Made by a program: the position numbers and the translations under genes. DNA of 63,054 nucleotides, the filler included. It is 5 parts of 5 records of this genome, joined end to end, with 100 filler letters (N's around TTAATTAATTAA, not from the genome) between each part and the next. Parts side by side here need not be neighbours in the genome. Positions count along the whole stretch, not along the records: positions 29,573 to 38,983 come from SRR20825006_2581; 4 more parts are not named here. One strand, written 5' to 3'. The notes under the pieces were generated by a model. It did no database searches and was not told the DNA's origin. It worked only from the letters and a program-made list of their open reading frames with translations. Shown here piece by piece: positions 1 through 63,054 of this stretch. Each line of letters starts with the position of its first letter. Position 1 is the stretch's first letter.

Positions 1-478
1 CAACGCGCTGCTGCTGACCGCCGGAAAGCTGTCCCGGGAATTTTTTTGCGTGTTCCTGAAGTCCCACCATTTCCAGAAGCTCCTCGGCACGTTCATGCGC
101 TTCGCGCCGCGACAGACCGAGTACAACGCGCGGCGCTTCGGTGAGATTGCGCAAAACACTCATATGCGGGAACAGATTGAAGTGCTGGAACACCATGCCG
201 AACTGCGTTCGCATCTGGCGAAGGTGCCGCTCGCTGGCTGGCACGAGATCATCGCCACGCCGTTCATGCCAGAGCGGTTCACCGTCTACCCAGATGACGC
301 CGCTGCTGATATTGGTCAGGGTCATGAGAATGCGTAAAACGGTCGACTTGCCCGAACCTGAAGGGCCTATGATCGTTACCTTTTCACCGTTTTTAACGTG
401 AAAGTTCAGATCCTTGATGACATTGACGTCACCATAGTCTTTGCGGACATGGTCAAAAACAATCATGGGTTCATTCAT
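1..478 (-). CDS. ehuA: Ectoine/hydroxyectoine ABC transporter ATP-binding protein (3'-truncated at window edge)
   Basis: Not in ORF track because it runs off the window. Translates MNEPMIVFDHVRKDYG...GPSGSGKST...LSGGQQQRV; ATG overlaps the ehuD stop (ATGA). Confidence 0.85.
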   Translation of the reverse strand, partial: MNEPMIVFDHVRKDYGDVNVIKDLNFHVKNGEKVTIIGPSGSGKSTVLRILMTLTNISSGVIWVDGEPLWHERRGDDLVPASERHLRQMRTQFGMVFQHFNLFPHMSVLRNLTEAPRVVLGLSRREAHERAEELLEMVGLQEHAKKFPGQLSGGQQQRV

Positions 479-1170
479 CGAAGGGGGATCCCCTGTTTTG
501 GAAGCTTCTTGTCAATGAGCTGCACCAATGAAGAGGAAAGCAGCGTCAGGATGAGATAGAGGCCGCCGACCATGCTGAGCGGCACCATGTAATTGAATGT
601 CTGGTCACCGATAATTCTGGCGACATTCAGCATTTCAAGAACGGTAACGACCGACAGAACGGGCACATCCTTCATGATCGAAACCAGATAATTGCCCAGG
701 GCAGGAATGATGCGCGGCACTGCCTGAGGCAAAATAACATGTGAGAACGTTCTGCCAGCGGGCATGTCCAGTGCGACCGCGGCCTCTCGCTGACCTTCCG
801 GAACCGCAGACAGACCAGCCCGGTAAACCTCTGAGGTGTAGGCGCTGTATTGTAATCCGAGCGCCAGAGCCCCTGTTAAAAAAGCAGGCAGCAGGATTCC
901 GTATTCCGGCAGGACAAAATACAGGAAATAGAGCTGGATGAGCAGAGGTGTCCCACGAATGAACTCGGTGAGAATGGTTGCCGGCCAGCTGATCAGGCGA
1001 AAACGCACGCCCTTCAAGGCTGCAAGAGCCAGGCCGAGCACCATTGCGACGACAAAGCCGAGCAGCGATGCCTCGATGGTGACAACAAGGCCGCGCAGCA
1101 GCATCGGCAGGATGGAAAGGGCAAACTCCAGATTGCCATTCTGGGTGTCCCATTGATATCCGAAAAGCAT
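475..1170 (-). CDS. ehuD: Ectoine ABC transporter permease
   Basis: Polar amino acid ABC permease motifs (RGTPLLIQL, AYTSEVYRAG, EAA loop); position in ehu cluster. Confidence 0.85.
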   Translation of the reverse strand: MLFGYQWDTQNGNLEFALSILPMLLRGLVVTIEASLLGFVVAMVLGLALAALKGVRFRLISWPATILTEFIRGTPLLIQLYFLYFVLPEYGILLPAFLTGALALGLQYSAYTSEVYRAGLSAVPEGQREAAVALDMPAGRTFSHVILPQAVPRIIPALGNYLVSIMKDVPVLSVVTVLEMLNVARIIGDQTFNYMVPLSMVGGLYLILTLLSSSLVQLIDKKLPKQGIPLR

Positions 1171-1177
1171 GAGGCTC

Positions 1178-1849
1178 CTATCCTCTCGCCGTGCGCCAGC
1201 GACTTACGTACATTTCCAGCAGGCGCATCAGGCCCGAGATCACCATGGCCATGCCGAAATACATCAGCAGGATGATGGTGTAGATGGGGGTGCTGTCCTG
1301 ATAATAATTGCGCAGTTGTTCACCCTTGAAGGCAAGGTCCGACAGACTGATCAGCGATACCAGTGCGGTATCTTTGAGGTTCTGAACCGCCAGATTGGTG
1401 AAGCTCGGCATCATCTCGGGAATGGCCTGCGGCAGATAGATGCGCCACAGCGCCTGACGCGGGGTGAAATTGAGCGCGACCGCAGCCTCACTCTGATGCT
1501 GGCTGACGGCCTGAAGCGCGCCACGTACGACCTCGGCACCATAGGCGCCGATGTTTAGTGACAACGCAAGAATACCGGCTGTGACCGGTTCGATCCGAAG
1601 ATTGATTCCGATATTGTCACCCAGAACTGGCAGTGCGAAATAAAGCCAGAACAGCTGTACAAGAAGCGATGTGCCGCGAAACAACTCGATATAGCCTATG
1701 GAAATGGCCTTGATCAGCGGGTTTTCCGCGCGCTTGCCAATGCCGGATGCAAAAGAAAGCAAACCGCCAAGCAGTGTCGAGAAAAAAGTAAGCTGGATGG
1801 TAACCCAGGCGCCCTGGCTCAAGGGGCCAAGGTAATCGGTCCATGTCAT
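1178..1849 (-). CDS. ehuC: Ectoine ABC transporter permease
   Basis: FRGTSLLVQLFWLYFALP and GAYGAEVVRGA motifs. Start moved to ATG 1849 (MTWTDYL), downstream of the intercistronic hairpin. Confidence 0.85.
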   Translation of the reverse strand: MTWTDYLGPLSQGAWVTIQLTFFSTLLGGLLSFASGIGKRAENPLIKAISIGYIELFRGTSLLVQLFWLYFALPVLGDNIGINLRIEPVTAGILALSLNIGAYGAEVVRGALQAVSQHQSEAAVALNFTPRQALWRIYLPQAIPEMMPSFTNLAVQNLKDTALVSLISLSDLAFKGEQLRNYYQDSTPIYTIILLMYFGMAMVISGLMRLLEMYVSRWRTARG

Positions 1850-1887
1850 GGATGATCTTTTCCCTGCGTTTATGGAAGGGCAAAGCC

Positions 1888-1921
1888 AAGGGCCGGTCGA
1901 CGCCTGGTCAACCGGCCCCTT
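1888..1921 (-). promoter_or_regulatory. Intercistronic GC-rich stem-loop after ehuB (mRNA stabiliser or partial terminator)
   Basis: aagggccggtcgac-gcctg-gtcaaccggcccctt inverted repeat. Confidence 0.55.
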
Positions 1922-1952
1922 GATCACAGGCCGAATGGCCTGGTGAGCAGCT

Positions 1953-2813
1953 TTACATGGCGCAAAGTTCGCTGGTCGTTCTTGAGACCGCGCCTTTTAC
2001 ATCAGCGGGTGTGAAGCCATATTTTGTCAAAATCGCCTTCCACTCGTCGGTTTTCTTGAAAGCTTCCAGTTCGGTGTTGAAGGCGTCACGCAATTCGGTC
2101 GAATCGCTGTTGAAGTTGAAACCGCCCCAGGAGCGTACTTCTTTGCCATCAATGACCGGATCCTTGAAGTCCTGAACAATTGCGACTTTATCGCTCTTGG
2201 ATGCAAGCTCGCTGGCGGTCAGGCCGGTCGCGGCATAAGCATCGGCACGTCCGGTGGAAACCGTTGAGATGGCATCCGAGTTGGAAGCGATCGTAACGAT
2301 ATTACTGCCCGGCACGCCGATTTTCTGAAGCATCTGCTGCTGGTCGGCACCGGCCATAACCGCTACTTTCATGCCGTCCTGTTTGAAATCGGAAAAACCG
2401 GTGAGTCCATCCGGGTTGCCATCTTTGACAAGAAGTCCTTCACCGTAGGAAGTGTTCGGCTCGGAATAAATGACCTTCTGGCAGCGCTCCGGACGGATGG
2501 CCATTTCTGCCGCTGTCATATCGAAACGATTGGCCTGAAGACCAGGAATCAGTGACGAAAAGCTGGTTGCCACCCATTCGATCTCGTCGGGCGCTATCCC
2601 GAGGCGTTCAAGAACGGCTTTGGCAACATCGGGGCCAGCGCCCTTGGCTTCGCCGGAGGGATCAATGAATCCATAAGGAATTTCATTGGCGACGGCGACA
2701 CGCGCTTCACCGCGGTCTTTGATCTCCTGAAGGGTAACAGCGCTTGCTGATGATGCGCCCAGAACGGTCAGTACAGCCGTCACGGTCGCTGCCAGAGCAA
2801 TCTTCTGTTTCAT
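1953..2813 (-). CDS. ehuB: Ectoine/hydroxyectoine ABC transporter substrate-binding protein
   Basis: Signal peptide; ANEIPYG, LIPGLQANRFD and EPNTSYGEGLLV motifs typical of EhuB (SBP family 3). Confidence 0.85.
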   Translation of the reverse strand: MKQKIALAATVTAVLTVLGASSASAVTLQEIKDRGEARVAVANEIPYGFIDPSGEAKGAGPDVAKAVLERLGIAPDEIEWVATSFSSLIPGLQANRFDMTAAEMAIRPERCQKVIYSEPNTSYGEGLLVKDGNPDGLTGFSDFKQDGMKVAVMAGADQQQMLQKIGVPGSNIVTIASNSDAISTVSTGRADAYAATGLTASELASKSDKVAIVQDFKDPVIDGKEVRSWGGFNFNSDSTELRDAFNTELEAFKKTDEWKAILTKYGFTPADVKGAVSRTTSELCAM

Positions 2814-2858
2814 TTTAATATCCCTTTTGATTTTCAGTTTTCGTCGAACAGCACCGTG

Positions 2859-2952
2859 TTGTGTACAACAGATGCCGGACTATGCGTAAAACAACAGCTA
2901 TAAAGCTTTGAGCGAGGTTTTTGTTCCACGATCGAGCTGTCGTTGTGCACAA
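2859..2952. promoter_or_regulatory. Two TTGT-N2-ACAA palindromic operator-like boxes upstream of ehuB
   Basis: TTGTGTACAA at 2859-2868 and TTGTGCACAA at 2943-2952. Confidence 0.55.
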
Positions 2953-3438
2953 TATGGCGTTGATCGGGTCGATGGCAAGGGGGTGTTGGCGCGCTCGTGC
3001 CACCTTGATGCTTTTCGAAAGCATCTGGAAGTGCTGTGGAATAAGTATGACATATTATGCGCATTATGGCCGGGACAATGATGGTCGCAGTGCCAGGTAA
3101 TCTCCTGCCAGGCGTTTGCGGGCAACAGTTTATCGGGGCGGTACAGCAGGTAAGCCGTTCGCCTTGAGACGGTGAGCTTTGCTGCTGATGCGCGATCATC
3201 GAGCCACAGCCTGCCGGGATTTCAGTCAGTCGTCTGACTTTGCGGGGTCTGTGTCGAATGGCGTGTCAGCCCCCAAAAGCATGATTGCAATCAAGGGGAA
3301 ACAACAGCGTAATTTTCGCGAAAGTTTGAATTTAATTTTCTAAACGACCGTCGTCGACAGGAATGGTTTTCTTGGCTGGGTGCGTCATCTTTTCTAATCT
3401 TCGCCACAATTCCTATTTTTCTCAAATCGAGGTCACTC

Positions 3439-4443
3439 ATGAAAAAGACACTCTTCGCCGCCCTCGGCGCCGCCCTCGTTCTGACCGCGCCGACTGCTCG
3501 GGCTGAAGATCAGGTCGAAATTCTCAACGTCTCTTACGATATCGCGCGCGAGCTTTACGCGACGATCAATCCGGCATTTGCTGAATACTGGCAGGGCGAA
3601 ACCGGTCAGGAGGTCACGATCAAGCAATCTCATGCCGGTTCGTCGAAACAGGCCCGTGCGATCATGCAGGGATTGAAGGCCGATCTCGTTACCTTCAATC
3701 AGGTGCTTGATGTTCAGGTTCTGGCTGACAACGGCTTTGTGGCCGAAGACTGGCAGCAGGCATTGCCGAACAATGCATCTCCCTATTATTCGCTACCGGC
3801 CTTTCTGGTGCGTGAGGGCAATCCAAAAGGCATCAAGGATTGGGATGATCTGACACGCGAAGATGTTCAGATCGTCTTCCCGAACCCGAAAACATCCGGC
3901 AATGCGCGTTACACCTATCTGGCAGCTTATGCCTATGCGCTCGAAGCGTTCGGTGGTGATGATGCGAAAGCCCGCGAATTCGTCGGCAAGATTTTGAACA
4001 ATGTTGCGGTTTTCGACACCGGTGGACGTGGTGCCACAACCACTTTTGTCGAACGCGGTATCGGCGATGTTCTGATCACGTTTGAAGCTGAAGTGGAAAA
4101 TATTCGAGCCCAGTATGGCGAAGACGAATATTCCCGCGTTGTACCGTCTATGTCGCTTCTGGCTGAGTTTCCGGTTGCTGTTGTCGATAAGGTTGCCCAA
4201 AGCCGTGGTACGGAAGAAGTTTCCAAGGGATATCTGGAATTCCTCTACACGAAAGAGGGCCAGGAAATTATCGCATCCTTCAACAACCGGGTTCATAATC
4301 CGGAAGTGAAGGCTGAATATGCCGACAAGTTTCCTGACGTGAAGCTGGTGACTGTCGAAGATGTGTTTGGCGGCTGGGGAGAAGCCAACGAAACGCACTT
4401 TGCTGACGGCGGCGTTCTGGACCAGATCCAGGCGAACCGCTAA
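3439..4443 (+). CDS. cysP: Sulfate/thiosulfate ABC transporter substrate-binding protein
   Basis: LNVSYDIARELY, QSHAGSSKQAR, PNPKTSGNARY and DTGGRGATTTF motifs (Sbp/CysP family). Confidence 0.9.
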   Translation: MKKTLFAALGAALVLTAPTARAEDQVEILNVSYDIARELYATINPAFAEYWQGETGQEVTIKQSHAGSSKQARAIMQGLKADLVTFNQVLDVQVLADNGFVAEDWQQALPNNASPYYSLPAFLVREGNPKGIKDWDDLTREDVQIVFPNPKTSGNARYTYLAAYAYALEAFGGDDAKAREFVGKILNNVAVFDTGGRGATTTFVERGIGDVLITFEAEVENIRAQYGEDEYSRVVPSMSLLAEFPVAVVDKVAQSRGTEEVSKGYLEFLYTKEGQEIIASFNNRVHNPEVKAEYADKFPDVKLVTVEDVFGGWGEANETHFADGGVLDQIQANR

Positions 4444-4460
4444 TCCAGCTTTATTCTGTT

Positions 4461-4494
4461 TCAGGCCCGCGTCGGAAAATCGATGCGGGCTTGA
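4461..4494 (+). promoter_or_regulatory. Intercistronic stem-loop after sulfate SBP gene
   Basis: tcaggcccgcgtcgg-aaaa-tcgatgcgggcttga, 15-bp stem with G-U pairs. Confidence 0.55.
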
Positions 4495-4548
4495 TTGCTG
4501 TTCAACGCCGGAGGCAAAAAAGGCTCCGGCTCACCCTTCAGGGGCACC

Positions 4549-5412
4549 ATGTCGATTGCGCATTCCCAAGTCATAAGGCCGCGACCGGCTGCAAGACGAG
4601 TTCTGCCTGGCTTCGGACTGACGCTTGGCGTCACTGTTTTGTTCGTTTGCCTGATTATTCTGCTGCCGCTGAGCGCGCTCTTCTTCCAGCTCGGTCAGCT
4701 TGGCTTTGCCGATTACTGGCGGATCATCACATCCGACCGCACGTTGGCGGCCTTCCGGGTAACGATATCGGCAGCGTTTGTGGCAACGGCTTTCAATGCC
4801 TGCTTTGGCCTGCTGCTGGCCTGGGTGCTGGTGCGCTATCGTTTCCCCGGAAAGCGTCTGCTCGACGCGCTGATTGATTTACCGTTCGCACTGCCGACGG
4901 CTGTTGCCGGTATCGCGCTTGTAGCGCTTTATGATCAGAACGGCTGGATGGGGATGCTGCTTTCCGAACTGGGTCTCAAGGTTGCCTATACCTGGTGGGG
5001 TATTGTCATTGCGATGACGTTCACCTCGGTGCCGTTTGGTGTCAGAACCGTTCAGCCTGTGATGGAAAGCCTGAAGTCGGAACTGGAAGAGGCGGCGAAA
5101 ACACTGGGTGCAACGGACATTCAGGTCTTTCGGCATATCGTTTTTCCGCAGCTTTGGCCAAGTTTTGTCATGGGCTCGTCTCTCGCCTTTGCCCGCTCGC
5201 TGGGTGAGTTCGGCGCGGTGATCTTTATTGCCGGGAACATGCCCTACAAAACCGAAATTGCCTCGCTTCTGGTGATGATCCGGCTGGATGAATATGACTT
5301 TCCCGCCGCCAGCGCGATTGCCGGAACGCTGCTGGCGCTGGCGCTGGCCGTACTCATTCTTGCGAACATTGCCACCAGCCGTGCTGGCCGATATCTGAGA
5401 AGTGGAGGCTGA
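4549..5412 (+). CDS. cysT: Sulfate ABC transporter permease CysT/CysU
   Basis: RRVLPGFGLTLG, DLPFALPTAVAG, FARSLGEFGAVIFIAGN. Start set at ATG 4549. Confidence 0.9.
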   Translation: MSIAHSQVIRPRPAARRVLPGFGLTLGVTVLFVCLIILLPLSALFFQLGQLGFADYWRIITSDRTLAAFRVTISAAFVATAFNACFGLLLAWVLVRYRFPGKRLLDALIDLPFALPTAVAGIALVALYDQNGWMGMLLSELGLKVAYTWWGIVIAMTFTSVPFGVRTVQPVMESLKSELEEAAKTLGATDIQVFRHIVFPQLWPSFVMGSSLAFARSLGEFGAVIFIAGNMPYKTEIASLLVMIRLDEYDFPAASAIAGTLLALALAVLILANIATSRAGRYLRSGG

Positions 5413-5415
5413 CGG

Positions 5416-6264
5416 ATGGCTGCAAAAACACTTCACCCTGATGTGGCTGCCCTGATGCGTCGCCAACGTGCCAAACGTATTGCGCTGATCATTGTCGGGA
5501 TCCTCTTTGCCGCGCTTGTGATGGGGCTGCCAAGCCTTGCGATCTTTGTCCGTGCCTTTTCGGAAGGTCTTGGCGTTTACTTCTCGAACATTGCAGAGCC
5601 GGAGACGCTGCACGCGATCAGGCTGACCGTGCTGACGGCCCTGATTGCCCTGCCTGTCAATATCGTTTTTGGCATTTGTGCCGCCTGGGCTGTCACAAGG
5701 TTCAGGTTTCCCGGACGTCGTGCACTGATCACCATTATCGAACTGCCGTTTTCGATTTCACCGATTGTTGCTGGCCTTTGCTATCTTCTGGTCTATGGCT
5801 CGACCGGCCTGGTTGGCGGTTTTGCCGATCAGTACGGCATTCAGTTGATGTTCAATCTGACCGGTATTGTTCTGGTTTCGCTGTTCGTCACCTGCCCGTT
5901 TGTGGCGCGTGAATTGATCCCGCTGATGGAGGTGACCGGACGCGAACAGGAAGAGGCCGCCCTGACACTTGGGGCGACCGGCTGGCAGACGTTTCGCCAC
6001 GTCACACTGCCGAATATTCGGTGGGCGCTGCTTTATGGTGCGATCCTCGCCAATGCCCGTGTTATCGGCGAATTCGGCGCTGTCAGCGTGGTTTCCGGCA
6101 ATATCCGTGGTCAGACGATGACGCTGCCATTGCAGGTGGAACTTCTTTACAATGACTATAATGTTACCGGCGCCTTTGCCGCTGCAACGATTCTGACGGT
6201 GATTGCCGTCATCACGCTTGTGCTGCGCTCGGTCATCGAGGCGCGCCATCCGCAGGCACATTGA
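5416..6264 (+). CDS. cysW: Sulfate ABC transporter permease CysW
   Basis: LPFSISPIVAG, FVTCPFVAREL, TLPNIRWALLYG, GEFGAVSVVSG. Confidence 0.9.
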   Translation: MAAKTLHPDVAALMRRQRAKRIALIIVGILFAALVMGLPSLAIFVRAFSEGLGVYFSNIAEPETLHAIRLTVLTALIALPVNIVFGICAAWAVTRFRFPGRRALITIIELPFSISPIVAGLCYLLVYGSTGLVGGFADQYGIQLMFNLTGIVLVSLFVTCPFVARELIPLMEVTGREQEEAALTLGATGWQTFRHVTLPNIRWALLYGAILANARVIGEFGAVSVVSGNIRGQTMTLPLQVELLYNDYNVTGAFAAATILTVIAVITLVLRSVIEARHPQAH

Positions 6265-6291
6265 TTCATCCAGTTAACCGGGAGTCCTGTC

Positions 6292-7044
6292 ATGGGCTTG
6301 CAAGTCGAAAATATCTCGAAATCCTACGGCAGCAATCTCGTTCTTGATGGCGTCAGCCTCGATATTGCACCGGGTGAGTTTGTGGCGCTGCTCGGGCCAT
6401 CGGGTTCGGGCAAAACCACATTGCTGCGCGTGATCGCCGGGCTGCAATTTGCTGATTCCGGCAGGCTGTTGCTCGATGAGGATGATATTACCGGGCTGGA
6501 AGCCAGGCTGCGCCGCTTCGGAGTCGTGTTTCAAAGCTATGCGCTTTTCGAGCATATGCGTGTCGCCGACAATGTTGCTTTCGGCCTGAAAATGCGCCGC
6601 CGCAGCACACGCCCGTCACGGGCGGAAATCAAAAAGCGCGTGGGCGATCTTTTGGCTCTTGCCGAAATCGGGCATCTGGCGGATCGGTATCCATCGCAGC
6701 TTTCCGGCGGGCAGCGCCAGCGCGTCGCGCTCACCCGTGCGCTGGCGATTGAGCCGCGTCTGTTGTTGCTGGATGAGCCCTTCAGCGCCCTTGATACCAA
6801 AATTCGCAAAGGCCTGCGTTCGGCTCTGCGCGATCTTCAGCGCAAAGTTGGCATTTCAGCCATTCTGGTGACCCATGATCAGGAAGAGGCGTTTGAAATT
6901 GCGGACCGGATCGCGGTCATGTCGGATGGGCGGATTGAGCAGTTCGGAACAGCAGATCAGTTGATGCGCGAGCCGGCATCGCCCTTCGTTGCCGAGTTCC
7001 TCGAAGGTATGGCGAATTATGAAAATCAGGGAGCGGGGATCTGA
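6292..7044 (+). CDS. cysA: Sulfate ABC transporter ATP-binding protein (short form, 250 aa)
   Basis: GPSGSGKTT, LSGGQRQRVAL, LLLDEPF; operon context. Confidence 0.85.
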   Translation: MGLQVENISKSYGSNLVLDGVSLDIAPGEFVALLGPSGSGKTTLLRVIAGLQFADSGRLLLDEDDITGLEARLRRFGVVFQSYALFEHMRVADNVAFGLKMRRRSTRPSRAEIKKRVGDLLALAEIGHLADRYPSQLSGGQRQRVALTRALAIEPRLLLLDEPFSALDTKIRKGLRSALRDLQRKVGISAILVTHDQEEAFEIADRIAVMSDGRIEQFGTADQLMREPASPFVAEFLEGMANYENQGAGI

Positions 7045-7065
7045 TCAGCAGGCTACCGGCCCTTT

Positions 7066-7917
7066 TTATTTGCCCAGCTTCAAAGCGGTCACGGCGTTGC
7101 TGCTGTTGGTGATGTAGTCTCCGGCATCTTTCTGACGCTGCAAAAGCAGAATGAATATGAAATCGGTGAGCATCAGCTGCGCATCGCGGGTGGCGATCGC
7201 AGAAGAGCGAACCTGTTCTTCATCGGCAATTGTATAAAGATTGAGATCGGCAATCCGGGCAATCGGGTTTTGCTGCGGGCCGGTGACGGAGATCACGGTT
7301 GCGCCGCGCTCTTTCGCCAGTTCTGCAATGCGCACGGTTTCGATACTGGTGCCGGAATGCGACAGCGCGAACAGAATATCGCCGGGCTTCGCCGCCGAGA
7401 CATTGGCCATCTGCACATGACTGTCTGAATTGTGCAGCGCGTAACGGCCCAGCTTTTGCAGCTTGTAACAAAAATCACGCGCCACCAGAGAAGATGCACC
7501 GACACCACCGATGTAAATGCGCTGCGCAATGTCGACCAGCGCGATAACCTTTGCTGTTTCGCGTTCGTCATTGGCAGCAAGCGTTTGCTGCATGGCTTGA
7601 ACTTTCGCCGATAAAAGCTTTTGCGCAATGGTCGTGGTGTTGTCGCCCAGCTCGATGTTGGAGTGTAGGGCACCGGGCGGTCGCCACTGCTGCACCTGCG
7701 CTTTTGAAACCGCGAGCTTCATATCCTGATAGCCGTCGAAGCCAAGCTTCTGAGAAAATTTGACGACACTGGACTGGCTGCGCCCGGTCTTCTCCGCAAG
7801 GCTGGCGGAGGAAAGTCGCAGAACCTCTTCAGGATGAGCGAGGATAAACGTGCCGATCTGCCGGTCTGCCGGTGAAAGGGCGTCCAGCTGGGCTTCAATT
7901 ACCTTGAGTACAGACAC
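7066..7917 (-). CDS. MurR/RpiR-family transcriptional regulator (HTH + SIS)
   Basis: SQSSVVKFSQKLGFDGYQDMK HTH; GVGASSLVA and SHSGTS SIS motifs; GTG start at 7917 after AAAGGGA; divergent from murQ. Confidence 0.85.
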   Translation of the reverse strand: MSVLKVIEAQLDALSPADRQIGTFILAHPEEVLRLSSASLAEKTGRSQSSVVKFSQKLGFDGYQDMKLAVSKAQVQQWRPPGALHSNIELGDNTTTIAQKLLSAKVQAMQQTLAANDERETAKVIALVDIAQRIYIGGVGASSLVARDFCYKLQKLGRYALHNSDSHVQMANVSAAKPGDILFALSHSGTSIETVRIAELAKERGATVISVTGPQQNPIARIADLNLYTIADEEQVRSSAIATRDAQLMLTDFIFILLLQRQKDAGDYITNSSNAVTALKLGK

Positions 7918-7948
7918 GGAGTCCCTTTCTGTGCGGTGCTGCCGACAA

Positions 7949-8064
7949 GGAATAATAAATTCCAGTTGCCCGGAATACAACGGAATTTGGTCAGTTTCGC
8001 GAATTTGATGGCTGTGCCGTTGCCTCGCTCGGTCAGTTGCCTCACAAATGGAATAAATTATTCT
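7949..8064. promoter_or_regulatory. Paired GGAAT-N5-ATTC(C/T) operator-like palindromes between the regulator and murQ
   Basis: GGAATAATAAATTCC at 7949-7963 and GGAATAAATTATTCT at 8050-8064. Confidence 0.6.
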
Positions 8065-8170
8065 AAATCAGATTTGACATACGGAATTTATAATCATAGC
8101 CTTAAACATAATATTTGGCGAACGGTGATAAAAACAAAAAAAGACCGTACGATTTCAGGGGAATGTAAAG

Positions 8171-9097
8171 TTGAGTTTTTCGGTACCCGAGCTTGAAAAG
8201 CTGATCTCCGAGGGCCGCAATCCGCGTACGCTCAATCTCGACGTTTTAAGCACAGACGAAATTGTCCGTGCCATCAACGCAGAAGACGGTGAGGCGGCAA
8301 GAGCCGTGGCGCGTGAAGTGCCTTCCATTGCGCAAGCGGTCGATCGGATCGTGGCTGCTTTCGCCGATGGCGGGCGCCTGATTTATATCGGTGCGGGTAC
8401 GAGTGGACGGCTGGGTGTTCTGGATGCCTCCGAATGCCCGCCGACCTTCTCTGTCCCGCGCGGCATGGTGATCGGGTTGATTGCCGGTGGTCCGGAAGCG
8501 TTGACCAATTCTATTGAAGGTGCTGAAGACAGTCCGGAAGAAGGGGCCGCCGACCTGAAGGCCATTTCGCTCGACAGCAAGGATGTCGTCGTCGGCATCG
8601 CTGTCAGCGGACGCACGCCCTATGTTGTCGGCGCGCTGGATTATGCCAGAAAGACAGGTGCTGTAACCGTTGCGCTGTCCTGCAATCCTCAGTCCGAGAT
8701 TGCAGCCATTGCCGATATCTCGATTGCCCCTGTTGTCGGTCCCGAAGTGTTGACCGGCTCCACCCGCATGAAATCCGGCACGGCGCAGAAAATGGTTCTC
8801 AATATGCTGAGCACGGCCAGCATGGTGCGTATCGGCAAGGTTTATGAAAACCTGATGGTCGATGTGAGTGTCAGCAATGCCAAGCTTCGTGTCCGTGCGG
8901 TGCGTATTATTTCAGAGGCGGCAGGGGTGGATGCCGCAGCAGCTGAAAAACTGTTGAGTGAGACAGGAAACAACGTCAAACTTTCGATCCTGATGGCGCT
9001 GACCGGCCTTGATGTTGAAGAAGGCCGCAAGTTGCTTGATGCGAACAAGGGTGTCCTGCGGGATGCGATCAATCACAAGACGGCGAAAAGCCGCTGA
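8171..9097 (+). CDS. murQ: N-acetylmuramic acid 6-phosphate etherase
   Basis: [57 protein letters not shown]. Confidence 0.95.
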
Positions 9098-9164
9098 ACC
9101 AAAACGCCCGGAAGCCGACAGAATGGCGGACCGGAAACACTCAATTCTTCCGAGGGAAAAGATA

Positions 9165-10688
9165 ATGGGTATGACAATCGGGAAAAATCTGGTTTCCGCT
9201 GTGGCTGTCACGGCGGCACTTGGACTTGCCGGCGTGGCCGCGCCAGCATCGGCAGCAACGCTGAATATGGCATGGTCGCAGGATGCAACCGGCCTTGATC
9301 CGCATAAGCAGACGGCGTTTTCCTCACTCAGGCTTCTCGAACTGATCTACGAGCCCCTGGTGCGTACGGATACAAAGCTCAACATTACGCCGGCAATTGC
9401 CGAGAGCTGGGAATTTTCCGAGGATGGCAAGGTGCTGACCTTCACGCTCGCCCCGGAAGCAACGTTCTCCGATGGTGAGAAGGTGACGGCGGCGGATGTA
9501 AAAGCTTCCTTCGAGCGTATTCTCGATGAGGCAACCAGTGCTTCGGCCCGCTCCAATTTTCTCTCGATCGAAAGCATTGAAACGCCGGATGACGGAACCG
9601 TTGTCTTCAATCTCTCGCAACCGGATGTGCCGCTCTTGACGGCGATGTCCTCCATCAACGCTGCCATTGTGTCAAGGAAAGCGATTGCGGCCGGAACGAT
9701 TGGAACCGAAACACTCGGTTCCGGTCCGTTTGTGCTAGAAAGCTGGGATCCGAACTCGCGCGAAGTGCTGACTGCCAACAGGAACTGGGCTGGTGGTCCG
9801 GCTGGCGTTGATGAAATTGATATTTCGGTCCTGCCGGATGAAACTGCTATTCTGGCGGCACTGCGCACAAAACAGGTGGATTTTGCGCTGATCAACGATC
9901 CGTTGGTCGCAACGCTGGTGCCGAACAATCCGGGGCTGACGCTGAACCGTGAACCGGTGCTTTCCTATCATGTGCTGCAACTGAATGCCGAACAAGGTGC
10001 GATGAAAGAACTGAAGGTGCGTCAGGCGATTTCCTGCGCCATTGATCGCCAGGATGTGCTGGATGCAGCCCTTCTGGGTGAAGGCGAGGTCACCGGACCT
10101 CTGACAATGCCTGCCTTTGCCACTGATCCGTCAGAGCTGTTCTGCTATAGCCGTGATCTCGAAAAGGCAAAGACGCTGATGAAAGAGGCCGGGTATGAAG
10201 ACGGTTTCTCCGCTTCTGTTATCGCGGCCACCGGCGAGCCGCCAACGGCGGCTTCGGAAGCACAGGTGATCCAGTCCCAGCTTGCCGAAATCGGTATCGA
10301 TCTAGATATCGAGATGATGGAACTGAATGTCTATATCGATCGCTGGCTGAAGGGCGATTTCGATATGGCTGTGGCGCTGAATGGTGGCCGTACCGATCCT
10401 TACACCATGTATAATCGCTACTGGACAAAGGGCGGTAACCTCAATCATGTCGCGCATTACATTGATGATGAACTCGACACGCTGATGAATGAGGGCCGCG
10501 TTGAGACTGATCCGGAAAAGCGCAAGGACATTTTTGCCGAATTTTCGAAGCATATCACCGAGGTATCGCCCTGGATCTGGCTTTATACCGGTTATAGCTA
10601 TACGGCTTCGAGCGACAGCGTGAGCGGCTTTGAAGCAAGCCCCACCGGCTCACTCTTCGGCCTTTCGGCTGTCACCGTCAGCGAATAA
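9165..10688 (+). CDS. Opp/Dpp-family (SBP family 5) ABC substrate-binding protein
   Basis: Signal peptide; LDPH, PAIAESWEFSEDG, GSGPF, VRQAISCAIDR. Start ATG 9165 (or 9171) after GAGGG. Confidence 0.85.
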   Translation: MGMTIGKNLVSAVAVTAALGLAGVAAPASAATLNMAWSQDATGLDPHKQTAFSSLRLLELIYEPLVRTDTKLNITPAIAESWEFSEDGKVLTFTLAPEATFSDGEKVTAADVKASFERILDEATSASARSNFLSIESIETPDDGTVVFNLSQPDVPLLTAMSSINAAIVSRKAIAAGTIGTETLGSGPFVLESWDPNSREVLTANRNWAGGPAGVDEIDISVLPDETAILAALRTKQVDFALINDPLVATLVPNNPGLTLNREPVLSYHVLQLNAEQGAMKELKVRQAISCAIDRQDVLDAALLGEGEVTGPLTMPAFATDPSELFCYSRDLEKAKTLMKEAGYEDGFSASVIAATGEPPTAASEAQVIQSQLAEIGIDLDIEMMELNVYIDRWLKGDFDMAVALNGGRTDPYTMYNRYWTKGGNLNHVAHYIDDELDTLMNEGRVETDPEKRKDIFAEFSKHITEVSPWIWLYTGYSYTASSDSVSGFEASPTGSLFGLSAVTVSE

Positions 10689-10711
10689 GATGTGAATGAG
10701 GCGCATACCCC

Positions 10712-11674
10712 ATGAACTATCTGACCCGGCGACTGGTGACCTTTCCTCTGGTCATGCTTGGGGTATCAGTCCTGGTGTTCATTTCCATCAGGCTGGTGCC
10801 CGGCGATGCCATCACGGCGATGCTGGGCACTGAGGCCGGACTGTTGACGCCTGCCCAGCGGGCCGCGCTTGAAACCTATTTCGGCATGGACCAAAGTTGG
10901 ACAGGGCAGTACTTCCATTGGCTTTCCGGCGTGCTTCGTGGTGATCTTGGTATCTCTGTGACCTATGGCAAGCCGGTGAGCGATGTTATCCTGCGGGTTT
11001 TTCCGCTGACGCTGGAACTGGCACTTTTATCGATGGTTGTGGCGCTGGCGGTGGGGCTGCCTGCCGGTATCTATGCTGCAACCCATGCTGAAAAGCCATC
11101 GGACCTGATCGTGCGCGTGGTCGCCATGATCGGCCAGTCGACGCCGAGCTTCGTTGTTGCGCTTCTGGCCATCTATGCGCTTTCCGTCTGGTTTGGTGTT
11201 CTGCCCGCCATGGGCACTTTCACGCCGCTTTGGCAGAACCCGCTGGAAAACCTGTCGCAGATGATTCTGCCATCGCTGACACTCGGTTTTGCATTTGCCG
11301 CTGCCGTTACACGGATCGCCCGTTCGGCCATGCTCGATATTCTGTCCGATGATTACATCCGCACTGCACGCGCCAAGGGTGTGACGCGGCGTTCGGTAAT
11401 CTGGCATCATGCGCTTCCCAATGCGTTGATTCCGGTGGTGACAGTCAGTGGTGTCGAGTTCGGTTATCTTCTGGGCGGAGCGGTAATCGTCGAGCAGGTT
11501 TTCGCGCTTCCGGGGCTGGGGCGCACCGTGCTGGATGCCATTTTACAGCGTGACTACGCTTTGGTGCAGGGAAGCGTTTTGTTCATCGCGCTCAATTTCA
11601 TGATCGTGAATCTTCTGGTTGACCTGGCCTATGCCGCACTTGACCCGCGTATCCGGCTGGGAGGCAACCCATGA
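10712..11674 (+). CDS. Opp/Dpp-family ABC permease (DppB-like)
   Basis: LVPGDA, GDLGIS, DYIRTARAKG, HALPNA, LDPRIR. Confidence 0.9.
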   Translation: MNYLTRRLVTFPLVMLGVSVLVFISIRLVPGDAITAMLGTEAGLLTPAQRAALETYFGMDQSWTGQYFHWLSGVLRGDLGISVTYGKPVSDVILRVFPLTLELALLSMVVALAVGLPAGIYAATHAEKPSDLIVRVVAMIGQSTPSFVVALLAIYALSVWFGVLPAMGTFTPLWQNPLENLSQMILPSLTLGFAFAAAVTRIARSAMLDILSDDYIRTARAKGVTRRSVIWHHALPNALIPVVTVSGVEFGYLLGGAVIVEQVFALPGLGRTVLDAILQRDYALVQGSVLFIALNFMIVNLLVDLAYAALDPRIRLGGNP

Positions 11675-12510
11675 ACCTGTTGCGCTCCGTCTTTTCCCAT
11701 CCGAGTGGCCGCATAGGCGGCACGATTGTCGCGATTTATATCGTCATCGCTGTTTTCGGCCTTGTCGGCCTGACGCCGCATGATCCGCTGATGCAGTTTC
11801 GCATCGACCGCCTTCATGCTCCAAGCCTGACCTACTGGATGGGCACTGATCTTCTGGGCCGTGATGTCGCAAGCCGTTTGATGATCGGCATAGCACAATC
11901 CTTTATCGTTTCCTTTGCATCCGTTGCGCTGGCAACGATTGCTGGCATTGTGCTGGGTCTTGCAGCCGCATGGTTCGGTTCCTACTGGGATGGCACCATC
12001 ATGCGGCTTATGGACGTGCTGCTCGCTTTTCCGGCTATTCTGCTGGCACTTTTGATCATCACGATTGCCGGTCCCGGCACGTGGACAAGCGTGATGGCGA
12101 TCGCCTTTGTCTATACGCCGATTTTCACCCGCGTGGTGCGGGGGCCTGCCTTGTCGCTGAAAACCCGTGAATTCGTCGACGCTGCCCGCACATTCGGTTC
12201 ATCGCGCCGCTATATTCTTTCGCGTCATATGCTGCTCAATCTGGTTGCGCCGCTGACCGTACAGATCACGCTGGCACTGGCATGGGCGCTTCTGACGGAA
12301 GCCGGATTGTCCTTCCTGGGGCTTGGTACGCAGCCACCAAAGGCCTCTCTGGGGCTGATGTTGAGCGAAGCCCGCAATCTGATGGAAATGGCGCCCTGGC
12401 TGCTGGTGTTTCCTGCCTTTGCCATCATGATCGGTATTCTCGGCTTCAATCTTCTGGGCGATGCCCTGCGTGATATTCTCGACCCACGCTCAAGGAGGGC
12501 AGAAGCATGA
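11671..12510 (+). CDS. Opp/Dpp-family ABC permease (DppC-like)
   Basis: GTDLLGRDV, EAGLSFLGLG, GFNLLGDALRDILDPR. Confidence 0.9.
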   Translation: MNLLRSVFSHPSGRIGGTIVAIYIVIAVFGLVGLTPHDPLMQFRIDRLHAPSLTYWMGTDLLGRDVASRLMIGIAQSFIVSFASVALATIAGIVLGLAAAWFGSYWDGTIMRLMDVLLAFPAILLALLIITIAGPGTWTSVMAIAFVYTPIFTRVVRGPALSLKTREFVDAARTFGSSRRYILSRHMLLNLVAPLTVQITLALAWALLTEAGLSFLGLGTQPPKASLGLMLSEARNLMEMAPWLLVFPAFAIMIGILGFNLLGDALRDILDPRSRRAEA

Positions 12511-12927
12511 ACCAACTTCTGTCTGTTTCTGATCTGCATGTCGGTTTCGGCAAGGATCCTGTGAAAAATGAAGTGGTTCACGGCATTGGCTTCACGCTCG
12601 CGCCCGGTGAAACGCTTGCCATCGTCGGCGAAAGTGGTTCCGGTAAATCCGTGACCTCGCTTTGCATTAACCGTCTGGTGGATTTCGGCGGCGGGAGGAT
12701 TACCAGGGGGCAGATCGACTTCATGCTTGGCGATGGCGCGGTGGTCGATCTGGCAACCGCTCAGGAAAGCCAGATGGAAGATATTCGTGGCCGCGAGATT
12801 GGCATGATCTTTCAGGAGCCGATGACCTCGCTTAATCCGGTTCATACCATTGGCGAGCAGATCGCTGAAAGTTTCCGTCTGCATCATGGTCTGACCGGAA
12901 AACAGGCGATGAATGCGGCCAGGGATG
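12507..12927 (+). CDS. Opp/Dpp-family ABC ATP-binding protein (truncated by contig end)
   Basis: GESGSGKSVT, MIFQEPMTSLNPV. Confidence 0.9.
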
Positions 12928-13027
12928 NNNNNNNNNNNNNNNNNNNNNNNNNNNNNNNNNNNNNNNNNNNNTTAATTAATTAANNNNNNNNNNNNNNNNN
13001 NNNNNNNNNNNNNNNNNNNNNNNNNNN
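12928..13027. other. Artificial contig spacer
   Basis: 44 N + TTAATTAATTAA (stops in all six frames) + 44 N; abrupt GC shift. Confidence 0.98.
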
Positions 13028-13964
13028 CTACACAGTTTTCCCAAAGTAGTCCTGAGTTCCATAGTCGCCGTTGTACCCTTTTTACAATGTCAGCTAATTG
13101 CTGGTTGTCTTTACCATCGGCATGGTAGGCTTTTATGTCGGTTATCACATGATTGGAAGTATCGACTGTTAATTGACTTAAGTAATTCAGTTTTCTAGCC
13201 TTGCCCGGCTTTACACTAATTCGGGCATCGGGATCGGTAGGGCTGTAATGCGTTTTATTACTGGTATATCTTGCTCCTATATTACCTGCGCCAGGACGCT
13301 GGTCTTGTTCTCTTGCCCATTTGCTATTCCTAGTGGTAATATCCTGTAATTCCTTTTTACTAGCGGCTATGGTTTGTTGAGCTTTCCTTGCTTTATTCTC
13401 TTTGGACTTACGTAATGGCTTTTCTTTGTCACGCTTACTTATTTGGCGAACGCTTCGAAGGTGAGATTCCAACTCTTCTTCAGGGACTTTAAGTTCCAAA
13501 CTATCCATCGAAGCATTTGCTTTTATTGGCGCACTATCAATAGCTTGTGTATGACCACTGACCATTCCCTTAGATACACACAGTTCAAAGACTTTAGTAA
13601 AAACTTCTTCAAAAACATGTTCAGGAAATAACTGTCGCGTACGGCTAATGGTAGAATGCCAGGGAAGCTCATCATCGATATCATAATCCAAAAAGAATAA
13701 AATATCCAGCCGCATACTACAATGATCCACCAGCTTACGGTCGCTAATGATGTTTTCTAAATAGCCCACCAAACAGAGTTTAAAGAAAACTACGGGGTCG
13801 ATACTCTTTTGTCCGCTACTACCATAAAAACCTTTAGTAAGTGGATAAAGAAAATCTAAGGAAATAACACTCTTTAAACGACGATAAAAATTGTTTTCTG
13901 GAACACGATCACTCAAACGGAAATTGTTGAATAACTTTTCTTGATATGTTTTTTTGCCTTGCAT
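13028..13964 (-). CDS. IS1182-family DDE transposase (partial)
   Basis: YGSSGQKSIDPVVFFK, LPWHSTISRTR, IDSAPIKANAS and SPTDPDARI motifs. Confidence 0.9.
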
Positions 13965-14039
13965 ACTTAAAGTTACGAATCCAATGAAAAATTAATAGCA
14001 ACCCTATGTCAAATTTTTGCTAACTTGTGCAACAGGCAC
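13028..14039 (-). mobile_element. IS1182-family insertion sequence (one end visible, truncated by contig end)
   Basis: Transposase plus putative terminal sequence GTGCCTGTTGCACAA (minus strand, ~14025-14039) at the point where the mscS reading frame breaks. Confidence 0.8.
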
Positions 14040-14447
14040 ATCGCCTATATGAAGTGATTGGTCTAAAATAATAAGAATCCCAGAAATTATATCCTGAAAT
14101 AAATACTGAAGGGCAAACCCTAAACCTACAAATAAAGCTGCAGAGGCCGTTAATAAAACAGTTAAATCAATACCAGAAGTACTCATTACTGCTATAATAA
14201 CTAAAATGTAAACTATATAATTAGCAAACTTAAAAACACTTACAAACTTTCGTTTATCTTCCAAAGGAAGTTTTGCGGTAACAAACCTTCTAATAAGTTT
14301 TAGAATATAATATGCTAAAACACAGCTAAAAATAATAACTAATAATGTCCCTATGGTTATAAAAGCTTTCTCTCCTTTGTATAAGGGATAAGTAAAAAAA
14401 GACTTTAAACCATTTATTAAATTTTCAATAAATTCTCTCATTTGCAA
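14040..14447 (-). pseudogene. mscS: Small-conductance mechanosensitive channel (MscS) 5' part, interrupted by IS
   Basis: TM segments and GLGFALQYLFQDIISGILIILDQSLHIGD, then 11 IS-derived codons and a stop at 14004; the cytoplasmic domain is missing. Confidence 0.8.
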
Positions 14448-14484
14448 TTTGTTTTAAATAATAAATTGCAATATAGAATATTAT

Positions 14485-15822
14485 CTATTTATATTTTAAC
14501 CATTTGTAAATTTCTTTATAGCTAGGCTTCTTTCCGTACATTAAAATCCCTACTCTATATATTTTTGCTGCTATCCATACTATGAATAAAAAAGTCATAA
14601 TCAAAAATATAATCGATGTTACAAGTTGCCACCAAGGAACTCCAGCACCTCCTACTCCACTTGGTAAACGCATCATCATAACAATTGGTGAGGTAAGCGG
14701 AAATAAGGAAAATGCCACTGCAATTGGCCCATGTGGATTCTCAAATACAGAGAAAAACCCAACATAAATACCCAACATTAGTGGTGTAATTACAGGAAAC
14801 ATAAACTGCTGTGTATCTGTTTCATTATCTACTGCTGCTCCAATAGCTGCATAAATAGAACTGTAAATTAAATAGCCTAAAGAGAAATATAGCAAAAAAC
14901 ATATAATTAATGTTCCCCATGGAATTTTAACCAATTCATTTACATATAATTGAATTGTATCTTGAGAAGCAGTTGTATTAAAAGTCTCCATAGCTTCGGG
15001 AGAAATATTTGCTTGATTATGAAAGGCATCTACTTCAATCCCCATAACCGACAAAACTCCGTATGTTAATAGTCCCGCAGAAATTATCCATATAACAAAT
15101 TGAGTAATTCCAGCTAAAGAAGTTCCTAATATTTTACCCAACATTAATTGAAACGGACGTACAGAGGAGATAATAACTTCTATAATTCTAGTGGTTTTTT
15201 CTTCAATAACGCTTCGCATTACAAAAGCTCCGTAAATAATAATAAACATCATTATTAAATACCCAAATCCTCCACCAATAAAGGCTTTTAATTCACTAAT
15301 ACCCTTTACACTTTTCTCTCCACTAAAGTTTACAATTCTCATTTCGTAATTACTCTCCAATTCATTCATCACTTCAGGAGAAATATGCAATGCTTGTAAT
15401 TTAAACTCTCTAACTTTATGTTCTATTTTTCCTTCTATACTCCCCAGAATATCCATACTTGGCGATTCTTTTGTATAAAACTGAATTTTATCAGCAACTA
15501 TATCAATTTTATCTCCCTCTGGAATATGTATCAATCCATAATATCCTGCAGCATGAACAGAATCAATAGCTTTTTCTAAAGAGATATTGGAGAAATCTAT
15601 ATAAGAAGCTTCGGTTCCTTCTGTAAATTGGTGACTAAAAAACGGACTTTCATCGAGAACCGCTACAATTCTTTTCTCTTCACTATTAACTTTAGCTAAA
15701 TAAACAACCAAAGCAATCATGGCTACAATTATAATAGGACTCAAAACTGTAAGAACAATAAAAGATTTGTTCCTAACTTTGGCCATATATTCACGCTTTA
15801 TTATAAGTAATAATTTGTCCAT
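14485..15822 (-). CDS. ABC-2 type exporter permease (NatB-like)
   Basis: MRSVIEEKTTRIIEVIISS, AAIGAAVDNETDTQQF, AAKIYRVGILMYGKK. Confidence 0.85.
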   Translation of the reverse strand: MDKLLLIIKREYMAKVRNKSFIVLTVLSPIIIVAMIALVVYLAKVNSEEKRIVAVLDESPFFSHQFTEGTEASYIDFSNISLEKAIDSVHAAGYYGLIHIPEGDKIDIVADKIQFYTKESPSMDILGSIEGKIEHKVREFKLQALHISPEVMNELESNYEMRIVNFSGEKSVKGISELKAFIGGGFGYLIMMFIIIYGAFVMRSVIEEKTTRIIEVIISSVRPFQLMLGKILGTSLAGITQFVIWIISAGLLTYGVLSVMGIEVDAFHNQANISPEAMETFNTTASQDTIQLYVNELVKIPWGTLIICFLLYFSLGYLIYSSIYAAIGAAVDNETDTQQFMFPVITPLMLGIYVGFFSVFENPHGPIAVAFSLFPLTSPIVMMMRLPSGVGGAGVPWWQLVTSIIFLIMTFLFIVWIAAKIYRVGILMYGKKPSYKEIYKWLKYK

Positions 15823-16749
15823 TTAATTACGTTTTACCGTTTCAATAAAAATTTCATTAGCTGTAGGAATTACCTCCACAAAATGGGTTACCAATCCTTG
15901 AGTAGTAAGATACATTAAGAGGTCGTTTGCAGTATGACCTTCTTGAAGTTGAATTCTAAGTTTTAACTCGTCTCCTAAAGAGCGAAATTGAGCTTTTGTT
16001 ACAGTAAACTTAGTCGCCAATTCCTTTTTTAAAACATCTGGATTAGCTGTTTCTATTCCAACTTCGTACGTACCATTTCTAAAATCTCTTTTTATGTCGA
16101 TAAGTTTCCCGTCTAATATTTTATTGGACTTATTAATCAACGCAATATGATCGCACAGCTCCTCTACAGACTCCATTCGGTGTGTAGAAAAAATAACTGT
16201 AGAACCATTTTCTTTTAGGCGAAGGATTTCATCTTTAATCAAATTAGCATTTATAGGATCAAATCCACTAAAAGGCTCATCAAAAATTAAGAGTTTAGGC
16301 TCATGAAGAACGGTAACTACAAATTGGATTTTTTGTGCCATTCCTTTAGAAAGCTCCTGCACTTTTTTATTCCACCAGTCGCCAATTTCTAGACGTTCGA
16401 ACCAATATTTTAGTTTCTTTTGAGCTTCACTTTTACTCATGCCTTTCAATTGAGCTAAATATAAAGCTTGCTCTCCCACTTTCATACTTTTGTATAGTCC
16501 GCGTTCTTCTGGTAAATAACCAATCATTTGAACGTGTTCCGACTTTAAATCTTCACCATTAAAGATTACTTTTCCAGTATCTGGATATGTAATTTGATTA
16601 ATAATACGTATAAAAGTAGTTTTACCAGCTCCGTTTGGCCCTAGGAGTCCGAAAATAGTTCCTTCTGGAATTTCCAAAGAAACATTATTTAGTGCCGTAT
16701 AATCTCCAAAACTTTTGGAAACATTCTGAGCGACTAACAAATTCGCCAT
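15823..16749 (-). CDS. ABC exporter ATP-binding protein (NatA-like)
   Basis: GPNGAGKTT, LSKGMAQK, FDEPFSGFDP; TAnnTTTG promoter at 16767-16774. Confidence 0.88.
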   Translation of the reverse strand: MANLLVAQNVSKSFGDYTALNNVSLEIPEGTIFGLLGPNGAGKTTFIRIINQITYPDTGKVIFNGEDLKSEHVQMIGYLPEERGLYKSMKVGEQALYLAQLKGMSKSEAQKKLKYWFERLEIGDWWNKKVQELSKGMAQKIQFVVTVLHEPKLLIFDEPFSGFDPINANLIKDEILRLKENGSTVIFSTHRMESVEELCDHIALINKSNKILDGKLIDIKRDFRNGTYEVGIETANPDVLKKELATKFTVTKAQFRSLGDELKLRIQLQEGHTANDLLMYLTTQGLVTHFVEVIPTANEIFIETVKRN

Positions 16750-16822
16750 ATTCAAATTGATTTTTTCAAATATATTGGTTAATAAAGTACTATAAAAGAT
16801 AATACCTCTATTTATAAAAAAT

Positions 16823-16905
16823 AAAAACCCACCCTTAAAAAAATCAAGGATGGGAAAAAATTGCTATGAAAAAGAAAAAATTAACACTAGGTTAGAACCA
16901 GTGTT
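16823..16905 (-). ncRNA. Candidate ~85-nt sRNA between dnaJ and the ABC ATPase gene
   Basis: Bacteroidetes -7 box TATCTTTG (16917-16910), 5' hairpin, U-rich core UUUUCUUUUUCAUAGCAA, terminator CCCAUCCUUG-loop-UAAGGGUGGG-UUUUU. Confidence 0.5.
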
Positions 16906-16945
16906 ATTACAAAGATATATTTTTTTGTATAACACAAAAGTTAAA

Positions 16946-18079
16946 TTATGAAAACATATCTTTTACTTTTTCAAAAAACGATTTATCGTTCTTCTCTGGA
17001 TTTGGAGAAAAATTATCATCTCCTACCATTCTTTCGAAGAAATCGCGTTGTTCTTTATTCAATGTTTTTGGAGTCCAAACATTAATATGTACTAAAAGGT
17101 CTCCTTGTCCGTACCCATTAATACTTGGAATTCCTTTTCCTTTAAGGCGAAGAATTTTTCCAGATTGAATTCCTTCTTCCAATTTAATCCGAACCTTTCC
17201 GGTTACGGTATCTATTTCTTTTGAAGTTCCTAAAACAGCTTCTGCAATACTTACATATAAATCAAAATGAAGATTATCTCCTTCTCTTTTTAATGTATTG
17301 TGTTCTTGCTCCTCAATAGCCACCAATAAATCTCCTGAAATTCCATTACTTCCTGGAGCTTCATTTCCTTTACCAGTAACTTTAAGCTGCATTCCTTCCA
17401 CTACTCCAGCAGGAATTTTAATAGAAACCGTTTCTTCTTTAACTACAAGTCCTTGTCCGTCTGCTTCTGAAGAACGTTTGTCTATAACCTCCCCAGCTCC
17501 ACCACAAGAATTACAAGTTGTAGCAGTTTGCATTCTACCTAAGATAGTATTGGTAACTCGCATCATTTGTCCAGTACCATTACAGGTAGGACATGTTTTA
17601 TAGGTTACATCGTCAGCTTGTATTTTTCTTCTTACTTTTACTTTCTTCTCCACTCCATTGGCAATTTCTTCCAATGTAAGCTTTACACGAATACGGAGAT
17701 TAGAGCCTTTAACTCTAGCTCGTCCGCCGCCGCCAAATCCACCAAAACCGCTGAATCCGCCGCCACCGCCAAAGGCTCCTCCGAATATATCTCCGAACTG
17801 ACTAAAGATATCGTCCATATTCATATGTCCGCTACCGCCACCAAAGCCTCCAGCTCCGTCAAAAGCAGCATGCCCGTATTGGTCGTAACGCTGTTTCTTA
17901 TTTGGATCGCTTAAAACTTCATACGCTTCTGCAGCTTTTTTAAACATCTCCTCAGCTTTCGTATCCCCAGGATTTTTGTCAGGGTGATGTTGTATAGCTT
18001 TCTTACGATATGCTTTTTTTATTTCTGCAGCCGATGCACTTTTATCTATTCCTAATATTTCGTAATAATCTTCCTTCAT
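16946..18079 (-). CDS. dnaJ: Molecular chaperone DnaJ
   Basis: J domain with HPDKN, G/F-rich region, CxxCxGxG repeats, C-terminal [10 protein letters not shown]. Confidence 0.95.
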
Positions 18080-18179
18080 GTAACTATCTTAGAAAGGCTT
18101 TTCCTTTCGATTTATATAAATATTTTATAAAAGTTCTATTCAATTGAAAGTCAAAAAATTTTATGACAAAACGTCTTTT

Positions 18180-18740
18180 CTATTGCCCTACAATAACTTT
18201 TGGATGACGAATTACTTTATCTCCAAGTTTGTATCCTTTTTCTATTACATCAACCAATTTTCCTTTTAAGTCGTCTGTAGGTGCAGGAATTTGTGTAATA
18301 GCTTCATGCAAATCTGCATTAAAAACATCTCCAGTTTTTGTTTCTACTTGCTCTAAACCTTTAGCATTTAAAGTATTTCTAAGCTTATTACTAATAAGTT
18401 CTACTCCTTTTAGAAGTTCTTTATCCTCGGTTTTAGAAATTTCATTTAAAGCACGATCAAAATCATCTAAAACAGGAAGCATAGAAACCATAATATCTTG
18501 CCCTGCCGTTTTAAAAAGCTCCACACGCTCTTTGGAAGTTCTTCTTTTATAATTCTCAAATTCAGCAAAAAGTCTTAAAAACTTATCTTTTTCAGAAGCT
18601 AATTCTTCTCTTAACTTCTCTTCTTCACTTATTTCTTCAACCGCTTCCGTGGTTTGCTCTACTTCTTGCTCTACCGCTGTATTCTCTTCAGCAGCAAACT
18701 CTTTATTTATTTCTTCCTCTTTCTTTGACATAAATTTCAT
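18180..18740 (-). CDS. grpE: Nucleotide exchange factor GrpE
   Basis: LRLFAEFENYKRR, LPVLDDFDRA, EKGYKLGDKVIRHPKV. Confidence 0.95.
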   Translation of the reverse strand: MKFMSKKEEEINKEFAAEENTAVEQEVEQTTEAVEEISEEEKLREELASEKDKFLRLFAEFENYKRRTSKERVELFKTAGQDIMVSMLPVLDDFDRALNEISKTEDKELLKGVELISNKLRNTLNAKGLEQVETKTGDVFNADLHEAITQIPAPTDDLKGKLVDVIEKGYKLGDKVIRHPKVIVGQ

Positions 18741-18827
18741 TTTTTATGACAATAAACCTGTCATTTATATTTTGCACGTTCAATTAAGAATCGTAATGCG
18801 TTGTTTCTTTTAAGTTCCTATAGGGAG

Positions 18828-18867
18828 GCAAAAGTATTGCCATTTATTTTAAAATGTCAAAATGTCA
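18828..18867 (-). promoter_or_regulatory. Sigma54-type -24/-12 promoter with tandem TGACA boxes upstream of grpE-dnaJ
   Basis: Minus strand TGACATTTTGACA (18867-18855) then TGGCAATACTTTTGC (18842-18828), exact GG-N10-GC spacing. Confidence 0.65.
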
Positions 18868-18949
18868 CCAAAAAAAATTATTATAATTTTAATAGAGATG
18901 TAAATCGCTATTACTATTTTTGAGCACTAATCACTAAAAATTAATCAAA

Positions 18950-19618
18950 ATGAAAAAGAATATTTTATCGCTTTCATTGATTGCATGTTTAACAGTTTTT
19001 ACTGCATGTAAAAATGAAAAAAAGAACGAAACTACTACAGGAGAAGCAGAAGCTGCTAAAGAAGTAACTGCTGCTGCCGTTAAGTATAAAGCGGTTCCTG
19101 CGGAAAGTACAATTAACTGGAAAGGTGCTAAACCAACAGGAGAGCACACTGGTACAATTGCAATTGAATCTGGAGTTGTTTCATTAAAAGATGGAAAAGT
19201 AGACAGTGGAAACTTTTTAATCGACATGAACTCTATTACCGTAACAGACCTTGAAGGCGACCAAAAAGCAAATTTAGAAGCGCATTTAAAAGGAACTGTT
19301 GAAGGAAAAGAAGATCATTTCTTTAACACAAAAGAACATCCAACTGCTTATTTTGAAGTAACTGGAACTGAAACTAAAGAAGGTAAAACTTACCTACAAG
19401 GAAATTTAGCAATTAAAGGAACTAAAAAGAACATCTCTTTCCCTATAAGTGTTACTGAAAATGGAGATTCTGTAACAGTAACTAGTGAAACGTTTACTAT
19501 TGACAGAACAGAATGGAATGTAAATTACGGTTCTAAATCTGTTTTTGATAATTTAGGAGACAAATTTGTAAATGATGAGATTGAATTAACTGTAACAGTA
19601 AAAGCAAATAAAGCTTAA
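18950..19618 (+). CDS. YceI-family lipid/polyisoprenoid-binding lipoprotein
   Basis: Lipobox FTAC; STINWKG, HTGTI, LEAHLKG...FF, IDRTEWNVNYGS. Confidence 0.88.
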   Translation: MKKNILSLSLIACLTVFTACKNEKKNETTTGEAEAAKEVTAAAVKYKAVPAESTINWKGAKPTGEHTGTIAIESGVVSLKDGKVDSGNFLIDMNSITVTDLEGDQKANLEAHLKGTVEGKEDHFFNTKEHPTAYFEVTGTETKEGKTYLQGNLAIKGTKKNISFPISVTENGDSVTVTSETFTIDRTEWNVNYGSKSVFDNLGDKFVNDEIELTVTVKANKA

Positions 19619-19645
19619 TTCACTACAAATTTTAATAGAAATTAT

Positions 19646-20581
19646 TTAGGCCAATTCTTCATGGAATTGGCTTTTTTCGTTTAAAACATCTTTTAATGCT
19701 AAAGAGATGTTAGAATACGAAAAATTGTATCCAGAAGCCTCTATTTTTTTAGAACTCACACGCTGACTAGCATATAAAAGGTACGCCATATCACCTAAAA
19801 TAAATTTCATAACCCCCATGGGGATATTTGGTAAAATAATAGGTTTTCTATAAACGTCTGCTATTTCATGTGTTAATTTATTATTCGTTACAGGGTTTGG
19901 TGCTACCCCATTAAAAACTCCTTCTAACTGATTTTCTATTACATGCAAGTATATTTTTGCTATGTCGGTAATATGTACCCAACTTTGCCACTGCTCCCCA
20001 TTGCCAAAAACTGTACCGCCATAATAACGAATTGGTTTTGCCATTTTAGGCAACGCTCCTCCGTGAGAAGATAATACTAAACCAGTCCTTATTTTTGCTA
20101 CAGAAAACTCATGCTTTTTTAATTTATCAGCTTCACTTTCCCATTTTTCTACAACATGACCAAGAAAAGAGTTATCTACCCCTGTATTGTCCTCCAAATA
20201 ATAATTTGTGTAGGAATTAGGATAAATTCCAATTGCGGAAGCAGATACAAAAGATTGTATAGAATGGTTTACTTTTGAAATGGAATTATCTAGTAATTGA
20301 AGAGATTTTACGCGACTGTTAAGAATTTTCTTCTTATTTATTTTATTCCAGCGTTTGGAAATACTTACACCAGATAAATTTATAACAGCATCAACATCTT
20401 TAAAACATGCTAAGTCTATTCTTCCTTTAGCTGGATTCCAATAAAAACCTTTGTAGTTATTTTGATCTTCAATTTTTTCTTTACTTGTAGATAAATAATG
20501 TACAGTATAATTCCTGTTGTGACATATTCTCACAATCTCCTCCCCAATCAAACCAGTAGCTCCTGCAATTAAAATCTTCAT
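19646..20581 (-). CDS. TIGR01777-family NAD-dependent epimerase/oxidoreductase
   Basis: GATGLIG Rossmann motif, SASAIGIY, GEQWQSWVHI, FNGVAPNPVTN. Confidence 0.88.
   Translation of the reverse strand: MKILIAGATGLIGEEIVRICHNRNYTVHYLSTSKEKIEDQNNYKGFYWNPAKGRIDLACFKDVDAVINLSGVSISKRWNKINKKKILNSRVKSLQLLDNSISKVNHSIQSFVSASAIGIYPNSYTNYYLEDNTGVDNSFLGHVVEKWESEADKLKKHEFSVAKIRTGLVLSSHGGALPKMAKPIRYYGGTVFGNGEQWQSWVHITDIAKIYLHVIENQLEGVFNGVAPNPVTNNKLTHEIADVYRKPIILPNIPMGVMKFILGDMAYLLYASQRVSSKKIEASGYNFSYSNISLALKDVLNEKSQFHEELA
19648..19677 (+). terminator. Rho-independent terminator of yceI, lying in the 3' end of the convergent gene
   Basis: gccaattc-ttcatg-gaattggc followed by T6. Confidence 0.65.
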
Positions 20582-20690
20582 AATTAAATTTTTATTGTCT
20601 AAAAATAGGGATTTAATTTCTCTTAATGAGAAGCATTAATTTAGCTTTAACAATCTAATTACAAGTATTTAACGTTATTGAAGAAAATTC

Positions 20691-21368
20691 CTATCCTTTT
20701 TTAACAGCTCTTAACATTTCTCGCTTTCCTGGAGGCCCTGGTAATCTTTCTACTTCAAACCCCACTTCTTGCATGGCTCTTCTTACACTGCCTTTAGCTG
20801 CATAAGTTACCAACACCCCATTAGCCTTTAAAGCATTGTACATTTTCTGAAAGATAGAAACTTCCCAGAGTTCTGGTTGGACTCTAGCCCCAAAAGCATC
20901 AAAATAAATCAGATTAAAAGTGTTTATATTTTCAATCTCATCAAAAAACTGTTTTCTTTTTTTAAGCTGAAAATTTTCAGAAATAAATTGATAAGTCTCC
21001 CACTCAGATTCATGCATCTGCAAAAAAATACTTTGCTTATCTAAAACTTTTAACTCTTCTACATAATTTAGCAACTTTACCTCTTCCATAGAAACAGGAT
21101 AAGCTTCTACACCATCATACTTAACTTTCAGCTCCAAATTCTCTGCTTCAATAAAGGTTATAAAAGCATTCAAACCAGTTCCAAATCCAATTTCCAAAAT
21201 AGAAAGCTCCTCTATTTTATTATTTTTCAGAAAAGGAAAAAAACCACTCTTAAGAAACACATGGTAGGCCTCTTGAATAGCTCCATGTTTAGAATGGTAA
21301 TGCTCATCTAAATCTTTAATATAAATTGTAGAAGAACCATCTGAAGTTTGTATTATTTCTCTCTTCAA
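20691..21368 (-). CDS. mnmD: tRNA mnm5s2U34 methyltransferase (MnmC methyltransferase-domain protein)
   Basis: HYHSKHGAIQEA, LEIGFGTGLN, YFDAFG, PGPPGKREM. Confidence 0.85.
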   Translation of the reverse strand: MKREIIQTSDGSSTIYIKDLDEHYHSKHGAIQEAYHVFLKSGFFPFLKNNKIEELSILEIGFGTGLNAFITFIEAENLELKVKYDGVEAYPVSMEEVKLLNYVEELKVLDKQSIFLQMHESEWETYQFISENFQLKKRKQFFDEIENINTFNLIYFDAFGARVQPELWEVSIFQKMYNALKANGVLVTYAAKGSVRRAMQEVGFEVERLPGPPGKREMLRAVKKG

Positions 21369-21370
21369 AA

Positions 21371-21862
21371 CTATTTTTTTAGCAATACCCCATTAGCTTC
21401 AAAAGAATACGTTTTAGAAGGAGTGGTTATTTTTTCTATTTCACTTTCGGTAGCTCCTCCATCTTCTGCATAGTGTTTTTGATCTTCTACAGACATCATA
21501 TCTACATATGCCTTACCGCTCAAAACCACTTCTTTTCCAGTAATATCTTTAGGAACAAAAAAACTATAATCCTTAAATTTTACCATTGCTTCTTCTCCAT
21601 TTTCCAAATCTAGTTTCATCCAACATCCTTTGGCTTTACAAACATCGGTAACTTTAGCCTTAAATGTCATTACAGATGTATCTCCTACTTTTAAGCTCTG
21701 ATATTCGGCTTGAGTTTTCTGAGCAGAAATTATTTTTTCTACGGAAATTGTATCTCCATATATATTATAATTAACTGCTATTTCTTTTTTCTGATGCTCA
21801 CTTTTTGCATTACAAGAACACAGTATGAGTCCAATTCCTATGGCTAAAAATTTAATTTTCAT
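21371..21862 (-). CDS. DUF4920-like lipoprotein
   Basis: Lipobox LCSC; VCKAKGCWM, VKFKDYSFFVPKD. Confidence 0.75.
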   Translation of the reverse strand: MKIKFLAIGIGLILCSCNAKSEHQKKEIAVNYNIYGDTISVEKIISAQKTQAEYQSLKVGDTSVMTFKAKVTDVCKAKGCWMKLDLENGEEAMVKFKDYSFFVPKDITGKEVVLSGKAYVDMMSVEDQKHYAEDGGATESEIEKITTPSKTYSFEANGVLLKK

Positions 21863-22143
21863 ATCTTATAGTATTTAATACACTCTCTTGGAGTAAGATT
21901 AAATTGTCTCAAAAAAAGAAAAATTATAACATTCCTACTAAGTATAGAAACATTAATTCTAGATTATTGAGCAAAAACTGTCTACAAAATAACTTATTTT
22001 TGTATTAAATAATCTGATTTTTGCTAGAATATTTTCTAATTTAGCAAAACGCAATAACCTGTAAGGTTTTTAGAACAATAAAATTAATCTTAAGAAGCAA
22101 AAATCTTAAGGGTTTCACCCAAAAAGGGGATTAAAGTTGAGTT

Positions 22144-23211
22144 ATGAGCAAGGAAACTATTACGAATATCAAAATTGAAAAAGCTAGTACTTCAAAAATA
22201 AACGAAGTAGATTTTAGCAACTTAGCGTTTGGAAATGTTTTTACAGATCATATGTTTGTCTGTGATTATGAAAATGGAGCATGGCAAGAGCCACAAATTA
22301 CTCCTTATCAAAAAATATCTCTAGATCCTTCTGCACGTGTATTTCATTACGGGCAAGCAGTTTTTGAAGGGATGAAAGCATATAAAGATGAGCAAGATGA
22401 TATTTGGTTGTTTAGACCAAAAGAAAATTTTGAGCGTATCAATAAATCTGCGGCTAGATTAGCAATGCCAGAGTTTCCTGAAGATTTTTTCTTTGAAGGA
22501 CTTAATACCTTATTAAAACTTGAAAAAGATTGGATTAAAAAAGGGTTTGGCAATAGCTTATATATCCGCCCTTTTGTAATTGCTACAGAATCTGGAGTTT
22601 CAGCATCTCCTGCCAATAAATATAAATTCATGATTATTTGTTCGCCTGCACAATCGTATTATGGTGGAGAAGTTCGTGTTAAAATAGCAGACCATTATAG
22701 TAGAGCAGCTAGCGGAGGTTTTGGATTTGCAAAAGCTGCTGGGAATTATGCTGGTCAGTTTTACCCAACAAGTATTGCAAATAAAGAAGGTTTTCAGCAA
22801 ATTATATGGACCGATGCTAATACACATGAGTATTTAGAGGAAGCTGGAACCATGAACATCTTTTTTAGAATTGGAGACAAATTAATTACTTGCCCAATTA
22901 GCGACCGAATTTTGGATGGAGTGACTAGAAAAAGTGTGATAGCAATGGCTAAAGACTTGGATATAGATGTAGATATAAGACCTATAAAAGTTACCGAAGT
23001 AATTGAAGCAGCAAACAATGGTTCTTTAAAAGAAATTTTTGGAAGTGGAACTGCTGCTGTTATAAACCCTATTGCTGGTTTTGGATTTAAAGGAGACACT
23101 TGGGAACTTCCAAAAATAGAAAATTCCTTTGCTTCTAAAATCAAACAAGCTATCATGGATATTCAATATAATATTTCCGAAGATAAGTTTGGTTGGCGAG
23201 TAAAAGTATAA
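22144..23211 (+). CDS. ilvE: Branched-chain amino acid aminotransferase
   Basis: HYGQAVFEGMKAY, AKAAGNYA, EEAGTMNIF, ILDGVTRKS, GSGTAAVI. Confidence 0.93.
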   Translation: MSKETITNIKIEKASTSKINEVDFSNLAFGNVFTDHMFVCDYENGAWQEPQITPYQKISLDPSARVFHYGQAVFEGMKAYKDEQDDIWLFRPKENFERINKSAARLAMPEFPEDFFFEGLNTLLKLEKDWIKKGFGNSLYIRPFVIATESGVSASPANKYKFMIICSPAQSYYGGEVRVKIADHYSRAASGGFGFAKAAGNYAGQFYPTSIANKEGFQQIIWTDANTHEYLEEAGTMNIFFRIGDKLITCPISDRILDGVTRKSVIAMAKDLDIDVDIRPIKVTEVIEAANNGSLKEIFGSGTAAVINPIAGFGFKGDTWELPKIENSFASKIKQAIMDIQYNISEDKFGWRVKV

Positions 23212-23234
23212 GCATAAAATTATCATACTTAGTT

Positions 23235-23276
23235 GGAGACTGTTTAAAAATTAATTTTTAAACAGCCTCCTTTTTT
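23235..23276 (+). terminator. Rho-independent terminator after ilvE
   Basis: ggagactgtttaaaaatt/aatttttaaacagcctcc long stem followed by T6. Confidence 0.75.
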
Positions 23277-23426
23277 ATAGTACATCAGCCCAAAACAAGC
23301 TAAAAACAATTCCTCAAAAAACACTCTAAAGAAATTTAAAAAGGCATCTTTTTTTAAAAACTATTAAACTTGCAATAAACTTAGAATAGGTGATAGAATA
23401 ATCAAATCTCGATTATGAAGTAGCCC

Positions 23427-23813
23427 TTATTTATTTATTATTTTTTTAATATCTGGTTTAAAATAATTAGGACCTTTTAATACCTTTCCATCTTCTCTAT
23501 AAATTGGTTTTCCATCTGCTCCTAATTTACTCATATTACTCAACTGTATTTCATTAAAAACATCTTCAATAATGTGTTGCATCCCATGTTCCAGAATAGT
23601 TCCACATAGTATATAAAGCATATCTCCTAGTGCATCTGCAACCTCCACTATATCATTATTTGTTGCGGCTTCTAAGTATTCATCATTTTCCTCAGCCATT
23701 AAATTGTGTCTTAAAACAATTTTAGAGGCTTCTAATTTTGCTATTGGAAAGTTAGCCACTCCCAATCCAAATGCGTTATGAAATTCTTCAACAGATTTTA
23801 ATTTATTTTTCAT
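23427..23813 (-). CDS. MazG-like nucleoside triphosphate pyrophosphohydrolase
   Basis: EENDEYLEA, EVADALGDMLY, SNMSKLG, DGKVLKGPNY. Confidence 0.85.
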   Translation of the reverse strand: MKNKLKSVEEFHNAFGLGVANFPIAKLEASKIVLRHNLMAEENDEYLEAATNNDIVEVADALGDMLYILCGTILEHGMQHIIEDVFNEIQLSNMSKLGADGKPIYREDGKVLKGPNYFKPDIKKIINK

Positions 23814-24004
23814 CTAAAATATTTTGTTTTTTATATTATGAAAGTAATTTATAGATAGCTTTTGATATAGAACCCATCTTAACTTTTTTTATCTGCTACG
23901 AAATAGTCTTTTTATCCTCTAATTTTATAATTTTTGTTCAAACACAAAAAGTCATGATGAGTTCATAGCTAATTTGACTAATTTTGCTAAAAATAAAAAA
24001 TAAT

Positions 24005-24193
24005 ATGTTCAGTAACGGTCAATTAGTTTTTGCAGGCTTATTTGCAATTGCTTTTATAATAATAATGATTATTAGCTATAAAAAAGATAATAAAACTCAT
24101 AAAAAACAATATAAAGGTACAATTTGGGTTCTTATTGGCTTTATCATTTTCTTAACTAGCCTAATAATTATTAAGTTTTTAACAAAAAACTAA
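24005..24193 (+). CDS. Small two-TM membrane protein
   Basis: MFSNGQLVFA...; two hydrophobic segments; TAATTTTG promoter box at 23979-23986. Confidence 0.65.
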   Translation: MFSNGQLVFAGLFAIAFIIIMIISYKKDNKTHKKQYKGTIWVLIGFIIFLTSLIIIKFLTKN

Positions 24194-24306
24194 CCTTAAA
24201 TAGACAATAACCTCATATTTGACTACATTACGTTAATTTTTCAACACAATATGAGAATTTATCTTATATTTTTCTTAAATTTGCTCTAAAGCAATCAACT
24301 TAAGCA

Positions 24307-24498
24307 ATGATGATTTTCTTTACAATCTTATTTAGTCTGTTAATAATTAATGTGGTGTTATTATTATTCAGCGTTAACAAACTTCCAAAAGCAACTACAA
24401 AAACAACTGCTATTTACAATCAGCAGTATAAAGATGTAACTGCTAAAAAAGAAGTTGCTAACAAAGAATATGACGTAGTTTTGAAAGAAGCCATATAA
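24307..24498 (+). CDS. Small single-TM hypothetical protein
   Basis: Hydrophobic N-terminus ending LLLFSVN; TAAATTTG promoter box at 24276-24283. Confidence 0.55.
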   Translation: MMIFFTILFSLLIINVVLLLFSVNKLPKATTKTTAIYNQQYKDVTAKKEVANKEYDVVLKEAI

Positions 24499-24593
24499 AC
24501 CATTTTCTATTATTTACATTCATTGTGTTTAAATATTCTTAATACGAATGTACATTTTTTGTACCTTAGGTTTATTATACATAAAGCATTCCT

Positions 24594-25658
24594 ATGAGAA
24601 TTTTAAAGTACCTTATATTCTTATTTTTAATTGTAGCAATTGGTTTATCTATCTATGTAGCCATCCAACCCGATGATTACAAAATAGTTAAAACCCGAAT
24701 AATTAATGCTCCAAAACCAGTAATTTACGAGTATGTAAATAACTTGGAGAATTGGAATAAATGGTCTGTTTGGTTTGACCATGATCCGCAGATGGTAATT
24801 GATTATGGCGCTACAACAAAAGGAGAAAATGCTTCTTTTAAATGGAATAGCAATATTTTAGGTAAAGGCACCATTACTACAACCTATATTTCTAAAGATT
24901 CCATCCGTCAACGTTTAGATTTTATCAAACCAAAAGAGACTATTGCACATCGTTTTTGGTCGTTTGTTGAGACCACTAGTCAAAATGGAGTATTAGTAAC
25001 TTCTGGAATTGAAGGAAAACTCAGCTTCACTGATAAGTTTATAATTTTGTTTCAGAATAGTATGGAACACAGTTTTGATGTGGACTTTAACAACGGACTT
25101 ATTAAATTAGACAGTGTTATTAGAGCGGATATGAAAAAATACACCATTTCTACTATTGGTAAAACCGAATATGGAGGAGGTTATTATTTATATCAAACCA
25201 CAAGTGCTAGAATAAATGAAACGAATATAGCTTCTGAAAAGATGTTCCAGGAAATTGAAGCCTTTATGGAACAAAACTATTTACATCCTTCTGGAGATGA
25301 GTTCACTTTATATCAACAAACAGACACTTTAAACAATTCTGTTATTTTTTATGCAGGTGTTCCTATTAAAGAAAAAGTAATTACACCTGTTGGCAGTACA
25401 ATTCTTTGTGGCTTTATTCCCTCTGGAAGTTATTTTAAAACTGTAATGAAAGGGGATTATATTAATATGAATGAAGCTTGGAGTAAAACAAGAGAAGCTA
25501 TTAAAAATAATAATTTCGAAGTAGATCCTCAAAGGGATTCTTTTGAGAGTTACGTTGTTACAGAAGACGAAACAGCAAACCCAGCAGCGTTAATTTCTGA
25601 AATATACATCCCAATTAAAGAAAAAGTAGAAATTTATCCTGATACTATTGAGAACTAA
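24594..25658 (+). CDS. SRPBCC + GyrI-like effector-binding domain protein
   Basis: N-terminal anchor, INAPKPVIYEYVNNLENWNKWS (SRPBCC); C-terminal GyrI-like KGDY...W and EIYIPI. Confidence 0.75.
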   Translation: MRILKYLIFLFLIVAIGLSIYVAIQPDDYKIVKTRIINAPKPVIYEYVNNLENWNKWSVWFDHDPQMVIDYGATTKGENASFKWNSNILGKGTITTTYISKDSIRQRLDFIKPKETIAHRFWSFVETTSQNGVLVTSGIEGKLSFTDKFIILFQNSMEHSFDVDFNNGLIKLDSVIRADMKKYTISTIGKTEYGGGYYLYQTTSARINETNIASEKMFQEIEAFMEQNYLHPSGDEFTLYQQTDTLNNSVIFYAGVPIKEKVITPVGSTILCGFIPSGSYFKTVMKGDYINMNEAWSKTREAIKNNNFEVDPQRDSFESYVVTEDETANPAALISEIYIPIKEKVEIYPDTIEN

Positions 25659-25671
25659 AAAATAGTTTGAA

Positions 25672-26043
25672 ATGAAACAGTTGATTTTAGTTTTTATTGG
25701 TGGAGGCTTAGGGAGTTCCCTCCGCTATTTAATTAGTAAATTTCTAAATTCGTCTGAAACAGGAATTCCGTATGATACTTTTGCAGCAAACATTATAGGT
25801 AGCCTATTTATAGGAGTTATTTTAGGATTTGCAGTAAAATATGAATCGCTTAACAACAATCAACTTTTATTTATTACTACTGGATTTTGCGGAGGTCTTA
25901 CCACTTTCTCCACATTTGCATATGAAAATCATGTGTTCTTAAAATCTGGAGATTTTCTTAATTTTCTTTTATATACTACAATTACATTTGTTACAGGAAT
26001 AATAGCTGTGTTTATAGGTATTTTCTTAGTCAAATTCATATAA
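25672..26043 (+). CDS. crcB: Fluoride channel Fluc/CrcB
   Basis: GGGLGSSLRY, ANIIGS, TGFCGGLTTFSTF. Confidence 0.92.
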   Translation: MKQLILVFIGGGLGSSLRYLISKFLNSSETGIPYDTFAANIIGSLFIGVILGFAVKYESLNNNQLLFITTGFCGGLTTFSTFAYENHVFLKSGDFLNFLLYTTITFVTGIIAVFIGIFLVKFI

Positions 26044-26310
26044 GTTAACTCCTACAGATATTTTCTTTATAATTTATAGTTCATACACAAAAGTGTAGCA
26101 CTTTTCTATTACTTAATTCTTCCTTATAAAACATTTATAGGCAGCTTTTCTTTTTAAAAGGATTTTTCAACCTATACACTTCAGCTTAAAACTTTAAATA
26201 AAAAACTATTCAATTTGAATTAACCTGTCATGATATTCTCATATAAAAAATCTCTTCCTACATTATAATTTTCATCCTTTGATATTTAAAAAATATACAT
26301 TTTAAATACT

Positions 26311-26372
26311 TACCCCTAATTTTAAAGGGGTATATTTTAATAATTTAATAAAAATTACAAACTACCCCCCTA
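26311..26372. promoter_or_regulatory. Palindromic operator-like site upstream of P-II-amt
   Basis: TACCCCT-AATTTTAA-AGGGGTA at 26311-26332 plus half-site TACCCCCCTA at 26363-26372 in an otherwise very AT-rich intergenic region. Confidence 0.6.
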
Positions 26373-26428
26373 TTTTTTTTCTGATAACAATTATTTAACA
26401 TAGTTTTAAGCAAACAAATCATTTAAAT

Positions 26429-26767
26429 ATGAAGAAAATTGAAGCCATTATTCGTAAATCAAAATTTGATGACGTACGAGATGCGTTACATCAAGTAGAA
26501 GTGAACTTTTTTAGTTACTGGGATGTTACGGGAGTAGGTAACGAGAAAAAAGGCCATGTGTATCGTGGTGTAAGTTACAGTACTGCCGATATCCAAAGAC
26601 GGTATTTGTCAATCATTGTTTCAGATGAATTTGCTGAACGTACGATTGAAGCCATCCTTAAATCAGCATATTCAGGAAATGTTGGTGACGGTAAAATAAT
26701 AGTATCTCCTGTAGAAGAAGCCTACCGAATTAGAACGAGGGAAAAAGGCAAAGAATCATTAAAGTAA
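26429..26767 (+). CDS. glnK: P-II nitrogen regulatory protein
   Basis: 112 aa; MKKIEAIIR, T-loop YRGVSY, GNVGDGKI, RIRTRE; linked to amt (glnK by convention). Confidence 0.88.
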   Translation: MKKIEAIIRKSKFDDVRDALHQVEVNFFSYWDVTGVGNEKKGHVYRGVSYSTADIQRRYLSIIVSDEFAERTIEAILKSAYSGNVGDGKIIVSPVEEAYRIRTREKGKESLK

Positions 26768-26797
26768 ACCAACTAAACTAATTTAAAAAAACTTTTT

Positions 26798-28027
26798 ATG
26801 GAAACAAACGTTATAGAAGTGAACGCAGTTCTAGATATAATGTGGATAATGATCGCGGGGATTCTCGTGTTTTTTATGCAATCAGGTTTTACACTTGTGG
26901 AGTCTGGTTTCACAAGATCTAAAAATGTAATCAATATAGTAATGAAAAACTTTGTGGATCTCGCTGTAGGTTCTTTAGCTTTTTGGTTTATTGGTTACAC
27001 ATTAATGTATGGAGAATCTATCAGTAGTTTTATTGGTACTCCTTCATTATTTTACAATGTGCGAGAAGACATGCACAACTTATTCTTTCAAACAGTATTT
27101 TGCGCAACAGCAGCTACCATAGTTTCTGGAGCCGTAGCAGAAAGAACAAAGTTTACTACCTATGTTATTTTTTCGCTAATTATGACAACATTAATCTATC
27201 CAATATCTGGCCACTGGGTATGGCAAGGTGACGGATGGTTAACAAAACTTGGATTTATAGACTTTGCAGGTTCTACAGTAGTACATTCCGTTGGAGGATG
27301 GGCTGCATTAGTTGGAGCAATTTTAGTAGGTCCAAGAATAGGAAAATACACAGAAGGAAAATCGAATGCTATCCCAGGACACAATATGATGTTTGGAGCA
27401 TTAGGAGTATTTATCCTTTGGTTAGGATGGTTCGGTTTTAATGCTGGATCTGAGCTAGCAATTAGCGGAGAAAGCTCTTTCAACGCTGCTGGCATTATTA
27501 TTACTACAAACCTTGCCGCTGCTGCTGGTGCAGTAACTGCTTTAGCGCTTACATGGATACGCTACGGAAAACCAGAAGTATCTATGACTCTTAACGGTGC
27601 TTTGGCTGGTTTAGTTGGAATTACTGCTGGATGTGCTGCTGTAAGCCCTGGAGGTGCAGCCATTATAGGAATCCTTTCTGGATTAACAGTGGTATTCTCT
27701 ATTGAATTTATCGACAAAACTCTAAAAATTGATGATCCTGTTGGAGCAATTTCTGTACATGGAGTTTGTGGAGCTTTAGGAACTTTATTAGTTGGTGTTT
27801 TTGCTACTGATGGAGGACTTCTTTACGGAGGAGGATTTAGTCAACTTGGAATTCAAGCTATTGGAGTTGTAGGAATCGGTGTATGGGCATTAGTTACATC
27901 GTTCATTGTATTATTTATCCTGAAAAAAACATTGGGATTAAGAGTTACAAAAGAAGAAGAAATAGAAGGATTGGATATGCACGAACATGATGGTGCAGCT
28001 TATCCAGACTTCACTATAGATCGTTAG
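26798..28027 (+). CDS. amtB: Ammonium transporter
   Basis: FFMQSGF, DFAGSTVVH, WFGFN, DDPVGAISVHG (both conserved His present). Confidence 0.95.
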   Translation: METNVIEVNAVLDIMWIMIAGILVFFMQSGFTLVESGFTRSKNVINIVMKNFVDLAVGSLAFWFIGYTLMYGESISSFIGTPSLFYNVREDMHNLFFQTVFCATAATIVSGAVAERTKFTTYVIFSLIMTTLIYPISGHWVWQGDGWLTKLGFIDFAGSTVVHSVGGWAALVGAILVGPRIGKYTEGKSNAIPGHNMMFGALGVFILWLGWFGFNAGSELAISGESSFNAAGIIITTNLAAAAGAVTALALTWIRYGKPEVSMTLNGALAGLVGITAGCAAVSPGGAAIIGILSGLTVVFSIEFIDKTLKIDDPVGAISVHGVCGALGTLLVGVFATDGGLLYGGGFSQLGIQAIGVVGIGVWALVTSFIVLFILKKTLGLRVTKEEEIEGLDMHEHDGAAYPDFTIDR

Positions 28028-28046
28028 TTAGTTAGTTTTTATTTTA

Positions 28047-28104
28047 AAGGGTAAAAAAGAACGGAGCGGTATTTGGCGGTACGCTCCGTTCGGTAACCCA
28101 CTTT
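28047..28104 (+). promoter_or_regulatory. GC-rich intercistronic RNA structure between amt and porin
   Basis: gaacggagcg-13nt-cgctccgttc perfect 10-bp stem, flanked by aagggt...acccactt. Confidence 0.55.
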
Positions 28105-28175
28105 TGTAAAAATTAATATTCTAATTATCTGACCAATTCATTAATAAACCAAACAACAAATTAACTTTTAATATT

Positions 28176-29234
28176 ATGAAAGCGATTACACTTACAAATG
28201 TCGTAAAAAATATATTTTTCCTAGCGGTTTCATTAGCTAGTTTAAGCACTTTTGCTCAAGAAGATAAAAAATTTAATTTTAGTGGATCTGCAGACGTTTA
28301 CTGGAAAACAAATTTAACCGGAACTAATGAGGCAGATGGAGACGGAATGTTTAACACCCCTCCTACTTCTTTTGCTAATAGAAGTGGATTTGCACTAGGT
28401 ATGGCAAATCTTATAGCTTCTTATGAAGGGGAAAAAGTAGGTTTTGTAGCCGATTTAGTTTTCGGACCTCGTGGAGAAGATGCTGTTTTCTTATCTACTG
28501 GTTCTGCAAATATTGTAAATCAATTATATGTATACTGGAATGTAAGCGAAAAAGTAAGATTGACAATGGGGAACTTCAACACCTTTTTAGGATATGAAGT
28601 TATTTCTCCTGTAGGTAACTTTAATTACTCTACTTCTTATATGTTCTCTTACGGACCATTCTCTCACACTGGAATAAAAGCAGATTTTACACTTTCTGAT
28701 GATTTTTCTTTAATGTTGGCTGTTATGAACAGTACAGACTTTACAGAAATAAATCTTGATGGAAGCTATACAGCTGGAGCTCAATTAGGATATAAAGGTC
28801 AGTATTTAAACTTTATTTACGGGGCTCAAACAGGTTTACCAGGAGAAACTTTTCAAGTAGATTATACAGGTGGATTTGATTTATCTGACGCTTTTTACTT
28901 AGGAATAAACACTACTTACAACACTACCGATGGTTCTGGATTCTATGGTTTTGCACTATACCCTCAATATGCAACATCAGAAAAATTCTCTGTCGGGCTT
29001 CGTGGAGAATATTTTAAAGAATTTGATGGTGGTGTTGGAGTATTTGGCTTAGCACCAGATAGTGATGCTGATGTATTTGAATTTACATTAACAGGAAACT
29101 ATAAAATTAGTGATTTAACTATAAAACCAGAATTAAGATTTGATAGCGCTTCTGAGGACATCTTTTTAGACGGAGATGATAATCCTACAGGAAGCCTAGC
29201 ATCCTTTTTAGTAGCGGCGGTATATGCTTTTTAA
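28176..29234 (+). CDS. Outer-membrane beta-barrel porin-like protein
   Basis: Signal peptide; GNFNTFLGYEVISP, NFNYSTSYMFSYGPFSHTG; terminal YAF. Confidence 0.8.
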   Translation: MKAITLTNVVKNIFFLAVSLASLSTFAQEDKKFNFSGSADVYWKTNLTGTNEADGDGMFNTPPTSFANRSGFALGMANLIASYEGEKVGFVADLVFGPRGEDAVFLSTGSANIVNQLYVYWNVSEKVRLTMGNFNTFLGYEVISPVGNFNYSTSYMFSYGPFSHTGIKADFTLSDDFSLMLAVMNSTDFTEINLDGSYTAGAQLGYKGQYLNFIYGAQTGLPGETFQVDYTGGFDLSDAFYLGINTTYNTTDGSGFYGFALYPQYATSEKFSVGLRGEYFKEFDGGVGVFGLAPDSDADVFEFTLTGNYKISDLTIKPELRFDSASEDIFLDGDDNPTGSLASFLVAAVYAF

Positions 29235-29371
29235 TTAACCAACAAACCATTCTTTGAATTCTATATAAAATGAACCCTAAACAATGTCATTACATACACA
29301 GAAAACAAAGAATAATACCTCAAAAATGAGGATAAAAGAAATTTAAAAGTAGCCGTTTACTCGTTCTAAGT

Positions 29372-29421
29372 TGTAACCCTAGGGTTACGAAGCCTGGTGG
29401 TGGCTCCGCCAGGCTTTTTTT
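29372..29421 (+). terminator. Tandem hairpins ending in a Rho-independent terminator
   Basis: gtaaccc-ta-gggttac then aagcctggtgg-tggct-ccgccaggctt followed by a T-run. Confidence 0.7.
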
Positions 29422-29436
29422 AATTAACTAATCAAC

Positions 29437-29461
29437 TACCTCGAGGCAAGCCTACAAGGTA
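29437..29461. repeat. Imperfect palindrome resembling REP/IS200-IS605 end hairpins, at contig end
   Basis: tacctcgaggcaagcctacaaggta, 11 nt before the contig break. Confidence 0.45.
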
Positions 29462-29472
29462 TTCAAAGGAAA

Positions 29473-29572
29473 NNNNNNNNNNNNNNNNNNNNNNNNNNNN
29501 NNNNNNNNNNNNNNNNTTAATTAATTAANNNNNNNNNNNNNNNNNNNNNNNNNNNNNNNNNNNNNNNNNNNN
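29473..29572. other. Artificial contig spacer
   Basis: 44 N + TTAATTAATTAA + 44 N. Confidence 0.98.
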
Positions 29573-29789
29573 CATCTTCACCGACGCCAAGACCCAGGCG
29601 TACTTCGCCACCGAGGGTTTCGTCGCGGTTGATCCAGCTGCCGAACTTGAATTGCAGGGCTTCGGGTTTGGCACTGGCGGTGGTGTTATCCGGCTCGATG
29701 TCGCTGCTGATGAAATCGATACCGGCAAAACCGCCGGCGTTGGCGAAAAGGGGCATTGCCAAAGCAGCGGCAAACAATACTTTTTTCAT
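29573..29789 (-). CDS. Outer-membrane beta-barrel protein (OmpA-like TM domain), truncated
   Basis: Signal peptide MKKVLFAAALAMPLFANA; alternating beta pattern, GGEVRLGLG. Confidence 0.7.
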
Positions 29790-29899
29790 GGGTTCTCCCA
29801 CTGGATGTGAAGTCTCGACGCAGTAATAGAGTGATTGTAGTGAAAAGTGGGGGCGACGGCGACCGGGGCGTTTGAGGGGATTTTAGGGAAGGGCGGGGC

Positions 29900-29934
29900 G
29901 CCTGCAGGGGATGCAAAGTGCATCGCCTGCAGGC
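29900..29934. terminator. GC-rich stem-loop after the metal-uptake operon
   Basis: gcctgcagg-ggatgca-aag-tgcatcg-cctgcaggc; no clear U-tract. Confidence 0.5.
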
Positions 29935-29954
29935 GGCCTCCTGTGGTTCAGAGC

Positions 29955-31295
29955 TTAGTGGTCGTGATCATGGTCATCGTCGTCATGATCGTGCTCGTCT
30001 TCGTCGCTATGTTCTTCTTCATGGTCGCTATCAAGACCGGCCCAGGCCAATGCTGCGGGCGGGAAGGTCAGGCTGAGTGGGGATTCCAGGCTGCCTTCTT
30101 CAAGATGCACGACAACGATGGCGTTGTTATCGGTATCCGAAAGAAAGACATGCGCAGGCTCGCCGGCCACGGCCATCTGGGTATTGCCCGGGGCGATGGC
30201 ATCTTCCACGTGGGCGTGCTCACTCCAGTCAGCGGTGTCGAAAATACGCAGGTCGCCGGCATCATCCAGCAACACAAGGTGTTCCCCGTGGGGATCCAGG
30301 CGGTGGCTTTCCAGTGTTACGGCGGCGCCTTCTGTCCAGTCCAGTTCCTCGGCGTCACCGTCTTCCGGGTGGATAACCAGGATACGGTCACCGGCATAAC
30401 CCACAAAGTGGCTCAGTTCGTGATGACTGTCGAAACTGCCGATACGCTCGCCGGCCCCCAGGCCAAGAGTGGCGTTGGTGACTTTCTCGGCGGTGAAATC
30501 CTCTCCGTCCTGATGGACGATCAGGATGCCGTCGCTACAGCCGAACACCGAGTAGTCTTCGTTGGAGCCGGCGCCATGAAGGTCCGGGCAAGTCGGCGCG
30601 ATGGTGTCTTCCTTGTGATAGTGATCGCCATGCTGATGGTAGACATCAACGGTTTCCGGGAGGCCGGAAGCGGCAGTGCGGAAGGTGGCCAGCAGTACAT
30701 CGCCGCGGGGCTCGGCCACACCATGGTGGGCACTGGCGAGGGTCTGGCTGGCTACGGTGGAAGCCGTTTCCAGCGATTCATCAGTGAGCAGTTCCACCTT
30801 GGCCATGACGGCGCTGGCGGCATCGCCGTCATAGAACAGGGCGGCCTGTTCTCCGTGGACCCGGAAGTGGGTGGGCGCCGGGCCGGTGAGGGTGCCCGCA
30901 AAGGTGGGGATCACTTCGTCCACATGGTCGTCATGCAGGTAGAGCCCGCCATCGACGATCTGTACCTGGTTGTCGTCTCGTTGCATGGCCAGGACAAAGC
31001 GCTTGCCCGGGCTGGTGTAAAGCGCGCTGGCGTCGTGGTCCAGGGAGAGGGTGCCGGGTAGCAGGGCGCCGGCCTCCAGGTCATACACATACAGCTGGGT
31101 GCCGTCGTCATCGGCGGCAATCACCAGTCGGCCGGGATGATCACTCTCGGCATGGTCGTGTTCATCTTCACTGCTGCCCAGCGAGCTGGTGCCGGTTTCG
31201 TTACAGCCGGCCATGGCGAGGGCGGCAAGCAGGGACAGGGGCAGGGCTGCGTTTTGTTTCAGGTTTTTCATCATGCGTTGCATGGTGTTCTCCAT
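29955..31295 (-). CDS. His-rich metal-binding lipoprotein, AztD-like beta-propeller
   Basis: Lipobox LAMAGC; EDEHDHAESDH, PTHF, AHHGVAEP, CPDLHG motifs; His/Asp tail HEEEHSDEDEHDHDDDDHDHDH. Exact start uncertain. Confidence 0.7.
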   Translation of the reverse strand: MENTMQRMMKNLKQNAALPLSLLAALAMAGCNETGTSSLGSSEDEHDHAESDHPGRLVIAADDDGTQLYVYDLEAGALLPGTLSLDHDASALYTSPGKRFVLAMQRDDNQVQIVDGGLYLHDDHVDEVIPTFAGTLTGPAPTHFRVHGEQAALFYDGDAASAVMAKVELLTDESLETASTVASQTLASAHHGVAEPRGDVLLATFRTAASGLPETVDVYHQHGDHYHKEDTIAPTCPDLHGAGSNEDYSVFGCSDGILIVHQDGEDFTAEKVTNATLGLGAGERIGSFDSHHELSHFVGYAGDRILVIHPEDGDAEELDWTEGAAVTLESHRLDPHGEHLVLLDDAGDLRIFDTADWSEHAHVEDAIAPGNTQMAVAGEPAHVFLSDTDNNAIVVVHLEEGSLESPLSLTFPPAALAWAGLDSDHEEEHSDEDEHDHDDDDHDHDH

Positions 31296-31356
31296 ATTCG
31301 TGTTGTTGTGTCCGGCGGAGTAAAGGCGCCGGCACAGATGCCGTTAACGTTGCGGC

Positions 31357-33423
31357 TTAAAATTCAATGCGGGTACCCACGGTGACGTTGCGACCTGGCT
31401 CCGGCACGGTGCTGGCAAGGAAGGAAGAGTGGTTGAATACTTCTTCTCCTAACAGGTTGTTGCCGCGCACATAGAAGGTGTAGCGCTGGTCGCCACGGAG
31501 CCGGTAGCTAAGGGTCGCGTTGACCATGTCGTAGGACGGGGTGGTGTCCTCAAAGCCAGCGATCTGGTCCTGTGCAAAGCTGCGGTAGAACTCCAGTTCT
31601 CCGTCGAAGTTGCCCAAGTAGCTATTGAGACGCGTGCCTAGCCGTTTGGCGGGGATGCGGGGCAGGTAGCCGCCATCATCGAAGGTCGCGCGCACCGTAT
31701 CACCAAAGACCGTAATCCCTACCGGGTCGATGCCGTAGTAGCTTAGCGAGGCTTCGGCACCGGTGAAGGTGGCGTCACGCTGGCTGTACTTGATCAGACG
31801 AAAGTCTTCGATCTGGTCGAGGGTACGGGCATAGATGTAGTTGTTGATGCGGTTTTCGAAGATGCCCAGATCAAACAGCCAGTCGCCCTGGGTCTTGCGC
31901 AGGTTCAGGTTGGCGTTGAGGCTGACTTCGTCATCCAGATCGCTCTGCCCGCCACCGCAGTCGCTGAGCAGGCCGCACTCGTAAGTGTTGGTCGCCAGAT
32001 GAACGCCTTCTGCATAGAGCTCCTGGGCGCTGGGTGCGCGGCCAGAATGACCCACAGACAACACCAACTCATAACCTGGCACAAAGGCCCAGTTGGCCGC
32101 GCCGGAGAAAGAGGCATTGTCCGCGGTGACTTTGGCAAGAGCCTGGCCATTGCGGTCGTCCGGTGTTTGCGTCAGGTGCTCCTGGCGCGCCCCAAGCTCA
32201 AAGGACCATTGCTCATTGAGGATGTATTCCTCTACCGCAAAGACGGCAATGGATTCGGTCTCGGTCTTCGGCACGAAGGCTTCGCCACCCAGTGAGCTGA
32301 AGTCGAATTGGGTGTACTGCAGGCCCACAACGCCGCGCCAGTTACCCAGCGGTTTGTGTTCCACTTCCAGTCGCGCATCGCCGCCCCTGTTGGTGAAGGT
32401 GCTGCCGATGGCGCCTTCCTCAATTTCGTGGTGGCGATAATCGGTGTGATTGCCACGGAAGCGAATGGCGGTCACCCCGGCGAAGGGCTCGCGGTATTCA
32501 CCACGGGCATCCACCCGGCGGCTGGCCAGGTCCACATAGGGGACAACATCGCCATGGTCATGGGTATGTGAAGAGGTGGGGCAGCTCAGGCTGGTGCCGC
32601 TGGCCTCGCACTCCTCGAATTCGTGGCTGTGGCCGGGCAGGCCGTAGTTGTCGCGGCGATAGCTGTAGGCCATGCCGAAGTAGCCCTGATCCCCGATCCA
32701 GGAGGCGCCAATGCTGCCATTGTCGCTTTCCGCATAGGTGCCGGGCACGGTGAGTTCTTCGAAGCCATTCACTTCGTAGTCGTCTGCGTCGCGGCGACTG
32801 CCTTCCACCCGAAACACCAGGTTGTCGGTGGCAGAGACGGTGAGGCCGGCGGCAGTGGCGTTCTCATCGGCCACGGTATTGGCCCGGGCTGCCACGAAAC
32901 CCTCCACGTCTTCGCGAGGGCGCTGGGTGGGGATGCGGCTGTCCAGCACATTCACAACACCACCGCTGGCACCGCTGCCATAGAGCAGGGTGGACGGGCC
33001 GCGCAGCACTTCTATCTGGCGCGCCAGCAGGGGGTCCACCGTGACCGCGTGATCAGGGGAGATACTGGAGGCATCCAGTACCTGGGAGCCATCATTGAGC
33101 ACCCCCACTCGTGGGCCGCCCTGACCGCGAATGACGGGCCGGCTGGCGCCGCCGCCAAAGGTGTCACTGTGGACACCGGGCTGGTCTTTCAGGGTTTCCC
33201 CGAGGGTGTTCTGGCCTTTCTGGGTGAGGGTTTGCTGGTCCATCACCGAATAGGGTGTGCTGGGGCTGTCACTGCCCAGCGGCAGGGCGGACACGTCCAC
33301 TTGCTTCAGCTCGTGGGCCTGGTCGGCGGCTGCGCTGTTGTTTTCAGCATCGGCCAATACTGCCGTGGGCACCAGCAGGGCCACGGCGACGCACCCGGTC
33401 AGGGTCTGGCGTCGAAATATCAT
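31357..33423 (-). CDS. TonB-dependent receptor, ZnuD-like (zinc/metal uptake)
   Basis: GASRPVIRG, SPDHAV, IEVLRGPSTLLYG; His/Cys loop GLPGHSHEFEEC...C...HTHDH; DYRHHEIE; terminal F. Confidence 0.85.
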   Translation of the reverse strand: MIFRRQTLTGCVAVALLVPTAVLADAENNSAAADQAHELKQVDVSALPLGSDSPSTPYSVMDQQTLTQKGQNTLGETLKDQPGVHSDTFGGGASRPVIRGQGGPRVGVLNDGSQVLDASSISPDHAVTVDPLLARQIEVLRGPSTLLYGSGASGGVVNVLDSRIPTQRPREDVEGFVAARANTVADENATAAGLTVSATDNLVFRVEGSRRDADDYEVNGFEELTVPGTYAESDNGSIGASWIGDQGYFGMAYSYRRDNYGLPGHSHEFEECEASGTSLSCPTSSHTHDHGDVVPYVDLASRRVDARGEYREPFAGVTAIRFRGNHTDYRHHEIEEGAIGSTFTNRGGDARLEVEHKPLGNWRGVVGLQYTQFDFSSLGGEAFVPKTETESIAVFAVEEYILNEQWSFELGARQEHLTQTPDDRNGQALAKVTADNASFSGAANWAFVPGYELVLSVGHSGRAPSAQELYAEGVHLATNTYECGLLSDCGGGQSDLDDEVSLNANLNLRKTQGDWLFDLGIFENRINNYIYARTLDQIEDFRLIKYSQRDATFTGAEASLSYYGIDPVGITVFGDTVRATFDDGGYLPRIPAKRLGTRLNSYLGNFDGELEFYRSFAQDQIAGFEDTTPSYDMVNATLSYRLRGDQRYTFYVRGNNLLGEEVFNHSSFLASTVPEPGRNVTVGTRIEF

Positions 33424-33621
33424 AACTACCTCTGTCTCTAGCGTTCATGCAGGGCATGAATGAGGGCGCGAGTAAAAGGGCGCAGCCGAAAAGAAAGCAG
33501 CTGGCCGGACTCGTGCCGGAAACACGTTTGTTGCTGATCGCAGGCAGGCGCAGCAGGCCCGGCTCTCATTGAGAGGGGCAAAAGGCGATGCGCCAGTATG
33601 ATCAGGGATCAGTAACGGGAA

Positions 33622-33942
33622 TCAGGCAGAGACAGGAGGGCCGCGGGGTGGATAGGGGTTGCGTTCGCTGCGGTGAACCACGGTGGTGGTGAGAGGCAGC
33701 GGGGTGGGTTCCACCCGTTGAGTAACGGGGGTGTTGTAAACGCTGGGCAAGGCCAGCAGGCCGTGCCCATGGGTACATACCTGGCAATCAGCGGAAGCCA
33801 GCAGCTCCTTGGTGGGGCTGTGTTGGCCGGCGTCGATGTGGGCTGGGGCGTGCCATGCCAGCAGCAGCTGGGCACAGAACAGCCCGAGCACCAGAGACAG
33901 GGAAAGGCCGCGACGGTATTGGCTCAGCATGGCGGGGATCAT
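33622..33942 (-). CDS. DUF2946-like leader protein with CxxC and C-terminal RGPP arrest motif
   Basis: Hydrophobic N-terminus with WHAPAH, DCQVCTHGH, Pro/Thr linker, ...YPPRGPPVSA stop; directly upstream of the TonB receptor. Confidence 0.75.
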   Translation of the reverse strand: MIPAMLSQYRRGLSLSLVLGLFCAQLLLAWHAPAHIDAGQHSPTKELLASADCQVCTHGHGLLALPSVYNTPVTQRVEPTPLPLTTTVVHRSERNPYPPRGPPVSA

Positions 33943-34220
33943 TGTGACGTACCCCCGTTATTGTCACCGCATGGCGATGTGCATTGGTGCGCTTCCGGGT
34001 CAGGCTCGGTGCCGGGCACGTAGTCAAAACCACCCGGGTGCCAGGGATGGCACTTGCACAGTCGCTTCGCTGCCAGTGCGCTGCCGCGCAGGCTGCCATG
34101 GGCCACTACCGCCTGCCGGGCATATTCCGAGCAGGTGGGGTAGAAGCGGCATTGATTGCCTATCCAGGGGCTTAGCGCCTTCTGGTATAGCCAGATGGCG
34201 CCAAGCAGAAGCGATTTCAC
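33939..34220 (-). CDS. yidD: Membrane protein insertion efficiency factor YidD-like protein
   Basis: YQKALSP, CRFYPTCSEY, RLCKCHPWHPGGFDYVP; GTG start at 34220. Confidence 0.85.
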   Translation of the reverse strand: MKSLLLGAIWLYQKALSPWIGNQCRFYPTCSEYARQAVVAHGSLRGSALAAKRLCKCHPWHPGGFDYVPGTEPDPEAHQCTSPCGDNNGGTSQ

Positions 34221-34396
34221 GAGCGAATTTCTGCCTGTCGTTAAATGTTGTGAGTTGTAAAAAATCCATGATATAGCCATCGCGTGGGGAGATACCAGCG
34301 CTGTTCCATGGTCGTAATACGCACAGTGATAAAAAAACGTTGTGATTTCATGACACTGCAACGGCAATGGAAGCAGCAAGGTAGCAAGGAGAGACC

Positions 34397-35101
34397 ATGA
34401 AAAAAGCCACAGGATGGACCCGCCCGGTACGGGTATCAGCACTGGCCGTTACCCTGATGTTGTCTGCCGGTTCCATGGCAGCAGATTGGGAAACCGTGAA
34501 CGAAGGCAGCGCCCGCACGGATATCAGCACCTATGAAAAAGCCATGGAGGACAGCCCGGTAAAAGCTTTTCGGGGTGTCACCGAAGTGCAGGCGCCGGTA
34601 TTGAGCGTGTTGGCGGTAATGGCCGATGCCAGTGCGTGCTCCGAATGGTTGTATCAGTGCCAGTCGCTGGAGCTGCGTGATAACGATCAGGCCTACATTC
34701 GTTTCAAAGGCATCTGGCCGGCCAAGGACCGCGATGCCCTGATCAAGACCCGGACCACCCAGAATGAGGAAACCGGTGCCATTACCCTGGCCTCCCACGC
34801 GGTGGACGGTGAGCCGGAGCAGGAGGGTTATGTGCGCGTTGCCGCGCTGGAAGACCAGTTCATCCTGACGCCGCTGGACAATGGCTGGACCCGCATCGAG
34901 TTTGAAACTTTTATCGACCCGGGCGGCAATGTGTCATCGGTGGCGAACGTGATTTCCCACAAGGCGCCCCAGGAAACCCTGCAGGGATTGCGTGAGATGG
35001 CCAGCAGTGAAACCTATCAGAATGCCAAGCTGGATAGCGCCCTGAAACGCTACCCGGAATTGAAAGGCATGGACTTGCCGCAGAGCCATACACCGGAATG
35101 A
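34397..35101 (+). CDS. START-domain lipid-binding protein (secreted)
   Basis: Signal peptide; SPVKAFRG, WPAKDRD, GYVRV, DPGGNV. Confidence 0.8.
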   Translation: MKKATGWTRPVRVSALAVTLMLSAGSMAADWETVNEGSARTDISTYEKAMEDSPVKAFRGVTEVQAPVLSVLAVMADASACSEWLYQCQSLELRDNDQAYIRFKGIWPAKDRDALIKTRTTQNEETGAITLASHAVDGEPEQEGYVRVAALEDQFILTPLDNGWTRIEFETFIDPGGNVSSVANVISHKAPQETLQGLREMASSETYQNAKLDSALKRYPELKGMDLPQSHTPE

Positions 35102-35243
35102 ACAAGGCTGTTGGCTCTAATAGGGTTACCAGGGTTAATAAAGAGGAGCGCCGGTAATTGGGGCCAATCCCCCGGCCGGCGCTTGTTTCCCCGCCTCCTG
35201 GCCGCATACTGCGGCCAGCATGCTGTTTAGCGTATTTTGACAA

Positions 35244-35939
35244 GTGAGGAGAAAACTTTTGCGAGCACTGTTTGTGGCACTGTTGCTGGCCCCCCTTATG
35301 CTGGCGAACCCGGTCTGGGCGGCGAATTGGAAAACCAATCATGAAGGCAAGGACAAGGGGGATATCACCACCTATGTGCGCGATGTCTCCAATAGCCCGG
35401 TCAAAGCCTTCAAGGGCATTGTCGAGGTGAAGGCGTCAGCCACCTCGGTACTGGCGGTGATCACCGCCGTGGACACCTTCCCCGAATGGATTTTCCAGAG
35501 TCAGGGCGCCAAGCGGTTATCCGTGGAAGACCGTGAAGAAATTCACATGCGCTTTAATGGTATCTGGCCGGTGTCTGACCGGGACGTGGTGCTGGCCAAT
35601 ACCCTGAGCCAGAACGAAGACACCGGTTCCATTACATTACACAGCGTGAACGCCGATGGCGTGTTGGAAAAGCAGGATGGTTTCGTGCGCATCCCCGCGC
35701 TGGATAACCAGTTTGTTATTACACCCATGGAAGATGGCTGGGTGCGGGTGCAGTTTGAAACCTTCGTGGACCCGGGCGGCAGCGTGCCGGTGTGGCTGGC
35801 CAATCTGGTGGCGACCAAGGCACCGCTGGAAACCTTGCAGGGGTTGAAAGTTCAGCTGGAAAAGCCGCGTTTCGCCAATGCTACACGGAAAGATTTGCCG
35901 CCACTGCCGGGGATGGACACACTGTCTCTTGAGGACTGA
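35244..35939 (+). CDS. START-domain lipid-binding protein (secreted), paralog
   Basis: Signal peptide; SPVKAFKG, WPVSDRD, GFVRI, DPGGSVPVWLAN. Confidence 0.82.
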   Translation: MRRKLLRALFVALLLAPLMLANPVWAANWKTNHEGKDKGDITTYVRDVSNSPVKAFKGIVEVKASATSVLAVITAVDTFPEWIFQSQGAKRLSVEDREEIHMRFNGIWPVSDRDVVLANTLSQNEDTGSITLHSVNADGVLEKQDGFVRIPALDNQFVITPMEDGWVRVQFETFVDPGGSVPVWLANLVATKAPLETLQGLKVQLEKPRFANATRKDLPPLPGMDTLSLED

Positions 35940-36020
35940 TTCCCCGGCACGTCTGCCCGGGTGAGTTCATGGAGTCACGCACCCGGGGTATCCGCCCGGG
36001 CAAGGAGACGAGGGCGAGCC

Positions 36021-37322
36021 ATGGTGCTGGCGCGGTTTCAGCAGTGGTATACCCAGTTACGTTCCAGCATGTGGTTGCTGCCAGCCTGTTTTCTGGTGGC
36101 TGCATCGCTGCTGGCCTTTATCCTCACGGCCATCCCCGGCGAGTTGCCGGATGCCAGGGAGCATTGGTGGGCTTACCTGCTGGCGGTAAACCCGGAAGGT
36201 GCCAGCGCGGTGCTGACCACCATCGCCGGTTCCATGATCACCGTGGCCGGCGTGACCTTCTCCATTACCATGCTGGTGTTGGCCCAGGCGGCCAGCCAGT
36301 ATTCCCCGCGCCTGCTACGCGATTACATGGCCGACCGGATCAACCAGTTAACCCTGGCGGTGATTGTGGGCGTATTCGCCTACTGCCTGTTGGTGCTGAG
36401 GAGTCTGCCCGCCGATTCCCTGTTGCTGGGGCATGGTATTGCCGTGATGGTGGCGCTACTGGGCGCGTTCGTCGGGCTGGCGCTGCTGATCTATTTTATT
36501 CACCACATTGCCAGCTCTATCCAGGTGTCCCAGGTGGTGGCAAAAATCACCGAAGACACCCAGGCAGCCATTGCCCAGCGATACGATCAGGCGTTCGGGC
36601 GGGTTGCCGAAAATCCGGCGGCATTGCGAGCGGAGGCGGTGGTGGTGGATCCCGATGGTGATGGTTATAGCCATAAGCCGGGCGGGCATCCGTTAGCGGC
36701 GCCGCTCACCGGGTTTGTGCAACAGGTGTACCTGAACGGCCTGGTCAAGGAAGCCGATGCCCAGGGGCAGGTCGTTACCATGCGTGTGGCGGTGGGCGAG
36801 TTTGTGGTGCAGGGGCAGCCATTGTTGTACCTGCATGGCCCGGGCTGGGGAGAAGAGCGATGCGCGGCGTTGTTGCGTTGTTACGTGATCAACCGTCACC
36901 GCACCATCGAGCAGGATCCTGCCTTTGGCATCCGCCAGCTGGTGGATATTGCCATTAAAGCCCTGTCCCCGGGGATCAACGATTCCACCACTGCCGAGCA
37001 ATGCGTGTTGTACCTGGGGGCGGTGATTGCGGACCTGTCCGGTCGCCATATGCCGGAGCCCTTTCGGCGGGTGAATGGGCAGCTGCGGCTGCAATGCCAG
37101 CAGCGAGACTTCGCCGACTATGTGGAGGCCGCCTTTGCGCAGATCGCCCGCAATGCCCGGGGCAATCTGGCAGTTTTGGCCACGCTGGGTAGCTCGCTGG
37201 CCATGCTGGAACGCACGGTGCCGGCTGAGAGGGTGGGCCCTATACAGCAGCAACGACGCCACTGGGTCACACAGGTGCGAGATAGCCTGTCGCGGGAAGA
37301 CCAGCTGACCCTGAAGATTTGA
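36021..37322 (+). CDS. DUF2254-family membrane protein
   Basis: IAGSMITVAGVTFSIT, SQYSPRLL, QDPAFGIRQLVDIAIKALSPGIND; ATG at 36021. Confidence 0.85.
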   Translation: MVLARFQQWYTQLRSSMWLLPACFLVAASLLAFILTAIPGELPDAREHWWAYLLAVNPEGASAVLTTIAGSMITVAGVTFSITMLVLAQAASQYSPRLLRDYMADRINQLTLAVIVGVFAYCLLVLRSLPADSLLLGHGIAVMVALLGAFVGLALLIYFIHHIASSIQVSQVVAKITEDTQAAIAQRYDQAFGRVAENPAALRAEAVVVDPDGDGYSHKPGGHPLAAPLTGFVQQVYLNGLVKEADAQGQVVTMRVAVGEFVVQGQPLLYLHGPGWGEERCAALLRCYVINRHRTIEQDPAFGIRQLVDIAIKALSPGINDSTTAEQCVLYLGAVIADLSGRHMPEPFRRVNGQLRLQCQQRDFADYVEAAFAQIARNARGNLAVLATLGSSLAMLERTVPAERVGPIQQQRRHWVTQVRDSLSREDQLTLKI

Positions 37323-37363
37323 AAGGGCTGCACTCACAAGGTCGGCTTGAGTGCTCGTTATAC

Positions 37364-37396
37364 TCATGGGATGATTTCTTTGAATTCATAGGATGA
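37364..37396 (+). promoter_or_regulatory. Tandem TCAT-N3-ATGA operator boxes before the GntR gene
   Basis: TCATGGGATGA at 37364-37374 and TCATAGGATGA at 37386-37396, adjoining a TATACT -10-like hexamer. Confidence 0.65.
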
Positions 37397-37400
37397 CCAC

Positions 37401-38075
37401 ATGAATAAAGCGAAATTACCTCGTCTTTCTCTGGTGGATAGCGCGGTGGCTGAATTACGCAGCGCCGTGGCGCGTGGTGAGTGGCCGGTGGGCGAGCGCA
37501 TTCCCACCGAACCCCGGCTCAGTGAGCAATTCGGCGTGGGGCGCAACACGGTGCGTGAAGCCGTGCGGGTGCTGGTGCATGCGGGGCTGCTGGAAACCCG
37601 GCAGGGCGACGGCACCTATGTGCGCGCCCGGCTGGACCCCACCGAAGCATTGCGAAGGATGGAGCGCAGTACCCTGCGCGATCAGCTGGAAATGCGGATG
37701 GCGTTGGAAGCCGAGGCCGCTCGGCTGGCAGCCCAGCGCCGTGATGGGCCTGATCTGGACGCCATGCACTCCGCGTTGGCGGCACGCGGTGCAGCGGGGG
37801 ACAACCTGCCCCTGCGCATTCAGCATGATCGCGCTTTTCACCAGGCCATGATTGCCGCGGCCCATAACCGGGCGCTGGCGGAGCTGTACCGCTATTTCAG
37901 TGAAGCGGTGGCGCGCACCATTGCGCGCACGGAATACGATGACTCTCTGCCGGAACCCAGCCAGCAAGACCATGAAACCTTACTGGCGGCGGTGGAGCGG
38001 GGCGATGCGTCCGCCGCCGAGCAGCAGGTGCGGGCGATGCTGGCGCCTGCGCTGGCGGCGTTGCAGGCGTTCTGA
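37401..38075 (+). CDS. GntR-family (FadR subfamily) transcriptional regulator
   Basis: IPTEPRLSEQFGVGRNTVREA, RQGDGTYV; FCD domain with D..FH and HN. Confidence 0.9.
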   Translation: MNKAKLPRLSLVDSAVAELRSAVARGEWPVGERIPTEPRLSEQFGVGRNTVREAVRVLVHAGLLETRQGDGTYVRARLDPTEALRRMERSTLRDQLEMRMALEAEAARLAAQRRDGPDLDAMHSALAARGAAGDNLPLRIQHDRAFHQAMIAAAHNRALAELYRYFSEAVARTIARTEYDDSLPEPSQQDHETLLAAVERGDASAAEQQVRAMLAPALAALQAF

Positions 38076-38983
38076 TGATGGGGCTGTTGCGCCGGCTGGA
38101 TGGCTTTACCCTGCTACTGTTAATGGTGATTGTCGCTGCCACGGTGTGGCCGGCTGGTGGTGGCCTGGCAATGGGGCTGTCGCAGCTGTCTACGCTGGCA
38201 GTGGCGGTGCTGTTCTTTGTGCACGGGGCGGCGCTGTCTCGCAAACAGGTGCTGGCCGGGGCGACTCACTGGCGGTTGCATCTGTTCATTTCCTCGCTGA
38301 CCTTTGTGGTCTTCCCGTTGGCGGTGTTGCCGGTGACCTTGCTGGCACCGCAGTGGATTCCGCCAGAACTGGCGTTGGGCTTTCTGTATCTGGGGGTGTT
38401 GCCCTCCGCTGTCTCCTCTTCCATCGCGTTCACTGCCATGGCGCGGGGCAATGTGCCGGCAGCGGTATGCAGTGCTGCGGCCTCCAATGTGTTCGGCATG
38501 ATGCTCACCCCTTTCCTGTTGATGTTGATGGTGTCCGCCAGCGGTGATGGTGCCTTTGATGTTGCAGGGGCGCTGAAAGGGATCATCCTGCAGCTGCTGC
38601 TGCCGTTTGCCCTCGGGCAGTTGCTGCGCCCGAAACTGGTGGAGCTGTTAACACGTTGGCCCGGTTTTATAGGCCGTTACGATCAGGGCGTGATTATGCT
38701 GATCGTGTATGTGGCCTTTTCGGAGTCGGTGAACGAAGGCCTGTGGCAGCAGTTGCCGGTGGCGTCGTTGTTGCTGGCGGTGGGCTTGTGCTTGTTGTTG
38801 CTGGCACTGGTGATTGGTTTATCCATGTTGTTGGCGCGGCGTCTGGGCTTGAGCCTGGCGGATGAAATCGCGGCGGTGTTTTGTGGTTCGAAGAAAAGCC
38901 TGGCCTCCGGTTTGCCCATGGCCAAGGTACTGTTCGTGGCCAATCCCGGCTTCGGCATGATCGTGCTGCCGATCATGTGCTAC
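38075..38983 (+). CDS. Bile acid:sodium symporter family (YfeH-like) transporter, truncated
   Basis: LFFVHGAALS, LPSAVSSSIAFT, FCGSKKSLASGLPM. Confidence 0.85.
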
Positions 38984-39083
38984 NNNNNNNNNNNNNNNNN
39001 NNNNNNNNNNNNNNNNNNNNNNNNNNNTTAATTAATTAANNNNNNNNNNNNNNNNNNNNNNNNNNNNNNNNNNNNNNNNNNNN
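38984..39083. other. Artificial contig spacer
   Basis: 44 N + TTAATTAATTAA + 44 N. Confidence 0.98.
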
Positions 39084-39387
39084 GCAGGCTGGTCCGACCA
39101 TCATCGAAGACAATTGTTTCATCGGAGCGCGTTCTGAAGTTGTCGAAGGCGTGATCGTGCGCGAAGGCTCGGTCTTGGGCATGGGCGTTTTTATCGGCCA
39201 ATCGACCAAAATCCTCGACCGCGACACCGGCGAAGTCTTCTACGGCGAAGTGCCCCCCTATTCCGTCGTCGTCGCGGGTTCCATGCCGTCGAAAAACGGT
39301 GTGCACCTCTATTGCGCGGTCATCGTCAAACGTGTGGATGAGAAAACGCGTTCGAAAACCGGGATCAACGAGTTGCTTCGCGACTGA
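39084..39387 (+). CDS. dapD: Tetrahydrodipicolinate N-succinyltransferase (3' part)
   Basis: [22 protein letters not shown]...[26 protein letters not shown]. Confidence 0.95.
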
Positions 39388-39410
39388 TCTATCCTATATC
39401 TATTGAGAGC

Positions 39411-39444
39411 GGGCGCGCGGAGGGCAACCTTTGCGCGCCCTTTT
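39411..39444 (+). terminator. Rho-independent terminator after dapD
   Basis: gggcgcgcggagg-gcaa-cctttgcgcgccc followed by TTTT. Confidence 0.75.
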
Positions 39445-39477
39445 CATTGCCAAATGTCAGTAAATGTGGAGTGTCTT

Positions 39478-39720
39478 ATGGGACTTGGACTTATCGCGTC
39501 TATCATCATCGGCGGCATTGCGGGCTGGATTGCAAGCAACCTGATGAAAGCCAACACAGGCCTTCTGATGAACATCGTGTTGGGGATTGTTGGCGCCTTT
39601 GTGTTGAACCTGATCCTGTCGCTTTTGGGGATTTATGCCGCAAATGCTTGGCTACCGCAGCTCGTCGTGAGCGTTCTTGGCGCAAGCCTTTTGATTTGGG
39701 TGGCGCGCCAGGTGCGCTGA
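39478..39720 (+). CDS. GlsB/YeaQ/YmgE-family small membrane protein
   Basis: IIIGGIAGWIAS..., GLLMNIVLGIVGA; ATG at 39478. Confidence 0.85.
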   Translation: MGLGLIASIIIGGIAGWIASNLMKANTGLLMNIVLGIVGAFVLNLILSLLGIYAANAWLPQLVVSVLGASLLIWVARQVR

Positions 39721-39815
39721 GCCGCCTGTCATGATCCCGCCTTTGTTTGGCGGGATCACCGCTTGTCAATCCGCTGAGGCTTGACTTTCCCCCGTCGGCT
39801 CAGCAAACGGATGGC

Positions 39816-40166
39816 ATGACAAAAGAACCAAAAATCAGCCGCCAAAAGGTCTACACCCTGCTGGTCGAAGTAGGTCGCAAAGACGGCGACGGGTTGCCCA
39901 AAGGGGCCACTGGCGGCGCGCTTATGATCTATGCGTCCGGTGTGGACGAAGCCGAGGCGGTGCGTGAAAGCGTTGCGATCCTGAAACAGGCCGACCTCGC
40001 GCCGCTTGATGTGACGGGCTATGGCACGTTGGAGGAGCGGCTGGCCGAAGGCCACGACATTTCAGACGACGAACGAGAGCTGATGCAGCGGGCCTTGGAT
40101 GAGAATTCGGTCATCGTGGCGCAACTGACGCCGTTTTTTGAAGGCGATGACGGCGTGAGGCACTAA
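39816..40166 (+). CDS. Hypothetical acidic protein
   Basis: Acidic 116-aa ORF in an operon-like run; no family recognised. Confidence 0.7.
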   Translation: MTKEPKISRQKVYTLLVEVGRKDGDGLPKGATGGALMIYASGVDEAEAVRESVAILKQADLAPLDVTGYGTLEERLAEGHDISDDERELMQRALDENSVIVAQLTPFFEGDDGVRH

Positions 40167-40169
40167 GCC

Positions 40170-41177
40170 ATGGCGGACCGCCTCGTCCAACTTGTGATTT
40201 CAAAACAAGATTTCGAGGATGTCTCTGACTGTCTTGCCGACATGTCGTCCCGCGATTGGTGGCAAGTGCCCTGTGGCAGTGAGGACGGGCGGGTAACGGT
40301 TTTTATTGCCCTGCACAAAGCGGATGCCCAAGAGGTTGTCGACCGTCTGGCCGAGACATTGGACGGTCGCACAGGCTGGCGGCTCTATGCCTTGGCTACG
40401 GAATCCAGCCTGCCTGAAAACACCGATGAGGACGAACAGGAACGGATCGCCCAAAAGGAAACAGCCGCGACACGCGAAGACATTTACGCCGATATTCGTG
40501 CCGATGCCGCGCTGACCAAAGACTATTTGATCATGTCCGCCCTTGCGACCTGTGTTGCGGCAATTGGGCTCAGATCTGGTCAAGTTGCAGTGGTTATCGG
40601 CGCTATGGTGATCGCCCCGCTTTTGGGTCCGATCATCGCCTTTGCCTTTGGCACGGCGCTTGGGAACCTCGCTTTGTTGAAACTCTCGGCGCGCTCTTTG
40701 GGCGCTGGGATTTTAGTGTCGGTCCTGGTCGGCGCGGTGATCGGGCAGATGTTTCCTCCGTCTCAGGACACGGGCCTTTTGGATTACTCCGGCGTCCTGT
40801 CGCTTCAGACCGTGATCTTGCCCTTGGCCTCAGGGGCGGCAGCCGCGCTTATGGTTGCCTCTGGTAGCACCTCCGCTTTGATTGGCGTCATGGTGGCCGC
40901 CGCGCTTTTGCCACCGCTGGCGGGGTTCGGTCTTTTGATCGGGGGGCAAAACTGGGACATGGCCGTACGCGCCCTGGCAAGCGTGGCCGTCAACATCGTC
41001 GCCATCAACCTCGCCGCACAGGTGGTTTTTGTCCTCAAAGGCATCCGCCCAAGACGGTGGAAAAGCAAAGCCCACGCCACATCTGTGCGCGTGAGCCTTG
41101 CCATCTCTGTTGGGCTGGTCCTGTTGGTGACGCTCGCCTTATGGGGCTTTGGGCATCCCGATTTTTGGCACAATTAA
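40170..41177 (+). CDS. TIGR00341/DUF389-family membrane protein
   Basis: AVVIGAMVIAPLLGP, GVMVAAALLPP. Confidence 0.85.
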   Translation: MADRLVQLVISKQDFEDVSDCLADMSSRDWWQVPCGSEDGRVTVFIALHKADAQEVVDRLAETLDGRTGWRLYALATESSLPENTDEDEQERIAQKETAATREDIYADIRADAALTKDYLIMSALATCVAAIGLRSGQVAVVIGAMVIAPLLGPIIAFAFGTALGNLALLKLSARSLGAGILVSVLVGAVIGQMFPPSQDTGLLDYSGVLSLQTVILPLASGAAAALMVASGSTSALIGVMVAAALLPPLAGFGLLIGGQNWDMAVRALASVAVNIVAINLAAQVVFVLKGIRPRRWKSKAHATSVRVSLAISVGLVLLVTLALWGFGHPDFWHN

Positions 41178-41189
41178 GGCGGTTCGGGT

Positions 41190-42242
41190 CTATTTCGACC
41201 CAAACCACTTGCGATAAATCGCATCATACGTGCCATTTTCCCGCAGTTCCAAAAGGCTCTGATTGATTGGCTCGGCCAGCGCAGACCCCGACGGCAGCGC
41301 AATCCCATAGTTTTCTGGCACAAAGACCTGCCCAATGAGCCGCGCTTTGCCCCGACCCTTTTGGGTCACATAATACGCAAGGATTGGAGCGTCATAAACC
41401 ACCGCGTCAATCTCGCCCTGTTCGAACGCCTCAATCAACGCCGCAGGATCATGATAAGGCACGAAGCTCAGATCACGCCGAGAGAGGAACTCCGCAGCCG
41501 TCGAGCGCTCAACCGTCCCGATGGTTTTGCCATAGAGATCGTTAAGCCCGTTCACATTGGCTTGGATCGCATCCACTGTCAGTGCGGCGGTGATGCGCGC
41601 AACAAAAACGGACACCAAAAACAGAGACGAAATCACCAGAAAGACGCCAAACAGACGGCCCATGGGCGAGCGTGGTTGCCGCTCCTCAAACCCACCATTG
41701 ACGACAAGGTTCAAGGCCCACCAAAAGGCCGGGAACATCGCTTGGCTGGCGGGCATGTCGAAATACTCTTGATGCCGCTTTTCAAAATGCCACATCAACA
41801 TGCCGCCCCCAAGCAAAAGCGCGAAAGCCCCCGCCAAAGCGATCAAAAGATCTTTTGAGAGGATAACGGCCCAAATGGAACTGCTTTCATTGCCCAGCGG
41901 GGTCATGATTTGCAGACCGGCCTGAAAGATCGGTTGGGAAAAATCCATGACCGACTCGCGGCTTGCGGTGATCGAAATATTGGCGATAGCGGCGTCTGCC
42001 GTGTTATCCTCAATCGCGCCAAGCATCTCTGTAAAGCTGTCCACCCTCTCGATGGCATAGCTCCAGCCAAGTTCAGTGGCCAATGCGTCCCAAAGCTCCA
42101 TGGAAAAGCCGGTGTCACGCCCGGCCTCGACCATAGAAAATGGCACGCGCGAGACGGTCATAATTTTAAGGTCTTGTGCCCAGCCCGACATGGGACTGAA
42201 CAACAGCAAAAGAAACGCCCAAAGGCGGAAAATGTGATTCAT
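41190..42242 (-). CDS. Prokaryotic iGluR-like ligand-gated ion channel (SBP3 S1-M1-P-M2-S2)
   Basis: Signal peptide; [14 protein letters not shown]1, FWWA pore helix, M2 ending ITAALTV, ENYGIAL. Confidence 0.8.
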
Positions 42243-42301
42243 AGCATCACCCCCATCCAGATCGCATATGGCATAAGCTTGGCCCCGCTTTCAATCGCGG
42301 A

Positions 42302-43384
42302 TCACAGATAGCGATCGGAAAGAAGCGCAAGGGCTTCATGGCGCAACAGGGATGCGGGGTCATGACCGCATCGTTTTGGGATCTGTATCGCGTTGAGATG
42401 CGACAGCCGGGTTGGCGCTGGTTGGTGTGGGTCATGGTTCAGGGCCAGGGGCATGACGCGAATGCCGGCGACGTGGTAGGCCTGAAAATCAGCAAGCACG
42501 AGGTTGTAGCGTTTCGACACCAATCCGGCCGAAGAGGTCGTGACCGGAAGGAAAGGCGCGATGTGCATCGCTTTGATCGACACGTCTTCGACGCCAAAGA
42601 GATAAGCGGTATCGACCCCTTCCGTCAGGATTTCGCAGCGTTGCGAGACGTCGAGGGTTTGGAGCAGGTTTTGAAAGGGTCGGCGCAGGCGGACCAACCC
42701 CATGCGTCCGATGTTTGGCAATGTGGTTTCGATCAGGGCCACCAAAGGCGACAGGCCGCCCGAATGGGTGGAAATGAGTGTCCCCGGTGTGAGCGTTTCG
42801 ATCAAACGGGGCCCGTGCTCGGTATCGACCAGTGCTTTAGCGGCGATACCTTCGGAATAGCCTAGAGGTTCAACATGATCGGAAAAGGCAAAACAGGTCA
42901 CATCGGAGGTCAGGGACGGTCTGTCGACGGCAAACAATATCCGCGCAAGGTCGTCTTCGTGTAGGGGCACAGGACGGTCGGTGGAGGATTTGGATGTTAT
43001 GGCGCCAGTCTCAAGATTCTCGGCACCAATCCACGCGCTGTTGGTTTGACAACACCAACTGTAGGTGATGCGAATGGGGGTCTCTTTGCTCCATGCGGAT
43101 AGATCAAGAGAGAGAACGGAGAGGGTTTGACCCTGTTCGACGGCCACCCAAAGCCGACCATTGGGACCCATCACCATATGAAAACTGCGTCTGAGTTCGG
43201 CGTGACGTTCAAAGTCGATCAGATCAAGTGGCTGGCAAAATTGGTCCGGGATCGCAGTCTCAAGGATCACACTGCCGCTGTGCAAGACACGGCGGCCCAC
43301 GGGCCCACGCGCGGCACCTTGCTGCAATCCAAGTGAGTTGTAAACCGGGTGGCACTTCGTTGCCACTGCCCCAAGCCACGCCAT
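42302..43384 (-). CDS. Hint-domain-containing protein (Rhodobacteraceae type)
   Basis: C-terminal GIAAKALVDTEHGPRLIETLTPG...; LFGVEDV; YNLV. Confidence 0.6.
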   Translation of the reverse strand: MAWLGAVATKCHPVYNSLGLQQGAARGPVGRRVLHSGSVILETAIPDQFCQPLDLIDFERHAELRRSFHMVMGPNGRLWVAVEQGQTLSVLSLDLSAWSKETPIRITYSWCCQTNSAWIGAENLETGAITSKSSTDRPVPLHEDDLARILFAVDRPSLTSDVTCFAFSDHVEPLGYSEGIAAKALVDTEHGPRLIETLTPGTLISTHSGGLSPLVALIETTLPNIGRMGLVRLRRPFQNLLQTLDVSQRCEILTEGVDTAYLFGVEDVSIKAMHIAPFLPVTTSSAGLVSKRYNLVLADFQAYHVAGIRVMPLALNHDPHQPAPTRLSHLNAIQIPKRCGHDPASLLRHEALALLSDRYL

Positions 43385-43727
43385 ATGATGCCCGCCCCCT
43401 CATGACCATGACCTTGTTCAAAGGTCATAATCTGCACAGTGCCGATGACGCAGATCCAACATTTGGGAAACCACACGGAAAACCGCGTTTTATTGACTTG
43501 TTAATGGGTGACAGAACCGTTCGGGTTTACCCGCAACTGGGTCTGACGTCTGCCTCACCTTTGTTTTGATCATACTCAAACATGCAATTCGGATTTAGTT
43601 AACACTTTTCCGCCCGCTCAAGAATGGCGGTGTGATCTGTTACAACCGCGCAACAATCTTCGGATTGCCCCGCGCGGGCGGGGCGGGTAACTCTTGAGGC
43701 CATATTTGGGGACCAAAGGAGACCGCA

Positions 43728-44885
43728 ATGGCGCTCGATACACCGCTCGATCCCGTTCAACTGACAGCCGACTTGATCCGCTGTCCAAGTGTCACACCAG
43801 ACGAGGCTGGTGCGCTGGCCCTTTTGGAACGCGTGTTAACGAAAGCCGGTTTTGTCTGCGTTCGGGTCGATCGCAATGGCACGCCAAACCTGTTTGCCCG
43901 TTGGGGCAAAAAGGCCGCGGCGCGCAGCTTGGGCTTTAATGGCCATACGGATGTTGTCCCCGTCGGCGATCTTGCGGCTTGGACCCATGACCCATTTGGC
44001 GGCGAGATCGCAGATGGTCTGCTGTGGGGGCGTGGGGCCACCGATATGAAATCCGGCGTGGCGGCTTTTGTTGCCGCCGCTTGCGACTATGCGACCCAAA
44101 CCCAGCCGAAAGATGATGCCATCATCATCACCATCACGGGCGATGAAGAGGGCGACGCCACGGATGGCACCATCGCTCTGCTCGATTGGATGGCGCAAAA
44201 CGGCGAGGCGATGAGTGATTGCCTTGTTGGCGAACCGACCTGTCCGAACACCATGGGCGAGATGATGAAAATCGGACGACGTGGCTCTCTCACCGCCTAT
44301 TTCACCGCGCGCGGCATTCAGGGTCATGTCGCCTACCCGCATCAGACCCACAATCCGGTCCCGGTTTTGGCGCGGCTGATGGCCGATCTCTCGGCACATA
44401 CGCTGGATCAGGGCACGGCGCATTTCGACCCAAGCAACCTAGAAGTCACAACCTTTGACACTGGGAATCCGGCAACCAACGTGGTTCCGGCACTCTGTCA
44501 GGCCACCGTCAACATCCGCTTTAATGACGCTCACTCAGGCGCGTCTCTGTCTGAGTGGCTGCGCGCCAAAGCCGCGCGCATGGCCAAGGAAACCGGGATC
44601 GAAATCGAGGTGCGGTTTTCCATTTCGGGCGAAAGTTTCCTGACACCTCCCGGTGCTTTCGTGAACTTGGTGGCCAGGTCGGTTGAGACGGTCACAGGCC
44701 TGCGCCCGGAACTCTCAACCACGGGCGGCACGTCGGATGCGCGGTTTGTCAAAAACCACTGCCCTGTGGTCGAATTTGGCCTCGTCGGCAAGACCATGCA
44801 TAAAGTCGACGAACAGGTGCCAGTCTCGCAAATCGAAGACCTGAAAAGGGTCTATTCCCGCCTGATTGGGGACTATTTCGCATGA
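43728..44885 (+). CDS. dapE: Succinyl-diaminopimelate desuccinylase
   Basis: [42 protein letters not shown]. Confidence 0.95.
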
Positions 44886-45307
44886 GCATCACCATTTGCA
44901 AAACCGATGACATCAAGGCCTGTTTGGCGTTGAGACTGGTGGTTTTTGTTGAGGAACAAAACGTCCCACTTGAAGAAGAAATCGACACATTCGACGATGA
45001 GGCGACGCATTTCCTCGCCCAAGACGAGGCGGGTGCCGCCGTGGGCACCGCACGCATCATCGAAGCTGGTGAAATCGGCAAAATAGGCCGGGTTTGTGTC
45101 GAAAAATCGCAAAGAGGCGCGGGGCTTGGGGCGGCTCTGATCGAGACGTGTTTGGCCGATCTAAAGACCCGCCCTCATATCAAAACCGCGAAACTCGGCG
45201 CGCAAAATCACGCCATCGGGTTTTATGAACGGTTCGGTTTCCGCGTGATTGGCGACGAATATATGGACGGTGGCATCCCACATCACGACATGGTCCTCGC
45301 CCTGTGA
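44882..45307 (+). CDS. GNAT N-acetyltransferase (ElaA-like)
   Basis: [34 protein letters not shown]. Confidence 0.88.
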
Positions 45308-45894
45308 GGCCACATCTGGTCCTTATGGTTAAGGAACCGCATCCCGGTCGGGTCAAAACCCGGCTGGGCCGTGACATCGGCATGGTGCGCGCGGCATGGT
45401 GGTTTCGTCACCAAGCGCTTGGGACCATCCGACGCCTGCGCGATCCTCGTTGGGATATTGTGTTGGCTGTCTCGCCAGATCACGAAGGTCTTTTAAGTCG
45501 GGTTTGGCCCGATGATCTTATCAAAATGCCACAAGGTCATGGTGACCTTGGTGCCCGTATGGCGCGCGTGATGCGGGCCTGCGCTCCGCATCCAACCTGT
45601 GTCATTGGTGCCGATATTCCGGGTCTTCAAAAAGCCCACATTCGACAGGCTTTTACAGGATTAGGGTCACATTCTGCCGTGATCGGCCCTGCCGCAGATG
45701 GGGGATATTGGCTCATCGGGCTGCGTCACCCGGCGCAGCAACCCGCAGGCTTCTTAACCTCAGTGCGCTGGTCCACGCGCTGGGCGCGAGAGGACACACT
45801 TGCTTCGGCAAAACAGATGAGTTGGGCCAAGTTAGAGACGCTTTCAGATGTTGATGACCTCTCTGATCTGCGCCGACTGAATGAGCGCGACTGA
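45304..45894 (+). CDS. DUF2064/TIGR04282-family glycosyltransferase-like protein
   Basis: PGRVKTRL, QGHGDLGARM, IGADIP, GPAADGGYWLIG, DVD. Confidence 0.8.
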   Translation: MRPHLVLMVKEPHPGRVKTRLGRDIGMVRAAWWFRHQALGTIRRLRDPRWDIVLAVSPDHEGLLSRVWPDDLIKMPQGHGDLGARMARVMRACAPHPTCVIGADIPGLQKAHIRQAFTGLGSHSAVIGPAADGGYWLIGLRHPAQQPAGFLTSVRWSTRWAREDTLASAKQMSWAKLETLSDVDDLSDLRRLNERD

Positions 45895-45968
45895 CCGCCC
45901 ATGATGATTTCATCACATCCGCTGCTTTGTCAGTGGTGAGGCGCAGCGGGCCGTGGTAGATTCGCCCT

Positions 45969-48224
45969 ATGAACAAGATCCCCACCAAAGACGAAATCCT
46001 CCAATGGATTTCCGATCACCCGACTGAGAGCGCAAAACGCGATATTGCCAAGGCTTTTGGCATCAAAGGTGCTGCGCGGATTGACCTGAAACGTATCCTC
46101 AAAGAACTTGAGGCGGAGGGTCACCTGCAAAAGCGGCACAAGACCTATCGCGACCCGGATAAACTTCCCCCGGTGTCGGTTTTGTCCGTGTTTGCCCCCG
46201 ATGCTCAGGGCGATTTGTTTGCGCGCCCGCTGGAATGGACCGGCGAAGGTCCCGAGCCCCGGATTTTGATGGTACTGCGTGAAAGCGATGCCGCCTTGGG
46301 CGAGGGCGAGCGGATTTTGGCCAAGCTGCAAGAGGTAAAAGGCGAGGATCACCAATATGAGGCCCGCCTGATCCGTAAAATAGGCTCTAATCCACGCAAA
46401 ATCTTGGGTATCTATCGCAAAGATGCCGAAGGTGGGCGGGTTGTGCCGATCGACAAAGGCAACGACAAAGACTTTCTGGTCCGGTCGGGCAATGACTATG
46501 GCGCGCAGGACGGTGAATTGGTTGAGGCCGAGCAAGCCGGGTCAAAGGGCCGTATGGGCCTGCCTCTGGCGCGCATCATCACCCGTCTGGGCGACCCGAG
46601 TGCGCCCAAGGCCGTGTCGCTGATCGCGATCCACCAACATGGCATTCCCGATGATTTCCCCGATGATGTGATCGCCGAGGCCGATGCCGCCAAACCAGCG
46701 GGTCTCAAGGGCCGCGAGGACCTGCGCGATCTGCCTCTGGTGACCATTGATCCGGCCGATGCGCGCGACCGTGATGATGCGATTTGGGCCGAATTCGACC
46801 CTGATCCAGCCAATAAGGGCGGGTTTATCCTTTGGGTGGCGATTGCCGATGTGGCGCATTATGTGACACCCGGTTCCGCGCTTGATCGCGAGGCGTGGAA
46901 ACGTGGCAACTCGACCTATTTCCCGGATCGGGTTGTGCCGATGTTGCCGGATCGCCTGTCCGGCGATCTGTGTTCGCTGCACGAAGGCGTGCCGCGTGCC
47001 TGTTTGGCCGTGCGGATGGTGATTGATTCCGAAGGCAAAAAGAAATCGCATCGCTTCATGCGCGGTCTGATGAAATCGGCCGCCGCCTTGAATTACGCCG
47101 AAGTGCAAGCGGCCCGCGATGGGCAACCCAATGAGGCCTGTGCCCCGTTGATGGACACGGTGATCGGGCCGATTTACGAGGCTTACGAGGCCCTCAAACG
47201 CGCCCGCCATGACCGTCAGCCGCTGGATTTGGATCTGCCTGAACGCAAAATCGTTTTGAGCGAAGATGGGCGTGTCGCCTCTGTTGCTCTGGCCGAGCGG
47301 TTTGATGCGCATCGGCTGATCGAGGAGTTCATGGTGCTGGCCAATGTCTCCGCCGCCGAAGAACTGTTTCATCGCAACCGACCGCTGCTCTACCGTGTGC
47401 ATGAAGAACCCTCGGGCGAGAAACTTGACGCGCTGCGCGAAGTGGCACAGGCCTCGGGCTTTACTCTGGCAAAGGGACAGGTGATCCACACCTCGCATCT
47501 GAACAGGCTTCTGGCTCAGGCCGAAGGCACGGAGCAGGACGAATTGATCAACATTTCGACCCTGCGCTCGATGACCCAAGCCTATTACCACCCGGAGAAT
47601 TACGGCCATTTCGGTCTCGCCCTGCGCTCATACGCGCATTTCACCTCGCCGATCCGCCGTTATGCCGATCTTGTCGTCCATCGCGGTCTGATTTCAGCCC
47701 ATGGTTGGGGCAAGGACGGCTTGTCTGCCGATGAGATTGAGCGTTTGGAGGTGACGGCCAAACATATCTCCGAAACCGAACGTCGCTCGATGACGGCGGA
47801 GCGCGACACGAATGACCGCTATCTGGCCTCCTATCTGAGCGAACGCATTGGCAATGAGATGACCGGGCATATTTCGGGCATCCAAAAATTTGGCGCTTTC
47901 ATCAAACTGGATGAAACCGGCGCCGATGGCCTTGTGCCGGTGCGCACGATGGGCGCAGAGTTTTTCCATTACGACCCAGACGAGCAAACGCTGATGGGGG
48001 CTGACACCGGCATGAAGATTTCGATTGGTCAAAAGGTCGTTGTGCGTATTGCCGAGGCTGTGCCTGTGACCGGCGGGTTGGAGTTGGAATTGCTGTCAAT
48101 TGACGGGGCGTTGATGCCGCGCGGACCGCGCCGGGCCAAAGGCCGCGTGGTGTCGCGCAAGTACAATAAAGGTAAGGCCCATAAGGAAAAGATCCGTAAG
48201 AAAGTACAGCGGCGGCGGAGCTGA
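45969..48224 (+). CDS. rnr: Ribonuclease R
   Basis: TIDPADARDRDDA, HFTSPIRRYADLVVHR, C-terminal S1 domain and basic tail. Confidence 0.95.
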   Translation: MNKIPTKDEILQWISDHPTESAKRDIAKAFGIKGAARIDLKRILKELEAEGHLQKRHKTYRDPDKLPPVSVLSVFAPDAQGDLFARPLEWTGEGPEPRILMVLRESDAALGEGERILAKLQEVKGEDHQYEARLIRKIGSNPRKILGIYRKDAEGGRVVPIDKGNDKDFLVRSGNDYGAQDGELVEAEQAGSKGRMGLPLARIITRLGDPSAPKAVSLIAIHQHGIPDDFPDDVIAEADAAKPAGLKGREDLRDLPLVTIDPADARDRDDAIWAEFDPDPANKGGFILWVAIADVAHYVTPGSALDREAWKRGNSTYFPDRVVPMLPDRLSGDLCSLHEGVPRACLAVRMVIDSEGKKKSHRFMRGLMKSAAALNYAEVQAARDGQPNEACAPLMDTVIGPIYEAYEALKRARHDRQPLDLDLPERKIVLSEDGRVASVALAERFDAHRLIEEFMVLANVSAAEELFHRNRPLLYRVHEEPSGEKLDALREVAQASGFTLAKGQVIHTSHLNRLLAQAEGTEQDELINISTLRSMTQAYYHPENYGHFGLALRSYAHFTSPIRRYADLVVHRGLISAHGWGKDGLSADEIERLEVTAKHISETERRSMTAERDTNDRYLASYLSERIGNEMTGHISGIQKFGAFIKLDETGADGLVPVRTMGAEFFHYDPDEQTLMGADTGMKISIGQKVVVRIAEAVPVTGGLELELLSIDGALMPRGPRRAKGRVVSRKYNKGKAHKEKIRKKVQRRRS

Positions 48225-48323
48225 ACGACACGGATAGCGGATTATCGCCGCCTCTGTGTTCCCGGCTTCAACCCTGCCAAGGTTTTGGTCTACGGTCGAG
48301 TAACTGTTATTGGAGCTGTTAGA

Positions 48324-49586
48324 ATGCGCCCTGTTTTCCTCTCTGTCTTTGGTCTGTTTTTCGGGCTTGGCCTCACCTCCGCCACCGCACAGCCTGCGGG
48401 GCACATTGCGGAATTGCCGCATCAATTTAATCGGGAGAGTGCCGTGACCTTGGTCTCATCCACCTCACAAGCCGGGCTGGACGCGTGGATCGCCGGGTTT
48501 AAGACCCGTGCCATGCGCGAAGGCATTTCTCAAACCACCTTTGATCGCGCCTTTCGCGGTGTGCGCTATAATGAAGACGTGATCGCCAAGGATCGCAAAC
48601 AGTCCGAATTCACCAAACAAATCTGGGATTATCTCGACAGTGCCGCCTCCCCCACACGGGTGTCGAACGGTCAGGCGGCGATGCGCAAACATGCGGCGGT
48701 TTTGGACGGGGTCGAACGGGTGTATGGCGTCGATAAACATGTGGTTGCGGCAATCTGGGGCGTTGAGAGTGCCTATGGCGCGACCCGCGGTGACACCAAT
48801 GTGATCGAAGCCATGGCGACGCTGGCCTATGACGGGCGGCGCGGCCGGTTTTTTGAAAGCCAACTTTTGGCGGCTTTGAAAATCCTTCAGTCGGGCGACA
48901 CCTCGCCCCATAACATGAAGGGAAGCTGGGCCGGTGCTATGGGCCACACCCAGTTTATTCCGACCTCTTTTCTGGCCTTTGCGGTCGATGGCAACGGCGA
49001 TGGCAAACGCGATATTTGGTCGAACGACCCGACCGATGCGCTGGCCTCCACGGCCGCCTACTTGGCCAAACACGGTTGGAAAAAGGAACAGCCTTGGGGC
49101 GTCGAAGTGCGACTTCCGGCTGGATTCGACTATAGTTCTGCGCGCCGCGACACCATGCGTGCGCCGTCAGATTGGGCCTCTTTAGGGGTGATGGGAATCG
49201 ACGGACGGCCCGTGCCGAACTACGGCAAAGGCTCGATTCTTTTGCCTGCGGGCGCGTCAGGCGCGGCCTTTATGATCTTTGACAACTTCGCGGTGATTGA
49301 GCGCTACAACAAGGCGGATGCCTATGTGATCGGCGTTGGCCACCTCTCAGATCGACTGCGTGGTGGCCCGGCGATTCAGGCGTCTTGGCCGCGCGGCTAT
49401 GCACCGTTGTCGTTTAAAGAAAAGATGCAGATGCAGCGGATTTTGAAGCGCAAAGGCTTCTTGGATGACAAGGTCGATGGCATCATTGGCCCGAACACGA
49501 TCAATGCGATCCGAGCGTTTCAGAACTCGGTCGGCGTGACCCCGGATGGTTATCCGTCACAGACGCTTTTGAAACTGTTGAAATAA
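48324..49586 (+). CDS. Lytic murein transglycosylase (MltB/SltB family) with PG-binding domain
   Basis: AIWGVESAYG, GSWAGAMGHTQFIP, YN, DGIIGPNT. Confidence 0.9.
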   Translation: MRPVFLSVFGLFFGLGLTSATAQPAGHIAELPHQFNRESAVTLVSSTSQAGLDAWIAGFKTRAMREGISQTTFDRAFRGVRYNEDVIAKDRKQSEFTKQIWDYLDSAASPTRVSNGQAAMRKHAAVLDGVERVYGVDKHVVAAIWGVESAYGATRGDTNVIEAMATLAYDGRRGRFFESQLLAALKILQSGDTSPHNMKGSWAGAMGHTQFIPTSFLAFAVDGNGDGKRDIWSNDPTDALASTAAYLAKHGWKKEQPWGVEVRLPAGFDYSSARRDTMRAPSDWASLGVMGIDGRPVPNYGKGSILLPAGASGAAFMIFDNFAVIERYNKADAYVIGVGHLSDRLRGGPAIQASWPRGYAPLSFKEKMQMQRILKRKGFLDDKVDGIIGPNTINAIRAFQNSVGVTPDGYPSQTLLKLLK

Positions 49587-49593
49587 GAGGATC

Positions 49594-50073
49594 TCAGGCC
49601 AAATGGCCTGAGAATTCCGTCACCAAAGCCTGATAAATATCGCGCTTAAACGACACAATATCAGACACCAATCCGGCAGAATCGGTCCATTTCCATTGGC
49701 CAAATTCCGGGTGGTCGGTGTCGATATTGATGGCGCTCTCTGGCCCTTTGAAACGCAGCACAAACCAAAGCTGTTTCTGACCGCGATATTTGCCCTTCCA
49801 GACCTTGCCCAAAAGGTGATCCGGCAAATCATAGGTCAGCCAATCAGCGGACTGCGCCAGCACCTCGACATGATCTGACTTCACGCCAATTTCTTCCCAA
49901 AGCTCGCGTAAAGCGGCCTCTTCCGGCGTTTCACCGGCATCAATTCCGCCTTGCGGCATCTGCCAGGCACCGGGCGTGTCGATGCGCTCACCGACAAAAA
50001 TCCGGCCCTCGGCGTTCAACAACATGATCCCCACGCAAGGGCGGTAGGGCAAAGTGGATCGGTCTTTGGTCAT
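49594..50073 (-). CDS. rppH: RNA pyrophosphohydrolase (Nudix)
   Basis: [16 protein letters not shown]...[20 protein letters not shown] at 50073. Confidence 0.92.
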
Positions 50074-50087
50074 CAGGTCCTCGCAAG

Positions 50088-50113
50088 AAAAAAGGGGGCC
50101 ACGCGGCCCCCTC
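50088..50113 (-). terminator. Rho-independent terminator after ctpA
   Basis: Minus strand agggggcc-gcgt-ggccccct followed by a U-run. Confidence 0.75.
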
Positions 50114-50122
50114 TCCATAGGA

Positions 50123-51448
50123 TCAATTGCCGATTTTCGACAGGCCTTTCAGCAGGTCGATCGCATAAGCAAGTTGGAAATCCTCATCGCGCAATTTCGC
50201 GGACTCTTCGGCGGCGGCGCGTTCTTCTTCGATCTTGCGGCGCTCATCCTCGGTGAAACTGTCGTTGTTGAGAGCCCCGCGCAAATCCGCCTCGGAACGC
50301 AACTTCGGCGCATCCGCCGTCTCGTCGGCTTCGGGCAGGCGCGGCGGCTGTGCGACGATGATGTCGGGCGAAATGCCAAGCGCCTGAATCGAGCGCCCCG
50401 ACGGCGTATAGTAACGCGCCGTGGTCAGGCGCATCGCCCCGTCAGAGCGCAGCGGCATGACCGTTTGCACCGAGCCTTTGCCAAAGGATTTCGTCCCGAC
50501 AACAACCGCGCGATGGTGATCTTGCAGAGCGCCCGAGACGATTTCAGAAGCCGAGGCCGAGCCGCCATTGATCAGCACGACAATCGGTTTGCCCTCGGCC
50601 AAATCACCCGGACGCGCATTGACGCGTTCGCTGTCTTCGGGCGTGCGGCCGCGGGTCGAGACGATTTCACCCTCTTCCAGGAAAGCATCAGAGACCTTGA
50701 TCGCCTGATCCAACAGCCCGCCGGGGTTGTTGCGCAAGTCGACGACGATGCCATCGACATTGGCCATGCCGCCCAGTTCTTCGACACCTTTTTTCAGGCC
50801 ATCTTCGAGGTTCGGATAGGTTTGTTCGTTGAATGTGGTGACACGCAGCACGATGGTGTGATCTTCCACGCGCGAACGCACGGCGGTCAATTTGATCGTG
50901 TCGCGAATGATGGAGATGTCAAACGGCTCTTCAACCCCCTCGCGCACCACGGTGATGACAATCTCGGAGCCAACCGGCCCGCGCATCAATTCCACGGTTT
51001 GATCAAGGGTCATGCCCATCACGCTGCTGCCATCCACGGCGGTGATATAATCGCCGGTCTCAACACCTGCGATATCGGCGGGGGTGCCGTCCATCGGGGC
51101 GACGACTTTCACAAAGCCCTCTTCTTGCGTGACCTCAATGCCAAGCCCGCCAAAGGAGCCGGAGGTTTGCACCCGCATATCGGCGGCGTCTTTTGGAGAC
51201 AGATAGGAGGAATGCGGGTCAAGTGAAGAGAGCATGCCGTCAATGGCCGCCTCGATCAGCTCTTCGGAGTCAACCTCTTCGACATATTGCGCGCGGATGC
51301 GTTCAAACACGTCCCCAAAAAGATCAAGCTGCTCGTAGACGTTGCTGGACTTCTCGGCTTCTTGCGCCAAAAGCGGGCCGGCGAATTGCGTCGAGATCAA
51401 TGTGCCTGCAAGGATACCGGCCACGCCCGCCATCAAATATTTCTTCAT
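50123..51448 (-). CDS. ctpA: S41 carboxyl-terminal processing protease
   Basis: LDPHS, GLGIEV PDZ domain, [23 protein letters not shown]. Confidence 0.92.
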
Positions 51449-51490
51449 TCTTGTTCCTCTCACCCGCCCGCCATGCGGGCCCTTGATCGA

Positions 51491-52624
51491 CTAAAGCGGT
51501 GCGTTCGCGAACCATTGTTCCGGGTTCACCGGCTTTCCGCCTTCTCTGACCTCTATATAAAGCGTCTCTGTCAGGCCTGCGCCAGTGCCTTGGGTGGCAT
51601 TTTCCACAAAGGCGTCCAAATCCGGCGCGGCTCCGCCCATCAGTCCAACGGCTGTGCCAGCAGGGATCACCTCGCCAACTTCACCGTAGACCTCATCAAG
51701 CCCTGCCAAAACAAGCAATACGTCATTTCCGGGCTCAAGTATGATCACATTTCCGTAGTCCAGAAACGCGCCCCTGTAGCGAATGGTGGCGGGCCATGGC
51801 GTTGAGACCAAGGACAGCGCCCGCGTGGCCCAAAGCCAGCCCGGACGTGCCACCCCCGCCGCATCGGGTTCTTTATAGCCGCGGATGAAAACGCCACTGA
51901 CCGGCATCGGCCATGTGCCCTTTGCCGCATCCAGATCGGGCAAGGGGCTGATCCCATCCACCACATCCATCACGGCAAGGCCGGAGGCAAAAGCCTCAAG
52001 TGTTTCCGAACTGTCAATCAGGGTCTTCAAACGATCGGGATCGGTGCTGAACCGACGCGGAAGGTCAGTGCGGTCCGACATCGCCTGAGACAGGTCGGTG
52101 CGCGCCTGTTGCGCCTCCTTGAGACCTCGGGCCAGGGTCTCGAGCGCCTCATCTTGCAATTCCCGCAAAATAGAGACCTCTTCGAGTTTGATCCGAAGCG
52201 CATCGGCATCCGCCTGCATCGCGGGCGTGATTGCAGAGACCAACATGCCCGCGCGCGCATGACCCAAAGGACCGGTCGGATGCACCAAGGCTTCTGGCGA
52301 GGCATCAGGTTTGAGATTGATCAAAATGCCAAGAAGTTGCGCGACTTGGCCGCTTTCATCCTGAAACTCACGGTCCAACTCATCTTCGCGCAGGGACACT
52401 TGCCGTAGCCCCGCGCGCATCGCCTCTAACCCGTCTTCATAGGCACGCACGACACGGGTCAGGGCCTTGACCCGATCCCCGGCAGATTGCGCCGCCTCCA
52501 ATTCAGAATGCGCCGCATTGAACTGCGCCACAGCCCCTTCGGCCAGCGCAGCGGGGCTATCCTCCTGCGCCAGTGCGACCCCGGTCAGAAGCGCAAAACA
52601 AACTGCGACAGTGCCCAGTCTCAT
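51491..52624 (-). CDS. envC: Murein hydrolase activator EnvC-like (coiled coil + degenerate M23)
   Basis: Coiled coil; YGNVIIL, LYIEVR...PVNP; gpmI-envC-ctpA synteny. Confidence 0.8.
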   Translation of the reverse strand: MRLGTVAVCFALLTGVALAQEDSPAALAEGAVAQFNAAHSELEAAQSAGDRVKALTRVVRAYEDGLEAMRAGLRQVSLREDELDREFQDESGQVAQLLGILINLKPDASPEALVHPTGPLGHARAGMLVSAITPAMQADADALRIKLEEVSILRELQDEALETLARGLKEAQQARTDLSQAMSDRTDLPRRFSTDPDRLKTLIDSSETLEAFASGLAVMDVVDGISPLPDLDAAKGTWPMPVSGVFIRGYKEPDAAGVARPGWLWATRALSLVSTPWPATIRYRGAFLDYGNVIILEPGNDVLLVLAGLDEVYGEVGEVIPAGTAVGLMGGAAPDLDAFVENATQGTGAGLTETLYIEVREGGKPVNPEQWFANAPL

Positions 52625-54147
52625 GTGACGATAAGACTTTCACCGGTCATTTCAGCGGGCTGATCGAGCCCCATCAATTCAAGGATCGTTGGTGCCACAT
52701 CGGCCAAACGCCCGCCCGACCGCAACCGCGCGCCTTTGGGACCCCCGAACAGGATCACGGGAACCGGGTTGGTGGTGTGTGCGGTGTGAGGGCCACCCGT
52801 GATCGGATCAATCATGGTTTCACAATTGCCGTGATCCGCGATCACCAACATCGCGCCCCCGACCTTTTCAAGCTCGGCCACAACCTTGCCCAGACCGTCA
52901 TCCACCGCCTCACAGGCGGCCATTGCGGCCTCCAAAATGCCCGTGTGTCCGACCATATCGGGGTTGGCAAAATTGGTGACGATCAGGTCATAGCCCTCAT
53001 CAATCGCCCAGACGAATTTTTCGGCCACCTCAGGCTCGCTCATCTCGGGCTGCAAATCATAGGTCGCGACTTTTGGCGATTTCGGCATGAAGCGATCCTC
53101 GCCCTCCTCCGGCGTCTCTTTGCCGCCATTGAGGAAAAACGTCACATGCGGATATTTTTCGGTCTCGGCCAAACGGAATTGTTTCAACCCCTTCTTGGCG
53201 ACCCATTCGCCCAGCGTGTTGATGATGTCACTTTTTGGATAGGCGGTGGTCATATAGGCGCCGTGGCTGGCGGAATAGTCGACCATGCCCAAGAATGCCG
53301 ACAGGCGTGGGCGCGGGCCGGTGTCAAACTCGGCAAACTCCGGCTCGCCAATAGCGCGCAGGATCTCACGGGCGCGGTCGGCGCGGAAGTTGAGACAGAA
53401 AAAGCCATCGCCATCTTTGACGCCCGCGTAATCGCCAATCACTGTGGCTTTGATAAACTCATCATGCTCACCGCGCGCATAAGAGGCGGTGACAGCGCCT
53501 GCGGCCGTGGCGGCGGTTTCAACGCCTGTGCCATTGATCATCGCGAAATAGGCCTGAGACACCCGTTCCCACCGATTGTCGCGATCCATCGCGTAATAGC
53601 GGCCAATGACCGTGCCGACCGATGCCCCTTTGGGCAGGCGCGCCACTAGATCGGGGATGAATGTTGCCGAAGATTGCGGCGCAACATCGCGGCCATCGGT
53701 GATGGCATGGATGATCACCGGCACGCCATGATCGGTGATCGCCTTGGCGGCGGCCAGCGTGTGTTCGATATGGCCATGCACGCCACCGTCCGAGATCACG
53801 CCCATCAAATGCGCGGTGCCGCCAGCGGCTTTGACCTTTTCGGCAAAGGCGACGATTTCGGCGTTTTGAAAGAAAGAGCCATCTTCGATGGCCAAATCAA
53901 TCTGGCCCAGATCCATCGCCACAACCCGGCCCGCGCCGATGTTGGTGTGACCGACCTCGGAGTTGCCCATTTGCCCGCTCGGCAGGCCCACATCCGGTCC
54001 AAATGTGATCAACGTGTCATGCGGACACTCTGCCATCAGCCGATCAAAGGTTGGGGTTTTGGCCAAAACGGGGGCGTTTGCCTCGGGTGTTGGGCCAATC
54101 CCCCAGCCATCGAGAATACAAAGAACGACGGGTTTCGGTGTGGCCAT
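52621..54147 (-). CDS. gpmI: 2,3-BPG-independent phosphoglycerate mutase
   Basis: ILDGWG, GQMGNSEVGH, GRYYAMDRD, AETEKYPHVT, NPDMVGHTG, ADHGN. Confidence 0.96.
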   Translation of the reverse strand: MATPKPVVLCILDGWGIGPTPEANAPVLAKTPTFDRLMAECPHDTLITFGPDVGLPSGQMGNSEVGHTNIGAGRVVAMDLGQIDLAIEDGSFFQNAEIVAFAEKVKAAGGTAHLMGVISDGGVHGHIEHTLAAAKAITDHGVPVIIHAITDGRDVAPQSSATFIPDLVARLPKGASVGTVIGRYYAMDRDNRWERVSQAYFAMINGTGVETAATAAGAVTASYARGEHDEFIKATVIGDYAGVKDGDGFFCLNFRADRAREILRAIGEPEFAEFDTGPRPRLSAFLGMVDYSASHGAYMTTAYPKSDIINTLGEWVAKKGLKQFRLAETEKYPHVTFFLNGGKETPEEGEDRFMPKSPKVATYDLQPEMSEPEVAEKFVWAIDEGYDLIVTNFANPDMVGHTGILEAAMAACEAVDDGLGKVVAELEKVGGAMLVIADHGNCETMIDPITGGPHTAHTTNPVPVILFGGPKGARLRSGGRLADVAPTILELMGLDQPAEMTGESLIVT

Positions 54148-54250
54148 GACGGGCTTCCTTCTAAACAGAGCAAAGCAGTTGCACCCTATCTAACGTGCCA
54201 TCACCGCTTGTTGAACCACCAAGGGCTTCATTGCAGCAAAAATACTTGGA

Positions 54251-54721
54251 TCATTCGCGATGATAGGGCGATCCGGCGAGAATAGAGGCGGCACGGTAAA
54301 GTTGTTCGGTGAGCATGGCGCGGACCAGCATATGCGGCCAGACCATTTTGCCCAAAGAGATCGAAAACTCCGCCTGCGCGCGCAGCGATGGGTCAATCCC
54401 GTCGGCTCCGCCAATGACAAAGGCCACATCAGAGCGCCCGGCATCGCGCCAGTTCGCTAATTTATCTGCAAACTCAGGAGAGGAGAGCAGTTTGCCACGC
54501 TCATCCATGGTCACGATCACCGCGCCTTTCGGCAAGGCCCGCTCCAAAAGCACGGCTTCCGCTTTCATACCGCCGCCCTTTTTGTCCTCAACCTCTGATA
54601 GGGTCAAAGGTCCAAGGCCAAGCGCGCGCCCGGTGCGGTCGAACCGGGTGGTGTAATCTGCAATCAACGCCGCTTCAGGACCGGCACGCAGCCGGCCCAC
54701 GGCATTGATGTGAACTTTCAT
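54251..54721 (-). CDS. rlmH: 23S rRNA pseudouridine-1915 N3-methyltransferase
   Basis: FVIGGADG, WPHMLVRAMLTEQLYRA, PYHR; ATG at 54721. Confidence 0.93.
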   Translation of the reverse strand: MKVHINAVGRLRAGPEAALIADYTTRFDRTGRALGLGPLTLSEVEDKKGGGMKAEAVLLERALPKGAVIVTMDERGKLLSSPEFADKLANWRDAGRSDVAFVIGGADGIDPSLRAQAEFSISLGKMVWPHMLVRAMLTEQLYRAASILAGSPYHRE

Positions 54722-55116
54722 CAGCTCTCGATCGGCTTGGACGTCGACGCAGCGCGGGAGTCTTCTGCCGACATCCACATTTTTTCGAGCTGGTAGAACT
54801 CACGGACTTCGGGACGGAAAATGTGAACAATCACATCGCCCGCATCAATCAAAACCCAATCGCCCTGATCTTTGCCTTCGATGCGCGAAAACACTTCGTG
54901 TTCCATTTTCAGGGCCGCGGAGAGTTTTTCGGCGGTGGCAGAGACCTGACGGGTCGAGCGACCGGAACAGATCACCATATAATCCGCCATCTCAGACTTG
55001 CCCTGCAAGCTGATGGTGACGATGTCTTCGGCTTTGTCTTGGTCAAGAAAGTCGGTGATGAAATTCAACAATTTCTGGCCACCAAATTTTTCAGAGGCTG
55101 CGCCTGTCATGGGCAT
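54721..55116 (-). CDS. rsfS: Ribosome silencing factor
   Basis: DKAEDI, ADYMVICSGRS, WVLIDAGDVIVHIF, FYQLEKMW. True start may be CTG at 55161. Confidence 0.92.
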   Translation of the reverse strand: MPMTGAASEKFGGQKLLNFITDFLDQDKAEDIVTISLQGKSEMADYMVICSGRSTRQVSATAEKLSAALKMEHEVFSRIEGKDQGDWVLIDAGDVIVHIFRPEVREFYQLEKMWMSAEDSRAASTSKPIES

Positions 55117-55262
55117 CTCCGAATGTGCAGCGTCAAGGGCTGCGGTCTGAGGTAGAGACAGGACATAGTCCTCCTATCAAAGCGCGCCGTCATGCCCCGG
55201 CGCTGGGCATATAGTCAATATAGCATCAGTAGAGGTAAATCTCAATGTACCCTGCGCGTCGA

Positions 55263-56579
55263 TCAATCAACCCCCTTTGTGACAAGCTGAGAGCCCTCCA
55301 ACACCCGCACTTCGCGTTGTGGGAAGGGGATGGAAATGCCATTGGCTTTGAACGCATCCCAGAGCGAAAGATAGACATCGCCGCGCACATTGGTCAGCCC
55401 GCCCGTCGGGTCCGTGATCCAAAACCTCAGGATGTAATCCACCGAGTTGTCTCCAAAACCAACGATATGACAGACGGGCGGTTTGGTGGTCAGGACCCGT
55501 TTGACGGCTTTGGCGGCCTCAATCGCGATTTGCCGGACTTGGTGCGGATCATCGCCGTAGGCGGTGCCAAAATAGATGTCCAAACGGACAAAATCGTTTG
55601 TATGTGACCAGTTGACCACCTGCCCGGTGATCAGATCTTCGTTGGGGATCAAAAACTCCTTGCCATCGCGGGTGGTGATCGAGGCATAGCGCGCGCCCAG
55701 CGTGTTGATCCACCCAAAGGTATCGCCCAGCGAAATCACGTCGCCGGGTTTGATGGATTTGTCCAAAAGGATGATCACGCCGGACACGAGGTTTGACACA
55801 ACTTTCTGCAAGCCAAAACCAAGTCCCACACCAATTGCCCCGGACAAGACCGCGAGCCCGGTCAGATCAAAACCGACCGCTTTCAACCCGACGAAAAACG
55901 CGGCGCCATAGAGAGCCACCTGAACGCCTTTGATGATCAATTCGCGCATCGAGGGTGAAATGTCTTCGTTGCGCCGAATGCGGGTCGAGGTTTGGCGTGC
56001 GGTGATGCGGGCAAAGGAGACCAAAAGACCCGTCACCACCAAGGCCTTCAACAGCGAGAGGGCGGAGAGGCGAAAATCGCCAAACTCCACCGCGATGCTG
56101 TCTAAAAACGATGCCGCCCAGTCCAACCCACCAAAGAAATAGAGCGTCACATAGGCCCATAGCCCCCAGCGTACCGTGCGACGCAAGGATCGGTTGCGGA
56201 CCAGTTGCACCACAAATTCCACCGCGAACCACGCCGAGACGACCCGCGCGATGATGGCGACCAAATAGGAGCGCGAGGGCCATGTGATTTGGTGCATCAC
56301 AAGGTAGACGGCCCAGAGGAGCAGCGCCCAAACCAACAAGGGCAGCCGCTTTTCCACCGCCAAAAGCAGCCGCAATTGCCATTTTGGCCGACCTTCCAAG
56401 CTGCGCATCCAATTGCGCATCCGGGCGCTGAGAATTCGCCCGATCAAGATCGCGCCAGCGAGCGTCATAAGGGTGATGCCGATCTGATAAAGGTTCCACC
56501 GTCTGAGCAGGCCTTGGAGAAACCCCAGGATATCGTCACCGGTTTGGTTCAAAAGCTCTGTGATCTGGGTCGGTTCCAC
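55263..56579 (-). CDS. Mechanosensitive channel MscS-family protein
   Basis: GVGLGFGLQKVVSNLVSG, IPNEDL, VVNWS, GISIPFPQR; GTG at 56579. Confidence 0.9.
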   Translation of the reverse strand: MEPTQITELLNQTGDDILGFLQGLLRRWNLYQIGITLMTLAGAILIGRILSARMRNWMRSLEGRPKWQLRLLLAVEKRLPLLVWALLLWAVYLVMHQITWPSRSYLVAIIARVVSAWFAVEFVVQLVRNRSLRRTVRWGLWAYVTLYFFGGLDWAASFLDSIAVEFGDFRLSALSLLKALVVTGLLVSFARITARQTSTRIRRNEDISPSMRELIIKGVQVALYGAAFFVGLKAVGFDLTGLAVLSGAIGVGLGFGLQKVVSNLVSGVIILLDKSIKPGDVISLGDTFGWINTLGARYASITTRDGKEFLIPNEDLITGQVVNWSHTNDFVRLDIYFGTAYGDDPHQVRQIAIEAAKAVKRVLTTKPPVCHIVGFGDNSVDYILRFWITDPTGGLTNVRGDVYLSLWDAFKANGISIPFPQREVRVLEGSQLVTKGVD

Positions 56580-56698
56580 GCGCGGTCCTTTGGTGTTTGC
56601 GCCAGCTTGGCACGGCAAAGCGCCAGCGTGCAAGCGCAGCGCACCCGCAACGCGTCAACTCCCTTGCGGGACTCAATGCCAATCTATATGTGAACCGC

Positions 56699-56785
56699 AT
56701 GGAACGTATGTTTGAAATCGCTGATCGGGCCTGGTTGCCCTGGCGCTTCTTCGGAGCGATGTGCTCAGTCCTTGCCCGACTTTGA
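56699..56785 (+). CDS. Candidate leader peptide upstream of leuC
   Basis: MERMFEIADRAWLPWRFFGAMCSVLARL; internal pairing tcgggc/gcccga; downstream hairpin ggaca-ggtg-tgtcc. Confidence 0.45.
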   Translation: MERMFEIADRAWLPWRFFGAMCSVLARL

Positions 56786-56858
56786 TGCGGTCTGGACAGG
56801 TGTGTCCGCACGCCACCCATATTCCTAAAATTCACTCACATATCCACGGGAGAGCGAA

Positions 56859-57255
56859 ATGACCGCCCCGAAGACACTCTATGATAAAATCTGGGACGCC
56901 CATGTGACCCACGAGGACGCAGATGGCACCTGTTTGCTGTACATCGACCGCCACCTCGTTCACGAAGTGACGTCCCCGCAGGCCTTTGAAGGTCTGCGCA
57001 TGACCGGTCGCAAAGTCCGTGCGCCGGAAAAAACCATCGCCGTGCCGGATCACAACGTGCCGACCACGTTGGACCGCGTGTCTGGCATCATCGCCAATGA
57101 AGAGAGCCGCATCCAACTTGAGGCGCTCGACACCAACGCCAAGGAATTCGGCGTGCATTACTATCCGGTGTCTGACATCCGTCAGGGCATCGTGCACATC
57201 GTTGGCCCGGAACAGGGTTGGACCTTGCCCGGCATGACCGTGGTCTGCGGCGACA
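56859..57255 (+). CDS. leuC: 3-isopropylmalate dehydratase large subunit (truncated)
   Basis: [49 protein letters not shown]. Confidence 0.96.
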
Positions 57256-57355
57256 NNNNNNNNNNNNNNNNNNNNNNNNNNNNNNNNNNNNNNNNNNNNT
57301 TAATTAATTAANNNNNNNNNNNNNNNNNNNNNNNNNNNNNNNNNNNNNNNNNNNN
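57256..57355. other. Artificial contig spacer
   Basis: 44 N + TTAATTAATTAA + 44 N. Confidence 0.98.
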
Positions 57356-57992
57356 ATTGGTTGCGCACTGGCTTCATCAAAAAAGTGAACGTAGCGGCGG
57401 ACCAATGATTGAAGTAAATTGTGCTGCGATTCCAAGTGAATTGATTGAAAGTGAGTTGTTCGGCCATGTAAAAGGTGCGTTTACTTCCGCAAATAAAGAC
57501 CGTGCAGGTAAGTTTGAAGCAGCCAATGGCGGTACTATTTTTTTAGATGAAGTTGGCGATATGAGCCTTTCCGCGCAAGCGAAAGTACTTCGCGCTTTGC
57601 AAGAAAATAAAGTGCAAAGAGTAGGTAGCGATCGGGATATTAAAGTTGATGTACGCGTAATTACCGCTACCAATAAAGATTTAAAAAAGGAAATAGACGA
57701 AGGGCGTTTCCGTGAAGATTTATACCATAGATTGGCGGTTATTCTTATTAAAGTACCATCTTTAAACGATAGACGAAAAGATATTCCATTATTGATAGAA
57801 TATTTCACAGGAAAAATAGCAAGCGATCACGGAACATCCCAAAAGAAATTTTCTGTGAAGGCGATAAAACTATTACAAGAATATGATTGGACAGGAAATA
57901 TTAGAGAACTTCGTAATGTTGTGGAACGCTTAATTATTCTTGGTGGAAGTGAAATTAGTGAAGAAGACGTAAAACTCTTTGCTAGCAAATAA
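57356..57992 (+). CDS. Sigma54-dependent AAA+ activator (3' part; no C-terminal HTH)
   Basis: [48 protein letters not shown]. Confidence 0.9.
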
Positions 57993-57998
57993 ACACGT

Positions 57999-58877
57999 AT
58001 GAAATCAGTAAACATAAACGATTTTAAAGTTTCTGAAAAAATAAAAATCAGCAACACAAAAACTTCTTGGGACCTTGAAGCTTCTAAAGGCGAATTAAAA
58101 GATAAATTGAGAGACACCAGAAAGAAACTGGGGAAACTTCAAGATACCTTATATGCGCACGGAAAATACGCTGTACTTGTCTGCCTTCAAGGAATCGATA
58201 CTGCTGGGAAAGACAGTTTAATTCGCGAAGTTTTTAAAGATTTTAATGCTCGCGGTGTGGTGGTACACAGTTTTAAAACACCAACTTCACTTGAAAAACG
58301 CCACGATTATTTATGGCGTCATTACATAGCGCTTCCGGAACGTGGAAAATTTGGCGTTTTTAATAGAACGCATTATGAAAATGTTTTAGTTACACGTGTT
58401 CATCCAAATTATATACTGGGTGAAAACTTGCCAGATGTAACAAATTTGGAAGCAATTAATGATGAATTTTGGGATAAACGCTTTCAGCAAATTAATGATT
58501 TTGAAAAAACGATTCAAGAGAATGGAACTATTATTTTTAAATTCTTTTTGAATCTTTCCAAAGACGAACAAAAGCATCGCCAGCTTCGTAGGCTAGATAA
58601 ACCTGAAAAAAACTGGAAATTTTCTCCAGGCGATTTAGATGAACGCGAACTTTGGGATGAATATCAGAAATGTTACGAAGATGCTATTAATCGCACTTCA
58701 AAACCCAAGGCACCTTGGTATTTAATTCCCGCAGATGATAAAGATACAGCGCGTGTACTTGTGGCTGAAATTATGCTACAAGAATTAAAAAAATATAACG
58801 ACATTAAAGAACCCGAGCTGGACGATGCTATTAAAGCCAAAATTTCAGAGTATAGACAACGACTTATGAATGATTAA
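57999..58877 (+). CDS. ppk2: Polyphosphate kinase 2 family protein
   Basis: QGIDTAGKD, HDYLWR, FNRTHYE, NWKFSPGD, PWYLIPADDK. Confidence 0.9.
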   Translation: MKSVNINDFKVSEKIKISNTKTSWDLEASKGELKDKLRDTRKKLGKLQDTLYAHGKYAVLVCLQGIDTAGKDSLIREVFKDFNARGVVVHSFKTPTSLEKRHDYLWRHYIALPERGKFGVFNRTHYENVLVTRVHPNYILGENLPDVTNLEAINDEFWDKRFQQINDFEKTIQENGTIIFKFFLNLSKDEQKHRQLRRLDKPEKNWKFSPGDLDERELWDEYQKCYEDAINRTSKPKAPWYLIPADDKDTARVLVAEIMLQELKKYNDIKEPELDDAIKAKISEYRQRLMND

Positions 58878-58911
58878 TTTCAGCTAATTTTCCATTTTTA
58901 AAATTTCAATA

Positions 58912-60303
58912 ATGAAAATCTTTTCAACTCCAATAGTTTTAGTTTTTTTGCTTTTTTCAGCAGTAGGTATTTCACAGAATGCAGTGAAGGATTCTATAAT
59001 GCTTAAAAAAATATATACCGCAGCACTTACTGAAGGCAAAAGTTATGAATGGCTAGATTACCTTTCAAATGAAATTGGCGGCCGACTTTCGGGCTCCATA
59101 GAAGCTGAAACTGCTGTAAAGTATACGGAAACTCAACTAAATGAACTTGGGCTTGATAAAGTTTGGTTACAACCCGTGATGGTGCCTCGATGGACTCGTG
59201 GTTTTAAAGAATACGCATATATTGAAACCTTAACAGGCGAGAAAACCATTACCGAAATTTGTGCACTCGGAGGCTCAGTGCCTACTCCAAATCTTGGTTT
59301 AAAAGCTGAAGTTGTGGAAGTGCATGGTATTGAAGAGCTTGCTGCACTAGGAGAAGAAAAGCTTTCTGGTAAAATTGTTTTCTTCAATAGACCGATGGAC
59401 GCAAGTTTAATTAACACGTTTGAAGCGTATGGCGGGTGCGTAGATCAGCGTTATTCTGGTGCTGCAGAAGCAGGAAAATATGGCGCAGTTGGTGTAATTG
59501 TTCGTTCAATGAATTTGCGTTTAGACGATTTACCGCATGCCGGTGCTATGAGTTATGGCGATACGCCAGTAAATATGCGCATTCCCGCTGCAGCAATTAG
59601 TACCAATGGTGCTGAGTATTTAAGTAGCCTTTTAAAACTACAACCTAATCTTATGTTTTACTTCAAACAGAACTGTAAAACCTATGATGACGTACTGTCA
59701 CACAATGTAATTGGCGAAATAACTGGTAGCACAAACCCGGATGAGTTTATGATTGTTGGCGGCCATTTGGACAGTTGGGATCTTGCAGATGGTTCACATG
59801 ACGATGGCGCAGGCTGTGTGCAGAGCATGGAAGTGCTGCGTTTGTTTAAAATAATTGGCTATAAACCAAAACATTCCATTCGCGTGGTTTTATTTATGAA
59901 TGAAGAAAACGGTTTGCGTGGCGGTAAAAAATATGCGGAAGAAGTTAAACGCAAAGGTGAAAAACATCTTTTTGCGTTAGAAAGTGATGCTGGCGGATTT
60001 ACACCTCGCGGATTTTCTTTTCAAACAAATGAAGCTAATTTTAAGAAAGTACAATCCTGGCAACCTTTGTTTAAACCCTATTTAATTCACTATTTTGAAA
60101 AAGGGCACGGTGGCGCAGATATTGGTCCTTTGGAAGGAAATATAGACGTTCTAGCTGGTTTACGTCCCGATTCTCAAAGATATTTTGACCATCACCACGC
60201 TGCTAACGATATTTTTGAACATGTAAACAAACGTGAACTTGAGCTTGGAGCAGCTTCTATGGCTAGCTTGGTTTATCTATTTGATATGTACGGCACAAAA
60301 TAA
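58912..60303 (+). CDS. M28-family metallopeptidase (carboxypeptidase Q-like)
   Basis: Signal peptide; GGHLDSWD, DDGAG, NEENG, ESD, YFDHHH. Confidence 0.88.
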   Translation: MKIFSTPIVLVFLLFSAVGISQNAVKDSIMLKKIYTAALTEGKSYEWLDYLSNEIGGRLSGSIEAETAVKYTETQLNELGLDKVWLQPVMVPRWTRGFKEYAYIETLTGEKTITEICALGGSVPTPNLGLKAEVVEVHGIEELAALGEEKLSGKIVFFNRPMDASLINTFEAYGGCVDQRYSGAAEAGKYGAVGVIVRSMNLRLDDLPHAGAMSYGDTPVNMRIPAAAISTNGAEYLSSLLKLQPNLMFYFKQNCKTYDDVLSHNVIGEITGSTNPDEFMIVGGHLDSWDLADGSHDDGAGCVQSMEVLRLFKIIGYKPKHSIRVVLFMNEENGLRGGKKYAEEVKRKGEKHLFALESDAGGFTPRGFSFQTNEANFKKVQSWQPLFKPYLIHYFEKGHGGADIGPLEGNIDVLAGLRPDSQRYFDHHHAANDIFEHVNKRELELGAASMASLVYLFDMYGTK

Positions 60304-60322
60304 TTTAGGGTAGAATAATTTT

Positions 60323-61126
60323 TTACCACCAAACAACAAAAAATCGCTCAATTTTATTGGGCGTTTTTTTATAGACCAATGGCGATTTACTATTTTGAAT
60401 TTGAGTTTCAATTGCTTGTTTTACTTCAGAAAAAGAAAACCAATTTTTAAGTGAATTTGGAGGTAGGAGCCATTCCTTTTTGTTCGGAATAGCGTAGCGG
60501 TAGTTTTGATTCTCTTTTTCAAAATCCTTTAAACTTATCCAATACCCAGTAATACAGTTTTTATAATTCTCAAGAAATATATTGCTATTTAATTTCTTCG
60601 GAAGAAACAAAAAAGCTTTTAAACATAACTGCTGCCAAATAGGTGGATGAATGTTATAGTGATCTAATTTTTGAATGGTTTCAGGAGCATAAATTAATGG
60701 AAACTGTTTTGTTTTTACTTTTTCCAATTTGTCATAAAGCGTATCTTTTCGGTTAGGGCCAATCCATTTTTCTTCTTTTAAAATACCTGCATCTTCATCG
60801 TATAAATAGAATTTACACGCCAATTCTATATGAATAATTTTTTGCGTATTTATATCACGGATTATATAATCTAACTCACCCAAAGTACTATGAACGCTAT
60901 TCACTTGAATGTTTGACGCAAGAAGCTTGTATTTTTTTGATTGCTTTAAATATGTTTCAAAGCATGCTTCGGCTTGTTTTCCGAGCATTAAATTTGAAGG
61001 AAATATAACTTCTTTTGCAACAATTGCTTCTTCACTAAATTTAAAAGTATCAAAAGAAAACGCTTCCGAGTTTATTATTAAATCGGGCGCATCTATGAAT
61101 GTTTGAAGAGGAATAGTAGAATTAAT
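60323..61126 (-). CDS. DUF1853-family protein (PD-(D/E)xK-like)
   Basis: LGKQAE, TLGELD, HIELACKFYL, WIGPNRKD. Frame is open 46 codons upstream of ATG 60988 to an ATT at 61126. Confidence 0.75.
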   Translation of the reverse strand: MNSTIPLQTFIDAPDLIINSEAFSFDTFKFSEEAIVAKEVIFPSNLMLGKQAEACFETYLKQSKKYKLLASNIQVNSVHSTLGELDYIIRDINTQKIIHIELACKFYLYDEDAGILKEEKWIGPNRKDTLYDKLEKVKTKQFPLIYAPETIQKLDHYNIHPPIWQQLCLKAFLFLPKKLNSNIFLENYKNCITGYWISLKDFEKENQNYRYAIPNKKEWLLPPNSLKNWFSFSEVKQAIETQIQNSKSPLVYKKTPNKIERFFVVWW

Positions 61127-61128
61127 AG

Positions 61129-61584
61129 CTATGATTTAATCGTTTTTTCATATTTTTCAATCCATTCGTTTACCGTTATTTTAGTGATTAATTCACTTAA
61201 CAATTTATACGGGATATTTTTTTCGTTTTTAAAGCGTACACAGCTTTTACCCATGTCTAATTTTCCATTTACGTGCTTTGGATATTCAGTTACAAACCAA
61301 TCCATAAGTTTTGGGTCTGAATAAATGCCAGAATGGTAAAAACTGATATAATTTTTTTGCGATGCAATGCTCATAAACGGCAGTGCATCTGTGGGTTTAC
61401 AGTGGTAACCTGCAGGGTAAATACTGTGTGGCACCACATAACTTATCATTCCGTATTGCATGGTTTCTTCAAAACCTTTTGGAAGATTTTTTTGTGTTAT
61501 TTCCCTTAATTTTTGAAGTATTTCCTTACGTTCTTCAGGGAGTTCGGCTATATATTGGTCTGCTGTTGTGGCTTTGGATTGCAT
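61129..61584 (-). CDS. DUF1801-family protein
   Basis: YIAELPEERK, YGMISYVVP, ASQKNYIS, DMGKSCVRF. Confidence 0.85.
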   Translation of the reverse strand: MQSKATTADQYIAELPEERKEILQKLREITQKNLPKGFEETMQYGMISYVVPHSIYPAGYHCKPTDALPFMSIASQKNYISFYHSGIYSDPKLMDWFVTEYPKHVNGKLDMGKSCVRFKNEKNIPYKLLSELITKITVNEWIEKYEKTIKS

Positions 61585-61777
61585 GTTGAAAAATATATGG
61601 TTTAAAACTCAAAGTTATAGGTTTTTTATTGAAGTATTCTTCAGTATAAGCTTAACTTCAATCTACTAAAGTTGAAAGTAGACGAAGATTACTTATAATT
61701 TATACAGAGATTAACTTTATTCATACTAGGCTTTTGATACCCAAAATTATAATTGTATTTTTCTATGAAATTATAAA

Positions 61778-62113
61778 ATGATGAAAAAATTTATAGTGTT
61801 TTCAATAGTTGCCTTTTTTGTAATGTTTGCTTCAGAAGGGTTTTCGCAAGAAATAATTAAATATAATTTTCTTGAAGTTATTGTAGTTCAAAAAGCCAAC
61901 AACCGTGGAAAAGTAAAACGTATAAAAGTAGAAGAACAAACCTCATTAATAGGACAAAATATCTCAATCGATGCAATTGAAGACATTGAAGAAACCTCTA
62001 CATTACTCAATTATATGAACGCCCACGACTGGGAGTTTCTAGACCGCCAAGCTGTAGTTTCAGACGATAACGACCCAGTTTGGATGAGTTATATTTTTAG
62101 AAAACGCAGGTAA
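61778..62113 (+). CDS. Secreted hypothetical protein
   Basis: MMKK signal peptide; LNYMNAHDWE...YIFRK. Confidence 0.65.
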   Translation: MMKKFIVFSIVAFFVMFASEGFSQEIIKYNFLEVIVVQKANNRGKVKRIKVEEQTSLIGQNISIDAIEDIEETSTLLNYMNAHDWEFLDRQAVVSDDNDPVWMSYIFRKRR

Positions 62114-62151
62114 TTAGTATTTAGAAATAAGTATTGAAAATTGCGAATGTT

Positions 62152-62997
62152 TTACTGAAACGTCCATGCAATAAAACGGCTTTGTTTGTTGCCTTGTGCC
62201 ATTTCAATGACTCTTACTTCAGTGGGTTTTGTTTTGTTTATTGCTCTTTTAATCTTTTTTAGGTTTTCATTTTGTGAAACGATGGCGGTAAACCATTGTA
62301 CTTGCTCCTTAAATTGAATACTTTCTTCAGCCATTTTTTGCAAGAATGCCACCTCGCCACCTTTATACCATAACTCGTTGCTTAAGCCGCCAAAATTTTT
62401 GGTGTTTTCATCGTTTAGTTCAAGGTTTTTGAACTTACGTCTGTTGCTTTGTTCTGCCTCCGTTCGGTTTTTAAAAAAAGGCGGATTGCAAACTACAACA
62501 TCAAAATAATCATTTGGTTGAATAATATGCTCTAAAATACTAGTCTTAAACTTCTGATGACGTAATTCAATGGTTTGTAGGGTATCATTCTTTGTGATAA
62601 TTTCTTGTGCATTTTTTAGAGAATCGAGGGACACTTCACTTGCGGTACATTGCCAATTAAACTGCCTACTTGCCAAAATAGGGTAGATGAGGTTAGCGCC
62701 TGTGCCAATATCCAGCAATTTTACGTTCGTCTTTTCAAGCAAATCTGCTATATGAAACAAATAATCCAATCTACCAGGAATTGGCGGGCAAAGATTGTTT
62801 TCTGGGATATTCCAATACCTAATATTGTAATGTGCTTTTAATAATGCAGTGTTAAGTGCCTTTACCGCTAGGTTGCTTGAAAACTTGATGCTCTTGTTGC
62901 CGTGGTCATTTATAAAAACATATTCTTTTAAAGGAGCATGATGCTTTATAAGTTCATCAAAATTATAATCTATTTTAAATGGATTTTTAGGATGCAC
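62152..62997 (-). CDS. rlmF: 23S rRNA m6A1618 methyltransferase
   Basis: MHPKN, LCPPIPGR, DIGTGANLIYP, CNPPF, GGEVAF, QGNKQSRFIAWTF. Confidence 0.93.
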   Translation of the reverse strand: MHPKNPFKIDYNFDELIKHHAPLKEYVFINDHGNKSIKFSSNLAVKALNTALLKAHYNIRYWNIPENNLCPPIPGRLDYLFHIADLLEKTNVKLLDIGTGANLIYPILASRQFNWQCTASEVSLDSLKNAQEIITKNDTLQTIELRHQKFKTSILEHIIQPNDYFDVVVCNPPFFKNRTEAEQSNRRKFKNLELNDENTKNFGGLSNELWYKGGEVAFLQKMAEESIQFKEQVQWFTAIVSQNENLKKIKRAINKTKPTEVRVIEMAQGNKQSRFIAWTFQ

Positions 62998-63026
62998 GGG
63001 CTAGTTTTTTGAAAGGTTTTGATTAA

Positions 63027-63054
63027 TGAAAAATGAAAAATGAAAAATGAAAAA
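63027..63054 (+). repeat. Heptamer tandem repeat (TGAAAAA)x4 running off the window end
   Basis: Four exact copies seen directly. Confidence 0.9.

Follow-up and report, generated by a model that had tools for sequence, protein, structure and literature searches.

What a small open reading frame does between the housekeeping gene yidD and a zinc-type receptor gene, and which metal it might read, is the question raised by a locus of a marine Alcanivorax. The locus lies in a window (the whole stretch of DNA that was analyzed) of 63,054 nt made of five joined parts, within the part that comes from SRR20825006_2581 (positions 29,573 to 38,983). An earlier note on this DNA read the frame as a metal-sensing ribosome-arrest leader controlling a zinc-type TonB-dependent uptake operon, and as a whole we find that reading partly supported. 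The frame is probably a regulatory leader of the CruR/CutF class, co-transcribed behind yidD and gating the genes of a ZnuD-type receptor and an AztD-like lipoprotein, with zinc as the most likely metal; we give this reading a probability of about 0.55.

Gene order and upstream region

All genes of the locus are on the minus strand (Table 1), a point left unstated in the earlier note, and the synteny that the earlier note proposed to survey is found throughout: the order yidD, leader, receptor, and AztD-like gene recurs in 14/14 Alcanivorax-group loci. The yidD stop codon TGA (33941..33939) overlaps the leader ATG in an ATGA arrangement, and this yidD is the sole YidD match in each of four Alcanivorax genomes, as well as in 40 of the 41 genomes of the family. 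Upstream of yidD, the sequence suggests TATCAT as a candidate promoter element of the operon, which the promoter scan left uncalled because there is no good −35. Two other upstream candidates were rejected: TCACAAC(G/A)TTT direct repeats, considered as an operator, are kept in the nearest relatives only, with one copy deleted in L003 to L006, and transcription from a promoter-like site at 33967..33938, which overlaps the leader ATG, would begin within the leader. The genome G001 was discarded as a reference, since its DUF2946 genes are all canonical and it shares words with other contigs of the mixed window; a single weak match was all that a protein search gave in 41 relatives of G001.

Contigs from four RNA-library runs cover parts of yidD, leader, spacer, and receptor, though contigs cannot show levels. 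One of them (X15, 33783-34350) bridges yidD and the 5' half of the leader, which as a contig cannot show co-transcription, and the X14 contigs have no cover over 33435-33883.

Table 1. Features of the locus, with positions counted along the window
Feature	Position	Strand	Basis or remark
TATCAT, −10-like hexamer, 48 nt upstream of the yidD GTG (candidate)	34268..34273	-	Sole block conserved in the upstream alignment of 14 loci
yidD start codon, GTG	34220	-	CGTGAAA at the start kept in 14 loci; divergent sequence with a changed frame upstream of it
yidD (membrane protein insertion efficiency factor), ~93 aa	33939..34220	-	Pfam YidD, 98 bits; NCBIfam TIGR00278
Leader ORF, 106 aa (102 aa if the start is Met5)	33622..33942	-	DUF2946/CruR-type candidate arrest peptide
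Predicted hydrophobic export signal or membrane anchor, ~residues 10-30	33853..33915	-	AlphaFold2 helix
W30-H31-A-P33-A-H35 (HAPAH)	33838..33855	-	Alignment A2
C53-Q-V-C56-T-H58-G-H60	33763..33786	-	C53 invariant; C56 kept only in close orthologues
RGPP (R100-P103), predicted arrest site	33634..33645	-	Conservation
Predicted anti-Shine-Dalgarno strand, leader codons G101 to A106	33626..33642	-	Within ~15 nt of the predicted P site
C-rich, G-poor tract, last third of leader and first 60 nt of spacer	33560..33760	-	C 39-48%, G 16-21% (80-nt windows)
Leader-receptor spacer, 198 nt	33424..33621	-	Up to the receptor ATG (33423)
Conserved small hairpin, TTCATGC-CCT-GCATGAA, immediately 5' of the Shine-Dalgarno helix	33444..33460	-	
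AGAGACAGAGG, including the receptor Shine-Dalgarno core GAGG (33432..33429), 5 nt before the ATG	33429..33439	-	
ZnuD-type TonB-dependent receptor, 688 aa	31357..33423	-	NCBIfam ZnuD; PDB 4RDR
AztD-like lipoprotein, 446 aa; tracts rich in His/Asp at the N and C termini	29955..31295	-	NCBIfam AztD; PDB 6CMK

The leader peptide and its family

The frame holds what the earlier note had described, namely, 106 codons with a hydrophobic N terminus, HAPAH, CQVCTHGH, and a Pro/Thr linker, and its RGPP is followed, as claimed there, by three last residues, V-S-A, before the stop (33624..33622). Arg-Arg precedes the hydrophobic stretch, and AlphaFold2 predicts a single helix over residues 5 to 30 (pLDDT of 90 to 94 for blocks spanning residues 11 to 30), with the remainder as coil. 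The linker between CQVCTHGH and RGPP is variable in sequence, and 43 residues separate CxxC from RGPP. The Met-rich tracts of many canonical copper-type leaders are absent.

The HMM check that the earlier note suggested comes out as a marginal pass, with the leader scoring 24.8 bits over residues 6 to 103 against Pfam DUF2946 (PF11162; cutoff, 23.7 bits) and matching none of the NCBIfam models. Two clear relatives in L012 go unmatched by the Pfam model at E values up to 0.01. Judged by sequence, the leader is of the DUF2946/CruR type and belongs to a small divergent subfamily with the signature WHxPSH...DC...R(A/G)PP. A profile search of 1.84 billion representatives returned 37 matches; our subfamily counts are based on 43 proteins of 85 to 140 aa. 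R[AG]PP followed by two to four residues and the end of the protein occurs in 40/43, and in all 40 motif-bearing proteins the first Cys lies 45 to 48 residues before the Arg, across a linker that is unconserved in sequence and constant in length to within ~1.5 residues. In the alignment of 35 sequences (A2), H31, P33, H35, and C53 do not vary, and W30 has a conservation of at least 90%. CxxC is present in 27/43 members and the second Cys is lost in the other 16; because the wider subfamily does not keep this second Cys, two His and one Cys are left as the invariant candidate ligands.

Among close relatives, CxxC (C53-x-x-C56) is kept in 14/14 homologues, and RGPP with three further residues and a stop is retained in 11/12 orthologous loci with a readable C terminus and in 12/14 database homologues, a conservation that exceeds chance. 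The earlier expectation that both motifs would be conserved in orthologues therefore stands for RGPP and for CxxC at close range, but it does not extend to the second Cys in the subfamily. As a classic Cu(I) motif, CxxC speaks against zinc, as does the copper response of both characterized relatives.

Canonical DUF2946 leaders show a comparable spacing, with 43 to 47 residues from CxxC to the arrest motif in the 26 loci in which both motifs were found; the spacing of 22 in L041 is due to a second CxxC. One canonical locus, L065, also ends in RGPP. A second leader, ending in RAPP, heads genes for a His-rich outer membrane protein and AztC-like and AztB-like proteins in A. nanhaiticus.

The receptor and the lipoprotein

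The two genes behind the leader are those that the earlier note had named, a ZnuD-like receptor and a His-rich lipoprotein. The receptor scores 647 bits over the full-length NCBIfam ZnuD model (NF038289), which is below the cutoff of 950, and 42 bits on the copper receptor model. Its alignment with Neisseria meningitidis ZnuD (PDB 4RDR; E value, 1.7e-114) spans the full length, with receptor residues D124, H125, E333, and H475 falling on chain residues 113, 114, 354, and 513. A constant offset of 14 maps all four positions to Asp-99 and His-100 and to Glu-340 and His-499, which are given as the zinc ligands of ZnuD (PMC4557270). The Asp, His, Glu, and His of the four zinc-ligand positions are thus kept, and by sequence the receptor is a ZnuD-type homologue, which need not be an equivalog.

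The lipoprotein scores 78 bits against NCBIfam AztD (NF038015; cutoff, 400 bits), so that both proteins stay below their NCBI family cutoffs, and matches AztD in PDB 6CMK over residues 59 to 442 (E value, 1.8e-11). AztD has a zinc site 1 of three His and a site 2 of His, His, Asp, and a C-terminal His (PMC6689063). By the 6CMK alignment, the lipoprotein may share with AztD of Citrobacter koseri and Paracoccus denitrificans (PDB 6CMK, 6CK1) three site-1-like His (in ...pgHf..., ...HHgva..., and ...glHg...), H-x-x-H-x-D where site 2 would lie, and a His-rich terminal tract.

The spacer and its RNA

The spacer is as pyrimidine rich as the earlier note had it, with 119 pyrimidines in 198 nt (counted on the 100%-identical locus L002). 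Orthologous spacers range from 102 to 199 nt, and C exceeds G in 12/12 measured. The C-rich, G-poor tract that runs from the leader into the spacer is a candidate Rho-loading (rut) region, by its resemblance to the rut region of CruR. No Rfam family was found at E values up to 1 in 33300-34500, and scans of the spacer for sigma-70-like promoters and for terminator-like sites called none.

The end of the leader is complementary to the start region of the receptor. The minimum free energy fold pairs leader codons 101 to 106 with the receptor Shine-Dalgarno region (z = −3.3; 0/200 shuffles fold as well), 33628-33635 and 33432-33439 form an inverted repeat of 8 nt without mismatch, and the pairing of the fold recurs in the minimum free energy folds of 11/12 orthologous loci. 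GACAGAGGTA is invariant across 12 loci, and in all 12 the unconstrained ensemble shows the Shine-Dalgarno region as paired (P(unpaired), 0.00 to 0.26). When the footprint of a stalled ribosome is masked, predicted accessibility of the Shine-Dalgarno region rises by 0.13 or more in 7/12 loci (to 0.16-0.57); in the remaining five the gain is at most 0.08. The best partner of this region is not the leader tail in 10/12 loci, and the tail ranks poorly in L007, L008, and L012, so these predictions only partly support a model in which the leader masks the Shine-Dalgarno region. Among four distant ZnuD-like loci with RAPP leaders that were inspected, L028 has a short Shine-Dalgarno complement and L030 has none that is obvious. 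The stem of the small hairpin next to this helix reads CCTGC/GCAGG in L012, where both sides are changed and pairing is kept.

Zur boxes

ZnuD is known to be regulated by Zur. At the locus studied here, in contrast, a leader peptide stands in front of the receptor and the absence of a convincing Zur box, as claimed earlier, is borne out: the Zur 20-mer has no match in the whole window at ≤3 mismatches, and of 26 matches to a loose 12-mer in the window, none falls within 33400-34450. A canonical Zur box is present elsewhere in the same genome lineage. Since this locus has no Zur operator, metal control in this lineage may rest mainly on the leader.

Zur-type palindromes do occur in 8/44 related loci that were scanned, namely, in L010 and L015, where they lie at the promoter of yidD, in L085 to L088, where they lie inside the leader-receptor spacer, and in weaker form in L091 and L097. 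A second Zur-like match in G044 and G731 (GATGTCATAACATA) lies away from dksA2/cobW and looks like a chance match, which leaves the palindrome of L010 and L015 without a same-genome reference. In a class-wide sample of nine other ZnuD-like loci, a Zur-like 18-mer is found upstream in 3/9 at ≤4 mismatches, 5/9 at ≤5, and 6/9 at ≤6, the limit of the script.

Comparison with known arrest peptides

CruR (Bp2923) of Bordetella pertussis is the leader of cruR-crtA(bfrG)-bp2921 and belongs to Pfam DUF2946/PF11162 (PMC9426467; PMC12914433). The sections of the literature that we draw on give 45 residues from CxxC to the motif in CruR, varying by one or two in the family, an N-terminal export signal or Nin-Cout anchor in >95% of the DUF2946 family, and a “C>G bubble” for cruR (PMC9426467). 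They also describe, by toeprint, a CruR arrest in which the two Pro codons occupy the P and A sites, and present RGPP as the strongest and most robust of the tested arrest motifs and as the sequence of four residues that is excluded most in many bacterial phyla (PMC12992588). The effect of zinc on bfrG mRNA is reported as only moderate. By analogy with CruR, the codon of P102 would occupy the P site and that of P103 the A site at the predicted arrest.

Like CruR, the leader is a small peptide, predicted to be exported, with CxxC at a fixed spacing from an R(A/G)PP that ends three residues ahead of the stop; behind it come a long spacer containing a C>G tract and then a TonB-dependent importer. 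The CruR logic, in which the stall means ON and metal releases it, would by analogy be expected here for an importer as well. The differences are that the motif is RGPP instead of RAPP, the family-model score is marginal, the core WHxPSH...DC is invariant, a Met-rich tract is missing, the second Cys is dispensable in the subfamily, and the receptor is of the ZnuD type with an AztD-like partner, whereas CruR has CrtA and PepSY_TM. In addition, yidD lies ahead of the leader, which does not therefore come first, and the last codons of the leader are complementary to the receptor Shine-Dalgarno region, a read-out not described for CruR in the available parts of its two reports (PMC9426467; PMC12914433).

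CutF of Rhodobacter capsulatus, also a DUF2946 member, controls a detoxifying oxidase, and there metal induces the stall, the opposite of the polarity that the importer here would need. The earlier note took DUF2946-type leaders to combine CxxC with a RAPP-like motif, which fits CruR but not CutF, for which CxxxC and PPP are reported (10.1101/2025.02.05.636593). In the account available, stalling near the C terminus of CutF opens up an mRNA fold in which the ribosome-binding site downstream is concealed, and sensing is tied to cotranslational export (10.1101/2025.02.05.636593). The leader further resembles the RAPP/RGPP arrest peptides (ApdA, ApdP, ApcA, and SecM variants) in being a small protein with a localization signal and a C-terminal RGPP, upstream of a TonB-dependent receptor. 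Genes for such receptors are reported as an enriched class downstream of these peptides (PMC12992588), and a published supplementary table lists similar pairs of leader and ZnuD-type receptor without comment. Zinc has no occurrence in the main text of that paper, and Alcanivorax has no entry in those of its supplementary files that were searched, file 10 being outside the search (PMC12992588).

A proposed mechanism and its alternatives

Most likely the leader acts as a switch that senses metal, a type of control proven so far for copper only. We propose that RGPP arrests the ribosome three codons short of the stop. The arrested ribosome would cover codons G101 to A106, which would otherwise pair with the receptor Shine-Dalgarno region, and would also keep the C-rich tract from Rho, and therefore the receptor would be made. 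During arrest, the invariant cluster of His31, His35, and Cys53 (joined by Cys56 and His58 in this lineage) would sit fixed at 46 to 47 residues from the arrest site, which would place it just outside the ribosomal tunnel, or outside tunnel and translocon together. When metal is plentiful, the nascent chain would bind it, and folding or pull would release the arrest; the ribosome would then terminate, the anti-Shine-Dalgarno helix would close and/or Rho would terminate transcription in the spacer, and receptor synthesis would stop. The metal would most likely be zinc, because every regulated gene is of the zinc type; the ligands, the second leader before AztC-like and AztB-like genes, and the Zur-type palindromes of sister lineages point the same way.

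A more specific form of this proposal, which we hold only tentatively, would make the leader the first zinc-sensing nascent-chain switch. The invariant His2-Cys set would bind periplasmic or labile zinc in mid-synthesis, and the resulting pull would release the ribosome and shut the ZnuD/AztD module. In this lineage, the switch would replace Zur in the metal control of the operon and ride on the constitutive promoter of the only yidD of the genome. The length of 46 to 47 residues matches that of the ribosomal tunnel plus the translocon channel.

The same stalling device could instead sense copper, with the receptor off at high copper, either to bar copper from entering through a zinc-type receptor or because the receptor carries copper. 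Two His and one Cys also form a copper-type ligand set, CxxC is kept in every close orthologue, and all characterized members of DUF2946 respond to copper. We nevertheless think copper rather unlikely, given a receptor that keeps the four ZnuD zinc ligands and fits the ZnuD model far better than the copper one, partner genes that are AztD-, AztC-, and AztB-like, Zur-type palindromes in sister lineages, the lack of a Met-rich tract, and the loss of the second Cys in parts of the subfamily. Moreover, among the 30 best canonical DUF2946 loci, none precedes a ZnuD-like receptor, while four precede copper-type and two siderophore-type receptors, each assigned from partial sequence. It is also improbable, in our estimate, that the receptor has its own promoter in the spacer and that the leader is irrelevant or only insulates it from yidD read-through. 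In L085 to L088, a perfect TGTTATGATATAACA lies with a possible −10 ~50 nt after the leader stop, so the receptor may have its own promoter there, and the scenario that the earlier note itself had set against its reading is thus partly alive. The promoter of a housekeeping yidD need not serve a metal operon, and X16 and X17 contigs, both from one study, end at 33519/33520 in the spacer, a weak hint, since RNA ends cannot be defined from contigs. Against this, the spacer of the window has neither a sigma-70-like site nor a Zur-like box, and the leader architecture is strictly kept before these genes even in lineages with a spacer palindrome.

That the frame encodes a stable, exported small metal-binding protein, a nonregulatory chaperone for the receptor or the AztD system with an incidental RGPP, is in our judgment very unlikely. 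Its export-like helix and invariant His and Cys would suit such a role, and fitness data have linked DUF2946 to copper homeostasis, with regulation unspecified; yet no fold is predicted besides the signal helix, the linker is free in sequence but fixed in length, R[AG]PP is kept at two to four residues from the stop in nearly the whole subfamily, and RGPP is reported as widely excluded (PMC12992588). Hardly credible to us is an arrest peptide that, like SecM and MifM, monitors membrane insertion or secretion (Sec/YidC/YidD) and not metal. It would explain the fixed place right after yidD, which adjoins the leader in all 14 loci, and RAPP-type peptides were first found as monitoring substrates (10.1101/2023.09.02.556018). 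But the genes behind the leader serve metal uptake and are not localization factors, the invariant residues are metal ligands, and yidD, being upstream of the leader, cannot be the regulated gene.

Implications

Copper, in CruR and CutF, is the only metal shown to control expression by acting on a nascent peptide. A zinc-linked version, if true, would extend this principle to a metal whose uptake is considered to be almost entirely under the control of the repressor Zur. The lineage studied here, lacking a Zur operator at the locus, has none to confound the read-out, and Alcanivorax is a marine genus that is culturable and nonpathogenic. With its CxxC, C-x-x-G, and C-x-x-L variants on a “ruler” of fixed length, the subfamily would offer a natural series on what sets metal specificity.

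A candidate stalling leader ahead of a zinc-type uptake module

We confirm a 106-aa leader open reading frame ending in RGPP, which shares the minus strand of an Alcanivorax-type contig (29573..38983, 9.4 kb, GC 0.606) with yidD, a TonB-dependent receptor gene, and a lipoprotein gene. The coordinates and motifs reported for it in the earlier note are correct: basic residues and a hydrophobic stretch (approximately residues 10 to 30) at the N terminus, W30-H-A-P-A-H35, C53-Q-V-C-T-H-G-H60, a Pro/Thr-rich linker, and a C terminus of R100-G-P-P103, V-S-A, and stop. A spacer of about 200 nt, a ZnuD-like receptor, and a His-rich lipoprotein had also been described downstream, and we recover a 198-nt spacer, a ZnuD-type receptor, and an AztD-like protein with a His-rich tail. 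We read the leader as a CruR-class candidate stalling leader ahead of a zinc-type uptake module, with stalling, polarity, and metal all being predictions.

Features of the leader locus and of the second leader in Alcanivorax nanhaiticus (L012)
Feature	Position	Strand	Remark
START-domain gene	34397-35101	+	exported product
START-domain gene, tandem paralogue	35244-35939	+	exported product
yidD	34220..33939	-	GTG start at 34220, stop at 33939
Leader, 106 aa	33942..33622	-	ATG overlaps yidD stop as ATGA
C>G tract	33760..33560	-	C 39-48%, G 16-21%
Leader codons G101-A106	33642..33626	-	complementary to AGAGACAGAGG
Leader-receptor spacer	198 nt	-	between leader stop and receptor start
Hairpin	33444-33460	-	TTCATGC-CCT-GCATGAA
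AGAGACAGAGG	33439..33429	-	contains receptor Shine-Dalgarno sequence (SD)
TonB-dependent receptor, 688 aa	33423..31357	-	
Lipoprotein, AztD-like, 446 aa	31295..29955	-	
Second leader, 98 aa	L012:2545-5962 region		CDAC; RAPP + VAS; directly after yidD

The leader passes the Pfam DUF2946 model, a check that the earlier note had proposed, by a narrow margin (24.8 bits; threshold, 23.7). The receptor scores 647 bits over the full-length NCBIfam ZnuD model, below the cutoff of 950, versus 42 bits against the copper-receptor model, and it matches the ZnuD structure 4RDR with an E value of 1.7e-114. In this alignment, the four ZnuD zinc ligands correspond to receptor residues D124, H125, E333, and H475, a single numbering offset of 14 accounting for all four. 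Homology of the lipoprotein to AztD is distant (NCBIfam, 78 bits; cutoff, 400; PDB 6CMK, E value of 1.8e-11), and it resembles CkAztD in its His-rich tail. Aligned with AztD, whose zinc sites 1 and 2 are described in PMC6689063, it carries His at three site-1-like positions and HxxHxD at the place of site 2.

The five contigs of the window have GC contents of 0.55, 0.33, 0.61, 0.58, and 0.35, in order, and meet at joints (12928-13027, 29473-29572, 38984-39083, and 57256-57355) composed of N44, a 12-nt AT-only linker, and N44. Such strongly unequal GC contents mean that the bin contains DNA of at least two organisms, and genes on opposite sides of a linker are not adjacent. G001, the genome nearest to the window, probably matches a contig other than that of the leader.

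Conservation of the leader and its subfamily

Fourteen leader homologues emerged from a word-based search across 5.8 billion proteins, and a genome scan found 14 loci with a leader, all in Alcanivorax or Alcanivoracaceae. The synteny survey suggested earlier gives the same gene order at every one of these 14 loci: a divergent START-domain gene, yidD, leader, receptor, and AztD-like gene. The two tandem START-domain paralogues (approximately 45% identical) adjoin the leader locus in most of these 14 relatives. The earlier note would have regarded a lack of RGPP and CxxC conservation in orthologues as evidence against its proposal. RGPP was retained, ending 12 of the 14 homologues with three further residues (one of the others has a longer tail and one an altered end) and standing three residues before the stop at 11 of the 12 loci with a readable C terminus, one further locus ending at a contig edge and one being masked. 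CxxC is likewise present in all 14 homologues, but the second cysteine is not kept across the wider subfamily. In L007, an Alcanivorax MAG, and in the homologous protein P0003, the stop three codons past RGPP is lost, with 11 residues following RGPP in L007. Spacers measure 102 to 199 nt, with C exceeding G in 12/12 loci measured.

Searched with a profile, 1.84 billion cluster representatives yielded just 37 matches (E up to 0.001), which, pooled with the first homologues, form a subfamily set of 43 proteins of 85 to 140 aa. R[AG]PP followed by two to four residues ends 40 of these (19 RGPP and 21 RAPP), with exactly three residues in 36; WHxPxH occurs in 39 and CxxC in just 27. In all 40 proteins with the R[AG]PP end, the Arg lies 45 to 48 residues past the first Cys, and in a 35-sequence alignment Q25, A29, H31, P33, H35, C53, R100, P102, and P103 are invariant while the linker sequence is unconserved. 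A linker constant in length but free in sequence would be expected of a nascent-chain ruler and not of a folded domain, and the AlphaFold2 prediction, a helix at residues 5 to 30 alone, agrees with the ruler. Canonical DUF2946 leaders, tallied in a 401-genome phylum sample that includes the unpublished genome G714, have CGYC-type motifs, often Met/His-rich tracts, and 43 to 47 residues from CxxC to RAPP.

Predicted read-out

In CruR, metal-free arrest at RAPP is described as blocking Rho, and copper as freeing the arrest so that transcription terminates ahead of the importer gene (PMC9426467); arrest positions its two Pro codons at the P and A sites, and among arrest motifs RGPP reportedly ranks strongest (PMC12992588). 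In CutF, stalling is described as melting a stem-loop that hides the ribosome-binding site of the next gene (10.1101/2025.02.05.636593). The leader locus combines features of both, namely, a C>G tract and a complement of the SD. The leader tail forms a perfect inverted repeat of 8 nt with the SD region, and the minimum free energy (MFE) structure of a 261-nt segment contains this long-range helix (z = -3.3), as do the MFE structures of 11 of 12 orthologous loci (exception, L008; partial in L012). A ribosome stalled at RGPP would cover codons G101-A106, which lie no more than approximately 15 nt from its predicted P site, and would thereby expose the receptor SD, as in CutF, while the C>G tract would serve Rho once the arrest is released, as in CruR. 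Arrest at RGPP would thus leave the receptor on and release would turn it off, and this polarity is the only part of the mechanism to which we commit.

As an SD partner, the leader tail falls in the top 1 to 2% of windows in 7/12 loci (L002-L006, L009, L013, and L015, the last two ranking first), at approximately 4% in L010, and at 7 to 19% in L007, L008, and L012. In the free ensemble, 12/12 loci have a paired SD, and masking of the ribosome footprint raises its accessibility by at least 0.13 in seven loci and by at most 0.08 in the other five. As these controls are mixed, both read-outs are kept as candidates. The predicted pairing is weakest in L007. The hairpin just 5' of the receptor SD is kept in most loci, and in L012 its stem reads CCTGC/GCAGG, with both sides changed and pairing kept; it could act by stabilizing the closed form or as a site for a protein.

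Metal context, Zur sites, and alternative readings

L012 carries two leaders, one heading the receptor and AztD-like gene (RGPP) and the other (RAPP) heading genes for a 433-aa His-rich protein, an AztC/ZnuA-like binding protein, and an AztB-like permease. The 433-aa protein has no Pfam or NCBIfam match, ends in Phe, and looks like an outer-membrane barrel. Across 30 further family genomes, yidD is followed by leader and receptor or by the 433-aa protein, the latter in 9/30, with an intervening leader detectable in several. In a class sample of 301 genomes, 10 encode a ZnuD-like receptor, and an upstream frame ending in R[AG]PP precedes 5/10 (4/9 without L030, from unpublished genome G341). 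A Zur-like 18-mer lies upstream of 3/9 non-self ZnuD-like loci at up to four mismatches and 5/9 at up to five.

The leader locus of the window lineage contains no Zur-like site, bearing out the earlier impression that no convincing Zur box is visible. The near-identical genome G042 has a canonical Zur box (L016:2270-2300) between dksA2-cobW(COG0523) and cam-pyrC2-like genes, an arrangement known from the Pseudomonas Zur regulon. L010 and L015 carry the Zur-type palindrome CATGTTATAACCTA just past a -10-like TATCAT; each genome has just two matches at that stringency, the second apparently by chance. A sister lineage with HCQHC leaders (L085-L088) has TGTTATGATATAACA, a perfect Zur-type palindrome, in the spacer approximately 50 nt past the leader stop; control there would be serial, by Zur and leader, through an internal promoter or a roadblock.

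From the receptor, the AztD-like protein, the second leader, the family and class samples, and the sister-lineage palindromes, we infer that the sensed metal is most likely zinc. Copper instead is improbable but deserves weight, given that CxxC is a copper motif, that both characterized relatives, CruR and CutF, sense copper, and that the His2Cys ligand set fits copper too. A promoter of the receptor's own in the spacer, which the TGTTATGATATAACA palindrome supports and contigs of one RNA study ending at 33519/33520 weakly suggest, seems less probable still. That the leader is instead a stable small metal-binding protein is quite unlikely, given the ruler-like spacing, and we give the least credence to a secretion monitor linked to yidD.

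That last linkage is itself consistent: the yidD here is the genome's only copy, and the single yidD is linked to the leader locus in 40 of 41 Alcanivoracaceae genomes, with divergent START-domain genes beside it at 14 Alcanivorax-group loci. As the genome's only yidD precedes it, the leader would ride on the transcript of a housekeeping gene. YidD might help to insert the leader signal helix.

Novelty and significance

A stalling leader of the CruR class is a device already known in kind. New here are the zinc-type module behind it, a divergent WHxPSH...DC subfamily barely detected by Pfam, the dispensable second Cys, the yidD linkage, and the lack of a Zur-like site in the window lineage. 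Literature searches found no report pairing ZnuD with an upstream open reading frame or an arrest peptide with Zur, zinc, and a TonB-dependent receptor; RAPP with ZnuD gave author-name matches only, among the matches listed. Zinc is absent from the main text of PMC12992588, and three supplements of PMC9426467 contain none of "zinc," "ZnuD," "YidD," or "Alcanivorax." Given the missing Zur-like site, the leader may be the main metal control in the window lineage, and its locus offers a clean test bed for the metal specificity of nascent-chain sensors.
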